Shown in pieces: positions 1 through 64,000 of a stretch of 64,000 nucleotides of DNA. Every line of letters begins with the position of its first letter. The stretch's first letter is position 1. The stretch lies in assembly GCF_006345805.1 (NCBI RefSeq), contig NC_043010.1:8308001-8372000 (forward strand). The letters run 5' to 3'. The position numbers and the translations under genes were made by a program. The notes beneath the pieces are model-generated. The model was given only the letters and a program-made list of their open reading frames with translations. It was not told where the DNA came from and made no database searches. This stretch comes from Octopus sinensis. Lineage: Eukaryota.

Positions 1-322
1 ATATCCGATTGCAAGGTGTTGGTCCTCATAAATGACATGGTTAAAGAACCCTCAATATGGTTAGACGTACAGGACAAGACCCACGAAATCATCTCAACAT
101 GGACATTATTATGTATGTATGTGTGTGTGTGTGTTGTGTGTGTGCGTGTGTGTGCGTGTGTGTAGTGATACAGTGCAAAGAAAAAGACATTGGATGAAGA
201 ATTGATATCTGATTGCAAGGTGTTGGTCCTCACAAATGACATGGTTAAAGAACCCTCAAAATGGTTAGACGTACAGGACAAGACTCATGAAATCATGTCA
301 ATGTGGATATCATTATGTATGT
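1..322. repeat. Direct tandem duplication (~204-bp period) of a ~110-bp unit plus (TG)n
   Basis: ATATC(C/T)GATTGCAAGGTGTTGGTCCTCA...GGACAAGAC starts at 1 and 205 with scattered substitutions. Confidence 0.85.
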
Positions 323-1512
323 GTTTGTGTATGTGTGTGCGGGTAGAAGGGTGTGTGTGTGTGTGGTGTGTTTGTGCGTGTGCGTGTGTGTGTATGTGTG
401 CGTGCATGCATTTGTGCGTGCTTGTGTGTAGTGATATAGTGTATAGAAAAAGGGGAACGAACTCGAAATAAGTTGAAGAGTTCATTTATGCATCTATTGG
501 AAGTTTCAATTTCCAGTAACTTAATATAATATAAACACACACATACACACATGCACACACACAGATGAATATATGCATGATTATGGTAATTGAATAAATT
601 TAAATACTGTATGTACAAATAGGGAGGCTAGTCTGTACAAACATGAATTCACAATTATTGATACAAATACACATAACACCAGCAAACATCCACGAACATA
701 CCAACATACATCCATATATGCATACATACACGCACACACATATATATTAATATGTAAATGTATGTACACACACACACATAGAAAAATACACACACATGTA
801 TATATGTGTCTGTATGTGTGTATGCATATAAATATGTAAATACATACATATACTCACAAGCATTGTGTAATATTATAAATTTAAGTGCTGTGTGAATTCA
901 CTGCTGTGAATGGTACGTTCATAAATACACAAACTATTCATATAAATGGATATTAAACACACCAATATACACATATATGCATATACACCCACTATTTGTA
1001 TACATTTGCATTTGCAAGTTTGATAAATATGACAGTATCATTTGACTGGTGGTCAAGGGATTACTTGTCCAAAGATAGCCATAACACATACATTCACTCA
1101 GTGTCTGTTCATTAACTAATGCATACAATTTAGTGAAAGATCTCAGTCTAAATATTGCAGATACCTTTAACTTTGGAATTTTACAAAATTACACAAAGGA
1201 ACAAAATCAATTACAATTGATTTCTTAAATAGATTTGTGTTTGAGAGAGAGAGAGTTTTTGCTCTTGAGTTAATAAGTTTCATTTGTAAAAACAGCAAAT
1301 TGGAGACAAATGTGTGAGTTAATTAGGAGAGTAATTAAGTGTTTTTGTACATCAAGAATGGTTTGTTCTATTTTTTTTCTTCGTTTAGCCACATGTTTCT
1401 GAGTTCTGTCCCCCTGCATGATATCTAGGGTACGGCAAGTGTTTCCTACTACAGCATGGACCAACCAAATTCTGAGTGGATTTGGTAGACAGAAACTGAA
1501 AGAAGCCCAAAT

Positions 1513-1556
<44 letters not shown>

Positions 1557-1559
<3 letters not shown>

Positions 1560-1760
1560 AGAGTTTACGAAAAAAACAAAAGACGAAGACAGGTGGTGTA
1601 CAAAACAAACAGATGTATTAGTATAATGCTCAGGAATAGAAAAAGTTGTTTATGTTTCGAGCCTACGCTCGTCTACAGAAAGGGACACAGAAAAACAAGG
1701 CGAGAAACAAGGAGAGAAAAAAATGTGTGTAGCGGCTAATGATCTATCATGGCAACTGAT
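1557..1760 (-). mobile_element. ~200-bp Penelope-like short element in (TA)n with hammerhead-like motif
   Basis: Reverse-complement homolog of 57590-57803; minus strand CTGTAGA-C-GAGCGTAGGCTC-GAAACAT; TA repeats on both sides. Confidence 0.6.
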
Positions 1761-2068
1761 ATATATATATATATATATAATTTTTGAATATATATAGTTG
1801 CTCGTGTTATATGTATTTGTATCAATAATTGTGAATTCATGTTTGTACAGACTAGCCTCCCTATATCTTCATGTTTGTTATATTATAATAATTACTGGTA
1901 TCCTTGTATATTACTATATTTTATATCTTATATGTAAAGCATAATATGTTATATGTATGTATGTATATTATTGTAATTATCAGTTTAGTAAATAAATAAA
2001 TAAGTTAACATAATATAATGTCTAAAAGTTGATGAACCACCTATTGATCTCCTCCATTTTCTTATTGC

Positions 2069-2115
<47 letters not shown>

Positions 2116-2434
2116 TTATGTCTGATCCTTTTGCTTCTCCTACACCACGGTTTTAAACCAGTTTGGATTGTTTACATCCTTGTAACTTAGCAGTTCAGTA
2201 AAACGAAACTGATAGGATAAGTATCAGGTTTAAAAAAAATAAAAGTAAGTACTGGGGTCCACTCATTTGACTAAAATCAATCAAAGTATTGCTCCAGCAT
2301 GGCTGTAGTTCAATGACTGGAATAAGTGAAAGGTTAAAAGAAATCTTGGCACATTAAGCAATCCTCAGTCAAATTATTTTACTTTGCAGTAAATTTAGGA
2401 GTCACCATTTCTAAATATTTGTATTATAAGAAAC

Positions 2435-3061
2435 ATCATCCTCATCATCATCATTTAACATCCGTTTTCTGTGCTAGCATGGGTTGGGCGGTTTGACCAG
2501 GGTCTGGGAAGCCAGGAGGCTGCACCAGGCTCCAGTCTGATCTGGCAGTGTTTCTACAGCTGGATGCCCTTCCTAATGCCAACCACTCCATGAGTGTAGT
2601 GGGTGCTTTTTAATGGCCAGGCGAGGCTGGCAGCGGCCACGATCATTTGGTGCTTTTTACATGCCACTGACACAGAAGCCAGTCAAGGCGGCTCTGGCAT
2701 CAGCCACTTTCAGATGATGCTTTTTACGAGCCACCGGCACAGGTATCATAATAACAATTTCCATTTGATATTTATTTTGATGTTGATGTACTTGACTCAA
2801 TAGGTCTCCTCAAGCACAGCAGGTCACCCTACAATCCAAGGTAAGCACAGCAGGTCATTCTGCAATCCAAGTTTACTTTGGATGGGCTGGGGCTATACGA
2901 AACTGGTGCAGGAGCAGCCATGAACTCACGTTATTTGTCAGGTCTTTGCAGTCACAGCATATCTCCAGAGGTCTCGGTCTTTCGTCATTGCCTCTGTGAG
3001 GCCCAACGTTCGAAGGTGATGCTTGACTACCTCATCCCATGTCTTCCTGGGTCTACCTCTA
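2435..3061 (-). mobile_element. RTE LINE 3' fragment (end of ORF, 3' UTR, (GAT)n tail)
   Basis: Minus strand encodes GRPRKTWDEVV; UTR matches 34350-35051; (CAT)n at left edge. Confidence 0.85.
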
Positions 3062-3439
3062 CTTGTTAATTTGAAAACCACTTCTTAATGCTCTCTGTCT
3101 TATACATATTTCAATCTATATTCTGTTTATGAACAAGGATATGGCCTGCCTCTAATGATGACAGTTGCATAATATAGCTTTGCTCATTTGTTCCTGTTAG
3201 AAATGCATGCCTGCCTCTTTAGGTTAATGACTGGCAGTTAACATGTTGATAAGCATGAGTAAGTTCCTATTTCAATGTGAAAATAAGTTTAAGAATCAGA
3301 CGTTTAATTTATGAACCCCCTGCTACAGATATTTTTGGTCTATTTGCTTCTTTTATAAAACCTCTACGTATGAAATATTTCTTACATATACATATATATA
3401 TATGTACATGCACACACACACACATGTGTGCATATGTGC

Positions 3440-3471
<32 letters not shown>

Positions 3472-3474
<3 letters not shown>

Positions 3475-3762
3475 GAGGCACAATGGCCTAGTGGTTAGGG
3501 CAGCGGACATGTGGTCGTAGAATCGCGGTTTCGATTCCCAGACTGTGCGTTGTGAGTGTTTATTGAGCGAATACACCTAAAGCTCCATGAGGCTGTACTC
3601 TGGCGATCCTAGCTGTACTCTTTCGCCACAACTTTCTCTCACTCTTTCTTCTGTTGGCCTGCCCGCTTAGCCTGAGGGGTGGCATCATTTGAAAGCTAAG
3701 ACAATGCAAAGCGCATTGTGACCAGCGATGTGTAGCAACATCTGATAGCCTGGTCGGTCACG

Positions 3763-3766
<4 letters not shown>
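3472..3766 (+). mobile_element. tRNA-derived SINE, family C head, tail type 1
   Basis: A-box TGGCCTAGTGG and B-box-like GGTTTCGATTCCC; tail shared with 61313 copy. Confidence 0.85.
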
Positions 3767-3806
<40 letters not shown>

Positions 3807-3839
3807 CATACATACATACATACATACATACAAGGTACA

Positions 3840-4424
3840 AGGTGGCAAGCTGGCAGAAACGTTACTATGCCGGGCGAAATGCGTAGCCATATTTCGTCTG
3901 CCATTATGTTCTGAGTTCAAATTCCACCAAGGTCGACTTTGCCTTTCATCCTTTCAGGGGTAGATAAATTAAGTACCAGTTATGCACTGGGGTCGATGTA
4001 ATCGACTTAATTCCTTTGTCTGTCTTTGTTTTGTCCTTGTGGGTAGTAAAGAAATAGGTATTTCATCTGCTGTTATGTTCTGAGTTCAAATTCCGCTGAG
4101 GTCGACTTTGCCTTTCATCCTCTCAGGGTCGATAACTAAAGTACCAGTTACGCACTGGGTCAATGTAATCGACTTAATCCCTTTGTCTGTCTTTGTTTTG
4201 TCCTCTCTGTGTTTAGCCCCTTGTGGGTAGTAAAGAAATAGGTATTTCATCTGCTGTTATGTTCTGAGTTCAAATTCTGCTGAGGTCGACTTTGCCCTTC
4301 ATCCTTTCAGGGTCCATAAATTAAGTACCAGTTACGCACTGGGGTCGATGTAATCAACTTAATCCCTTTGTCTGTCCTTGTTTGTCCCCTCTGTGTTTAG
4401 CCCCTTGTGGGCAATAAAGAAATA
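3840..4424 (+). mobile_element. SINE family B (Meta/MESC-like core): one head plus three tandem bodies
   Basis: Core GGTCGACTTTGCCTTTCATCCTTTC.GGG...AAGTACCAG three times; tail TAAAGAAATA. Confidence 0.85.
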
Positions 4425-5020
4425 ACATATTATTGTTTTGATTTTTGCTCTTCAAAGTGTGCGTGAGGATTTATATATTGCACACATGAATGTATATATA
4501 TATATATGTGTGTGTGTGTGCGTGTGTATAAATTTATGCATCTCTGACTACACATGATTGTTTGTTCACATATGTCTTTTTATTATGATGTACAATTCCT
4601 TGTTTCTGCCTTCCCTTTAATTCCAGCATAATTACGCACGAATGTATATTTGTTTGTGTGTTTATATACATACCTCATACTATACATTTATCTTAATATT
4701 GTATGATTAGTTTCAGTTGTATGATTCATGTCTAAGTGTATACATACCTGTACCTACATTCTATTTGTTTATGTATGTGCGTGTCTACAGCTGTACTTGA
4801 TATTATACTTTTATGTTCGATATCGTGCAATCGTATTTGTTTGTACAATTTATGCCTTAAGTATATACGTACCTGTGGCTATATCTATTTATTTATTTAT
4901 TTGTATGTGTGTGACAAGTCTGTTAATAAATATTCATGGTTGGGCCATGTGTATATCTAGTTTTATATATATATATATACATATACATGTATATATGTGT
5001 GTGTGTGTGTGTGTTTGTAT

Positions 5021-5080
<60 letters not shown>

Positions 5081-5134
5081 GAAGGTTTGGAGATGATGTA
5101 CAGGTATTATGAACCATCTGATCTGATTACCTCA

Positions 5135-5183
<49 letters not shown>

Positions 5184-5384
5184 CATATATATATATACAT
5201 GTATATGTGTGTGTGTATATATATATATATATATAATATATATATATGTATATATATACATATATATATATGCATATATATGTATGTATATATATACATA
5301 CATATATATATATACATACATACATACATACATATATATATATACATACATACATACATACATATAAATATATATATATGTATG

Positions 5385-5418
<34 letters not shown>

Positions 5419-6409
5419 ATATATATATATATGTATGTATGTATATATATATGTATTATGTATATATATATGTATGTATATATGCATGTATGTGCATGCA
5501 TTTGGTTTTTCAATATATTTATATATTTATATTCAGTATGCCTATGATCGCATCTATGTAGATATATGCTTAGTATCCATACATCAACATAGTTTCTCTT
5601 GTTTTCTTTTTGCATGAAAGCTAGTGTATCCATATTTGTATACACACTAGTAACCCTCACCTGTCACCTTACTTTGTCCTTTTCTCATTTGCTTTTCTTT
5701 TTTCTCCCCCCCCTCTTTGCTCTTCCCTGGTTTTCTCTGTTATAATTTCATTACTCATTTTTATCTCTCATAAGAAACCAACATCCCAGCTTCAACACAA
5801 TGGCTGCTTAGCATTGATACCACGTATACATTAATGAGATTATTATCTGCTGTAGACTCTACAGTAATTTGCATGTGTTGATGAGAAAAGGAGATCACAT
5901 CCCTACCTATTTTGCTTGAGTAATCGGTGAGTAAGACACATCATTGATTCTTAACCAATTCCAATCTTCACTCTCATTTTTTACCCCTTTTTCTACTAGC
6001 CCAGTTTTGCATTCTTCTCTACAGCAGATTATTTTCCACGAAAAATGTCACGTGAACACGAGGAGAAAACACTACTCTTACAGACATTTGTAATGTTGCA
6101 TAACATACAGCTGATGTTCTTTTGAAACAGCTGTAGATCTCAACGACTTTTTCAATTCCTTCTATTTACAGATTTGAATATTACATTACAAGTAACAATT
6201 TTTGCTTCTGAGATGCAGTTGTATAGCACTTAACATCTTAGCAGTTTCTTCCTAATCTTAATACGGGACGAACTATATCTGATTAATAAATTTTGTTGAT
6301 CAATAATAGAGTCCTCTGTGTTCTTGATACAAGCCATGTTCATGCTAGAGACTAACAAACTGTGTTTTACCATGATCACTTCACAGATCCTTCTACATTA
6401 TTATTATCA

Positions 6410-6453
<44 letters not shown>

Positions 6454-6496
6454 GTTTTATTATTATTATCATCATTATTATTATTATTATTATTAT

Positions 6497-7124
6497 TCAG
6501 TAGTTTTATTTTTATAGCGTGCTTTCACTTCACTACCGAGCGCAGCTCTGTGTGCCTTGGGTATGTGCTGTGATTTGTTGTGATGCTCTGATGGTTATTG
6601 TATGGAAAGTGTTCTGCGTAGGATGTGTGCAGTGCCCAGTAGTGCAATTTTCTGTATGTTATATGTGTTTGTAAGTCCTGGTGTTTTTGTTATGTATTTG
6701 TCTGAATATTTTTTTATCATGCCTAATGCACCTACTATGATAGGAATTGTTTCTGCTTTCAGATTCCACATTCTAGTTACTTCTATTTCCAGGTCTTTTT
6801 ATTTTGAAAGTTTCTCCATTTCTTTTAGAGACACGTTGTCATCTGCTGGTATTGATACATCAATTAGAAAGCATTTTGTTTTCTTCCTGATCTCTGACAA
6901 CTATATCTGGTCTATTGGCCTTAATTTCTCTATCAGTGTGTATTGGCATATTCCAGAGTATGGTTGCTTTCTCGTTTTCTGTGACCTTTTCTGGCGTGTC
7001 CCTATACCATCATTTTTCTGTTGTTATTCCATAATGTTGGCATAGCTTCCAGTGTATAAAGGTCCCAACTCTGTCATGTCTGTGAATATATTCCTTCTTA
7101 GCCAGGACTGGGCAGCCAGAGATA

Positions 7125-7126
<2 letters not shown>
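6497..7126 (-). mobile_element. 5'-truncated R4/Dong-type retrotransposon (RLE domain and 3' UTR) in (TAA)n, frameshifted
   Basis: Closely similar to 7217-7999; one extra base near 6878; (ATT)n flanks. Confidence 0.9.
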
Positions 7127-7216
<90 letters not shown>

Positions 7217-7220
<4 letters not shown>

Positions 7221-7999
7221 TAGTTTTATTTTTATAGCGTGCTTTCACTTCACTACCGAGCGCAGCTCTGTGTGCCTTGGGTATGTGCTGTGATTTGTTG
7301 TGATGCTCTGATGGTTATTGTATGGAAAGTGTTCTGCGTAGGATGTGTGCAGTGCCTAGTAGTGCAATTTTCTGTATGTTATATATGTTTGTAAGTCCTG
7401 GTGTTTTTGTTATGTATTTGTCTGAATATTTTTTTATCATGCCTAATGCACCTACTATGATAGGAATTGTTTCTGTTTTCAGGTTCCACATTCTAGTTAC
7501 CTCTATTTCCAGGTCTTTGTATTTTGAGAGTTTCTCCATTTCTTTTTGAGACACGTTGTCATCTGCTGGTATTGATACATCAATTAGAAAGCATTTTTTT
7601 TCTTCATGATCTTTGACAACTATATCTGGTCTGTTGGCCTTAATTTCTCTATCTGTATGTATCGGCATATCCCAGAGTATGGTTGCTTTCTCGTTTTCTG
7701 TGACCTTTTCTGGTGTGTGCCTATACCATCTTTTTTCTGTTGTTATTCCATAATGTTGGCATAGCTTCCAATGTATGTAGGTTCCAACTCTGTCATGTCT
7801 GTGAATATATTCCTTCTTAGCCAGGACTGGGCAGCTAGAGATAATATGATTTATTGTTTCTTGTCCATCTCCACATATTCTGCAGTTACTTGTAATATTT
7901 CTTTTCATTACATGTTTTTGGTAATTTCTGGTGGAGAGGCTTTGGTCTTGTGCTGCAATTAAAAATCCCTCTGTTTCTGCTTTGAGTCCTGCTTTGATT
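7217..7999 (-). mobile_element. 5'-truncated R4/Dong-type retrotransposon in (TAA)n
   Basis: Open frame with ETEGFLIAAQDQ, CCHC (CRIC...HIISSC), RHD, RPD...D...K..KY restriction-like endonuclease, PIIVGALG. Confidence 0.93.
7315..7997 (-). pseudogene. Uninterrupted C-terminal CCHC plus PD-(D/E)xK endonuclease of an R4/Dong ORF (no RT, no own start)
   Basis: C-terminal part of ORF 7315..8283; the N-terminal part is microsatellite read-through. Confidence 0.88.
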
Positions 8000-8129
8000 T
8001 TAATAATTATTATTATTATTATTTTTATTATTCTAATAATAATAATTATTATTATTATTATTATTATTATCATCATTATTATTATTATTATTATTCTTAT
8101 TATTCTTCTTATTATTATTATTATTATTA

Positions 8130-8200
<71 letters not shown>

Positions 8201-8201
8201 G

Positions 8202-9230
8202 TGAATGAGAGAGCAGTACATGCTTTCAAAGTTACACTGAGGTAAAATATATGAAGCCCAATATATATTTCTTTACTACCCACAAGGGGCTAAACACAGA
8301 GGAGACAAACAAGGACAAACAAAGGAATTAAGTCGATTACATCGACCCCAGTGCGTAAGTGGTACTTAATTTATCGACCCCAGAAGGATGAAAGGCACAG
8401 TCGACCTCGGCGGAATTTGAACTCGGAACGTAATGGCAGACGAAATACGGCAACGCATTTCGCCCGGCGTGCTAACGTTTCTGCCAGCTCACCCAATATA
8501 ACCATCATGACTACCCAGGCACATGCATCACAACCATATGTGCACAACATGGTGATATCATATCAAGATAAACAGCACATAACCTTGCAGGTGGGACCCT
8601 GTTAGAATTTTCTTCTAGTCAAGTAGCCCATCCCACTCAAAAGATCCCTCAAAATGGTTTCTTTAAGGATGATGAATGAAACACCTAAGTTTTCAGAGGT
8701 GAATTATTATTCAAACCACAAAGAATCCCTCTCAACACATGGCTGTGATGTTCCCCCACTACTCCTGCTCATGATCAGAGATGCACATATCGTCAGCCAC
8801 TAAGGAACATGCTCAACTGGTTAAGGTCAAACAACTGACAAACAAATCTGTGGTATTGAGCAAAATATTTGGTGTGGCCCTTCTTTTATACCTATTTCTT
8901 TATTACTCACAAGGGGCTAAACACAGAGGGGACAAACAAGGACAGATATAGGTATTAAGTCGATTACATCGACCCCAGTGCATAACTGGTACTTAATTTA
9001 TCGACCCCGAAAGGATGAAAGGTAAAATCGACCTCGGCGGAATTTGAACTCACAACGTAACGCAGACGAAATACCGCTAAGCATTTCGCCCGGCGTGCTA
9101 ATGTTTCTGCCAGCTCGCCGCCTCGCTCGCCCTTCTTTTATACCAAGACAAAACAATGTATATGATAACACTTCCAGTCAGTTAAGATCAAAAGCCATGA
9201 GAGCTACTGTCTGGTACTGCATCAGGGCAT
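8202..9230 (-). mobile_element. (TAA)n-associated ~550-bp non-coding element, interrupted by two family-B SINEs
   Basis: Homologous to 11975-12523 and 29961-30516; inserts at ~8266-8491 and ~8893-9128, the latter with 16-bp TSD GCCCTTCTTTTATACC. Confidence 0.85.
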
Positions 9231-9537
9231 TTATTATTATGATTATTATTATTATTATTATAGACCTCGCACAGTATACAATATCATGAGGTTGTTGATT
9301 GAAAATATCGTGCCTACCAGCAGTTTGTACTCTTTGACAAATCACAACAAGGATCTCAGACAGACAGTACTTCATGCAATATGAGTGCAGTTCCAAGTAA
9401 TGCTGACTTTTGCAATACACTTAGATTGTAGGGTATTTCTAATGTTTTCAGATGTTTTTCTTAGATTGGGTGGTATTTGCTCTGATGACAATAGAGATAA
9501 CATTTATGTTTGACTCTCATACCTGCACATCTTAATG

Positions 9538-9572
<35 letters not shown>

Positions 9573-9594
9573 CATTATCATCATTATTATTATA

Positions 9595-9795
9595 ATATTA
9601 TTATTATTATCATTATCATCATTATTATTATTAATATTATTATTATTATCATTATCATCATTATTATTATTAATATTATTATTATTATCATTATCATCAT
9701 TATTATTATTAATATTATTATTATTATCATTATCATCATTATTATTATTAATATTATTATTATTATCATTATCATTATTATTATTATATTATTAT
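9595..9795. repeat. Higher-order 39-bp repeat built from ATT/ATC triplets (~5 units)
   Basis: AATATTATTATTATTATCATTATCATCATTATTATTATT repeated. Confidence 0.85.
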
Positions 9796-10278
9796 TATTA
9801 TTATTATTATATAAAAGGCTGGCTTGCACACAAAGGCAAGGTATACAATCCATGCTGCCCATGAAGACTACAGCTTACTCATGTCAGTTATGCAAGCTCT
9901 TCTGTTACCTGACAGCATCGTTACCTACCACGTGACAAATGTTGTTGCTACAGGTGCTAATTGACTGCCTGGTGCCAATACCTTGTCTACACCACCATGT
10001 GCAGCATCTAGTGTAACGAACTAGTGTTGGTGAATACATCATCCTGCAGAATGCTGACAAAGTGATGTCAACATCCTAATTAAATATAATAACTGATGTC
10101 ACTTTGATAGCATAAACAACCACATGACCTGAACTGACCATTGGATGCCTAAATACCCAGAAGCTACTTTGAATTTCTTCTAAGTTCTCTCTGCTCTCTA
10201 CAAACATCTAACGAGATTATTCCCTTGTTACCAAAATTGAAGTCCATAGTTGATACCATCAAATTCACTAACTGAAAA

Positions 10279-10678
10279 TCTTCATATATAAAAGTGAAGT
10301 TGTGCTGTCTGTCTCCTACGATTTAGATTCCTAACTACTTCCACATTTTGCGATGCAGTGTAACCAAAAGCGGGTATCTTATAGTCGTGATTCATATCGA
10401 GCCCTTCTGGGTATTAGCACGCATCTACGATGAGTCTACGATTTTAAAAAAATTTACCATCATTTTTTCCCATTTTTAATGCATTTTTTTTGCTATTATA
10501 TAAGGGAAGTAACTCTCTAAAAATGTATTATTAAATCTCAGAACGTAAAAAGCTACAGTAACACCTGCCCCTCTTTGTGGTTAGCCATATTGAGATGGCT
10601 ATTATACTTTACATCTCTAAAAATGCTTATATAGTTATTTCCCTTACAAACCCGAGCAACGCTGGGCGATACTGCTAG
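10279..10678 (+). mobile_element. Non-autonomous Helitron-type element
   Basis: A|TC 5' end, subterminal hairpin CCCGAGCAACGCTGGG, CTAG|T 3' end; copies at 39738 and 45904. Confidence 0.8.
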
Positions 10679-10795
10679 TACCCTTATAAAACAAATATTG
10701 GGGTTGAAGGTATCTGCTAAGCCCCTCCCCTCAAAACTAAGAGCCTTTTCAGTTCTAATGATACAACTGTTAGTGCCATAACTTTTGCCTTTTTT

Positions 10796-10925
10796 ACCTT
10801 TAGCATATGGTAGATGCATCATGTTGCTGTACGAGTTTTCTCCCCTCTCAATGCAATACAATGCACCTGCAACTACAGGGGAGATAACTTATGTGGTGCC
10901 ATGATGTGCCAAAGCATGCTAAAGG
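10796..10925. mobile_element. Short piggyBac-like MITE remnant
   Basis: CCTTTTAGCAT...ATGCTAAAGG|TTAA termini like those of 22401-23043. Confidence 0.45.
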
Positions 10926-11574
10926 TTAATTAGATAATTTCTCATCTGTTGTACTACTCTTACAGACATTTGAAATGTTGCATAACATACAGCTGATGTT
11001 CTTTTGAAACAGCTGTAGAGCTCAACGACCTTTTCCATTCCTTCTATTTACAGATTTGAATATTACATTACAAGTAACAATTTTTGCTTCTGAGATGCAG
11101 TTGTATAGCACTTATCATCTTAGCAGTTTCTTCCTAATCTTAATACGGGACGAACTATATCTGATTAATAAATTTAACTTCCTTTAGTCTTTTCATACAG
11201 TGAGATTATATAATTTTTCTCTTGGCTCTTCTGGATTATCTCATATAGCAAAGAAACGTTGCAAAACTCTCCCATCTACAATTTTTTCCCCTCTAATTGT
11301 GTTGCATTCAAAATTCCTGTTTGTTCGTTTCGTGTTGAGGGATGGTTTGTTTCCACACAGATGCTATATGATAAACCCACAATATTTGGTATCATGTAAA
11401 AGTTGCTGTTGTTGTGCTTGCTGTTGTTGTGTTGCTGTTGTCCCTGGCACTCCCTTCCAAATGATTTATTTGCATGTTTGAGATATTCCCTTTTAGTTAT
11501 TGTTCGCTGTACTCTCTCTTTTCTCTCTCTTTTACTTGTTTCCTATGTAGCAATTTTACAGTTTCCTATGTAGC

Positions 11575-11950
11575 AATTTTGCTACCTGGTTGTGTCACCA
11601 CAACTTGTAGTGCTTTTGGGCAAGTCTAGGGCATTTGTTCGTAATATGGGCAATGGTTTCATCCACTCTATTGCAGATGCAGCACAGCAGAGACACTTGC
11701 TTATTCCTAACGTTGACCCCCCCACCTCATGGCCAAAGCTTGGTCTTGCACTGCCAGTATAATGCACCCAGCCTCTTTTCTTAGGGTTCCTTTCATCAGC
11801 AAATCCCATCTATTTTTTTCCAGCAACTTCTGTTGTGGCTACATGGAATTGATTTTGTAGTCCTTTCTTGCATAATTCTTCTTCATGTCCTTTTTGAAAT
11901 TCTTCCTTTGTTTCCCCTTTTTTCTCTGCTCTAAATACTCCCTCTTTCCT
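11575..11950 (-). mobile_element. Degenerate R4/Dong fragment of a second subfamily (CCHC region)
   Basis: Manual translation: KGTLRKEAGCIILAVQDQAL...CCICNRVDETIAHITNKCPRLAQKHYKLW*HNQVAK; abuts (ATT)n at 11951. Confidence 0.8.
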
Positions 11951-11974
11951 AATTATTATTATTATTATTATTAT

Positions 11975-12523
11975 TGAGTGAGAGAGCAGTGCATGCCATC
12001 AAAGTGACACTGGGGTACAAATATACGAAGCCCAGTATACCCATCATGACTACCCGTCTGATAAGGGTACTCCAGGCACATGCATCACAACCATATGTGC
12101 GCGACATGGTGATCTCATATCAAGATAAACAGCACATGACCTTGCAGGTGGGGCCCAGTTAGAATTTTCTTCAGGTTGAGTAGCCCATCCCACTCAAAAG
12201 GTCCCTGAATAAGGGTTGCTTTAGGATGATGAACGAAACACCCATGTTTCCAAAGGTGAATTATTAAAACCCCAAAGAATCCCTCTCAACACATGGCTAT
12301 GATGCTCCCCCACTACTTCTGCTCGTGATCAGAGATGCACATATTGTCAGCAACTAAGGGACATACTCAACTGGTTAAGGTCAAACAACTGACAAGCAAA
12401 TCTGTGGTATTGAGCAGAATATTTTCTGTAGCCCATCTTTTATACCAAGACAAAACAATGTACATGAAAATACTTCCAGTCAGTTAAGATCAGAAGCCAC
12501 GAGAGCCGCTGCCTGGTACTGCA
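11975..12523 (-). mobile_element. (TAA)n-associated ~550-bp non-coding element, near full length
   Basis: (ATT)n on both sides; five homologous copies in the window. Confidence 0.88.
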
Positions 12524-12533
12524 ATCATTATTA

Positions 12534-12573
<40 letters not shown>

Positions 12574-12739
12574 TCTGATTTAGGTACAAGGCCAAGAGTT
12601 TTTAGGGGCAGGAATTGATCTCAGACCATAAGGAAAAAAACCAAAAAAAAAAAATACAGAAGAACTACTGTGATGCATTTTGTCTGTTGCTCTGACGATT
12701 CTTCCAAGCTACAATTAATAATTTGTGCTTTGGCAAAAA

Positions 12740-13990
12740 GCCACAAGTGTACAGAAAAAGGGTATAATTGGTAGATTGCCAGGAGAGCAAATGAATTATA
12801 TAGATGTAAGAATAGAAGAAAAAGGAAAACAAGCTATAAAGAAATTGAAATTCTGAAAGATAATTACACACTGTAAGCTATTAACAGATAAGGACTTACA
12901 AATTGTGGTTACATGAATTAAGATTTAGTTAAATGGTATTAAAGGTATAAAGGTATAATACCAGGCGGCGAGCTGGCAGAAATGTTAGCACGCCGGGTGA
13001 AATGCGTAGCCGTATTTCGTCTACCATTACGTTCTGAGTTCAAATTCCGCCGAGGTCGACTTTGCCTTTCATCCTTTCGGGGTCGATTAAATAAGTACCG
13101 GTTACGCACTGGGGTCGATATAATCGACTTAATCCGTTTGTCCTCTCTGTGTTTAGCCCCTTGTGGGTAGTAAAGAAATAGGTATTAAAGGTATAAAGGT
13201 ATAAAGGTATAAAGATGGTGACCTGGCAGAAGTGTTAACACGCCGGTCCAAATGCCTAGCAGTATTTCATCTGCCGTTACGTTGTGAGTTCAAATTCCGT
13301 CGAGGTCGACTTTGCCTTTCATCCTTTCGGGGTCGATAAATTAAGTACCAGTTACACACTGGGGTCGATTTAATCGACTTAATACCTATGTCTGTCCTTG
13401 TTTGTGCCCTCTATGTTTAGCCCCTTGTGGGTAATAAAGAAATAGGTATTTCATCTGCCGTTACGTTGTGAGTTCAAATTCTGTCGAGGTCGACTTTGCC
13501 TTTCATCCTTTCGGGGTCGATAAATTAAGTACCAGTTACGCACTGGGGTCGATGTAATCGACTTAATACCTATGTCTGTCCTTGTTTGTTCCCTCTGTGT
13601 TTAGCCCCTTGTGGGTAATAAAGAAATAGGTATTAAAGGTATTGCAGAAAACATCAAACTAACACCAGAAAAGTAAAGAACACCCCCTTCGTTTGTTCAA
13701 AATTAATAACATATGTAATGCAGGATGATGATGGCAACAAATCAGTTAAGTGGTTTGAGACCAGGTAAAGACGAATTAATAGGATTCTGGCAAGCTTATG
13801 GGAAAGAAAAAGCCCAGCACCATCATTGCTATTGAAAGGAAGAATAACAGAGAAGTTGTGAGTGGAAGTCAAAGGTGTGAAAGACATTCAAGAGGATTGA
13901 AGAAAAACCGAAAATGGGTTTGCACCAAGTATTGATAGTATTCAGAATTACTGGTGGAAGGAAAACTTATGCTGTATGTGGAAATTAATC
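12740..13990 (+). mobile_element. Old R4/Dong-like fragment (pre-RT region and RT domain 0) split by SINEs
   Basis: Residual motifs ARRANELYRCKNRRK and FAPSIDSIQNYWWK (cf. APGxDxIxNYWWK). Confidence 0.55.
12963..13628 (+). mobile_element. Family-B SINE cluster: monomer, then head plus two bodies
   Basis: Heads at 12963 and 13216; GGTATTAAAGGTAT repeated at flanks. Confidence 0.88.
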
Positions 13991-14725
13991 AGTGATGAAA
14001 TACAAGTGTAGGTTTTTAATCTACATGCCATTTTGAATTACAATACACTGGGTTGAACTGTCCTTCTTTCTTCCTAAGTTTGAAAACTTGCGTGACAAAG
14101 AGAATTTCATGGCTTATACTATTTAAAACCTCAGGCAATATATTTCTGCCGGAATGTGAATTAGGAATATGAAGAACTACAAAGAACCATGCTGATCAAA
14201 ATGACAAGTGACTCAGGAGAAGTCAGATAGGTACATGTCAAACAGTTCTTGGTAGAGTAGACAAATTGAGAATTAATAATAGAACCAGAAACCGCCATTG
14301 ATAATAAAAACATGGCTGTTTTCTTTGACTACCAGAAAACTTATTACAATAATATCATGTTTGTCTTTTACTTGTTTCAGTCATTGGACTGCTGCCATAC
14401 TGAAGTACATTGAAAGGTTTATTCAAACAAATTCATCCCAGAGTTGATATTTTAAGTCCGGTACTTATTCTAACGATATCTTTTGCTGAAACACTAATGG
14501 GGACAAAAACAAACCAGCACCAGTTGTTAAGTGATGGTGGGGGGCCAAGCACAAATACAATGATACAGATACACAGACAATATGTATATAACCTGGAAAC
14601 ATGTGAAGGTTGATGGCAGGATGGGTATCTGGCTGTAGAAAATCTACCTCATTGGATTCTGTCTGACCCATACAGGCACTGAAAAGGTTACTTTAAAATG
14701 ATGATAATATTTTACATTTATATCT

Positions 14726-14941
14726 CTTTACTCTTTCATTTGTTTCAGTCATTTGACTGCGGCCATGCTGGAGCACCGCCTTTGATCGAGCAACTCGACC
14801 CCGGGACTTATTCTTTTTGTAAGCCCAGTACTTATTCTATCGTTCTCTTTGCCGAACTACTAAGTAACGGGGACATAAACACACCAGCATCGGTTGTCAA
14901 GCAATGCTAGGGGGACAAACACAGACACACAAACACACACA

Positions 14942-14996
<55 letters not shown>

Positions 14997-15167
14997 CATA
15001 TATACGACAGGCTTCTTTCAGTTTCCATCTACCAAATCCACTCACAAGACTTTGGTTGGCCCGAGGCTATAGTAGAAGACACTTGCCCAAGGTGCCACGC
15101 AGTGGGACTGAACCCGGAATCATGTGGTTGGTAAACAAGCTACTTACCACACAGCCACACAGCCACT
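14726..15167 (-). mobile_element. SINE family A (tRNA head, CORE-like segment, internal microsatellite, AAAGAGT-type tail)
   Basis: Reverse complement of 22521-22939. Confidence 0.88.
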
Positions 15168-15421
15168 ACGTTTATATATTTGTTTTGCTAGATTTTTGAT
15201 GTGAAATCGTGTGTTAAAACAGATATTGTTGTATTTAGGGATGATCATGTTGCCAGTTTAGCTAATAAAAACACACGCACTATATATTTGGTGTTAATTT
15301 GCTTCAGCAGTATTTATTTTTTACATTAGTTGTATTTCGGCAAGAGTTCTTTCATCACAGAAATACAAAATGACTGATCGTTAATAAGGAAAAACACACA
15401 AATAAGAAAGAAGAAAGCAAA

Positions 15422-15466
15422 GGACCACTGATGAGGTCACAGAAGTGCGACGAAAGAACTCTGGCC
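15422..15466 (+). ncRNA. Minimal type I hammerhead ribozyme, copy 1
   Basis: ggacca-CTGATGA-g-gtcaca(gaag)tgcgac-GAAA-gaac-TC-tggcc; short stem I. Confidence 0.68.
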
Positions 15467-15536
15467 GAAATACAGAAATACAAAATGGTTGATCGTTAAT
15501 AAGGAAAGACACACAAATAAAAAAGAAGAAAGCAAA

Positions 15537-15581
15537 GGACCACTGATGAGGTCACAAAAGTGTGACGAAAGAACTCTGGCT
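15537..15581 (+). ncRNA. Minimal type I hammerhead ribozyme, copy 2
   Basis: ggacca-CTGATGA-g-gtcaca(aaag)tgtgac-GAAA-gaac-TC-tggct; perfect 6-bp stem II. Confidence 0.72.
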
Positions 15582-16057
15582 GAAATACAATTAATGTAAA
15601 AAATAAAATAAAGCTGAAGCAAATTAACACCAAATATATAGTACATGTGTTTTATTGGCTAAACTGGCAACATGACCATCCCCAAATACAACAATAGATG
15701 ATAATATAAGTATGCATGAATATATTATGTAATAGAATTCTATATTTCTGAAAGAAGGAATTTATTTCATGTATGCTATTTCTATTAGTTGGACTGACAT
15801 TTTCAACTTGATTGTTTCACTATTCACAGAGTGCAATGAGAACCATGGATCAAATAAAAGGTTAATTTCAAATTTCCGATACCACAACAGAGCTCAATGC
15901 AAGGCACCTGAAGAAAGCTGGAGTATACAGCAGCCAAAATATAAAGAAACAATCCAGATGAGGACATAGTCTGGCTAACATAAGCAGTACACATAATATA
16001 TTATGTATGTATATCTTTTCCCTGACCCAGTTCACTCTGTGAAGTGGTTGTTGTTAG

Positions 16058-16680
16058 GATGATGATGATGATGATCATCATCATCATCGTTTAACGTCCA
16101 TTTTCCATGCTAGCATGGATTGGATGGTTCGACCGGGGTCTGGGAAGCCAGGAGGCTGCACCAGGCTCCAGTCTGATCTGGCAGTGTTTCTACATCTGGA
16201 TGCCCTTCCTAATGCCAACCACTCCGTGAGTGTAGTGGGGGGCTTTTTACGTGCCACCGGCACAGAGGCCAGAGGAGGCTGGCAAACAGCCATGATCGGT
16301 CAGTACTTTTTACGTGTCACTGGCATCAGCCACATTCGGACGGTGCTTTTTACATGCCACCAGCACGGATATCATAACTACAATTTCCATTTGATTTTTA
16401 TTTTGATGTTGATGTTGACATATTTGACTCAATAGGTCTCCTCAAGCACAGCGGGTCACTCTACGATCCAAGGTTAGCACAGCAGGCCGTCCTGTGAGCT
16501 ATGAACTCACTTCAGCATATCTCACGTTTCAGTCTTTCGTCATTTCCTTTGTGAGGCCCAGCCTGCCACCGCCACGGATATCACAACTACAATTTCCATT
16601 TGATTTTTATTGTGATGTTGATGTACTTGACTCAATAGGTCTCCTCAAGCACAGCAGGTCACCCTATGGTCCAAGGTTCA
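16058..16680 (-). mobile_element. RTE 3' UTR fragment with internal duplication
   Basis: Matches 2435-2830; ~16350-16475 is repeated at ~16563-16678. Confidence 0.82.
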
Positions 16681-16785
16681 GTGATAGAAACCATACCAAA
16701 GCAGACAACAGCTTTGCACAGAACTCTGAGGGTGTGTCAGCTCCTGTCAAACCATCCAAATTATTCCAGCATGGAAAGCACATTA

Positions 16786-17233
16786 ACCTTTTATTATTCA
16801 AACCAGCCATATCCAGCCCAAATATCCTACCTGTTTTATCTTCAAGCCAGCCAGGTCAAGCCTCTCACACCTACCCTATAATGTCATTCTAAAAGTAAAC
16901 ATCCACGTCACTGAAGTCCCAAAGCTATGAGTTGATATATGATTAATTCAAAGCAATATGAATGAATGAGTATTAAATTTGACTGAGTAATCTGAATATT
17001 TAACCCTTTTGATACCAACCCGGCAGAAACTGGCTCTGGCTCTGTAGTACAAATGTCTTATTTTCATAAGTTCTGAATTAAAATCCTCCACCAGACCTTA
17101 GTCACAATTTATGTTCCTAACACTAGCTGAATGATAACTAAGTTATTTTACAAAATTCTTTGTTATATTTAAAGTAATTTAAAGAAACACAGAGCATCTC
17201 AACAGAAATACGGTAACGAAAAGGTTAAGGGTT
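16786..17233. mobile_element. piggyBac-like MITE with a second TTAA MITE (17004-17224) nested near its right end
   Basis: Inner: TTAA|CCCTTTTGATACC...GGTAACGAAAAGG|TTAA; outer homologous to 22401-23043. Confidence 0.7.
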
Positions 17234-17882
17234 GATAATGGTGATGTCTCTGTTAGCAAACAACGTCAACATCAGAGAGATAGAAAATAACAATATTTTC
17301 TGTGGTATTTAATTTTCAAATCAGTCGTAAATTTTCAAACAAACTAATAATTAAGGCCCACTTACAAACTTTGTCCCCTCACAAATAGGGAGAATGAAGG
17401 AACCTGAATTAATATCAATCTAATATATAATAATCCCATCAAATATTCCACTCCAAATTGTGTTGTTTGTCCTTCTTGCACATATGCAAATACATTCATG
17501 CACAAATCAAATAAAGGAAACTCCTACAAGGGAACCTGAATGTGGTTGCTTGATTTGCTAGAAATAGCGGACAAGACTCCTTCAGATCACTCCATGCAAT
17601 CTTGAATAGGTAAAGAGAGACATTAGATAATTTGATCCAACGTGGCCTTACAAAGATAGGACGGTTACTGCTAGATATGGAATGCTTTCCTTTTTGCAGA
17701 AAATGTACCTTCTCTGAGCTGACCAAGGGCTAAACAGCAACTACAACAACAATAACAACAGAATTGACTATCATTACCCAAGGGAACGGGTAGTTGCATA
17801 ACTATGGCGCTCTCAATGTACCCAATTATGTCTCAAATTCTTTCTTTTCCTTCCTTCTTCTTCTTCTTCTTCTCATTTCCCC

Positions 17883-17920
<38 letters not shown>

Positions 17921-18165
17921 ACTGTCTCTGTCTCACTGTCTCTGTCTCTCTCTTTCAATATCATCCCTCTCCCTCCTTTTTCCCACTCTCTCTCTCTCTC
18001 TCCTTCTTTTCCTCTCTCTCTCTCTCTCTCTCCTTTTCCTCTTCTTCTTCTTTTTCTTCTTCTTCTTCTCTTTCCCTTGCTCTTCCTATCTCTCTGTCCT
18101 CGCTCTCCTTCCGTCTATTACTCACACATGCAGCTCACAGATATGTACATTATCAATTATCCATC

Positions 18166-18197
<32 letters not shown>

Positions 18198-19436
18198 CAT
18201 CACCACCACCACCTTCGTCATCATCATCATCACCACCACCACCACCACCATCACCATCGCTTCTATAATATAGTAGAAATTAAATATGTTATGAGTGTGC
18301 ATCTCTCTTTTACATATTTAGGGAAATGCTTTGGTTTTTATTATCTGTCCAACGAAATTATAACTCAATTTCTTTGATGTATATTCCTCGTATTTACTGT
18401 TAGTTCTTTGTAAAGCAATGGAAATTCCATACAAACTTTGCAATATTTGTTCTGTAAATTATTTACCATGTGCATATTTATCTAAATAATTGGAGATAAG
18501 GCATTTTAATCTACCATTGCAATATCATCAGACATGCTGTAATATTGGCATGTGTGTATATAATGAAATAGCAATAGAGAGTCTGCTGTTAGATTATTAG
18601 ATTTTTCCTGATAAATCATATTAAGGTATAAAATTTCTCATCACTGAGACTCCCTTTTAGAAATCATTAATCAATGAATTGAGCAGTTCTTCCAAATTTA
18701 CATTATTAATATTGTTGCTGTTGTTGTTTTGTTGTTGTTGCTATCATCATCATCATCATCATCGTCGTCATCATCATCCCCGCCGCCCTATCCTTTATAT
18801 AAACCCTCACACAAAATGTAAAATGTCCTCCTTGTTAAAATGCACTCCTTATCTGATGCCCTTCTGGCAAATAAAAGAAATCATCGTTGTCATCATCATC
18901 ATCGTCATTGCTCATCTCCTCCTCCTCACCCTCATCATCATCATCATCATCATCATCATTATCACCACCACCACTACCACCGCCGCCGACGCCACCGCCG
19001 CCATCATCATCATCATTATCAAGGCAATGTACTGACAAAATTGTTTGTTAGCCCGCAAGGCAAAATGCTTAGTAGCATTTCTTACAACTTTCTGTTCTGA
19101 ATTCACATGCCCCCCCCCAACGTTGATTTTTTTTGCCTTTCATCCTTTCAGGTTCTATAAAATAAATACCAGTTGAGCAAAGGGATCGATGTAATTATTT
19201 AGCCTCCACCCCAAATTTCCAGGCCTTGTGGCCATAGTAGAAAGGTTTATTAAAGCAATTTGTCTATCTTAATGTTCCAAGTTCAAATTCTACAAAGACC
19301 AACATTGCCTTTCATTCTTTTGGCATCAATAAAATGGGTACCAGTAGCATACTGAGGTCCATGTAATCACCTAATGCCCTCCCTCTAAAATTGCTGGACT
19401 TGTGCTAAAGTTAAAACAAATTAGTTATTATTATTC

Positions 19437-19666
19437 GTTTCTTTATTACCCACAAGGGGCTAAACATAGAGGGGACAAACAAGGACAGACAAACGAATTA
19501 AGTCGATTACATCGACCCCAGTGCGTAACTGGTACTTAATTTATTGACTCCGAAAGGATGAAAGGCATAGTCGACCACGGCGGAATTTGAACTCAGAACG
19601 TAGCGGCAGACGAAATACGGCTACACATTTCGCCCGGCATGCTAACGTTTCTGCCAGCTCACCACC
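19437..19666 (-). mobile_element. Family-B SINE monomer
   Basis: Reverse complement of 12963-13180; GAATTAGTTAT-like flanking repeat. Confidence 0.85.
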
Positions 19667-19684
19667 GAATTAGTTATCATTATT

Positions 19685-20446
19685 GAGTGAGAGAAAGGCT
19701 GCGAGCTGGGAGAATCGTTAGCATATTAGGTGAAATGCTTAGTTGTATTTCATCTACAACTACATTCTGCATTCAAATTCCGCTGAGGTCAACTTTACCT
19801 GTCATCCTTTTGGGGGTTGATAAATTAGGTACCAGCTGTATACTAGGGTTGATGTAATTAACTTAATCCTTTCCCCAAAATTTGAGGCCTTGTGCTTCCA
19901 GTAGAAAGTGAGAGAGCAGCATGTGCTGTCAAAGGGTTGCTGGTGTAGAAATATACAAAATCTAACGTACCCATCCAGACTACCCATCTGATAAAAGTAC
20001 AGCAGGTACATACTTCACAATCATATGTGCACAACATGGTGACCTTATGTCAAGATAAACAGTGCATGACCTTGCAGGTGGGACCCAGATAGGATTTTCT
20101 TTAAATCGAGTAACCTATCCCGCTCAAAAGGTCCCAGAATAATGGTTGCATAAGGATGATAAATGAAATGTCCATGTTTTCAGAGGTGAATTATTCAAAC
20201 CCCATGGAATTCCTCACAACAAATGACTATGATGCTTCTCTACTCCTGCTCATGATCAGTGATGTATATACCAGCAACTAAGGGACATGCTCAACTGGTT
20301 ATGGTCAAACAAGTGACTAGCAAATCTATGGTATTGAGCAGAATATTTGTTGTAGGCCATCTTTTACACCAAGAGAAAACATTTAGATGTTAACACTTTC
20401 AGTGAGTTAAGATTAGAAGCCACAAGAGCCACTGCCTGGTACTGCA
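19685..20446 (-). mobile_element. Older copy of the (TAA)n-associated element with a family-B-like SINE inserted near its end
   Basis: AGTGAGAGA repeated around the ~19696-19905 insert; body homologous to 11975-12523. Confidence 0.78.
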
Positions 20447-20596
20447 ATCCCTGGCATGGCAGGGCTTCTGGGAGTATTGTTTGTTTGAGATAAACTCTAC
20501 AGGCATAGAAGTGTTATCAGTTAAGCGTATCCAAAATGTGTGCAGGGTATGTCGTCTTTCATCTCATTGGGGATGATGTATATATCTTTCACTGAT

Positions 20597-21506
20597 GCAC
20601 ACAAAACACACACTCACACACGCACACACACACACACTCACACACACACACTCACACACACTCACTCACACACGCACACACCACACACACACACTCACTC
20701 ACACCACACTCACACACACACACACTCCACACACACACTCCACCACACACACACTCACACACTCACACACACACTCACCACACACACCACACACTCACTC
20801 ACACACACACACACACACTCACACACACACACACTCACTCACACACACACACACTCAGACACACACACATCACACACACACACACACACTCACTCACACA
20901 CACACCACATCACACACGCACACCTAACACACCACACACACTCACACACTCACACACACTCAGACACACACACACTCACACACACACACACACACTCACT
21001 CACACACACACACACTCACACCACACACACACACTCACACACCACACTCACTCACACACACACACTCACACCCACACACACTCACACACACTCACACACA
21101 CACACACTCACCACACACACACACACCACACCCACTCACTCACACCACACTCTCACTCACACCCACACACACACACACTCACACACTCACACACACACAC
21201 ACTCACCACTCACACACACACTCACACACACACATTCACACACACACTCACTCACACACACACACACACTCACACACGCACACACTCACACACACACTCA
21301 CTCACACACACACACACACACTCACACACGCACACACTCACACACACACTCACACACACACACACACTCACACACACACTCACTCACACACACACACTCA
21401 CACACACACACTCACACACACACACACATACACACACACACACTCATACACTCACACACAAACTCACAACACACACACACTCACACACACACACACACAC
21501 ACACAC
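20597..21506. repeat. ~900-bp degenerate (CA)n/(CACT) tract
   Basis: Directly visible. Confidence 0.95.
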
Positions 21507-21651
21507 TTATATATGTATCTCTCAAGTACTTATATCTGATAGATTTAAGTACTTGACCTCAAGCCTATATTACCATTTGGGATTATTACAAGGAATAACA
21601 AGGCAAGTTAATTTGCCAGTCATTAGAGTGTTGGACAGAACACTTCACAGT

Positions 21652-22040
21652 GGATGGAAGCACTCCGTTGGTTACGACGATGAGGGTTCCGGTTGATCCG
21701 AATCAACGGAACAGCCTGCTCGTGAAATTAACGTGTAAGTGGCTGAGCACTCCACAGACACGTGTACCCTTAATGTAGTTCTCGGGGATATTCAGCGTGA
21801 CACAGAGAGTGACAAGGCCGGCCCTTTGAAATACAGGTACAACAGAAACAGGAAGTAAGAGTGAGAGAAAGTTGTGGTGAAAGAGTACAGCAGGGATCAC
21901 CACCATCCCCTGCCGGAGCCTCGTGGAGCTTTAGGTGTTTTCGCTCAATAAACACTCACAACGCCCGGTCTGGGAATCGAAACCGCGATCCTATGACCGC
22001 GAGTCCGCTGCCCTAACCACTCGGCCATTGCACCTCCACT
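21652..22040 (-). mobile_element. SINE family C, tail type 2, with 11-bp TSD
   Basis: CACTTCACAGT at 21641-21651 and 22041-22051; tRNA-like head with TCG in the anticodon loop. Confidence 0.92.
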
Positions 22041-22400
22041 CACTTCACAGTATTTGATCCGACTCTCTCTTTGCATTCTACGTTCAAATCCTGATGAGGT
22101 TGAATTTGCCTTTCATCTTTTGGGGGATCAGTGTAGTGAATTGGCAGGATTGTTTGAACACCAGCCTTGCCACATCTGTCCTGCTGCTATGGACTCTGAG
22201 TTCAAATTTAATTGAGGTCAACTGGCCCTGTAATGTTTCGGATAGTGAAATAAAATTAAGTACCAATCAAGTACTGGAATTAATTTAATCTACTACACCT
22301 TCTTCTTAAAATTGGTGGCCTCACACCATTGTTAGAAATCAATATAGAATAATAGTAAAATGTAATAATATTGCTGCAACTTCACTGCCAAATTTATTAA

Positions 22401-23043
22401 CCCTTTAGCATTCAAAATGGCCATATCCTGCCAAATATTCTACCTGTTTTGCACTCAAACTGGTCAGGTCTGGCTTCTCACAACAACCCTACAATATCCT
22501 TCTAAAAATTAACAGTTATAGGTGCAGGAGTGGCTGTGTGGTAAGTAGCTTGCTTACCAACCACATGGTTCCGGGTTCAGTCCCACTGCGTGGCATCTTG
22601 GGCAAGTGTTTTCTACTATAGTCTAGGGCCGACCAAAGCCTTGTGAGGGGATTTGGTAGACGGAAACTGAAAGAAGCCCGTCGTATATATGTATATATAT
22701 ATATATATGTGTGTGCGTGTGTGTTTGTGTGTCTGTGTTTGTCCCCCTAGCATTGCTTGACAACCGATGCTGGTGTGTTTATGTCCTCGTCACTTAGCAG
22801 TTCGGCATGAGAGACCGATAGAATAAGTACTAGGCTTACAAAGAATAAGTCCCGGGGTCGAGTTGCTCGAGTAAAGGCGGTGCTCCAGCATGGCCACAGT
22901 CAAATGACTGAAACAAGTAAAAGAGAGAGTAAAAGAGAGTTACCTCATCAAAATCTCAAAGCTACAAAATAATGCACAACTAGTTCAAAATAATGTGAAT
23001 AAGTAACCACTACTTTTGACAAAATAATGTGAATACTAAAGGA
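22401..23043. mobile_element. piggyBac-like MITE interrupted by a family-A SINE
   Basis: TTAA|CCCTTTAGCATTCA...TGAATACTAAAGGA|TTAA. Confidence 0.72.
22521..22939 (+). mobile_element. SINE family A, full length
   Basis: A-box TGGCTGTGTGG, B-box-like GGTTCAGTCCC, tail AAAAGAGAGT repeated. Confidence 0.92.
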
Positions 23044-23201
23044 TTAAACTGCATTTGATAGTTGATATTCCAGCTTGGGAATTCAACAGTTTTATGGAAT
23101 ATGGAGTTACCTCTTCATTAACACAGTCCTAAGTCTGTTCTGATCCAAGGTGGATCCTAACCCTAACCTATCAAGGGATCCAGTTATGGGTCAAACTGTA
23201 T

Positions 23202-23480
23202 CAAGACAATTACCCTCCGAGGACAATTACCCCCACCACCACCACCACCACCACCACCACCACCACCACCACCACCACCACCATAGGACATAGGACAGGA
23301 TTTATGTACCTGTGATCATCAACATGCTACCAGTTAACAGAAAAATATTAAGGTACCTGATTACCCCCTCTATAATATATTAAGAAATTTTAAATCATCA
23401 TCTGCTGTCCTCAGGGGTAATTGTCCTTTGGTGGTACAGGTGGGGTTATTGTCCATGGTGGGGGTAAATGTCCTAGACTC
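23202..23480. mobile_element. Foldback-like DNA element with repeated subterminal inverted motifs
   Basis: GACAATTACCC twice on the left versus GGGTAATTGTCC-like three times on the right. Confidence 0.5.
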
Positions 23481-23505
23481 AGGTCAAATAGCTGAAGAGA
23501 GTCCT

Positions 23506-24295
23506 GCAGCATGTGGTGAGAATTTATGTGGATAGCTGTGTGAAAAAGTGCCACACCCTAGCAGTTGAGGGAACCTGTGGAAGAGGTAGACCCAGGAAGA
23601 GCTGGGATGAGGTGGTGAAGCATGACCTTCAAATACTGGGCCTCACTGAGGCAATGACTAGTGACTGGGACCTCTGAAAATATGCTATGCTTGAGAAGAC
23701 TCGGCAAGCGCAAGTGATACCATAGCCTTGTGGCCTATGCCAGTGGATGTAACCAGTCCGCTTATGCATGCCTTTCCTTCATTGGATACTAAACTCTGCT
23801 TGCGAAGACCTGTTGAGGCAAGTGAAATCAAAATCGAAATCAAATTCAACGACTGGCATCCATGCTAGTGGAGTGCTAAGAGTACCATACGAGTGAGATC
23901 GTGGCCAGAGCAACAAGCTGGCCTCTGTGCCAATGGCATGTTTAAGCACATCATTCGAGTGTGATCGTTACCGCGTCGCCTTACTAGCACTTGTGCTGGT
24001 GACATGTGAAACATTCGAGCGAGGTCGTTGCCAGTGCTGTTGGACTGGCTCCTGTGCAGGTGGCACATAAAAAGCACCATTTGAGCACGGCCATTGCCAG
24101 TACCGCCTGACGCCTGACACATAAAAGCACCCACTACACTTTCAGAGTGGTTGGCGTTAGGAAGGGCATCCAGCTGTAGAAATTCTGCCAGATCAGATTC
24201 GAGTCTGGTGCTGCCATCTGGTTCGCCAGACCTCAGTCAAATCGTCCAACCCATGCTAGCATGGAAAGCAGACGTTAAACGATGATGATGATGAT
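23506..24295 (+). mobile_element. RTE LINE 3' fragment
   Basis: SCVKKCHTLAVEGTCGRGRPRK, 3' UTR, (GAT)n tail. Confidence 0.9.
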
Positions 24296-25443
24296 TATGA
24301 ATGAGATCAATTTCTGCAACTGAATGAAACCTTTCAAGATGTTGCCCCAGCATGGGCTGCAGTCAAATGACTGAAGAAAATAACAGATAAAAGATATAGA
24401 TAAAATCAGAATACCCAGTAGTACTTTAACAATGCAGTACAAATGAAACCAACAACTACTAACTAGGTTGACCAATCACAAGTACAGAATTGTTGGAGAA
24501 AAAATTGAAGCCCTCAATATGAATTTGATTAAATATGGGAATGAGATACTTTATGCATGGAAAAAGAGAAAAATAAGAGGGCTGGTCATGGCTGGGTTAA
24601 ATAATAAAAACAACAACAACAGCAACTGATATAAAGTGGTGGCTTCGCTATTAGACATGATACTAAAGCTGAGCCAATATTGAAACCATTTCATAGTCCC
24701 TTGGCCTGCTAGAAATAGCAGCCAAATCTTCTTCAGCTCATATCCTACCATCTTAAAAAAGAAGGAAAAACTTTGAACAAAGGTAATCCTAAGAAAAGAA
24801 AATATGGTTATATCTGCAACACATTTCATCCTATGTCTGTTTAATTATGATTAACCTGGAAAGAAAAAGTCTGTGTAAATTCTTCAATATCAGTTTAGAG
24901 TATTTTCCTCCAAGAAATCTTGGAACTGATCTTTGTTCTGGAAATAAGTTTAACTCTGATTGAATATTTTCTAATTATGTAGACATTTATTCACTTACTA
25001 ATGCATTTCTGCATAAATAAAGAAAAAAATGAGTTTTTAAATTGCAATTTCATTAAAATTTTAGAGTATTAATATTACTATTTATATAGAGCCTCATTAT
25101 CTTGGAACATATCTCATTTATATAACATTTTCATCCAAAAATATATAGACATTACTTCTATATTCTCTCAAGTTTTAGGCAATTAATTACTGATGATTAT
25201 AAATGATTTTATAAATTCTTCTGACATCAGCAACATACAGTTCTTACTGGTAAGAAAAAAGTTTCTAAAAATGGAAGGAGAATTTTAATGAATTGCTTCG
25301 GTCCAATGTTTGTAATGTTGCTATGTCTACTGGAAATGAAGATTTGAGCCCCATAAGCAACCACTGACTTTTTTTTATCAAAAGGGGTTTTCAATCAAAA
25401 GGGGTTTTCAATCCAATATCCACAAGCTATTATTTCTAGTGTT

Positions 25444-25828
25444 GTGGAAGCACTCCGTTGGTTACGACGACGAGGGTTCCAGTTGATCCGATCAATGGAA
25501 CAGCCAGCTCATGAAATTAACATGTAAGTGGCTGAGCACTCCACAGACACGTGTACCCTTAACGTAGTTCTCGGGATATTCAGCGTGACACAGAGAGTGA
25601 CAAGGCCGCCCCTTTGAAATACAGGTACAACAGAAACAGGAAGTAAGAGTGAGAGAAAGTTGTGGTGAAAGAGTAGAGCAGGGATCACCACCATCCCCTG
25701 CCGGAGCCTCGTGGAGCTTTTAGGTGTTTTCGCTCAATAAACACTCACAACGCCCGGTCTGGGAATCGAAACCGCGATCCTACAACCGCGAGTCCGCTGC
25801 CCTAACCACTGGGCCATTGCGCCTCCAC
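25444..25828 (-). mobile_element. SINE family C, tail type 2, with 11-bp TSD
   Basis: TTTCTAGTGTT at 25433-25443 and 25829-25839. Confidence 0.92.
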
Positions 25829-26275
25829 TTTCTAGTGTTATATAAGGTGGTGAGCAGGCAGACTTGTTAGCATGCTGGACAAAAGGCTTAGCAGTATTTC
25901 GTCCATCTTTTACATTCTGAGTTGAAATACTATCACAGTTGACTTTGCCTTTCATCCTTTTGAGGACGATAAAATAAGTACCAGTTGAATACTGGGGTCA
26001 ATGTAATCGATTTGCCCACTCTCTCAAAATGCCAGGTTTGTGACTATTGTAGAAAGTATTGTTCATAGCTCTATTCTTTTATTCTTTTATTTGTTCCACT
26101 CATTTGACATGCTGGAGCACTGCCTTTTTAGTCGAACAAATCGACCCAGGGACTTATTCTATCAGTCTTTTTTGCTGAACCGCTAAGTTACAGGGATGTA
26201 AACACACCAGCATTGGTTGTCAAGAGATGGTGGGGAAACAAACACAGACACACAAACATATACATACATATATAT

Positions 26276-26346
<71 letters not shown>

Positions 26347-26602
26347 GATCTGCTGTGCTTGAGGAGACCTATTGAGTCAAGTACATCAACATCAAAATAC
26401 TACACATATATTATATATATATATGTACATTTATAGGAAGTTAATTATATGGCCAGTCATAAAGTGATCAATGATTTCACCTTGGCTTAGACCTACTTTT
26501 TTTAATGCCTTCTACTTATTCTATTGATCTCTATCCTCACTAAGTTACGTGGATGTAGACACTCCAATACTGGTTGTCAAGTGATGGACACACACACACA
26601 CA

Positions 26603-26662
<60 letters not shown>

Positions 26663-26805
26663 AAAAAAAACTACTTTCAATTTCTGTCTATCAAATCCAC
26701 TCACAAAGCTTTGGTCGGCCTGAGGCTGTAGTAGAAGGCACTTGCCCAAGATGCCATGCAGTGGGACTGAACCCTGAAACCATGTGGTTGTGAAACAAGC
26801 TTCTT

Positions 26806-28798
26806 TATGTCATTAAATTGGCCATATAGGCCTTACAAAGCTTGTGGTCTGGACATGGACAAGATGAGATGAAATGAAACAAAATGATACGGATGAGAGG
26901 GATGTCAGCGCCCACCGACCGACAAACCCTCGAATGCAAAGTTTCTTACAAAAATTCTCTTTGTTAGGTCCTCCAAGCAAAGTGAATTGCTACCTGTGGA
27001 CAACTCTGCATCGACAAATCAGGGCCTGCAAAGAGGAAAGCAAACTTTTCCTTGTCAAAGGTTGCTGTGACCTTTGACAAAATTTTTCCAGTTACTACCT
27101 CCGCAGCCACATGCGGAGGCCATATCAGACTACTTGAGCAGACCGAGTACGCACGTTCTCGGTCACACAAGCCGTCCAAAAATTTACTCACTGTCCCTCC
27201 CTCGTGGTAAAGGAGGACAAACACTTCCTCTTCACAGGAAGGGACCTCACACTGCTCCATCAGTGGCACACTTCCCACTGACAGAGCCCTATCCACAGGT
27301 GGCACACATCCCACCTGCGGCTCCGTCGGTGGCCCAGGAACATATGCAGACCGTCCTCTGCTCCTCTTTTTCCTCTTTCTTTTTGAGGCTGTGGGAGGAG
27401 GGGGCTGCGTCAACAGATGCAGGGGTGTCGCTACCCTCCTCCGCCGCCTGAACATTCTTTAGTGAGCAACCATTGTTGCTCACCTTTCTTTATCTTTTCG
27501 TGGAAGCAACTACCTCCATCACTTCCACCTTCTCTTTCTCATGCTCCAGGGCCCCACCACGGCCCCCTGGACAGTTCCTTTTGATATGGCCAGGCTCCAG
27601 GCACAGGTGACACTTGAGGGGGGTGTCCCTCAAGTATTACCGGTTACCTGTACCCGGCCATTTTTAGGAAATGTGGGAACATCATGTCTCCCATGGCCAC
27701 TGGGGTACACAGGGTCAAAGTTGCCTTTGATCCCTCCCAGTTGACTGCGGGAGCAAACTTCACACTCAATAGCCTGGGCCCCGCTATCCCCCAGGCCTCG
27801 CCGGATGGTCTTCTCGATCCATCCCACCTCCGTGCCCGGGGGCAGCCTGCATATCCAGGCTCTTCTTATCTTCCTCCCACAATACGTGGGTAGGAACAAA
27901 ATTTCCTCACCCTCCAAGGGTTGACTAGCAAATTTGCGAGCCTCTTCAGGGGTATCAAATAGCAACCACACCGTTGCATATCTGACACCCCTGGAAATGA
28001 ATTTAATTGTTGGCAAATACACTGCCAACTCCTTTTCAATTGCCATCTTTATGAATAGGGCGATGGTGTCGAGTGATTTGGAGTAGGTTCTCAACACCAC
28101 TGTCCTATCTTCACGGTCTTTCAACCACTTTTTGGGCGGTATCATCTCCCACTCCAAAACTTTGTCTTTTTTCATTGCCATGTTTTTTTTTTTTTTCTTT
28201 GAAAATATATTCAAAATAAAACTTAAAAAGCGAGAAGGAAAAAGAAATCAAAGAAAGTCACAATAAACAAAAAGGAGAAAGTCAAATAAAGTTTAGAAGA
28301 AAGTCAGTAGTTCAGGAACACAGCAAAAACTCTTCCAGCCATTCGGTACTCCCGGCTTAGGTTGAACCCGGAACACCACAACTTCCACAAAAATTGATAT
28401 ACAAATTGTTCAATCGTCGGAGGCAAAGACACTCCCCCAAACAGCAGTTCTCACAATTATTAAAGTTCTTCAAAAGGCACAATACAAGCAATAATTCTCA
28501 TAATTAAGTGAGAAAAATATTCACTCAACATAAACCGAAGACAAATACACCCCCAAACAAAAATTCTCACAATTCAGTGAGAAAAATTATTTGCTCCATG
28601 TAGGCAGAACCAGAATTCTGAAGCTAGTAGGACTTTCTGCTCGTACAAAAACAATTCTCAACAAAAATTCCCACTGGACCCAAAAAACAGAATCTTACCT
28701 TACAATGGAGCTTCAAAATTTTTCAATTCAAGACGGCTTCAGAAGCATGTCTCACCTCTTTGGTGCCGAACACCACAATTATTCGCACATGCACAATG
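26806..28798 (-). mobile_element. ~2-kb ORF1-only L1/Tx1-like retroelement inserted into a family-A SINE head
   Basis: TSD GAA(A/G)CAAGCTTCTT at 26792-26805 and 28799-28812; the SINE continues across the insertion; no EN or RT motifs recognised. Confidence 0.75.
26964..28181 (-). pseudogene. Frameshifted gag-like ORF1 (putative RRM-like region, CCHC knuckle, Lys/Glu-rich linker, unknown C-terminal domain)
   Basis: ORFs 27630..28214 and 26964..27455, plus manually read knuckle CHLCLEPGHIKRNC at 27571-27612. Confidence 0.75.
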
Positions 28799-28900
28799 GA
28801 AGCAAGCTTCTTACCACACAGTCATGCCTTGTATGTATGTATGTATGTATGTATGTATGTATGTATGTATGTATGTATGTTATGTATTTATGTATGTATG

Positions 28901-28941
<41 letters not shown>

Positions 28942-29103
28942 ATACGTACATAAATACATATATATGTATAAATAAATGAAAGAATGGAGTCGAACGAAGA
29001 TATTAACAAAATTCCTTTACTCTCGACACTTGTTTCGAACGTAAATTTGCTACCCAGGTATCGGTTAACCGAATTTTCCATGCTAGGATAATTCATTCAA
29101 CTA

Positions 29104-29136
<33 letters not shown>

Positions 29137-29459
29137 ACACCAAGACTACTTTTTTTAATGCCTGGTACTTATTCTATCGGCCTTTACCCCCACTAAGTTA
29201 TGGGGATGTAGACACTCCAACACTGGTTGTCAAGTGATGGGGGGACAAACTTGGACACAATGAGACACACAGCAGCGACTCCATCAAAGAATGTCTGAAG
29301 AAAGAATTGTATTCCGAAATATCTTCGGACTATGGATAACTAAATTACAGCAGGTATATTGTCCATTTTTTTTTTATCATAGTGCATTGTTGCACCATTC
29401 AAAACTTTTTATTCTTTAAAAACAATATGCAATGCTTCAAGCGAACTACAATACTCTTC

Positions 29460-29509
<50 letters not shown>

Positions 29510-29960
29510 AGATTATTGTATAGAGTATTATATATATCGCTATATATTATATATATATATATATTATATTATATTATATATATTATATATATATATTATA
29601 TAATAATATATATATATATAATATAATATAATATAATATATTATAATATAATATGATTTAATATAAATAATATATTTATATTATTAATATTATTATGATT
29701 GAATGCCATGCATCTATTTTCAAGTAAGTTCATCTATCTATCTATCTCTCTCTCTATATATATATATGCATATATACATATATATATGTACATACCTACA
29801 TATATATGTATATATACATGCATATATGGGTACAGGACATCAAAAAAACGTTGAACACAATGAGAAACAAAAACATAAATAATAATAATAATAACAACAA
29901 CAACAACAACAACAACAACAATAATAATAAAAATGATAATAATAATAATAATAATAATAA

Positions 29961-30516
29961 ATGCCCTGATGCAGTACCAGGCAGTGGCTCTCGTGGCTTC
30001 TGATCTAAACTGATTGGAAGTGTTATCATGTACATTGTTTTGTCTTGGTATAAAAGATGGGCTACAGCAAATATTCTGCTAAATACCACAGATTTGCTTG
30101 TCTGTTGTTTGACCTTAACAAGTGGACCATGTCCCTTAGTGGCTGATGATTTGTGCATCTCTGACCATGAGCAGAAGTAGTGGGGAGCATCATAGCCATG
30201 TGTTGAGAGGGATTCTTTGGGGTTTGAATAATTCACCTCTGGAAACATGGGTGGTTCGTTCAACATCCTTAAACAACCCTTATTCAGGGACCTTTTGAGT
30301 GGGATGGACTACTCAACCTGAAGAAAATTCTAACTGGGCCCCACCTGCAAGGTCATGTGCTGTTTATCTTGATATGAGATCACCATGTCACGCACCTATG
30401 GTTGTGATGCCTGTGCCTAGTGTACCCTTATCAGAAAGGGTAGTCATGGTGGGTATACTGGGCTTCGTATATTTTACCCCAGTGTCACTTTGATGGCATG
30501 CACGGCTCTCTCACTC
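29961..30516 (+). mobile_element. (TAA)n-associated ~550-bp non-coding element, full length
   Basis: (AAT)n-ATGCCCTGATGCAGTACC...CTCTCTCACTC-(AAT)n. Confidence 0.9.
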
Positions 30517-30713
30517 AATTATTATAATGATAATAATGATAATAATAATAATAATAATAATAATTAAAGTTATGTATTGCCATTTGCTTCAGTGTGAAGA
30601 ATTTAAGGAAAAATATCAGAAAAGTTATTAACAAAAAAATCAAGAAGGAAAAACAAATGGGGTAATATGGAAAATTTAAATGGATACTTACAAATAACTT
30701 GTAAAAGAAGGAC

Positions 30714-30817
<104 letters not shown>

Positions 30818-31599
30818 TAATAATGATAATATAATAATAATAATAAATAATAATAATAATAATAATAATAATGTAATTATTGTATACAGTGCTCAGGTGC
30901 ACCACAACTTGTCAAGTGTGCGTACGTCAATGTATATTGAAGTTTATCTATTCAAAAAAATCTTTAAACTAATTTGGCCAATACATAACAGCATGGAAAA
31001 GGGGACATTAATGATGATGTTGAAAATTGTGTATGTGTAAATATTTATATATATATCACTTGAATATAGCAAAAACATTGTCTAGTTTTCCTGGTTTTTT
31101 TTTCATTATTATGGTATTTTAACATTAAAAAATATTTTGTGATGTTCATAAAGCTCAATTAACACTTTCATACGTATGGTCCTTTCCTCCTCCATACTCT
31201 AGAGAGGCCACTTGCTAGAAAGGCCTTTAGCCAACAGGTTTTGGGATGTGATAATACACCATAAAGCTAAGCCCTTCATGGACATGAAACCTAAGGTAAT
31301 CCCATAAACCGGCCTTATCTAACTCTAATGTGTGTGTGTGTGTGTGTGCATGCGTGCGTGCATGTGTGTGTGTCTGTGTGTGCATTTGTCACTGCCGCTT
31401 AAGAACTGGTGCTGGTGTGCTTACAACTCTGCAGCCAAGCAGTTCAGTAACGGAGACCAATAAAATAAGTATCAGTCGTAAAAACAAAAAAAAAGTATGC
31501 TGATCAATTCATTTGACTAAAATTTCTTCAAGGCAGTGCCCTAGCATGGCTGCCATCCAATGAGTGAAACATGTAAACGATAACAGATATGTGTATAGG

Positions 31600-31736
31600 T
31601 GTAGATAGACAGACAGACAATAGAAATAGATAGATAGATAGATATAGATAGATAGATAGATAGATGATAGATAGATAGATAGATATAATAATAGATATAT
31701 ATACAGATTGATAGACAGATAGCTAGACAACAGACA

Positions 31737-31798
<62 letters not shown>

Positions 31799-31828
31799 GA
31801 TATATATATATATATATTATATATAGAT

Positions 31829-31882
<54 letters not shown>

Positions 31883-32062
31883 TGATAGACAGATAACTAG
31901 ACAGACAGACAAATAGATAGATAGATAGATAAATAGATATATAGATAGATAGATATACAGACAGACAAATAAATAGATAGACTGATAGACAGATAGATAG
32001 ATAAATAGATAGATAGATAGACAGACAGGCAGACAGGCAGACAGATAGATAGATAGATAGAT
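31600..32062. repeat. (GATA)n/(GACA)n/(TA)n compound microsatellite
   Basis: Directly visible. Confidence 0.95.
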
Positions 32063-32321
32063 TTATGTATAAAATGAAAATCAGCTAAGAGAAATAATTC
32101 AGTGGCCGGTGGCATAAACAACAAAGATGATTAAGGGTATTAAATAGCATACAAAATAAATTCTTGATTTATTAAAATTATCTCTGCTTTCAGAGAATGT
32201 ATACAAATTGCTTGTGGCTGTTAGCATCAGCTCCAAATGAGAAGGGGAGATAATCTCCAGAAAGAATCAATTCTTGATTCTTGACATGGAACTATATGTA
32301 TATGTGTGTGTGCGCAAGTAG

Positions 32322-32363
<42 letters not shown>

Positions 32364-32438
32364 ATATATTTGTATATATATAAGTATGTTTGTATGTAAA
32401 CTAATGTATGTGTATATGTATATGCATGTATATGTATG

Positions 32439-32474
<36 letters not shown>

Positions 32475-32486
32475 CATTTATACACA

Positions 32487-32517
<31 letters not shown>

Positions 32518-32974
32518 AATATATATATATATATTTATATATATATATATACACACACATACATATCATCTTCATGATTTAATGTCTGTCTTACATGCTG
32601 GCATGGGTTGGACGGTTTGACAGGAACCAGGTAGGTAGAAGACTACACCAGATTACTGTGTCTGCTTTGGCATGGTCTTTACACTGGATGCCCCCTTCCT
32701 AAAACCAACCACCCTGTAGAGTGGACTGGTGGACTGGGTGCTGAAATGTTCCTGGCTTTCAGTAAAAGAAAATACAGGAGGATTAGTTAATTAGGATTTT
32801 GTTTAAAATATTCCCCTCTCAGATTCACATACACTTATTGCTGCAGTCCTTCAGCTCTTCTAAGCCCTGTGAAAGAATTCAGATAATTGGGCCTCCAACC
32901 AGACCTTTTATGATACCCTTATAGCGAGGAACCTTTTAGCACTCCCTCGTGTGCGTGTGTATATATATATATAT

Positions 32975-35049
32975 ATGGTGTAGCAGCATAATAGTTAACT
33001 GCTACAAAGGTAAAGGTGACACCCTAGATACAAATAATTACAGAGGTATCAAGCTGTTGGATCAGGTAATGAAGGTTACGGAGAGGGTCATAGCCCAACT
33101 TATTAGGGAGAGAGTCAACTTGGATGAGATGCAGTTTGGTTTCGTGCCATATTTCTGGTAAGACAACTGCAGGAGAAATACCGAGCCAAAGATAAGCTGC
33201 TGTACCTGGCTTTCATTGACATGGAGGAAGCCTTTGACAGGGTCTCTTGATCCCTTATCTGGTGGTCAATGAGGACACTAGGGATAGATGAATGGTTAGT
33301 GAGAGCTGTGCAAGCCATGTACAGGGACGCTGTAAGTAAGGTAAGGGTTTGCAACGAGTACACTGAAGAATTCAAGGTAGAGGTTGGGGGTCCACCAGGG
33401 TTCAGTCCTCAGCCCCCTCCTATTTATCGTAGTCCTCCAGGCAATAACGGAGGAATTCCAGACAGGATGCCCCTGGGAGCTCCTCTATGCTGACGACCTA
33501 GCTCTAATTGCTGAGTCGCTATCAGAACTAGAGTGTGGAAACAAGGATTAGAATCGAAGGGCCTTAGAATCAACCTAGCTAAAACCAAAGTTCTAATAAG
33601 TAGGAAGGCAAGCAAACCACAAATCCTTTCAGGTAGATGGCCCTGCTCAATCTGTAGTAGAAGTGTAACTCTATAAGATATACCCAGTGTAAGCTATGAA
33701 CACATAAGAGGTGCAGCAATATCAAAGGAAGGCGAACTGGGAAGATAGTTTTGATGATGATGATGATGATGTGGCAGATACTCAGGAGCGATAAACACTG
33801 AAAATGCGCAGAGACCAACTTCCGCCATATTCCAGGGAGAAAAACTTGAAGTAGTTGATAGCTTCCGTTATCTAGTTGACCAAATCAATAGCGGAGGGGG
33901 GTGCACTGAAAGTGTGGCTGCTAGAATAAGAATAGCTTGGGCAAAGTTCAGAGAGCTCTTACCTCTGCTGGTGACAAAGGGTCTCTCGCTCAGAGTAAAA
34001 GGTAGACTGTATGATGCATGTGTACGAACAGCCATGCTACACGGTAGTGAATCATGGGCTGTGACTGCTGAGAATATGCGTAAGCTCACAAGGAATGAAG
34101 CCAGTATGCTCCGATGGATGTGTAATGTCAGTGCGCATACTCAACAGAGTGTAAATACCTTGAGAGAAAAGTTGGACCTAAGAAGCATTAGATGTGGTGT
34201 GCAAGAGAGACAACTGCGCTGGTATGGTCATGTGGTGAGAATGGATGAGGATAGCTGTGTGAAAAAGTGCCACACCCTAGCCGTTGAGGGAACCTGTGGA
34301 AGAGGTAGACCCAGGAAGACCTGGGATGAAGTGGTGAATTACGACTTCTGAACATGAGGCCTCACCAAGGAAATGACTAGTGACCGAGACCTTTGGAAAC
34401 CATAATCCGTGGCCTATGCCAGGAGCATAACCAGCCTGCTTATGCGTAGCTTTTCCTTCTTTGGTCACTAAACTTTGCTTGCAAAGACCTGTTGAGGCAA
34501 GTGAAATCAAAATCAAAATTAAAATCATTTCGATGACTGGCATCCGTGCTAACGGGGTGCAAAGAGCACCATACACGTGTGATCGTTGACAGAGAGGCTA
34601 TTCGAGTATGATCGTTACCAGCGTCGCCTTACTGGCACTTGTGCCTGTGCTAGTAGGGTGCCAAGAATACCATCCGAGGTGCGTTATCATTGTGATTGTT
34701 GCCAGAGCAGCCAACTGGCTTCAGTACCCATGGCACATAAAAGGGCACCATTTGAGCGTAATCGTTACCAACGTCGCTTCACTGGCACCTGTGTAGGTGG
34801 CACATGTAAAAAGATTCAAGCGAGGTCATTGCCAGTACCGCCTGACTGGCCCCCATGCAGGTGGCACATAAAAAGCACCCACTACACTCTCGAAGTGGTT
34901 AGTATTAGGAAGGGCATCCAGATGTAGAAACTCTGCCAGATCAAGACTCGAGCCTGGTGCAGCCATCTGGTTGCCAGCCCTCAGTCAAAATCGTCCAACC
35001 CATGCTAGAATGGAAAACGGATGTTAAATGATGATGATGATGATGATGA

Positions 35050-35051
<2 letters not shown>
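32975..35051 (+). mobile_element. 5'-truncated RTE-clade LINE: disrupted RT, PHD-like finger, ~700-bp 3' UTR, (GAT)n tail
   Basis: YKGKGD...NYRGIKLL, MQFGF, AFDRV, QGSVLSPLLF, LLYADDL, RIAWAKF, WYGHVVRM, GRGRPRKTW. Confidence 0.95.
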
Positions 35052-35087
<36 letters not shown>

Positions 35088-35243
35088 CAAAGTAAGATAG
35101 GGGTTATGAAAGTAACCCACTATGGGATATCAGTTATCCAATATACTGCTGGTAAAGTACCCAAATACTAAATACATAAATGCTTATAATGGCAATGCAA
35201 TTAATTAATTTATTGTATTGAATGGTGGACGACAATGACGATG

Positions 35244-35305
<62 letters not shown>

Positions 35306-36216
35306 TGTGAGTGCATGTGTGTTGATGCATCAATCTTAAGTTTCTCTAAAGAGAAAAAAATATAATGCATTTTTATTTATTTATTGTTTTGGGTTCAAAA
35401 CACAAAAACCATAGCAAAATAATTTTATTTTTTACATGAAGTGTACCATAAATAACAATGTAAACTGACACGGAATAAGAGATTTTGATATTTTCACCAC
35501 TACAAATTATGTCCCTTGGTTTATATCCTGGCCATAAACTTATCAACTGCCTTTCGGCTTCCCATTGGTACAGCTGATTGCAGACGCTTAAAAATAACTG
35601 GTTGGCATTTGATACTGTCATTTATATATCATATGGGAAATGTTGGAATTAGTATTCAGCATTGAATATCATAAACTAGAATATAATTACTCCTACTATT
35701 TTATTTTTGACTACTATATTCATTATTTCAACAAAATAAATTCTTTTACTCATATATGTTTGTAAATGTGTGTGTGTGTGGTTTGTGTGTGTGTGTGCGC
35801 ACATTTCTATGAGTGTGTGTGAGTGTGGTGTGTGTGTGTTTGTGTGTGCACATTTCTATGAGTGTGTGTGTGTGCGTTTTTGTGAGTGTGTGTATGTGCA
35901 AATGCACATTTCTGTGAGTGTGTGTGTGCATTTGCGAAGTGTGTGTGCTTGTGCTACATATCCATAAACATTTATACAAGTGTAAGTATATGCATGCAAG
36001 TGTGCATGTGTGTGTACACAAGTATGTATGTGCGTGCACACACGCACCAATGTGTTTACTGAATAAATTATGGTGTATGATATTTTGATATAAAGCTAAT
36101 TCAAAATATATGTACGATGAAACTTCTAAATATACTGATAACAATATAATGTGTATGTGCAAAAATAAGTAATAAATAGATATATGAGTGTAAGTATACA
36201 TACATACATTTATATA

Positions 36217-36250
<34 letters not shown>

Positions 36251-37042
36251 CAAAACACACCCATCATATATATATACATACATAATATAATATATATATA
36301 TATAATATATATATATTGTATCTATATATTATGTCTATATTTAATATATATATATATAATACATATATAATTTATAAATATATTATATATATACATATAT
36401 AATTTATAGATATATTATATATATATATATATATATACATATTTATATTATATATACATATATATTTATAAATATATTATATATATATATATACATATAT
36501 AATTTATAGATATTATATATATATATATATATACATATATATTATAAATTATTATATATATATATCTATATATATATATATTATATATATATATCTTATA
36601 TATATATACATGGGTGTTTGTGTGTATAAGCAAATCCGCATATGCTTTCAATAAAGAAAATTATGAACATTGTTTTGAGATCGACAGAACTTCCTCTTGT
36701 GTATCGCCTTTAAAGGCGAGACAAATCTGTTACCAAAAGCACGACACTCTGATTATGTCCCCTTCTCTTTAAAACTGCATTGAAATATCTGTCTTCTTTG
36801 AATAGGCTTCTCAGCTATCCCCATGCTTTCACTCATTCCTTTGTAATTCATTAGTCACTTACGTTCAATGTAGCAAGACCTCATTTCTTGATTTTGTGCA
36901 TTGATTATAATATAAATAGTAATATAATGAATAATATTTGTATTACAAACAATATACTATAATAAATAATCTTATAATCATCATATACTATACCTTATAA
37001 AATAAAGCTTAAACTTTTTTATAAAGAATATTTAAGTATTTA

Positions 37043-37468
37043 AGGCGCAGGAGTGGCTGTGTGGTAAGTAGCTTGTTTACCAACCACATGGTTCCGGGTT
37101 CAGTCCCACTGCATGGCACCTTGGGCAAGTGTCTTCTACTATAGCCTCGGGCTGACCAAAGCCTTGTGAGTGGATTTGGTAGACGGAAACTGAAAGAAGC
37201 CCGTCGTATTATGTATATATATATATATATATGCGTGTGTTGTGTTTGTGTGTCTGTGTTGTCCCCCTAGCATTGCTTGACAACCAATGCTGGTGTGTTT
37301 ATGTCCCCGTTACTAGCGGTTCGGCAAAAGAGACCGATAGAATAAGTACTGGGCTTACAAAAGAATAAGTCCTGGGGTCGTGTTGCTCGATTAAAAAGCG
37401 GTGCTCCAGCATGGCCGCAGTCAAATGACTGAAACTAGTAAAAGAGAGTAAAAAGAGTAAAAGAGAGT
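37043..37468 (+). mobile_element. SINE family A, full length
   Basis: Homologous to 22521-22939. Confidence 0.92.
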
Positions 37469-37906
37469 ATTAGATATATCTGTGAGCATCAAGTTGTAGT
37501 TAAAAATAATGGAATTTGAAGTATTTAAGTAACCCTTGACTATTTGTGGGTATGGTTTTCATTTATCTTTACATTTAGTACTCTAGTTTTTTTAAGGAAA
37601 TTTAAAGAAACATTGCTCATATAGTACTTAATATTGTCTCCTCTCTCTCTCTTTACTTCTCATTCAAATATATGCACATATATATATACATGTGTGTTTC
37701 TTGTGTGTTTGTATTTTAAAATGTTTGTTTGACTTTATGTCTGTATGTACTCATACACACACACACACACACAAATGTATGCATGCTGATATATATGCAT
37801 GTATGTGTGTGTGTATATATACATATATACACACACACACACCATATATATATATTCTATATATATATATATATCTATATATATATATATACGTATATTT
37901 ATATAT

Positions 37907-37955
<49 letters not shown>

Positions 37956-38010
37956 TATATATATATATAATATATATATATAATATTACATATATATATA
38001 TATACATATA

Positions 38011-38042
<32 letters not shown>

Positions 38043-38080
38043 CTATATATATATAATATATATATATATAATATATATAT

Positions 38081-38286
38081 TAGGTCCCGGGTTGATTCGG
38101 GTTAACCACAGTAAATAAGGTACTCAATACATAGCAGAGTAAAATTAATTTATTATATAGAAGGAGCTTCTACAGGACCTAGAACTGTTTCATTCAAGAG
38201 AAATCTTCAGGAAGCTCAGGCTTCCTGAAGATTTCTTTGAATGAAACAGTTCTAGTCCTGTAGAGCTCCTTCTATATAATAAATTA
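38081..38286. mobile_element. Penelope-like fragment in (TA)n forming a ~140-bp near-perfect palindrome
   Basis: Arms 38146-38215 and 38220-38286 around a TCAG loop; each arm carries CTGAAGA...GAAAC. Confidence 0.6.
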
Positions 38287-38773
38287 TATTATATATATAT
38301 ATATAATATATAATGTATATATGTATGTATGTGTGTGTTTGTGTGTGTGTCGGTGTGTGTCTGCATCCCCTGCCAGGAATATATATACGTGTGTGCATCT
38401 ATATGTATGTGTGTATGTATGTATATATGTATATGCAGAATCATATGTAAATATATGTATTAGATTCAGTCCCACTGTGTGGCACCTTGAGCAAATGTTT
38501 TTTACTGTAGTCTCAGGCTGACTTAAAGCCTTGTGAGTGGATTTGGTAGATGGAAACTGAAAGAAGCCCATCTTATATATATGTGTGTGTTTGTGTGTGT
38601 CTTTGTCCCTGTGTTTTTCCCCCACCCATTGCTTGACAACCGATGTTAGTGTGTTTATAACACTGTAACTTAACAGTTCAGCAAAAGAGAGTGATAGAAT
38701 AAGTATGAGGCTTAAAAAAAGAAGTTCTGGTATTGAGTCATTTGACTAAAAATTCTTCAATATATATATATAT

Positions 38774-39322
38774 GCGTGCCTTTTCTTCATTGGACACTAA
38801 ACTCTGCTTGTGAAGACCAGTTGAGACAAGTGAAATCGAAATCAAACTCGGTAACTGGCATCCGTTGCTAGTGGAGTGCTAAGAGTACCATACAAGTGAG
38901 ATCATTGCCAGAGCAACAAGCTGGCCTTCGTGCCGATGGCACGTTAAACACACCACTCGAACGTGATCGTTACCACGTCGCCTTACTAGCACTTGTGCTG
39001 GTGGCACGTGAAACATTCGAGCGAGGTCGTCGCCAGTGTCGCTGGACTGGCTCCTGTGCGGTGGGGGGCACGTAAAAAGCACCATTTGGGCGTGGCTGTT
39101 GCCAGTACCACCACACTGGCCCTTGTGCCAGTGGCATGTAAAAGCACCCACTACACTCTCGGAGTGGTTGACGTTAGGAAAGGCATCCAGTTGTAGAAAC
39201 TGGATGGAGTCTGGTTCAGTTGTAGAAATCGGATTGGAGTCTGGTTCACCAAACCTCAGTCAAATCGTCCAACCCGCATGGAAAGCGGACGTTAAATGAT
39301 GATGATGATGATGATAATGATG
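38774..39322 (+). mobile_element. RTE 3' UTR fragment
   Basis: Matches 23765-24295; (GAT)n tail. Confidence 0.88.
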
Positions 39323-39737
39323 ATATATATATATATATATATACACATATAGATATACAATTACAATTATAGTTAGAATCATATTATCATTGACACACTG
39401 AAGGAGCAACAAGTCACCATAGAAATTAGGGCTCAGTTTTCACCCACATGTAACATCCATTCCCATACACTGCAGTGTGTTAATCGTCAACATAAGCTTC
39501 AGCTATAACATTGTAACAAGATCCATATATATTTGCCATTAACAAAAAAGCAGTAAACAAGTTATTCATATTTCAGATATTTCATTACATATGTTTTTTA
39601 CAATCAATAATCAATCAAATCGATAGCAGATTATTTCATCAGACAACAATACTAATACATGCATCCATACATTTAAATATACATACCTACTCTCTCTCTC
39701 TGTCTTTCTCCCTCTTCAGAATATATATATATATATA

Positions 39738-40017
39738 CTAGCAGTATCGCCCAGCGTTGCTCGGGTTTATAAGGGAAATAACTATATAAGCATTTTTAGA
39801 GTTACTTCCCTTATATAAGCTGAGCAAAAAATGCATTAAAAAAACGAAAAAATGATGGTAAATTTTTTTTTAAATCTTAGACTCATCGTAGATGCGCGCT
39901 AATACCCGGAAGGGCTTGATATGAATCACGACTATAAGATACCCGCTTTTGGTTAAACTGCACCGCAAAATATGGGAGTAGTTAGGAATCTAAATCGGAG
40001 GAGACAGACTCACACAC
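39738..40017 (-). mobile_element. Non-autonomous Helitron-type element, 5' end eroded
   Basis: Reverse complement of 45904-46206; hairpin plus CTAG. Confidence 0.78.
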
Positions 40018-40138
40018 TCTTTTTTTCTTTTGTGGCAACTAAACCTACAAACCCTCTTAGATTTACTATCTTCAATGTTGCCAACACTTACTGTTGCCTT
40101 ACCATTTCCTCAGATTTTGTATATTATTTTCACATTTT

Positions 40139-40386
40139 GTGGCACGTAAAAAGCACCAACCGATCGTGGCCATTGCCAGCCTCGTCTGGCACCTGTGTTG
40201 GTGGCACGTAAAAAGCACTCACTACACTCACAGAGTGGCTTGTGTTAGGAAGGACATCCAGCTATAGAAACACTGCCAGATCAGACTGGGCCTGGTGCAG
40301 CCTCCTGGTTTCCCAGACCCCAGTTGAACCATCCAACCCATGCTAGCATGGAAAGCGGACGTTAAACAATGATGATGATGATGATG
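40139..40386 (+). mobile_element. RTE 3' terminal fragment
   Basis: AGGAAGGACATCCAGCT...CCATGCTAGCATGG-(GAT)n. Confidence 0.85.
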
Positions 40387-40810
40387 GTTCTTTTATCTTA
40401 CTATAATCTTGACTTCTTTTATGGAGGCTATCCCCGTAACTGCAGCTGGTGCTTCTATGGAAACAGAAGCTACCATGGTCTTCATCTTACAATTGATATT
40501 GTTGCTACCCTTACTATTTATTCCATTATCTTCCACTTTTTCTCTCTTTATGTTTCCCAGCCTTTGAGCAGAAGACTTCAAGTGGATCTTTCTACTACGT
40601 CTATAGTCCCTGGGCATGTGATATGAATGGTGGTGTTCTGTTTTCCATTTCAACTATATCTAGCTCTTGTTAGAACGCTTTAGCCTGCGTCCAGAGTAAT
40701 GATTAATATTCTGCATCATACTGGAAGATGAGTTTAGTGAAAATGAAAACTGAGCCCTAATTACTGTGGTGACTAGCTGCACACACACACACACACACTT
40801 ATGTGTACAT

Positions 40811-40849
<39 letters not shown>

Positions 40850-41007
40850 TGCGTGTGTGTACACACATATGTATACTTGTTTTTGGCCAAATTCCTCTCC
40901 ATTCTTGCAATGGGGTTTAACTCTAGAATAGCCTTGTTGTTGGGGTTGGGCATGAGGGGACATCAGTGTCTAAGATTTCATGCAGACATCACCTAACAGC
41001 ATGTTGT

Positions 41008-41298
41008 GTGGAGGCACATGGCCTAATGGCTAGAGCAGCGGGCTCGCAATTTCGAATCTCAGACTGGGCAATGTGTGTGTTTATGAGCGAAAATACCTAA
41101 GCACCGCATGGCTCTGGCAGAAGGTAATGGTGAACTTCTGCTGACTCCTTCGCCACATCATTCTCTCACTCTTTCCTCCTGCATCTTGCAGCTCACCTGC
41201 GACAGACCGGCGTCCGATCCAGGTGGGGAAGCTATATGCCACGGAAACCGGAAAACCAGCCCTTATGAGCCAGGCATGACTCAAGAAGGAACAAACAA
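41008..41298 (+). mobile_element. SINE family C-like head with tail type 3
   Basis: GTGGAGGCACATGGCCTAATGG head; distinct tail ending GAAGGAACAAACAAC. Confidence 0.72.
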
Positions 41299-42369
41299 CA
41301 TGTTGTACATCATTTTGACTCATTATTTACCCATTCTGTATTGTAATATTAACCAAAACAAAAGAAAAAACAACAGCAAAAGGTATTGAGAGTAATAATA
41401 TCTCTGACCATGACCGTCTTTCTATGTATTTTAACACAAGACTGTGGACAAATATGCCTTCTCGCTTTCTCCTTAAATTTAAGCTCCATAAGGTACATGC
41501 TTCCATAAACCCATGCTTCCATAAGCCATCAAGGGACCACACTTCTGATTTATTAGTCAGGGGTCCTTCTGCTACTATTTTAAGGGTACATGTAAACATT
41601 AACTCTTTTTTGAAAAACAGAGGAGTGAAACTTTTCTCTTTGCTCTTTCTTCAGTAAATGCTTCAGGCAAAGAGACACTCGCTTTTGTAACATGCATCAC
41701 CCAAACATTTTATTTTTACCTTATCTTGACCCATGTCTAGTAACTCTTTTTGTTTCACAAAGCTCGCAAAAGATGAGGACATGTGGTTGATGTTGGTGTT
41801 ACTTTCGTTTAAACTACTAGGTTTGTCACCAATTTCTTGTTTTTTCTCTTGTGCTTTTCAAATTGTAACAGATTGTGTTTATAAGGGGCTTTACTTAACT
41901 TACTTTTATTCATATTTTCTTCTTTTTATATTGAAATCCCTCTGTATCTGCAGTCTTTATGTATTATTTGAATAATTAATGGAGGGTATTCAAAGAGTGT
42001 GGTCACTTGTTACCAATGATGGTAGTGACGATGACGATGACGATGATGATGATGACGACGATGATGATGGTGGTGATGATGGTAATGTTGCTGTTGTTCA
42101 CAATCATAGTGATGATCATGATGGTCATAATAATCATCATCATAACAAGCATTTTCTTCTATAATAATGGCATTCACATTTAGGATGTTTTTATAAGAAT
42201 ATATTAAGAATATATTAAGTTAGTAAAATGAAAGAGAAAGTTATTGTAGTCATAGTTATTGTGTTATACTCCAGTTTCACATCAAGGTTACTTTATGTAC
42301 TTAAATCTAATAAAATTTAATAATAGTTATGTAATAATAATAATGATGATGATGATGATGATAAAAAAA

Positions 42370-42640
42370 GCATTCGAGTGAGGTCGTTGCCAGTGCTGCT
42401 GGACTGGCTCCTGTGCAGGTGGCACATAAAATGCACCATTTGAACGTGGCCGTTGCCAGTACCACCAAACTGGCCCTCATGCCGGTGGCATGTAAAAGCA
42501 CTCACTACACTCTCAGAGTGGTCGGCATTAGGAAGGGCATCGAGCTGTAGAAACTCTGCCAGATCAGATTGGAGTCTGGTTCGCCAGACCTCAGTCAAAT
42601 CGTCCAACCCATGCTAGCATGGAAAGCGGACGTTAAACAA
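42370..42640 (+). mobile_element. RTE 3' terminal fragment
   Basis: Matches 24012-24280. Confidence 0.85.
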
Positions 42641-42667
42641 TGAATAATAATAATAATAATAATAATT

Positions 42668-43255
<588 letters not shown>

Positions 43256-43263
43256 TAATAATG

Positions 43264-43636
43264 ATCTCATGGCTTCTGATTTTCACTGATTGGAAGTGTG
43301 AACATGCATATGTTTTGTCTTATTGTAAAAGATGGGCTGCAGCAAATATTTTGCTCAATACCTCACATTTGCTTGTCAGTTGCTTGATCTTGACAAGTTG
43401 AGCATGTCCCTTGGTTGGCTGACAGTTATATGCATCTCTGATCATGAGTAGAAGTAGTGGGGGGGGGGTGCATCATAGCCATATGTTGAGAGGAATTCTT
43501 TGAGGTTTGAATAATATACCTCTGGAAAGATGATATACAATATATCTATTATGACAGGTAGTCATGATGGGTATATTGGGTTTTGTATATTTGTAAACTA
43601 GCATCACTTTGATGGCATGTGCAGCTCTCTCATTCA
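43264..43636 (+). mobile_element. Internally deleted older copy of the (TAA)n-associated element
   Basis: Both terminal regions homologous to 29961-30516; inside a large (AAT)n field. Confidence 0.8.
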
Positions 43637-43690
43637 ATAATAGTAATAATAATAATAATAATAAAATAATAATAATAATATAATAATAAT

Positions 43691-43725
<35 letters not shown>

Positions 43726-43805
43726 TAATAATAATAATAGTAATAATGATAATAATAATATTAATAATATTAATATTAATCATAATGATAATAATAATAA
43801 TAATA

Positions 43806-43837
<32 letters not shown>

Positions 43838-43937
43838 GTAATAATGATAAAAATAATATTAATAATATTAATATTAATCATAATGATAATAATAATAATA
43901 ATAGTAGTTGTAGTAGTAGTAGTAGTAGTAGTAGTAA

Positions 43938-43977
<40 letters not shown>

Positions 43978-44066
43978 GAGGAGGAGGAAGAGGAGTGGTA
44001 GTGATGGTGTGGTGGAGGAGGAATAAGAGGAAGAAGAGAATGATGATAATGATGATGATGATGGTG

Positions 44067-44097
<31 letters not shown>

Positions 44098-45305
44098 TAA
44101 TAATAATAATAACTGACAGGTACTTAATTTTTACAACTACTCAACAGAATCAATATCAAAGTTGACTGGTGGTGAGGTTTGAACTCAGAATGCGAAGGCT
44201 GTAACTCAATTTGACATGCATTAAGCCCAGTGCTCTATCAATGCCGTAAGAAGAATGAGAAGCAAAACAGAAAGCAAAAATATGATGTATAAATAATGTA
44301 GACACGTGTTATGTGTCAATGAATTGTGATAGTGTTGCAAATCTTAGCTTTTATCTGTTTCAGTTATGCTGCTAATGCTCTTAGAAGAAAGAGGATTTCA
44401 TGCAACTATTTCAAGTTTGCCCAGGGATAACTGAAATTTATATACTCGAGGTATAATAATCAGTTGCAGAATCTGAAACAGATAATCCAGTGAAATAGAG
44501 GAAAAACATGTAGATTAGAAGGAGATGTGAAGCAAGATGTTTCCACCACCAAAAACAGAAAAGTAATGAAATATATAAAAATTTTAAGAATGACATCTCG
44601 AGATCCAAGATATAAGAATATATCTATCTATTTATCTATGTCTGTCTGTCTCTCTCTGTATATACTCCTTTACTTGTTTCATGTGACTGTGGCCATGCTG
44701 GAGCACCGCCTTTAGTCGAGCAAATCGACCCCGGGACTTATTCTTTTGTAAGGCTAGTACTTATTCTATCAGTCTCTTTTGCTGAACTGCTAAGTTACGG
44801 GGATGGAAACACACTAGCTTTGGTTTTCAAGTGATGCTGGGGGGACAAACACAGACATACAAACATATATACACACACATACATACATATATACATATAT
44901 AAGAGTAAAGAGTAAACTGTAAAATACAGGTGGGAAAATTAAATCAAGCCGAAATCTATTACTGAAAGAATATACCTGCCACACACTCATTGAGGAAGAG
45001 GCTTCAGTCGATTTTAAAATTGTAACAGAATAACAACAGAGTGTAAAAAAATGTGTTGGGAAAAATCCAGAAGGAAACCTATTTTCTTAGTGAAGGTTCA
45101 TGCTAGGGAATAAATGACAAGACAACACCTTTTAAAAAGTTATGAACAAAACAATGTAATTGCTATATGTATACTTGTATTAACACACACAAACACATAA
45201 ACACACGGACATAGAAACATACATACATGCATGCATACATGCATACATACATATGTACATACATACATACATACATATATATATGTGTGTGTGTATATAT
45301 ATATA

Positions 45306-45480
45306 CTGTTGTGTCTGGGGAGAGTCATTTTCTTTTTGTGCCTTATAATTTAACACACTCACTGGTAAAATTTCCACTTATTCCTTAATTTTATTTTCCT
45401 CAAATTTTCGTTGCATCTTGCAACCTTTTCAATAGTCTTGACTCTGTCCGTTATTTACACTGCATTCCTTTTTGTTTGTT
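45306..45480 (-). mobile_element. Penelope-like short element with U3-A8 hammerhead motif
   Basis: Reverse complement of 47630-47790; motif at ~45399-45435. Confidence 0.58.
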
Positions 45481-45481
45481 G

Positions 45482-45526
<45 letters not shown>

Positions 45527-45903
45527 CATATATTTTTTTAATAATATATTATTATTATTAATATAAGGAAATCAATATCGAATACCCATATGAAAGACCT
45601 TGTGTATTAAAAATATATATAAATAAATAAATATAAAAATATAAATATAATGTATAAAATAAATTTGAAAGTTTAAAAGTTTTGACTTAAGTTTTTAAGC
45701 ATCATACGATCGTTTTGCAGAAGGGTTGTCCTTATAATGAAATCCTATATTGATAAGCACTTATAGACAACCCTTCTGCTCTTCAGAGATATAAAATATG
45801 AATATTGTGTGATATATCGAATGATATTTTTTTTTTAAATTTGAATTAAAATTGTAAAATGGTGTTTGTAAAAAGATGTTTGTAAAATAGTGTTTGTTTG
45901 AAA

Positions 45904-46206
45904 TCTTTATATATAAAACTAAAGTTGTGTGTGCTGTCTGTCTACTCCAATTTAGATTCCTAACTACTCCCACATTTTGCGGTGCAGTTTAACCAAAAGC
46001 GAGTATCTTATAGTCGTGATTCATATCGAGCCTTTCTGTGTATTAGCACGTGTCTACGATGAGTCTACGATTTAAAAAAAATTTACCATCATTTTTCCGC
46101 ATTTTTAATGATTTTTGCTCAGATTATATAAGGGAAGTAACTCTCTAAAAATGCTTATATAGTTATTTCCCTTACAAACCGGAGCAACGCCGGGCGATAC
46201 TGCTAG
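45904..46206 (+). mobile_element. Non-autonomous Helitron-type element
   Basis: A|TCTTTATATATAAAA...CCGGAGCAACGCCGGG...CTAG|T. Confidence 0.82.
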
Positions 46207-46931
46207 TGTAAAATAAAAATTAAAAATTACTACTTTTGATGAGAGTCTTTCAATCCATATATATTTCCTTCGTTATTCTACTGCAATAATCCATAATATT
46301 TATACTCAAAATCCGTCATATTATCTTGCATTCCAGTATAGTTCATATAGTTAGTTTAGAAGTGGGGAATTTGCATATACTTTAGTATGAGAATCTTGAA
46401 ATTCATATGTCTTCTTGGTAATTCCTCTGTAGCAATCCATGACGTTTTTGTCTTGGTAATTCTTCAGTGGCAATCCATAATATTTTTGTATAAAATTCAT
46501 TATATTATCTGGTAATGCAAATATAGTTCATAATACAAAATCAAATTATATTTTAAATTATATTTGAAGCTATGAATTTGTAAAATTATAAACTGGTCAC
46601 AGTATTTATTTTATATTTTTATTTTTATAATTGGAAAATACCAATCAAAATTTTAGATTTTTAAATTTAATTCAATTATAACTGTCCATTTGTTATAGAT
46701 AAGATTGACCTGGGTCCTAATTCTTTATTTAATGTCTAATTTATAATTTCACATTTATAATTTATATCTTATAAATTTACTTATAGCCAAATAATTCTAT
46801 TCAATTAATCAATCTATCTATTCATAAGTATCACCCTATATTTTAATATCACAAAAAAAAAAGGAATATCTATATATATTTACTAATCCAAATCTTTATT
46901 AGATTTCCTATAATATCTAAAAGTTTTATAT

Positions 46932-47342
46932 TACTCTTTTACTCTCTTTTACTTGTTTCAGTCATTTGACTGCGGCCATGCTGGAGCACCGCCTTTAGTC
47001 GAGAAAATCGACCCCGGGACTTATTCTTTGTAAGCCCAGTACTTATTCTATCGGTCTCTTTTTGCCGAACCGCTAAGTGACGGGGACGTAAACACACCAG
47101 CATCGGTTGTCAAGCAATGCTAGGGAGACAAACACAGACACGCAACACATACACACACATACATATATATATATACATATATACGACAAGCTTCTTTCAG
47201 TTTCCGTCTACCAAATCCACTCACAAGGCATTGGTCGGCCCGGGGCTATAGCAGAAGACACTTTCCCAAGATGCCATGCAGTGGGACTGAACCCGGAACC
47301 ATGTGGTTGGTTAGCAAGCTACTTACCACACAGCCACTCCTG
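46932..47342 (-). mobile_element. SINE family A, full length
   Basis: Reverse complement of 51040-51445. Confidence 0.92.
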
Positions 47343-47619
47343 TATATATATAAGACTAATACTACAGGAAAATTAGAATAGCTAATAATAGCACACACAA
47401 GGAGACAGAGGTACATACATATACAAACACATGCTCACACACATACATAAAAAATACACAAACACGGACAGGCAAGCATATGAATATGGAGAATACATAC
47501 ATACGTATATACATATGCATACACACACATATATATACATACACACATGCATGCATACGTAAATACATGCATGCATGCATAGGCACACACACTGACCTAC
47601 ACACATGCGCACAAACAAA

Positions 47620-47850
47620 CAAAACGATCACAGAGTAAATAATGGACAGAGTCAAGACTATTGAAAAGGTTGCAAGACGCAACGAAAATTTTAGGAAAAT
47701 AAAAATAAGGAATACGAGGAAATTTTACTGATGAGTGTGTTATATTATAAGGCACAAAAAGAAAATGACTCTCCCCAGACACAACAAAATATGCTTCAAC
47801 ACACGAACTCACATAAAGAATCTTGCAAACCAAATCCCAAAACGAAATAT
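47620..47850 (+). mobile_element. Penelope-like short element with U3-A8 hammerhead motif at 47658-47694
   Basis: cta-TTGAAAA-g-gttgc(aagac)gcaac-GAAA-attt-tag. Confidence 0.6.
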
Positions 47851-47857
47851 ACATATA

Positions 47858-48046
47858 TCATCATCATCATCATCATCATCATCATTTAGCGTCCGCTTTC
47901 CATGCTAGCATGGGTTGGACAGTTCAACTGGGGTCTGTGAAGCCAGAAGGCTGCATCAGGCCCAGTCTGATCTGGCAGTGTTTCTACGGCTGGATGCCCT
48001 TCCTAACGCCAACCACTCCGTGAGTGTAGTGGGTGCTTTTTACGTG
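47858..48046 (-). mobile_element. RTE 3' terminal fragment
   Basis: (CAT)n plus conserved UTR end. Confidence 0.85.
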
Positions 48047-48452
48047 CATATATATATATATACACATATATATATGTGTGTGTGTATGTGTATAAGATAA
48101 GGAAGAAAGTGAAGATATCAATATAGAAATTAGTTTAATACTATTTACAAGTGTTTTAATACCATTTTGTTGCAAACCAAATTACCTACTGATGATTATG
48201 TGTGATAAATTACATAAAAGCTGTATATATTTATCTATGACTGAATAGTACAGAGCAGCACATTATCAGATATTTACCAGAACTTGCCTTTACCCCAGTC
48301 TTGAAGCCTTAAAGTGTGGATAATGAGGTGTGTGTACTGGGTACTGCATAAAGAATACACTGGTATATTACACAACCCAAACACAAACACATACACACAG
48401 AAACATATATACATACATGTAAATGAATATAATGTCATTCAATCTAACCAAG

Positions 48453-48527
48453 CAAATATATTATCATAAACGTAAAATATATTATCATAAACGTAAAATA
48501 TATTATCATAAACGTAAAATATATTAT
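48453..48527. repeat. 21-bp minisatellite, ~3.5 units, at the 5' junction of an RTE fragment
   Basis: AAATATATTATCATAAACGTA repeated. Confidence 0.9.
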
Positions 48528-48690
48528 CTACACTTGCGGAGTGGTTGGCGTTAGGAAGGGCATCCAGCTGTAGAAACACTGCCAGATCAGACTGGAGCCT
48601 GGTGCAGCCTCCTGGCTTCCCAGACCCTGGTCGAACCGTCCAACCCGTGCTAGCGCGGAAAACGGATGTTAAACGATGATGATGATGATG
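48527..48690 (+). mobile_element. RTE 3' terminal fragment
   Basis: Conserved UTR end plus (GAT)n. Confidence 0.85.
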
Positions 48691-49481
48691 TATATCATAT
48701 AGCATATACTATATACTAACAGGTATCTGGTAGCAGGGTGTATATTACATACACAATTTAGGGGGCGATTAAATGAAAGAATTTCTGTTATACAGCCCCA
48801 AGGGACAGACTACATAAGACATGAGCTGTAAATATAAATTTGAAACATTTATGAACTGCAATCTCCCCCACTTTGCACATAGACAAACCTGCAGCAAAAT
48901 ACCTGAACATGATTACATTTAAACTCTGCTTGAAGCTATAAATTATAAATATTTTCTCGAAACACATCAAGAATTTATTTTTTGTTCTTTTTGCGGAATC
49001 TACTAAAAAGCTCAATAAATAGCTTAGAGCAATAAAAATTAATATGTTATGTTGTCTAACTGAATTAAAAATAACTCAAGGAAAATTTATTAAGTTGAAT
49101 ATATGTAACAGATATTTGAAATATTAACGTGTTTCTGATAACTGGGTGTATATTACATGATTGTGCTGAAACTTATTCAGATGTTGGACCAATATAAATT
49201 TCATTTGTCCACCAGATGAAGAACGTTTGTATTTAATATGTGTATTTAATAAACTTCCAGCTACCAGAAGCAGATACACGTCCCAGGTAGATATTATGTA
49301 TTTTAATATATTTGCTCACATAACATTATATTAATTTGTATAGCTCTAACCTATTTGTACATACATACACACATACAGGTATAAATGCATGTATATATAC
49401 ATACACACACACACATATATATATATATTATATATATATATACATACATATATATATACATACATTTATATATACATATAT

Positions 49482-49572
<91 letters not shown>

Positions 49573-50379
49573 GCAAATATATATATATACTTATATAAAC
49601 TGATTTGTGTGTGTATGTGCATATATATGTGTATGTATGTATGTATATAAAAATATATATGTGTATATATATATATATGTTACATACACATACATATGTA
49701 TATACTCTGGTGAGGCCTTAATTATTCATATTGCAAATATGAGATAAGCAGGATCAATACACATGATCCCTCTGTACTTGCTAACATGCAGGTTTGAACT
49801 TCAAATGACAATTAATTTGTTGTTATCGTGGTTGGCTAGGCTGCTCTACATTCTCTTTGTCCTAAAGAAGAGTAGGATTTAATTATTTGTTTTCTGTAGG
49901 TTGAATGTGTATTGAGAACGGAAATCCATTGAGGGCATCTATATAATATGAGAACAGTTCAGAAACACTGGTTTGCCATTAAAAACTACCTCTCATTCAT
50001 TCTAAACTTAAAAAAAAAAAAAAGAGAATTACGGAGATGTACTCGCATAGCAAGTGATTTGATCTGAGATCGTGTGCTGGAACAAAAACAATTGCATCTC
50101 AGCAGCACAGATTTTTGTCAGTGAACAGGTCGCGGATTTTAGCGACGAAAATATTTTGACAAATTAAACTTAAATGTTGAAGTGAATCGAACGGCTTTTG
50201 TGTGTTTCTTAAATGGCTTATAAACACCTTCAATGCTGCAATTGTCGTAAAAAAAAAGAAACGGTTACACAAGTGCCATGCATCAAGAAGGAAACAGGTA
50301 TCCAATAACATCTTTTGGGATGGCAATACTGAACAAATCTCTGAAATGAGTTGGTTGCCAATTGTTGAAGTGGCAAAAT

Positions 50380-50586
50380 GGTGGTGAGTTGGCAGAAACA
50401 GTAGCACGCCGGGCGAAATGCGTAGCCGTATTTCGTTTGCCGTTACGTTCTGAGTTCAAATTCCGCTGAGGTTGACTTTGCCTTTCATCCTTTCGGGGTC
50501 GATTAAATAAGTACTAGTTACACACTAGTTTGTCTGTCCTTGTTTGTCCCCTCTATGTTTAGCCCCCTGTGGGCAATAAAGAAATA
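50380..50586 (+). mobile_element. Family-B SINE with internal deletion
   Basis: Head, core and tail match the 12963 copy. Confidence 0.85.
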
Positions 50587-51039
50587 AATAATATGCAAAT
50601 TAGTTAGTGTTTCTCTCTATGAAATCAGCCACAAATGATTTTGTTATGATTAATGTAATAATGGTTTCAAATTTAGCACAAGACCATTAAGTTTGCAGGT
50701 GTGTGTGTGGTGGTGGGGGGGAGGTGAAAATAAGTCAATTTCATTGACCCCAGGGCTCAAGTGGTACTTATTTTGTCGATCCCCAAAAATATGGCAGTAT
50801 TTGAACTCAGGACGTATAGATGGACAAAATACCGCTGAACATTTTGCTTGGTGTGCTAATGGTTCTGCCATCTTGCTGCCACACATGATTAATGTAATAA
50901 CAACAACAATTTAATTGACATTTCAAGTTCAAATTTATGCATTTGTAGATAAAATGAAAATCTATTCCTTGTGTGGTCCACAATGGTTATTAATCCTGTA
51001 TACTTGCCTCATATTATACCTAACTCTCAGTATGCTTGC

Positions 51040-51445
51040 AGGTGCTGGAGTGGCTGTGTGGTAAGTAGCTTGCTTACCAACCACATGGTTCCGGGATCAG
51101 TCCCACTGCGTGGCATCTTGGGCAAGTATCTTCTACTATAGCCCCGGGCCGACCAATGCCTTGTGAGTGGATTTGGTAGACGGAAACTGAAAGAAGCCTG
51201 TCGTATATATGTATATATATATGTGTGTGTGTGTTTGTGTGTCTGTGTTTGTCCCCCTAGCATTGCTTGACAACTGATGCTGGTGTGTTTACGTCCCTGT
51301 CACTTAGCGGTTCGGCAAAAAGAGACCGATAGAATAAGTACTGGGCTTACAAAGAATAAGTCCCGGGGTCGAGTTGCTCGACTAAAGGCGGTGCTCCAGC
51401 ATGGCCGCAGTCAAATGACTGAAACAAGTAAAAGAGTAAAAGAAA
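51040..51445 (+). mobile_element. SINE family A, full length
   Basis: Homologous to the other copies. Confidence 0.92.
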
Positions 51446-51631
51446 GTAATCCTATCGCATCCTTTCTGCATCTTTAGTTTAAAATAAATGCATAGAATAT
51501 TCATCCTCTCATTTTCTACATATTGAACACAACCACTTTGCAGATTGTAGCAAGTTTTCTTCTTTCCAGCTAAGTAGAACTTCAGTCTTGGCTAAATTTA
51601 ATATGATGCCTAATATGATGCAGTGTTTCTA

Positions 51632-51796
51632 GGCGCAGGAGTGGCTGTGTGGTAAGTAGCTTGCTAACCAACCACATGGTTCCGGGTTCAGTCCCACTGC
51701 GTGGCATCTTGGGCAAGTGTCTTCTGCTATAGCCCCGGGCCGACCAATGCCTTGTGAGTGGATTTGGTAGATGGAAACTGAAAGAAGCCTGTCGTA

Positions 51797-51871
<75 letters not shown>

Positions 51872-52087
51872 ATATGTTTGTGTGGCTGTGTTTGTCCCCC
51901 TAGTATTGCTTGACAACCGATGCTGGTGTGTTTACGTCCCCGTCACTTAGTGGTTCGGCAAAAGAGACTGATAGAATAAGTACTTGGCTTACAAAGAATA
52001 AGTCCCGGGGTTGATTTGCTCGACTAAAGGCTGTGCTCCAGTATGGCCACAGTCAAATGACTGAAACAAGTAAAAGAGTTAAAGAGT
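51632..52087 (+). mobile_element. SINE family A, full length
   Basis: Homologous to the other copies. Confidence 0.92.
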
Positions 52088-53121
52088 TTACAATGATCAT
52101 GCTCTGTCAATACAAGCTTGATACAAACACACAGACAAACACAAACACATATATGGCATGCTTTTTCAATGTCTGGTCACTACTTGCCTTGGCAGACCTG
52201 ATGTTGTAGTATGATACTGTGCACTGAGATTGAAACCAAACCCCCAAACTTGAAAATTGAAGTTCTTAACCCTGCAGCCATACCTGCACCTTATATAAGT
52301 AGATATCATCATCCTCACCATGTTAACGTCCACTTTTCAATGCCTGGATGGGTCAGATAGAGGTTTTTGAGACAGATGTTCTACAGTTGGATGCCCTTCC
52401 TGTTACCAACCTTTACCTGTTTCCAATCAAGGTAATATTTCAATATGACCAGACATGTTTTGTAGAATACAAGAATCATGCAATGTCAACACACAAAAAA
52501 AACACAAAAACAAATGCACACAACCACACACATATGTACATGTATGCACACACACATGCCTGCACATACACATGCACAATGTGCTTTTTACATTTTCCAA
52601 CTACCAAATTTCCTTACAAGTCTTTGAATAGCCTGGGGCTTTAGCAAAAGATGCCAAGCTGTGGGATTGATCCCTAAACCTTGTGGTTGGGAAACAAACT
52701 TCTCAATCATGCAACCACACCTGCAACCTATGTATATGTATAAATATAGTGTTTTTATACCGTCTTTCTACTTCTATGCTTCTCTGCTTGATAAGTCTCT
52801 CTTTTTGCATTTTGTGAGGAATTTGGATTTGGTTCATGATGTATGAAATATGTTGAGCAATTTTGGATTGATGCATGCCTCGATTTATATCTTTTTGTCA
52901 TGATATCACATTAATTATGCTTTGTTCTAGCATTGACATCTCATCTCTTCATGTCAAACACAAGGAATTATGTACTGAGGTACACATTTCAAAATACTAA
53001 TATATATATATAATATATATATATATATAATATTATAATATAAATATATATATATATTATATCATATATGTATATATATGTATATATATATTATATATAT
53101 ATCTATCTATCATATATATAC

Positions 53122-53173
<52 letters not shown>

Positions 53174-53216
53174 TATATATAGTATATATATCATAATATA
53201 TAGTATATATATCATA

Positions 53217-53257
<41 letters not shown>

Positions 53258-53918
53258 CATATATATATATATTATATATATATAGGCACATGCACACACA
53301 CACCACACACACACACACATGTATGTATATATATATGTGTGTCTATATATATATATAGAGAGAGGGAGGGGAAGAACTAGATAGATAGATAAATAGATTA
53401 AACACATAAATACATACATATATTTATATATATATATATATATATAATTACATACATACATGCATGCACACATTCACACACACACACATGTACATATATA
53501 GACATATATATATATAAATATATAGACACACATATGTATGCATGTCTGTGTGTGTATGTAGCCAGTGCTTTTGAATAAAAATATCTTGCATTGCTATTTG
53601 TTCTACCAAACTTACACTGCCACTTTCTTGTCAATCTTGCCATGGGAGATATACAGACAACCGATGATTGATCCATTGGATATCTCTAACCATATTCTTC
53701 ACTAAAGATGTTATAAAAAAATGTAATAAATAAGCATTTTTATGATGCAAAAGAAAAATGTCCATTAAATGACAGTAAAATATATATTATATCTTGTTAG
53801 GAATAACTTTATTTTATCATTAAGTATTGTGTTGTTGTTGTTTTTTTTTGTTTTGGTTTAACGCCTCTTCATAATCTGTTATGTTGGATGTTCTGTTTCT
53901 TCCTTTGTACTATGCATG

Positions 53919-53959
<41 letters not shown>

Positions 53960-54651
53960 TGTGTGTGTGTGCGTGTGCATGCCTGTTTTGTTGCAACGCA
54001 AGCTGGTGTGTATCTCCCCTTCAAAAGGTTTTCTATATCTCATACAGCGTGCTTTGATCTGGCATTAGCATCAGCTGCATCTCCTGCTTGTTATGATCTA
54101 TTTGAAACAGACAAACTTTCAGTAATCATACAAACTTTTCTTCTATTATTTTCTTATCTTCGGCTTCCCTTTCAACGTTAGCCTTCTCAACAGAGACCTA
54201 TATTTCACGAAGAACGCTAATCTCATTTCGCAATTCCTTTCTCTCTCTTACATACCATACATATATATTTTGTCATTAATATTATTTTGATGGCTCTTGA
54301 ATTATACCACAAAATTATCTAACCTTAATTAATGGATATTCATAGCGTGCAAGGTGTGTATGCATGTGCATATATGTGTATTAAGGGCAGAATATATATA
54401 TTCTTAAATGCTTGGAATATTACATATCTGTTTATAGCATGCAAACATCTCATATCCAAAATTTAACACTGATTAACAGTTGAGAATAACAATATTTGGA
54501 AGAGAAGCTGAAGTCTCTATCTCATGATTGATTCATCTGCTTTGAAATGTTGTTATGCTATCATACTGTGAGTTGTCTTCAGAACATTATATTGTATTTC
54601 ATGTATATAATATTACACAAATGTATTTGCCCAAATATGTGTGTGTATATA

Positions 54652-55060
54652 GGGGCAGGAGTGGCTGTGTGGTAAATAGCTTGCTTACGAACCACATGGT
54701 TCTGGGTTCAGTCCTACTGCGTGGCAACTTGGGCAAGTGTGTTCTACTATAGCCTCAGGCCGACCAAAGCCTTGTGAGTCGATTTGGTAGACGGAAACTG
54801 AAAGAAGCCCGTCGTATATATGTATATATGTATATGTATGTGTGTGTGTATATGTTTATGTGTCTGTGTTTCTCCCCCCCAACATCGATTGACAACCGAT
54901 GCTGGTGTGTTTGTGTCCCCGTAACTTAGTGGTCTCAAAAGAGAACGATAGAATAAGTACTAGGCTTACAAAGAATATGTCCTGGGGTCGATTTTCTCGA
55001 CTAAAGGCGGTGCTCCAGCATGGCCACAGTCAAAATGACTGAAACAAGTAAAAAGAGAGT
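54652..55060 (+). mobile_element. SINE family A, full length
   Basis: Homologous to the other copies. Confidence 0.9.
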
Positions 55061-56409
55061 ATGTGTGCTTGCATGCATGTGTACATGCATAATATTCATA
55101 TGGTTGTGTTTACTATTATGCGTTTTCAAGGTGCATTGAAAAAAGTATTTATTTCAAAATAATAAAAAATTATATATGTATAATATATATATATTAAACA
55201 GAAAATTTTATTTACATAAGAAAATTAAATATAAAGGTATCATTTTAAAAAATTATATATTCATTTCATCATTTTTTTTCATACTTATCAGTAGGTTAAT
55301 TATATTGATGGGTAATTCAATAAAAATTTGAAAATGCATTTTATAAATGTTTTAAAATCCACGAAATTTCCAGTGATTATAAAGCTTGGAAAAGTTTAAT
55401 ACCAGTCTTTGAGTTTATGATGTAAACATTCCAACTGTAAAAATTAGTTGATAGTTTTTTTTTTTTTTTCATCTTTGAATAAGTCATGTCTCATCTTTAG
55501 TGTTTTCTTAGGATATGGATTATCCAATGCCAAAATGGTAATTGGTCAATATGTACAAATAGCATTGCTGTTCTTGGAAATATGACAGTTATATCCAACA
55601 TTGAAAAAGTTCTTTTCCATGCAGCCAATAAAGAATCCAGGTCTGATTTTTGGTAATGATATTTTTTCAGTTTTCTTTTTTTTTTTCTATCATTTTATCA
55701 ATGTACAACTAAACATTTCCTAATCTCCCCTCAAAATTCTATGTCAGTGAACTAAAAATGAATTGGTGACCAGTCCCACTTGACTCAACTCAAACAAAAT
55801 CCTTTCAGTTGATATTTTCTGGTCATTCTTCTTTCCTTTGAGGTCTTTAAACATTCCATTGCAACTTCTGGAATCACTTGAAATATCTTCAACCAGATTT
55901 ATACATACAAACATACACATATATATACATATATATAATTTTTGCCAGAATTCTGTTCTATCTTCTTTTTCATGGTATTCCCAGGTCTTCATGTGTTTGT
56001 TCATATGCTTTGATCTTTATCAACATTTTAAACTACTGTATCACTCATTGCATTGTTTTTATACCGTACTTGACATGACAATACAATGAATTTGTTGATG
56101 TGAAGTTCAGAAAATATCTCTTTGGAATTGGTTCAGTGATATTTTGTTTTTGTCTTTGAAATGCCAAAAAATTATTGACTCAGTAATATTCCATGGGATC
56201 CATATTTATGCTTAAAAAAAAAAGGAAAAAAGGTAGATGTAGTAAACAGTTTTACCTTATTTACTTAAACATATGCTTACACTTGCATGTATATACATAC
56301 ATACATACATACATATATTACATGTGTATATATATAAAACTATATATATGTATGCATATATTTATATATGTGTGTGTGTATTCGTTTCTCTGTATATATA
56401 TATGTCTGT

Positions 56410-56490
<81 letters not shown>

Positions 56491-56547
56491 TAAATATAAA
56501 TATAAATATATATATATATATATGTCAGTCAATATATATATATATAA

Positions 56548-56578
<31 letters not shown>

Positions 56579-57485
56579 TATAGACATATATATGTATATA
56601 TATAGACATATATACATACACATATATATAGAGAGATGCATATATACATATATATACATCATGTATATGTATACAAATATGTATATATATATATATAGAC
56701 ATAGATAATGCTTATATACATACATATATATATTTATATATATACATGTATATACACACACATATATATACGTGAGCATGTATGTATATATTACCATGAA
56801 CTACAATACAATTTAAAATAAAAAGATGAGCTTATTTTTAAATGATGACCTTTGTAAACTTTACATAATGTTAAAAAATTTGGGGAAATTTTTTTTATTG
56901 TTCCACATTTTGATCATGATTATTTTCATTTCTTTCAGTGCACCTCTGGTTTTGTTTTGTGACTACATTGAATTATAAGTAATTACTTATTTCCTATCAA
57001 TTAAATAACAGCAAACTCCAAGTCTATTGTGAAAGAGATGAAACAAAGCAACACCAATTATTTTCTTTCAAACTTAAAATTTAGCTTAACATGTAAAAAA
57101 AAAAAAAATGGAAGTTATTTTATATAATTTTAAATAAGAAAAACTCTTTTTGATAACATTTTACAAAGTTTTGCAGTCCAATTAAATACCTTAGATGAAT
57201 TTTTATTTTTTAAAATAATAGATAGGTGAGTGGTTAGCAAAATTATTACAGCACCAAACAAAATATCATCCTTATCGTCATTATCATAACCACCACCACC
57301 ACCACCACCTTCATTGTCATCATCATCATCACCATTATAATCGTTGTAATATCCATGTTAATATGCTTGTATAAGTTAGACAGGACTCATTGAAGAAGGA
57401 ATGCAGAGAACATCACTTATATCAAGTGATGTCAGGACAAGGGTACACACAAACACACACCCATGCATCCACATTCATATATAAA

Positions 57486-57525
<40 letters not shown>

Positions 57526-57589
57526 TATATATATATATGTATATATATATGTATATAAATGTATGTATATATATATATATATATGTATA

Positions 57590-57803
57590 CATCGCCATGT
57601 TGATTCGCTAGCTTCTGCACACATTTTTTTTCTCTCCTTGTTTCTCTCCGTGTTTCTTTTCTGTGTATCTTTCTGTTGAAGAGCGTAGGCTCGAAACGTA
57701 AAAGACTTGTTTTATTTATATTCCTGAGCGCCATACTCATACAATTGTTTGTTTGTATTCCACCTGCCTTCGTCTTTTGTTTATTTTCATAAAGCTTCCT
57801 GTT
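57590..57803 (+). mobile_element. ~200-bp Penelope-like element in (TA)n with A6U hammerhead motif at 57668-57705
   Basis: tcttt-CTGTTGA-a-gagc(gtag)gctc-GAAA-cg-TA-aaaga: stems I and II pair fully. Confidence 0.65.
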
Positions 57804-57806
57804 ATA

Positions 57807-57890
<84 letters not shown>

Positions 57891-58287
57891 CGTGCGTGTA
57901 TGTATGTACATGTGTGTGTGTGGTAGTCTTCTTTCAATTTCCATCTATCAAATTCACTCATGAAGCTTTGTTTGGCCTATGGTCATTGTAGAAAACACTT
58001 ACCCAAGGGTGACTGAGCCCAAAACCTCCTGACTGGAAAGCAAGCTTCTTACCTACATAGCCACACCCACAGTAAAATAGTACATGCTTTTGTTTTGCGT
58101 TTTTATGTTCTGAGTAAAAATCCTCCAAGATCAACATTGCGTTTCCTCATTTTAGGGTTGAGTAAATTGAGTAGGAGTCAAATAATTGGGCTAACTTGAT
58201 TGGCTGTCAATTTATACCAGCAATATGCTTGCATGTTACAGTAGAGCCTAAATTTCTGCCCAGCCCTATAGTTTAATTGACAAAGGA

Positions 58288-58886
58288 AGTTAAGTTAAGT
58301 TAATTTTTTGGCTCAAAAAGCAAAAAGCAAGGCCATGTAGGGGGACATGGAGTTATGTACAGGGTGGTGTTCTTGCAAAGAGTTCAGGCCATTTGTGGTC
58401 AAGGGAGACTTTGAACCGAGCGGTCATCGGCATCTTCACTATCTCGTCTGGCAGCTTATTCCATGGATCTGCAACCTGGATGGAGAAAGCCCCTCTCCTT
58501 TGATTGAGATGAAATTGTCGCAGATAGAACTTTTTGGAGTGACCCCGCAGCCGATGCTCTGGAGCAAGAGTGAAGAACAGCTCTTTCGAGAGGTTACACT
58601 TTCCGCTTATGATGTTGTGAGCAAGAATGAGATCACTACGGCGGCGGCGTTTTTCTAGAGAATAAAGGTCGAGCATCTTCAGCCTTTCTTCATAAGACAA
58701 ATGCTTGAGACCAAGAACCATGCGGGTAGCCAGCTTCTGGACTCTTTCGAGATGCTGTATGTCTTTGAGGAGATAAGGAGGAGAGGCTTGAATCCCGTAC
58801 TCCAATATGGGTCTCACCAGCGTGACATAGAGCGGTAGGGATATGGCTGCTGTGAGCATTCCGAAGTGATATAGTAGCTGGAGCAC
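58288..58886 (-). mobile_element. 5'-truncated CR1-group LINE (ORF2 C-terminus, (AACTT)n tail)
   Basis: LYVTLVRPILEY...LERVQKLATRMV...YEERLKMLDLYSLEKRRRRSDLI...RLRGH...WNKLP. Confidence 0.92.
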
Positions 58887-59354
58887 AGTGGTGTGATGTC
58901 AATGTCATATACCTGTACGACACTATACTAACAAATACAGTAAACAGTCACTCATGAGTAAGTATAAGGTGATAATATGTACCGTGCTTTTGCTAATTGC
59001 CTTAAGGACCCATGAAACCACAAACAGCATAAAGTAATCTCTTGGCCCCTTTGCGCTTAACCCAGCAAAACATCCAGGCTGTGATGGTTTGTCTGTCCTT
59101 GTTTGTCCCCTCTGTGTTTAGCCCCTTGTGGGTAGTAAAGAAATAGGTTGAAGAATGAGAAGGCTGCTGTGGTATCAGGCTGTGGTATCTCAATACAGCT
59201 GAGAAGATTGAAACAATATGAAGGGAAGTACTTTATTCAAGGACATAACATGCAACCCAGTCTAGGAATTGAACACTCATCCTCATGATCATCAGATGAA
59301 CACTACAGCTACAAAGTGTTTCATCATGCTACACACACTACATTATCCTATCCT

Positions 59355-59650
59355 GGCACTCCATCGGTTATGACGATGAGGGTTCCAGCTGATCCGACCA
59401 ACAGAACAGCCTGAGCACTCCACAGACATGTATACCCTTGACATAGTTCTCAGGGAGAGTCAGTATGACACAAAGTGCAACAACACTGGCCCTTTGAAAT
59501 ACAGGTAGTTCTCATCTTTGCCAGCTGAGTGGAATGGAGCAACATGAAATAAAGTGTCTTGCTCAAGGACACAATGCATCACTGGGAATTGAACTCATGA
59601 CCTTACAATCACGAACTGAATACCTTAACCACTAAGCCACATCCTTCACA
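59355..59650 (-). mobile_element. Older SINE with tail type 2 but a different head and core
   Basis: Tail matches 21660-21840; core CCTTGAGCAAGACACTTTA. Confidence 0.7.
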
Positions 59651-60380
59651 CTATCCTATGCTATTTCCAGGATGAAACACATTCATGCAAACATAGAGTG
59701 ATCTGTTCATTCTCTCATACACATGAATGTTCTCTCCCTAAAAGTGGCCCCCATTATCCATTGAAAAGAAGATAGTCCTAAAGAAATAGAAATAATTCTT
59801 TTAATAGAAATATCTGGAGGTTACACAATTTGATGAGGAGAATGGAAACTATTAAATTTGTAAAGGGAAAATGAAAATAAAAGAACAACAAAAGTATTGC
59901 GACAACTATATATAAAATAAAATATTATATTATTGAGAATGGTACAACTTTGGAAATCACAAAACAGAGAATGGTATTTCAAATTAAAGTCGAAATGACA
60001 AATCTCTCTGTTTCAAAAATACTACAAAAAGTTGTCACTGTGTGTACGTGTATAAGTTTGTGTTGTGTGTGTGTGTGTGCATGTGCATGTGTGTGTGTGC
60101 ATATGTATATATGTGCATGTGTTTATGTGTGTGCATGTGTTTATGTGTGTGTGTATGTCTTTGTCTTTCAATGCATAAATGGTAAAATAAATGTGTATAT
60201 CTGTGTGTGTGTATGTATAAATAGGTATATATGCATATATGTATTATATATGTATTTATGTATATATAACTTTATATATAAATATATATATATATGTATA
60301 TGTGTGGTCTGATAAATAAGTATCCAGACTGTTGTTATGTTAACGAATATATATATATGTATATATATATATTAATAGTT

Positions 60381-60730
60381 ATCACCATACTAATATGGCA
60401 GTCTATAAATATAAGACTAAAGCTGTCGCTGATTAGCTCCAAGAGGCCATCGCCTCTAGCTAGCTATATGACACACGAACCTGCGTCCATTACAAACCTT
60501 CGAACAGGGGAGGTCAGCCGCTTCACCTTGCTAGTCAGACATCTGCAGACATGTTCCAGGGTTGTTGCCCTTTATTAATGCAGCGTAGTCAGACCCGCAG
60601 GTGTCGCTACTGACCGTCTGTTCGAAGATTTTATTTACCTAGTTACAGTGGAATACATCCACTTGTTTTCAATAACAGAAATATTAAAACTACTAAGTCT
60701 CTCTAAAGGAGATTACGGCAGCGTTACTGG
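60381..60730 (-). mobile_element. Penelope-like insertion with decayed hammerhead and 12-bp flanking direct repeat
   Basis: ATATTAATAGTT at 60369-60380 and 60731-60742; hammerhead fold at 60543-60583. Confidence 0.55.
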
Positions 60731-61271
60731 ATATTAATAGTTTCTGTCTACCAAATCCACTCACAAGGCTTGGTTGGCCCAAGGCTACAGTAGAAGATGC
60801 TTGCCCAAGATGCTTGTCCCACACAGTGGAACTGAACCTGGAACCATGTGATTGGGAAGTAAGCTTCATACCACACAACCACTCCTTTATATATATATAT
60901 ATATATATAATGAGAGAAACATTATGCTGTGGCCATTCAAAGCATGGAAATTAGATACTTTGAGCAACTTTCATGCACACAATTATAATCAACTGCCACA
61001 GAATTTCTCCATAAGCACACATCATTAGCAATAATCACACTTGCACACAAATAATGCATTGCACATGTAAGCATGTATACACATACGCATGTATACATAT
61101 TTATGTATGCATGTATGTACACAAACATTGTACACAATACTCTAGTAACACCTATCATTTACAAGACACATTTGATGTTTTGCACGTATACATACAAACA
61201 TATATATCTATATATGTACTTGTATATGTATGCATTTGCATATACATCTGTATGTGTTTATGCATGTGTAG

Positions 61272-61308
<37 letters not shown>

Positions 61309-61312
61309 ATAT

Positions 61313-61558
61313 GTGGAGGCGCAATGGCCTAGTGGTTAGGGCAGCGGACTCGCGGTCGCAGGAACGCGGTTTCGATTCCCAGACCGGGCGTTGTGAGTGT
61401 TTATTAAGCGAAAACACCTAAATGCTCCACGTGGCTCCGGCAGGGGGTGGTGATACCTGCTGTACTCTTTCACAACTCTTTCTTCTGTTGGCCTGCTCAC
61501 TTAGCCAGCGGGGTGGCGTCATGCGAAGGCTAAAAGAATGCGAACGCATTGTGACCAG
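61313..61558 (+). mobile_element. SINE family C, tail type 1, cut by the assembly gap
   Basis: Matches 3472-3725. Confidence 0.88.
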
Positions 61559-61658
61559 NNNNNNNNNNNNNNNNNNNNNNNNNNNNNNNNNNNNNNNNNN
61601 NNNNNNNNNNNNNNNNNNNNNNNNNNNNNNNNNNNNNNNNNNNNNNNNNNNNNNNNNN
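61559..61658. other. Assembly gap (100 N)
   Basis: Exactly 100 Ns; contiguity across it is not guaranteed. Confidence 0.99.
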
Positions 61659-63492
61659 ACCCTTCTTGAGAAGAGATGAGACTTTATTGAAAAGAAGTGG
61701 TGAAAGTAAGAGAAAAGAAGAGACAAATTGTTGGTGAAATGATTTCAAATAAAAAGACAACTGACTCCGTATTTGGCACTATAAAGTTTTAAAAGCCAAC
61801 TGCACACTATCATTTTAGAAGTAGAAGCCATGCTGAAAACTTTCCGAAACAAAAGTAGTCAGTAATTTTACCATATTGCCGTGTTCTTCCAGTCTGTTGG
61901 CTAATTGGTAATAAATCCACATTTCTACAATGTAATGGTCTTAAACATACAGTTGTGAGTAATAAAACATAATTGAGTAGAAAATGTGGAAAATGTGGAA
62001 AGAGAATATTGGAAATAATGGAACGGCAATTGTTCGGAAGACTAATTGTTTAAAGTAAATTGGATAGAAAAGATTGAGTTGAAACTTAAACTGATACCAA
62101 CAAATTTTATGTGCATTTTATGACCTCAGCAAACCATCTAGGAATGTTTATAATTTGAAGAGCCATTAAATTGAATCTTGAAAACCATAAGATTGTTTTG
62201 TTTTGTTTTTTTTAAAAAAAAATAGACATTTTTTTTAAAAGTAAATATTTAAATTTCATGCTGTGTTGTATTTATTGATAATTTCATTGGTAAATGGCAA
62301 GGTATTTTTTTTTTTTTATTTAATGTGATATTTAGTTAAAACAAAACTGAATATCACCAGAAATGTTTGGGGGTGGTTTAGGCACAAAAAACAAATTTAT
62401 AGATGGAAAATAGATTAAGCTTGAGCTATTTGTTCTGAGAAAGTACAATGTAAGAAGACTTTTAACGTTTACTCACATTTTTAGGTGCAAGACTTGTAAA
62501 CGAAGGTAGTAAATTTAATTATTTTTTTGGTTTTTACTACATTGTTGTTCCTTATTTGTTGTTGTTTGTGTTATTTTTTAAGCTCTATGCCAGCTCTGAC
62601 TGACCAGATGTATGAATCAAGCATCAGGCCAGCACTGACCATCTTATGGTTAGCCTGTTGGACTCAATTATGAGATTGGGGGGTTTTATTTCCAGATTAG
62701 GTGATACATTGTATCCTTGAGCTAGGCACTTCATTTCCCCTTTTTACATACCTCTAATCCATTCATTCAGCCAAAAATGAGTTGCACTTGCAGTAGTGTG
62801 GTTCATTGCAAATTATTAGCTACTAAATCTTGCTAATGTACTCATTAGATATTAACAGCCCTTGAGGGACACTGGATGAAGATTTAAGATTTCATTATAC
62901 CATGCATCCTTACCTTTGTTTCCAAAACTGCTAGATGCCATACAAAGGAATTTAGTGACTATTTCTAGCACACCATGCAGCCTTAAAAATTCTCCTTCAT
63001 TTCCATGTTGGTGCTTATTTTACTGATATTGATAAAATGATGGGCAAATTGACCCTTTAGAAATTAAAATCTATATGAAGAAATGAAACCATCCAAGAAT
63101 ATTTATTTCATTATTTCACTGTCTTAGCTGACCGTTCCCAATCTAACTCTCATCTATGGTCATTTCAATGCATCCTTACCTTTGTTTTCAAAACTGCAAG
63201 ATGCCATACGAAGGAGTTTAGTAATTAGAAATCTTAAGAGATGCAAAACAGGAACAAATTCGGAAATAAGTTCCTTATTGTTTTATAAATGTTTTATTAC
63301 AACAGAAATTATACATGTTGCATACTATTGCTCATTTGAGTTTGTAAAAGTTGTAATTTATATAACAAACAGTTATGTATGCTTAAATATTTATATTTGC
63401 TCACTAACACATATATACACACACATACAAACACACAAAATTATGTGTCTACGTATACATACATATATATATATATATATATATCACATATA

Positions 63493-63530
<38 letters not shown>

Positions 63531-63532
<2 letters not shown>

Positions 63533-63787
63533 CATCATCATCATCATCATCGTTTAACGTCCGCTTTCCATGATTGCATGGGTTGGATGGTTCAACTGGG
63601 GTCTGGGGAGCCCGAAAGGCCAGTCAGATCTGGCAGTGTTTCTACAGCTGGATGCCCTTCCTAACGCCAACCACTCCGAGAGTGTAGTGGGTGATTTTAT
63701 GTGCCACCGACACAGGTGCCAGACGAGGCTGGCGAACGGCCACGCTCGGATGGTGTTTTTTATGTGCCACCGACACAGGTGCCAGAC
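63531..63787 (-). mobile_element. RTE 3' terminal fragment
   Basis: (CAT)n plus conserved UTR end. Confidence 0.85.
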
Positions 63788-64000
63788 ATATTATACATAT
63801 ATATATATATACAAATATATATATATATATATATATATATTTGAGTATGAAGAATTTTGCTCATGAACACCATGCAGCATTCAGTGGGAAAATTGAAACC
63901 TCAACCCTTCAATTGTGAGTACAGTAATCTAATCAGAAGCCCATGTGCCAAAGTAACATGAAAATGATACATAATAATATCAAATACTTAATAATGTGTC

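Follow-up and report, generated by a model that had tools for sequence, protein, structure and literature searches.

The insertions of EN+ Penelope-like elements (PLEs), as outlined in the parts of PMC8557442 and PMC3846280 used here, carry an inverted 5'-truncated copy at the 5' end, a tail of 30–40 nt at one end only and microhomologies at the junctions. They often lie in (TA)n-rich targets, and the ORF has its first codons in the pLTR and tail. Target-site duplication is described as optional in PLEs (PMC3846280, in part). An RT, followed by a CX2-5CxxC finger and then by a GIY-YIG domain, defines the Neptune or Nematis type in the available portion of PMC8557442. In vitro, PAc (Poseidon of Anolis) extends both strands, and two RT start sites delimit the tail; hammerhead cleavage is protein-dependent, and insertion proceeds without need of cleavage (PMC11167929).

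The minimal type I hammerheads of metazoan PLEs have a long, 6-bp stem II, a short stem I, a vestigial stem III, an unpaired base between positions 9 and 10.1, and G10.1-C11.1. They occur mostly as single copies or opposite-strand pairs, with no activity as monomers and low activity as dimers (PMC4209133, in part). Animal non-LTR retrozymes, according to the parts of PMC7229834 and bioRxiv 10.64898/2026.07.22.740005 drawn upon here, are pLTR-derived, non-coding and low in GC, and contain two type I cores in head-to-tail units. The excerpted bioRxiv text proposes that retrozymes are born from pLTRs and reports cleavage in one of nine dimers.

The locus described here lies in a stretch of 64,000 nucleotides of Octopus sinensis DNA (the window). 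It is very probably a decayed, protein-less insertion of an EN+ PLE, consisting of two truncated pLTRs head to head and a one-off 115-nt tandem likely made while the insertion junction was closed. Like the EN+ PLE insertions outlined above, it has an inverted 5'-truncated copy at the 5' end, a tail at one end, microhomology junctions, and a pLTR and tail that encode the first ORF codons, and many copies of its family occupy (TA)n-rich targets. In contrast to them, the tail is ~57 nt long, and the window copy has an internal 115-nt duplication and lacks a coding body and a visible target-site duplication. With the retrozymes the locus shares two type I cores, head-to-tail units, low GC, absence of coding sequence and origin from a pLTR, while it is a single locus with no family, known here from its sequence. 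Compared with the retrozymes of PMC7229834, as far as that source is used here (150–450 bp, canonical motif), its unit is 115 nt, its motif minimal and without an Rfam match.

Family and layout of the element

The whole element spans 15167-15696 (530 bases) and is larger than the 15224-15696 marked in the earlier note. Family positions are counted from the first base of the 3' strand of stem II (position 0), so that the cleavage product begins at +16. The parts of the element are as follows.

15167..15223, minus strand: family tail, 57 nt, at the outer end of the inverted arm (arm alignment to family positions 0..+193)
15224..15359, minus strand: inverted 5'-truncated pLTR arm, terminus at the 3' strand of stem II (90.5% identity to 15561-15696)
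15357..15359, no strand: inversion junction, 3-nt microhomology ACA (sequence, junction print and alignment; bridged by the X2 contig)
15357..15471, plus strand: unit 1, duplicate of pLTR positions about -85..+27 (repeat alignment)
15422..15466, plus strand: hammerhead 1, minimal type I, C3 at 15428, predicted cleavage after 15461
15436-15451, plus strand: stem II of hammerhead 1, one A.C mismatch (pairing check)
15469..15473, plus strand: tandem junction, 5-nt microhomology AATAC, 8–12 nt past the cleavage site, unique in the genome
15472..15586, plus strand: unit 2, 5' half of the direct pLTR, family positions about -91..+25 (repeat alignment)
15537..15581, plus strand: hammerhead 2, minimal type I with a perfect 6-bp stem II, C3 at 15543, predicted cleavage after 15576
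15587..15696, plus strand: 3' half of the direct pLTR, its terminus being the no-tail end of the family (3'-end clusters, alignment)

The ~135-bp inverted arm that terminates in stem II, as claimed earlier, is real: 15224-15359 and 15561-15696 are 90.5% identical over 137 columns, and the arm stops at the 3' strand's first base. Its proposed start at 15224 has to be moved, as the left arm runs on to 15167 as the 57-nt family tail; the right arm has no tail. The inversion junction is spanned by the X2 contig (15299-15414, 0 differences), which is DNA by our guess and possibly from the source sample. An ATG at 15672 matches the likely ORF start of the family, and eight codons are retained.

Since no target-site duplication is visible at the locus, where the left flank is the end of a SINE, the outer boundaries of the element are defined by homology alone. 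At other family pairs (e.g., L003, L049, L058, L102), target-site duplications are visible by eye. The repeat adjoining the left tail (14974-15166) is very abundant, SINE-like and 5'-clipped, with an 8-nt duplication, and may have erased the target-site duplication; further copies are found in the window at 22517, 37040, 47145, 51037, 51628, and 54648. A MITE with terminal inverted repeats and a 4-nt target-site duplication was considered and rejected: the apparent duplication is the start of the tail, and the inner ends differ between copies.

In the 2.72-Gb genome, we found 2,662 DNA candidates for the element (40 scored), and two pLTR motifs had 3,042 and 4,244 exact matches. Among the best 30 of the 2,662, many copies extend upstream, by up to 1,135 nt, into endonuclease codons, which are contiguous with window-type pLTRs in L002 and L027. 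A protein search with one upstream endonuclease piece yielded 2,921 candidates with open frames of up to 1,044 aa. RT motifs occur in the 1,044-aa frame (L163) together with a CX4CxxC finger and a GIY-YIG domain that has the PLE cysteines; a CCHH motif and two cysteines between the GIY and YIG halves were recognized by eye from the description in the part of PMC8557442 at hand. The Pfam matches were weak, all below the Pfam cut-offs (RVT_1, E 0.0022 and 0.00046; GIY-YIG, E 0.00047), and the only matches of the EN part in a PDB sequence search were UvrC (E 0.15) and an intron endonuclease (E 0.38). Neighbours in a protein atlas at 0.96–0.97 carry RVT_1, HTH_animal and GIY-YIG. In L168, the tail continues into the beginning of the ORF, and an ATG at +117 is in frame with it. 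Because the longer copies run into RT and GIY-YIG codons, the window element is a pLTR of an EN+ PLE, in agreement with the earlier assignment of the minimal hammerhead to a Penelope-like pLTR.

The order of RT, CX2-5CxxC finger and GIY-YIG is the one given for EN+ PLEs in the cited parts of PMC8557442 and PMC3846280. Judged by the CX4CxxC motif only, the clade would be Neptune or Nematis. PAc belongs to a different clade and lacks the linker finger according to the scheme of PMC8557442, as far as it is used here; also, the hammerhead in our family is located ~100 nt upstream of the likely start codon, unlike that of PAc (PMC11167929). The long copies form a younger subfamily, ~80% identical over the pLTR region, whose arms are up to 99.3% identical. 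No title or abstract seen on hammerheads or Penelope in octopus describes this family.

Several other features were observed. The N-terminal part of the ORF in L163 (2710-3450) is asparagine-rich, as in rotifer Penelope elements (PMC3846280, in part). L072, L075, L076 and L090 (near 1500) hold more distant repeats that have the 3' half of the hammerhead in common, with different flanks and decayed cores, and are probably other PLE families. The window also has open frames resembling LINE remnants at 7315-7900 (-), 33770-34351 (+), 58353-58898 (-), and 26964-28247 (-); of these, Pfam matched just the first, and weakly (zf-RVT, E 0.0004). Another dispersed repeat forms 184-bp tandem dimers at 4035-4424 and 13262-13634, with inverted copies at 8260-8493 and 19438-19664, and 38174-38259 is a near-perfect palindrome of 86 nt.

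The hammerhead motif and its tandem duplication

Two CTGATGA...GAAA..CTC motifs in 115-bp tandem units had been read from the sequence before, and we recovered both the cores, at 15428 and 15543, and the 115-nt period. A type I pattern with a complementary 3-bp stem I occurs only at these two sites on both strands of the 64-kb window. Stem I has 3 bp, and stem II 6 bp with a 4-nt loop, with one A.C mismatch in copy 1; both hammerheads have an extra G between A9 and G10.1. Stem III is nearly absent, as had been noted, with 2 bp closed by a 2-nt AA loop. Pairing checks predict the same cleavage positions as before, C15461 and C15576, and the catalytic bases are all kept in both cores. The suggested search with type I hammerhead models was unsuccessful: no Rfam hammerhead model matched 15200-15720 at E≤10, and the matches shown for the whole window were microsatellite-driven miRNA models, with no hammerhead model among them.

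The 6-bp stem II, short stem I, vestigial stem III, unpaired base between 9 and 10.1, and G10.1-C11.1 are all as in the hammerheads of PMC4209133 (in part), and so is the prevalence of single copies or opposite-strand pairs. The differences from that account, to the extent it is cited here, are the non-palindromic AA of loop 3 and, in the younger subfamily, a C for A9 and often a U at the cleavage site. Across 133 aligned family copies, the hammerhead is located in the pLTR, and it is the ordinary minimal type I motif of the family's pLTR. The majority sequences of the old and young subfamilies differ at 3 of 47 motif sites, compared with 9 of 60 and 10 of 109 in the flanks; this comparison within the family revealed no compensatory stem changes. 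The young-subfamily C at the conserved A9 was seen in 22 of the 133 cores (for example L163, 6370-6410, L165, L171, and L172). This change in the youngest subfamily could be either a tolerated core variant or a loss of ribozyme activity in the active lineage.

The units 15357-15471 and 15472-15586 are identical at 108 of 115 positions (TRF: period 115, 2.0 copies, score 417). The tandem junction pattern, with one mismatch allowed, has one match genome-wide, which is this locus, and the pair is the only one of same-strand cores within 1.5 kb among 237 loci (some overlapping; ~113 intact cores). As the junction is unique and lies 8–12 nt past the cleavage site, the tandem does not represent a retrozyme family, and the earlier suggestion of a retrozyme-type unit is not supported.

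Compared with the majority of the older subfamily, the units have 4 and 5 differences over 108 sites; compared with each other, they have 7 over 115. Given the similarity of these divergences, the duplication is hardly younger than the insertion; they fit either duplication during insertion or slippage soon after it. Unit 1 begins exactly at the inversion junction, and short junction-anchored repeats occur also in L104 and L206. We consider the one-off tandem a likely by-product of junction closure during insertion. The competing explanation, that replication slippage or unequal exchange produced it long after the insertion, independently of reverse transcription, could draw on the short microhomologies that flank the duplicated segment and on one substitution and one extra base that the units have in common relative to the reference copy. 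It is unlikely, given the coincidence of the duplication start with the junction and the recurrence of such repeats in other copies; moreover, of the nine deviations from the majority, seven are found in one unit only.

Arm ends, insertion and the stem II breakpoint

Arms were sampled with an exact 26-mer near the 3' end, using the first 100 of 178 matches; 85 distinct loci with 119 arms entered the analysis, five duplicates having been removed. Among the matches listed, 25 of the 85 loci contain a directly joined head-to-head pair, with exactly one tail in 23, none in two and two tails in none (one double-counted spurious match was removed from these counts). The 3' ends in the same matches cluster at +130..+139 and +185..+199, and the locus follows this layout, with a tail on the left and none on the right. 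The 5'-truncated inverted copies and one-sided tails are known for PLE insertions (PMC8557442, PMC3846280, in part). As in PAc, two RT start sites would bound the tail, and the extension of both strands reported there (PMC11167929) fits the pattern of one tail per pair.

The 5' ends have a hotspot at -95..-71, with 21 of the 119 arms listed and 2.5% ends per nt at risk compared with 0.26–0.55% elsewhere, an about fivefold difference among these matches. The sequence upstream is unrelated among the listed arms ending there. In the window, the hotspot corresponds to 15357-15375 and 15466-15490. Both tandem units start at -85 to -91, inside this strongest hotspot. Our guess is that the RNA 5' end lies inside the pLTR at about -85.

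From the observed family membership, arm layout, single tail, unique tandem junction and microhomologies, the following course of insertion is proposed. The RT-endonuclease would cut AT-rich DNA, and cDNA would be primed from both ends, starting at two internal sites, +137 and about +195. The right cDNA would run to the preferred stop of the family near -85 to -91, perhaps the 5' end of the RNA, and the stretch from there to +27 would be copied twice through the 5-nt microhomology. The left cDNA would stop in stem II and be joined via 3 nt of microhomology, and the locus would later drift 4–8% from the family majority.

The earlier note explained the breakpoint inside stem II by a structure-guided template switch. 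As a rule, this is not supported, as arm ends are no commoner in stem II than in the flanks. Among the matches listed in the unbiased 26-mer sample, stem II holds the ends of four arms, a rate of 0.35% per nt (1,130 nt at risk), compared with 0.50–0.55% in the flanks. A genome-wide pattern for stem II breaks gave 74 rows, of which five were dropped (three near-duplicates and two intact variants); the remaining 69 were assigned by eye, the first 30 being checked by script. For a comparison window just 3' of stem II, 76 of the 100 matches listed (180 in total) were assigned by eye, the other 24 being indel variants, deletions or duplicates. Scaled for the number of anchors and for modelled filter pass rates, the rough rates are 0.44% ends per nt in the stem II window and, for the matches listed, 0.40% in the 3' window. 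Stem II was therefore rejected as a breakpoint hotspot, its per-nt rates matching the flanks. Another break pattern (100 of 230 rows), dominated by indel variants, was left out of the counts.

Within stem II, the 69 breaks fall on 16 positions, with a mean of 4.3 and 13 at the base where the window copy breaks, an about threefold enrichment (p 3e-4 vs uniform). A model that favours microhomology two- to threefold per base expects 9–13 breaks at this base (p 0.12–0.5), with an imperfect fit, as it over-predicts the next base. Two further peaks, of 10 and 12 breaks at two bases of the 5' strand, are unexplained by the model (p under 0.01). A perfect stem II fold-back was found once genome-wide, along with one partial instance; of the arms reaching the window's breakpoint base, about 1.3% end there. 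Thus the breakpoint at the locus needs no special mechanism, and the threefold peak leaves room for a weak structural effect at stem II.

It is doubtful that the inversion itself was structure-guided, the left cDNA having stalled in stem II, switched strand by self-complementarity and taken up loop bases before joining unit 1. The junctions here and in L013 do read on into bases matching the forward loop, and the peak at the breakpoint base, the two 5'-strand peaks, the fold-backs and a hairpin-type junction that recurs in four rows immediately 5' of stem II point the same way; against this stand the flank-like rates in both samples, the microhomology expectation for the breakpoint base and the small share of arms that stop there. 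The recurrent junction, identical in L061/L176 (1500-1560) and at three places on C20, is suggestive of fold-back priming. Several copies have lost parts of the hammerhead through recurrent internal deletions that run between short direct repeats.

Prospects for cleavage and meaning of the locus

Even with both cores intact, the locus most likely releases nothing today, and release of a small circular RNA would be unlikely. Release of a 115-nt monomer would be possible geometrically, with the inverted arm expected to pair with one hammerhead in a read-through transcript. In four public runs (RNA by our guess), the family-type pieces were at most 44 letters long at 99% identity, and none crossed either junction, which speaks neither for nor against expression.

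A working pair would be transcribed from about 15361 and cut at the predicted sites after 15461 and 15576, and a host ligase would close a 115-nt circle, making the locus a newborn, unspread retrozyme. The intact catalytic bases, the start of unit 1 at the family's 5'-end hotspot, and a double-hammerhead fold that can be drawn with a 2+2-bp stem III around two A.A mismatches are consistent with this, and the locus would come close to the operational definition of a retrozyme (bioRxiv 10.64898/2026.07.22.740005, in part). We nevertheless regard it as very unlikely. The drawn fold has a predicted energy of -6.1 kcal/mol compared with -23.3 for the MFE structure (energies omit tertiary contacts), a short competing hairpin is predicted over the hammerhead core, and in a read-through transcript that includes the left arm, this arm is predicted to pair across hammerhead 2. 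Loop 3 is non-palindromic, stem II of copy 1 is mismatched, and the pair has not spread. The published record points in the same direction: even in dimers, minimal PLE hammerheads show poor cleavage (PMC4209133, in part), cleavage needed protein in vitro (PMC11167929), eight of nine tested dimers did not cleave (bioRxiv 10.64898/2026.07.22.740005, in part), and 115 nt is below the 150–450 bp of the units in the cited part of PMC7229834.

Equally remote is a wider reading, in which one PLE integration, by doubling the hammerhead-bearing half of the pLTR at its own junction, created a dimer-competent pair, a retrozyme at birth giving a 115-nt RNA circle, with the cDNA ends of the family recording the RNA 5' end and, weakly, cleavage in vivo. 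Among the 76 assigned breaks of the matches listed, 10 clear and up to seven ambiguous ones lie at +16 (15462 and 15577 in the window), the predicted cleavage site. Under microhomology models, the low count has p 0.11–0.28 and the high one p of about 0.002 or less, and four of the 10 clear breaks listed have one common microhomology junction. If this reading were true, few natural ribozyme circles of animals would be smaller than this one, and the cDNA ends would be a genomic footprint of in vivo hammerhead cleavage.

That the tandem is an assembly artefact, as its uniqueness and the lack of a contig across the whole element could suggest, is hardly credible, as the units differ at seven sites and a contig of run X1 crosses the tandem junction with 0 differences, at a depth (47.9 vs 35.4 in the flank) close to single-copy, with 27 letters on the short side of the junction, under the bar of 31.

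The locus is thus ordinary debris, an aged leftover of a Penelope-type family with thousands of copies. Junction-anchored duplication during insertion would provide one concrete route from a single pLTR hammerhead to a tandem pair, and the formation of such a pair is the first step proposed for the origin of retrozymes. The family is more useful than the locus, as its thousands of copies and long open frames record the starts and stops of PLE cDNA. In particular, the pattern of one tail in 23 of 25 pairs among the matches listed quantifies a known feature of PLE insertions and connects it with the two start sites observed in vitro.
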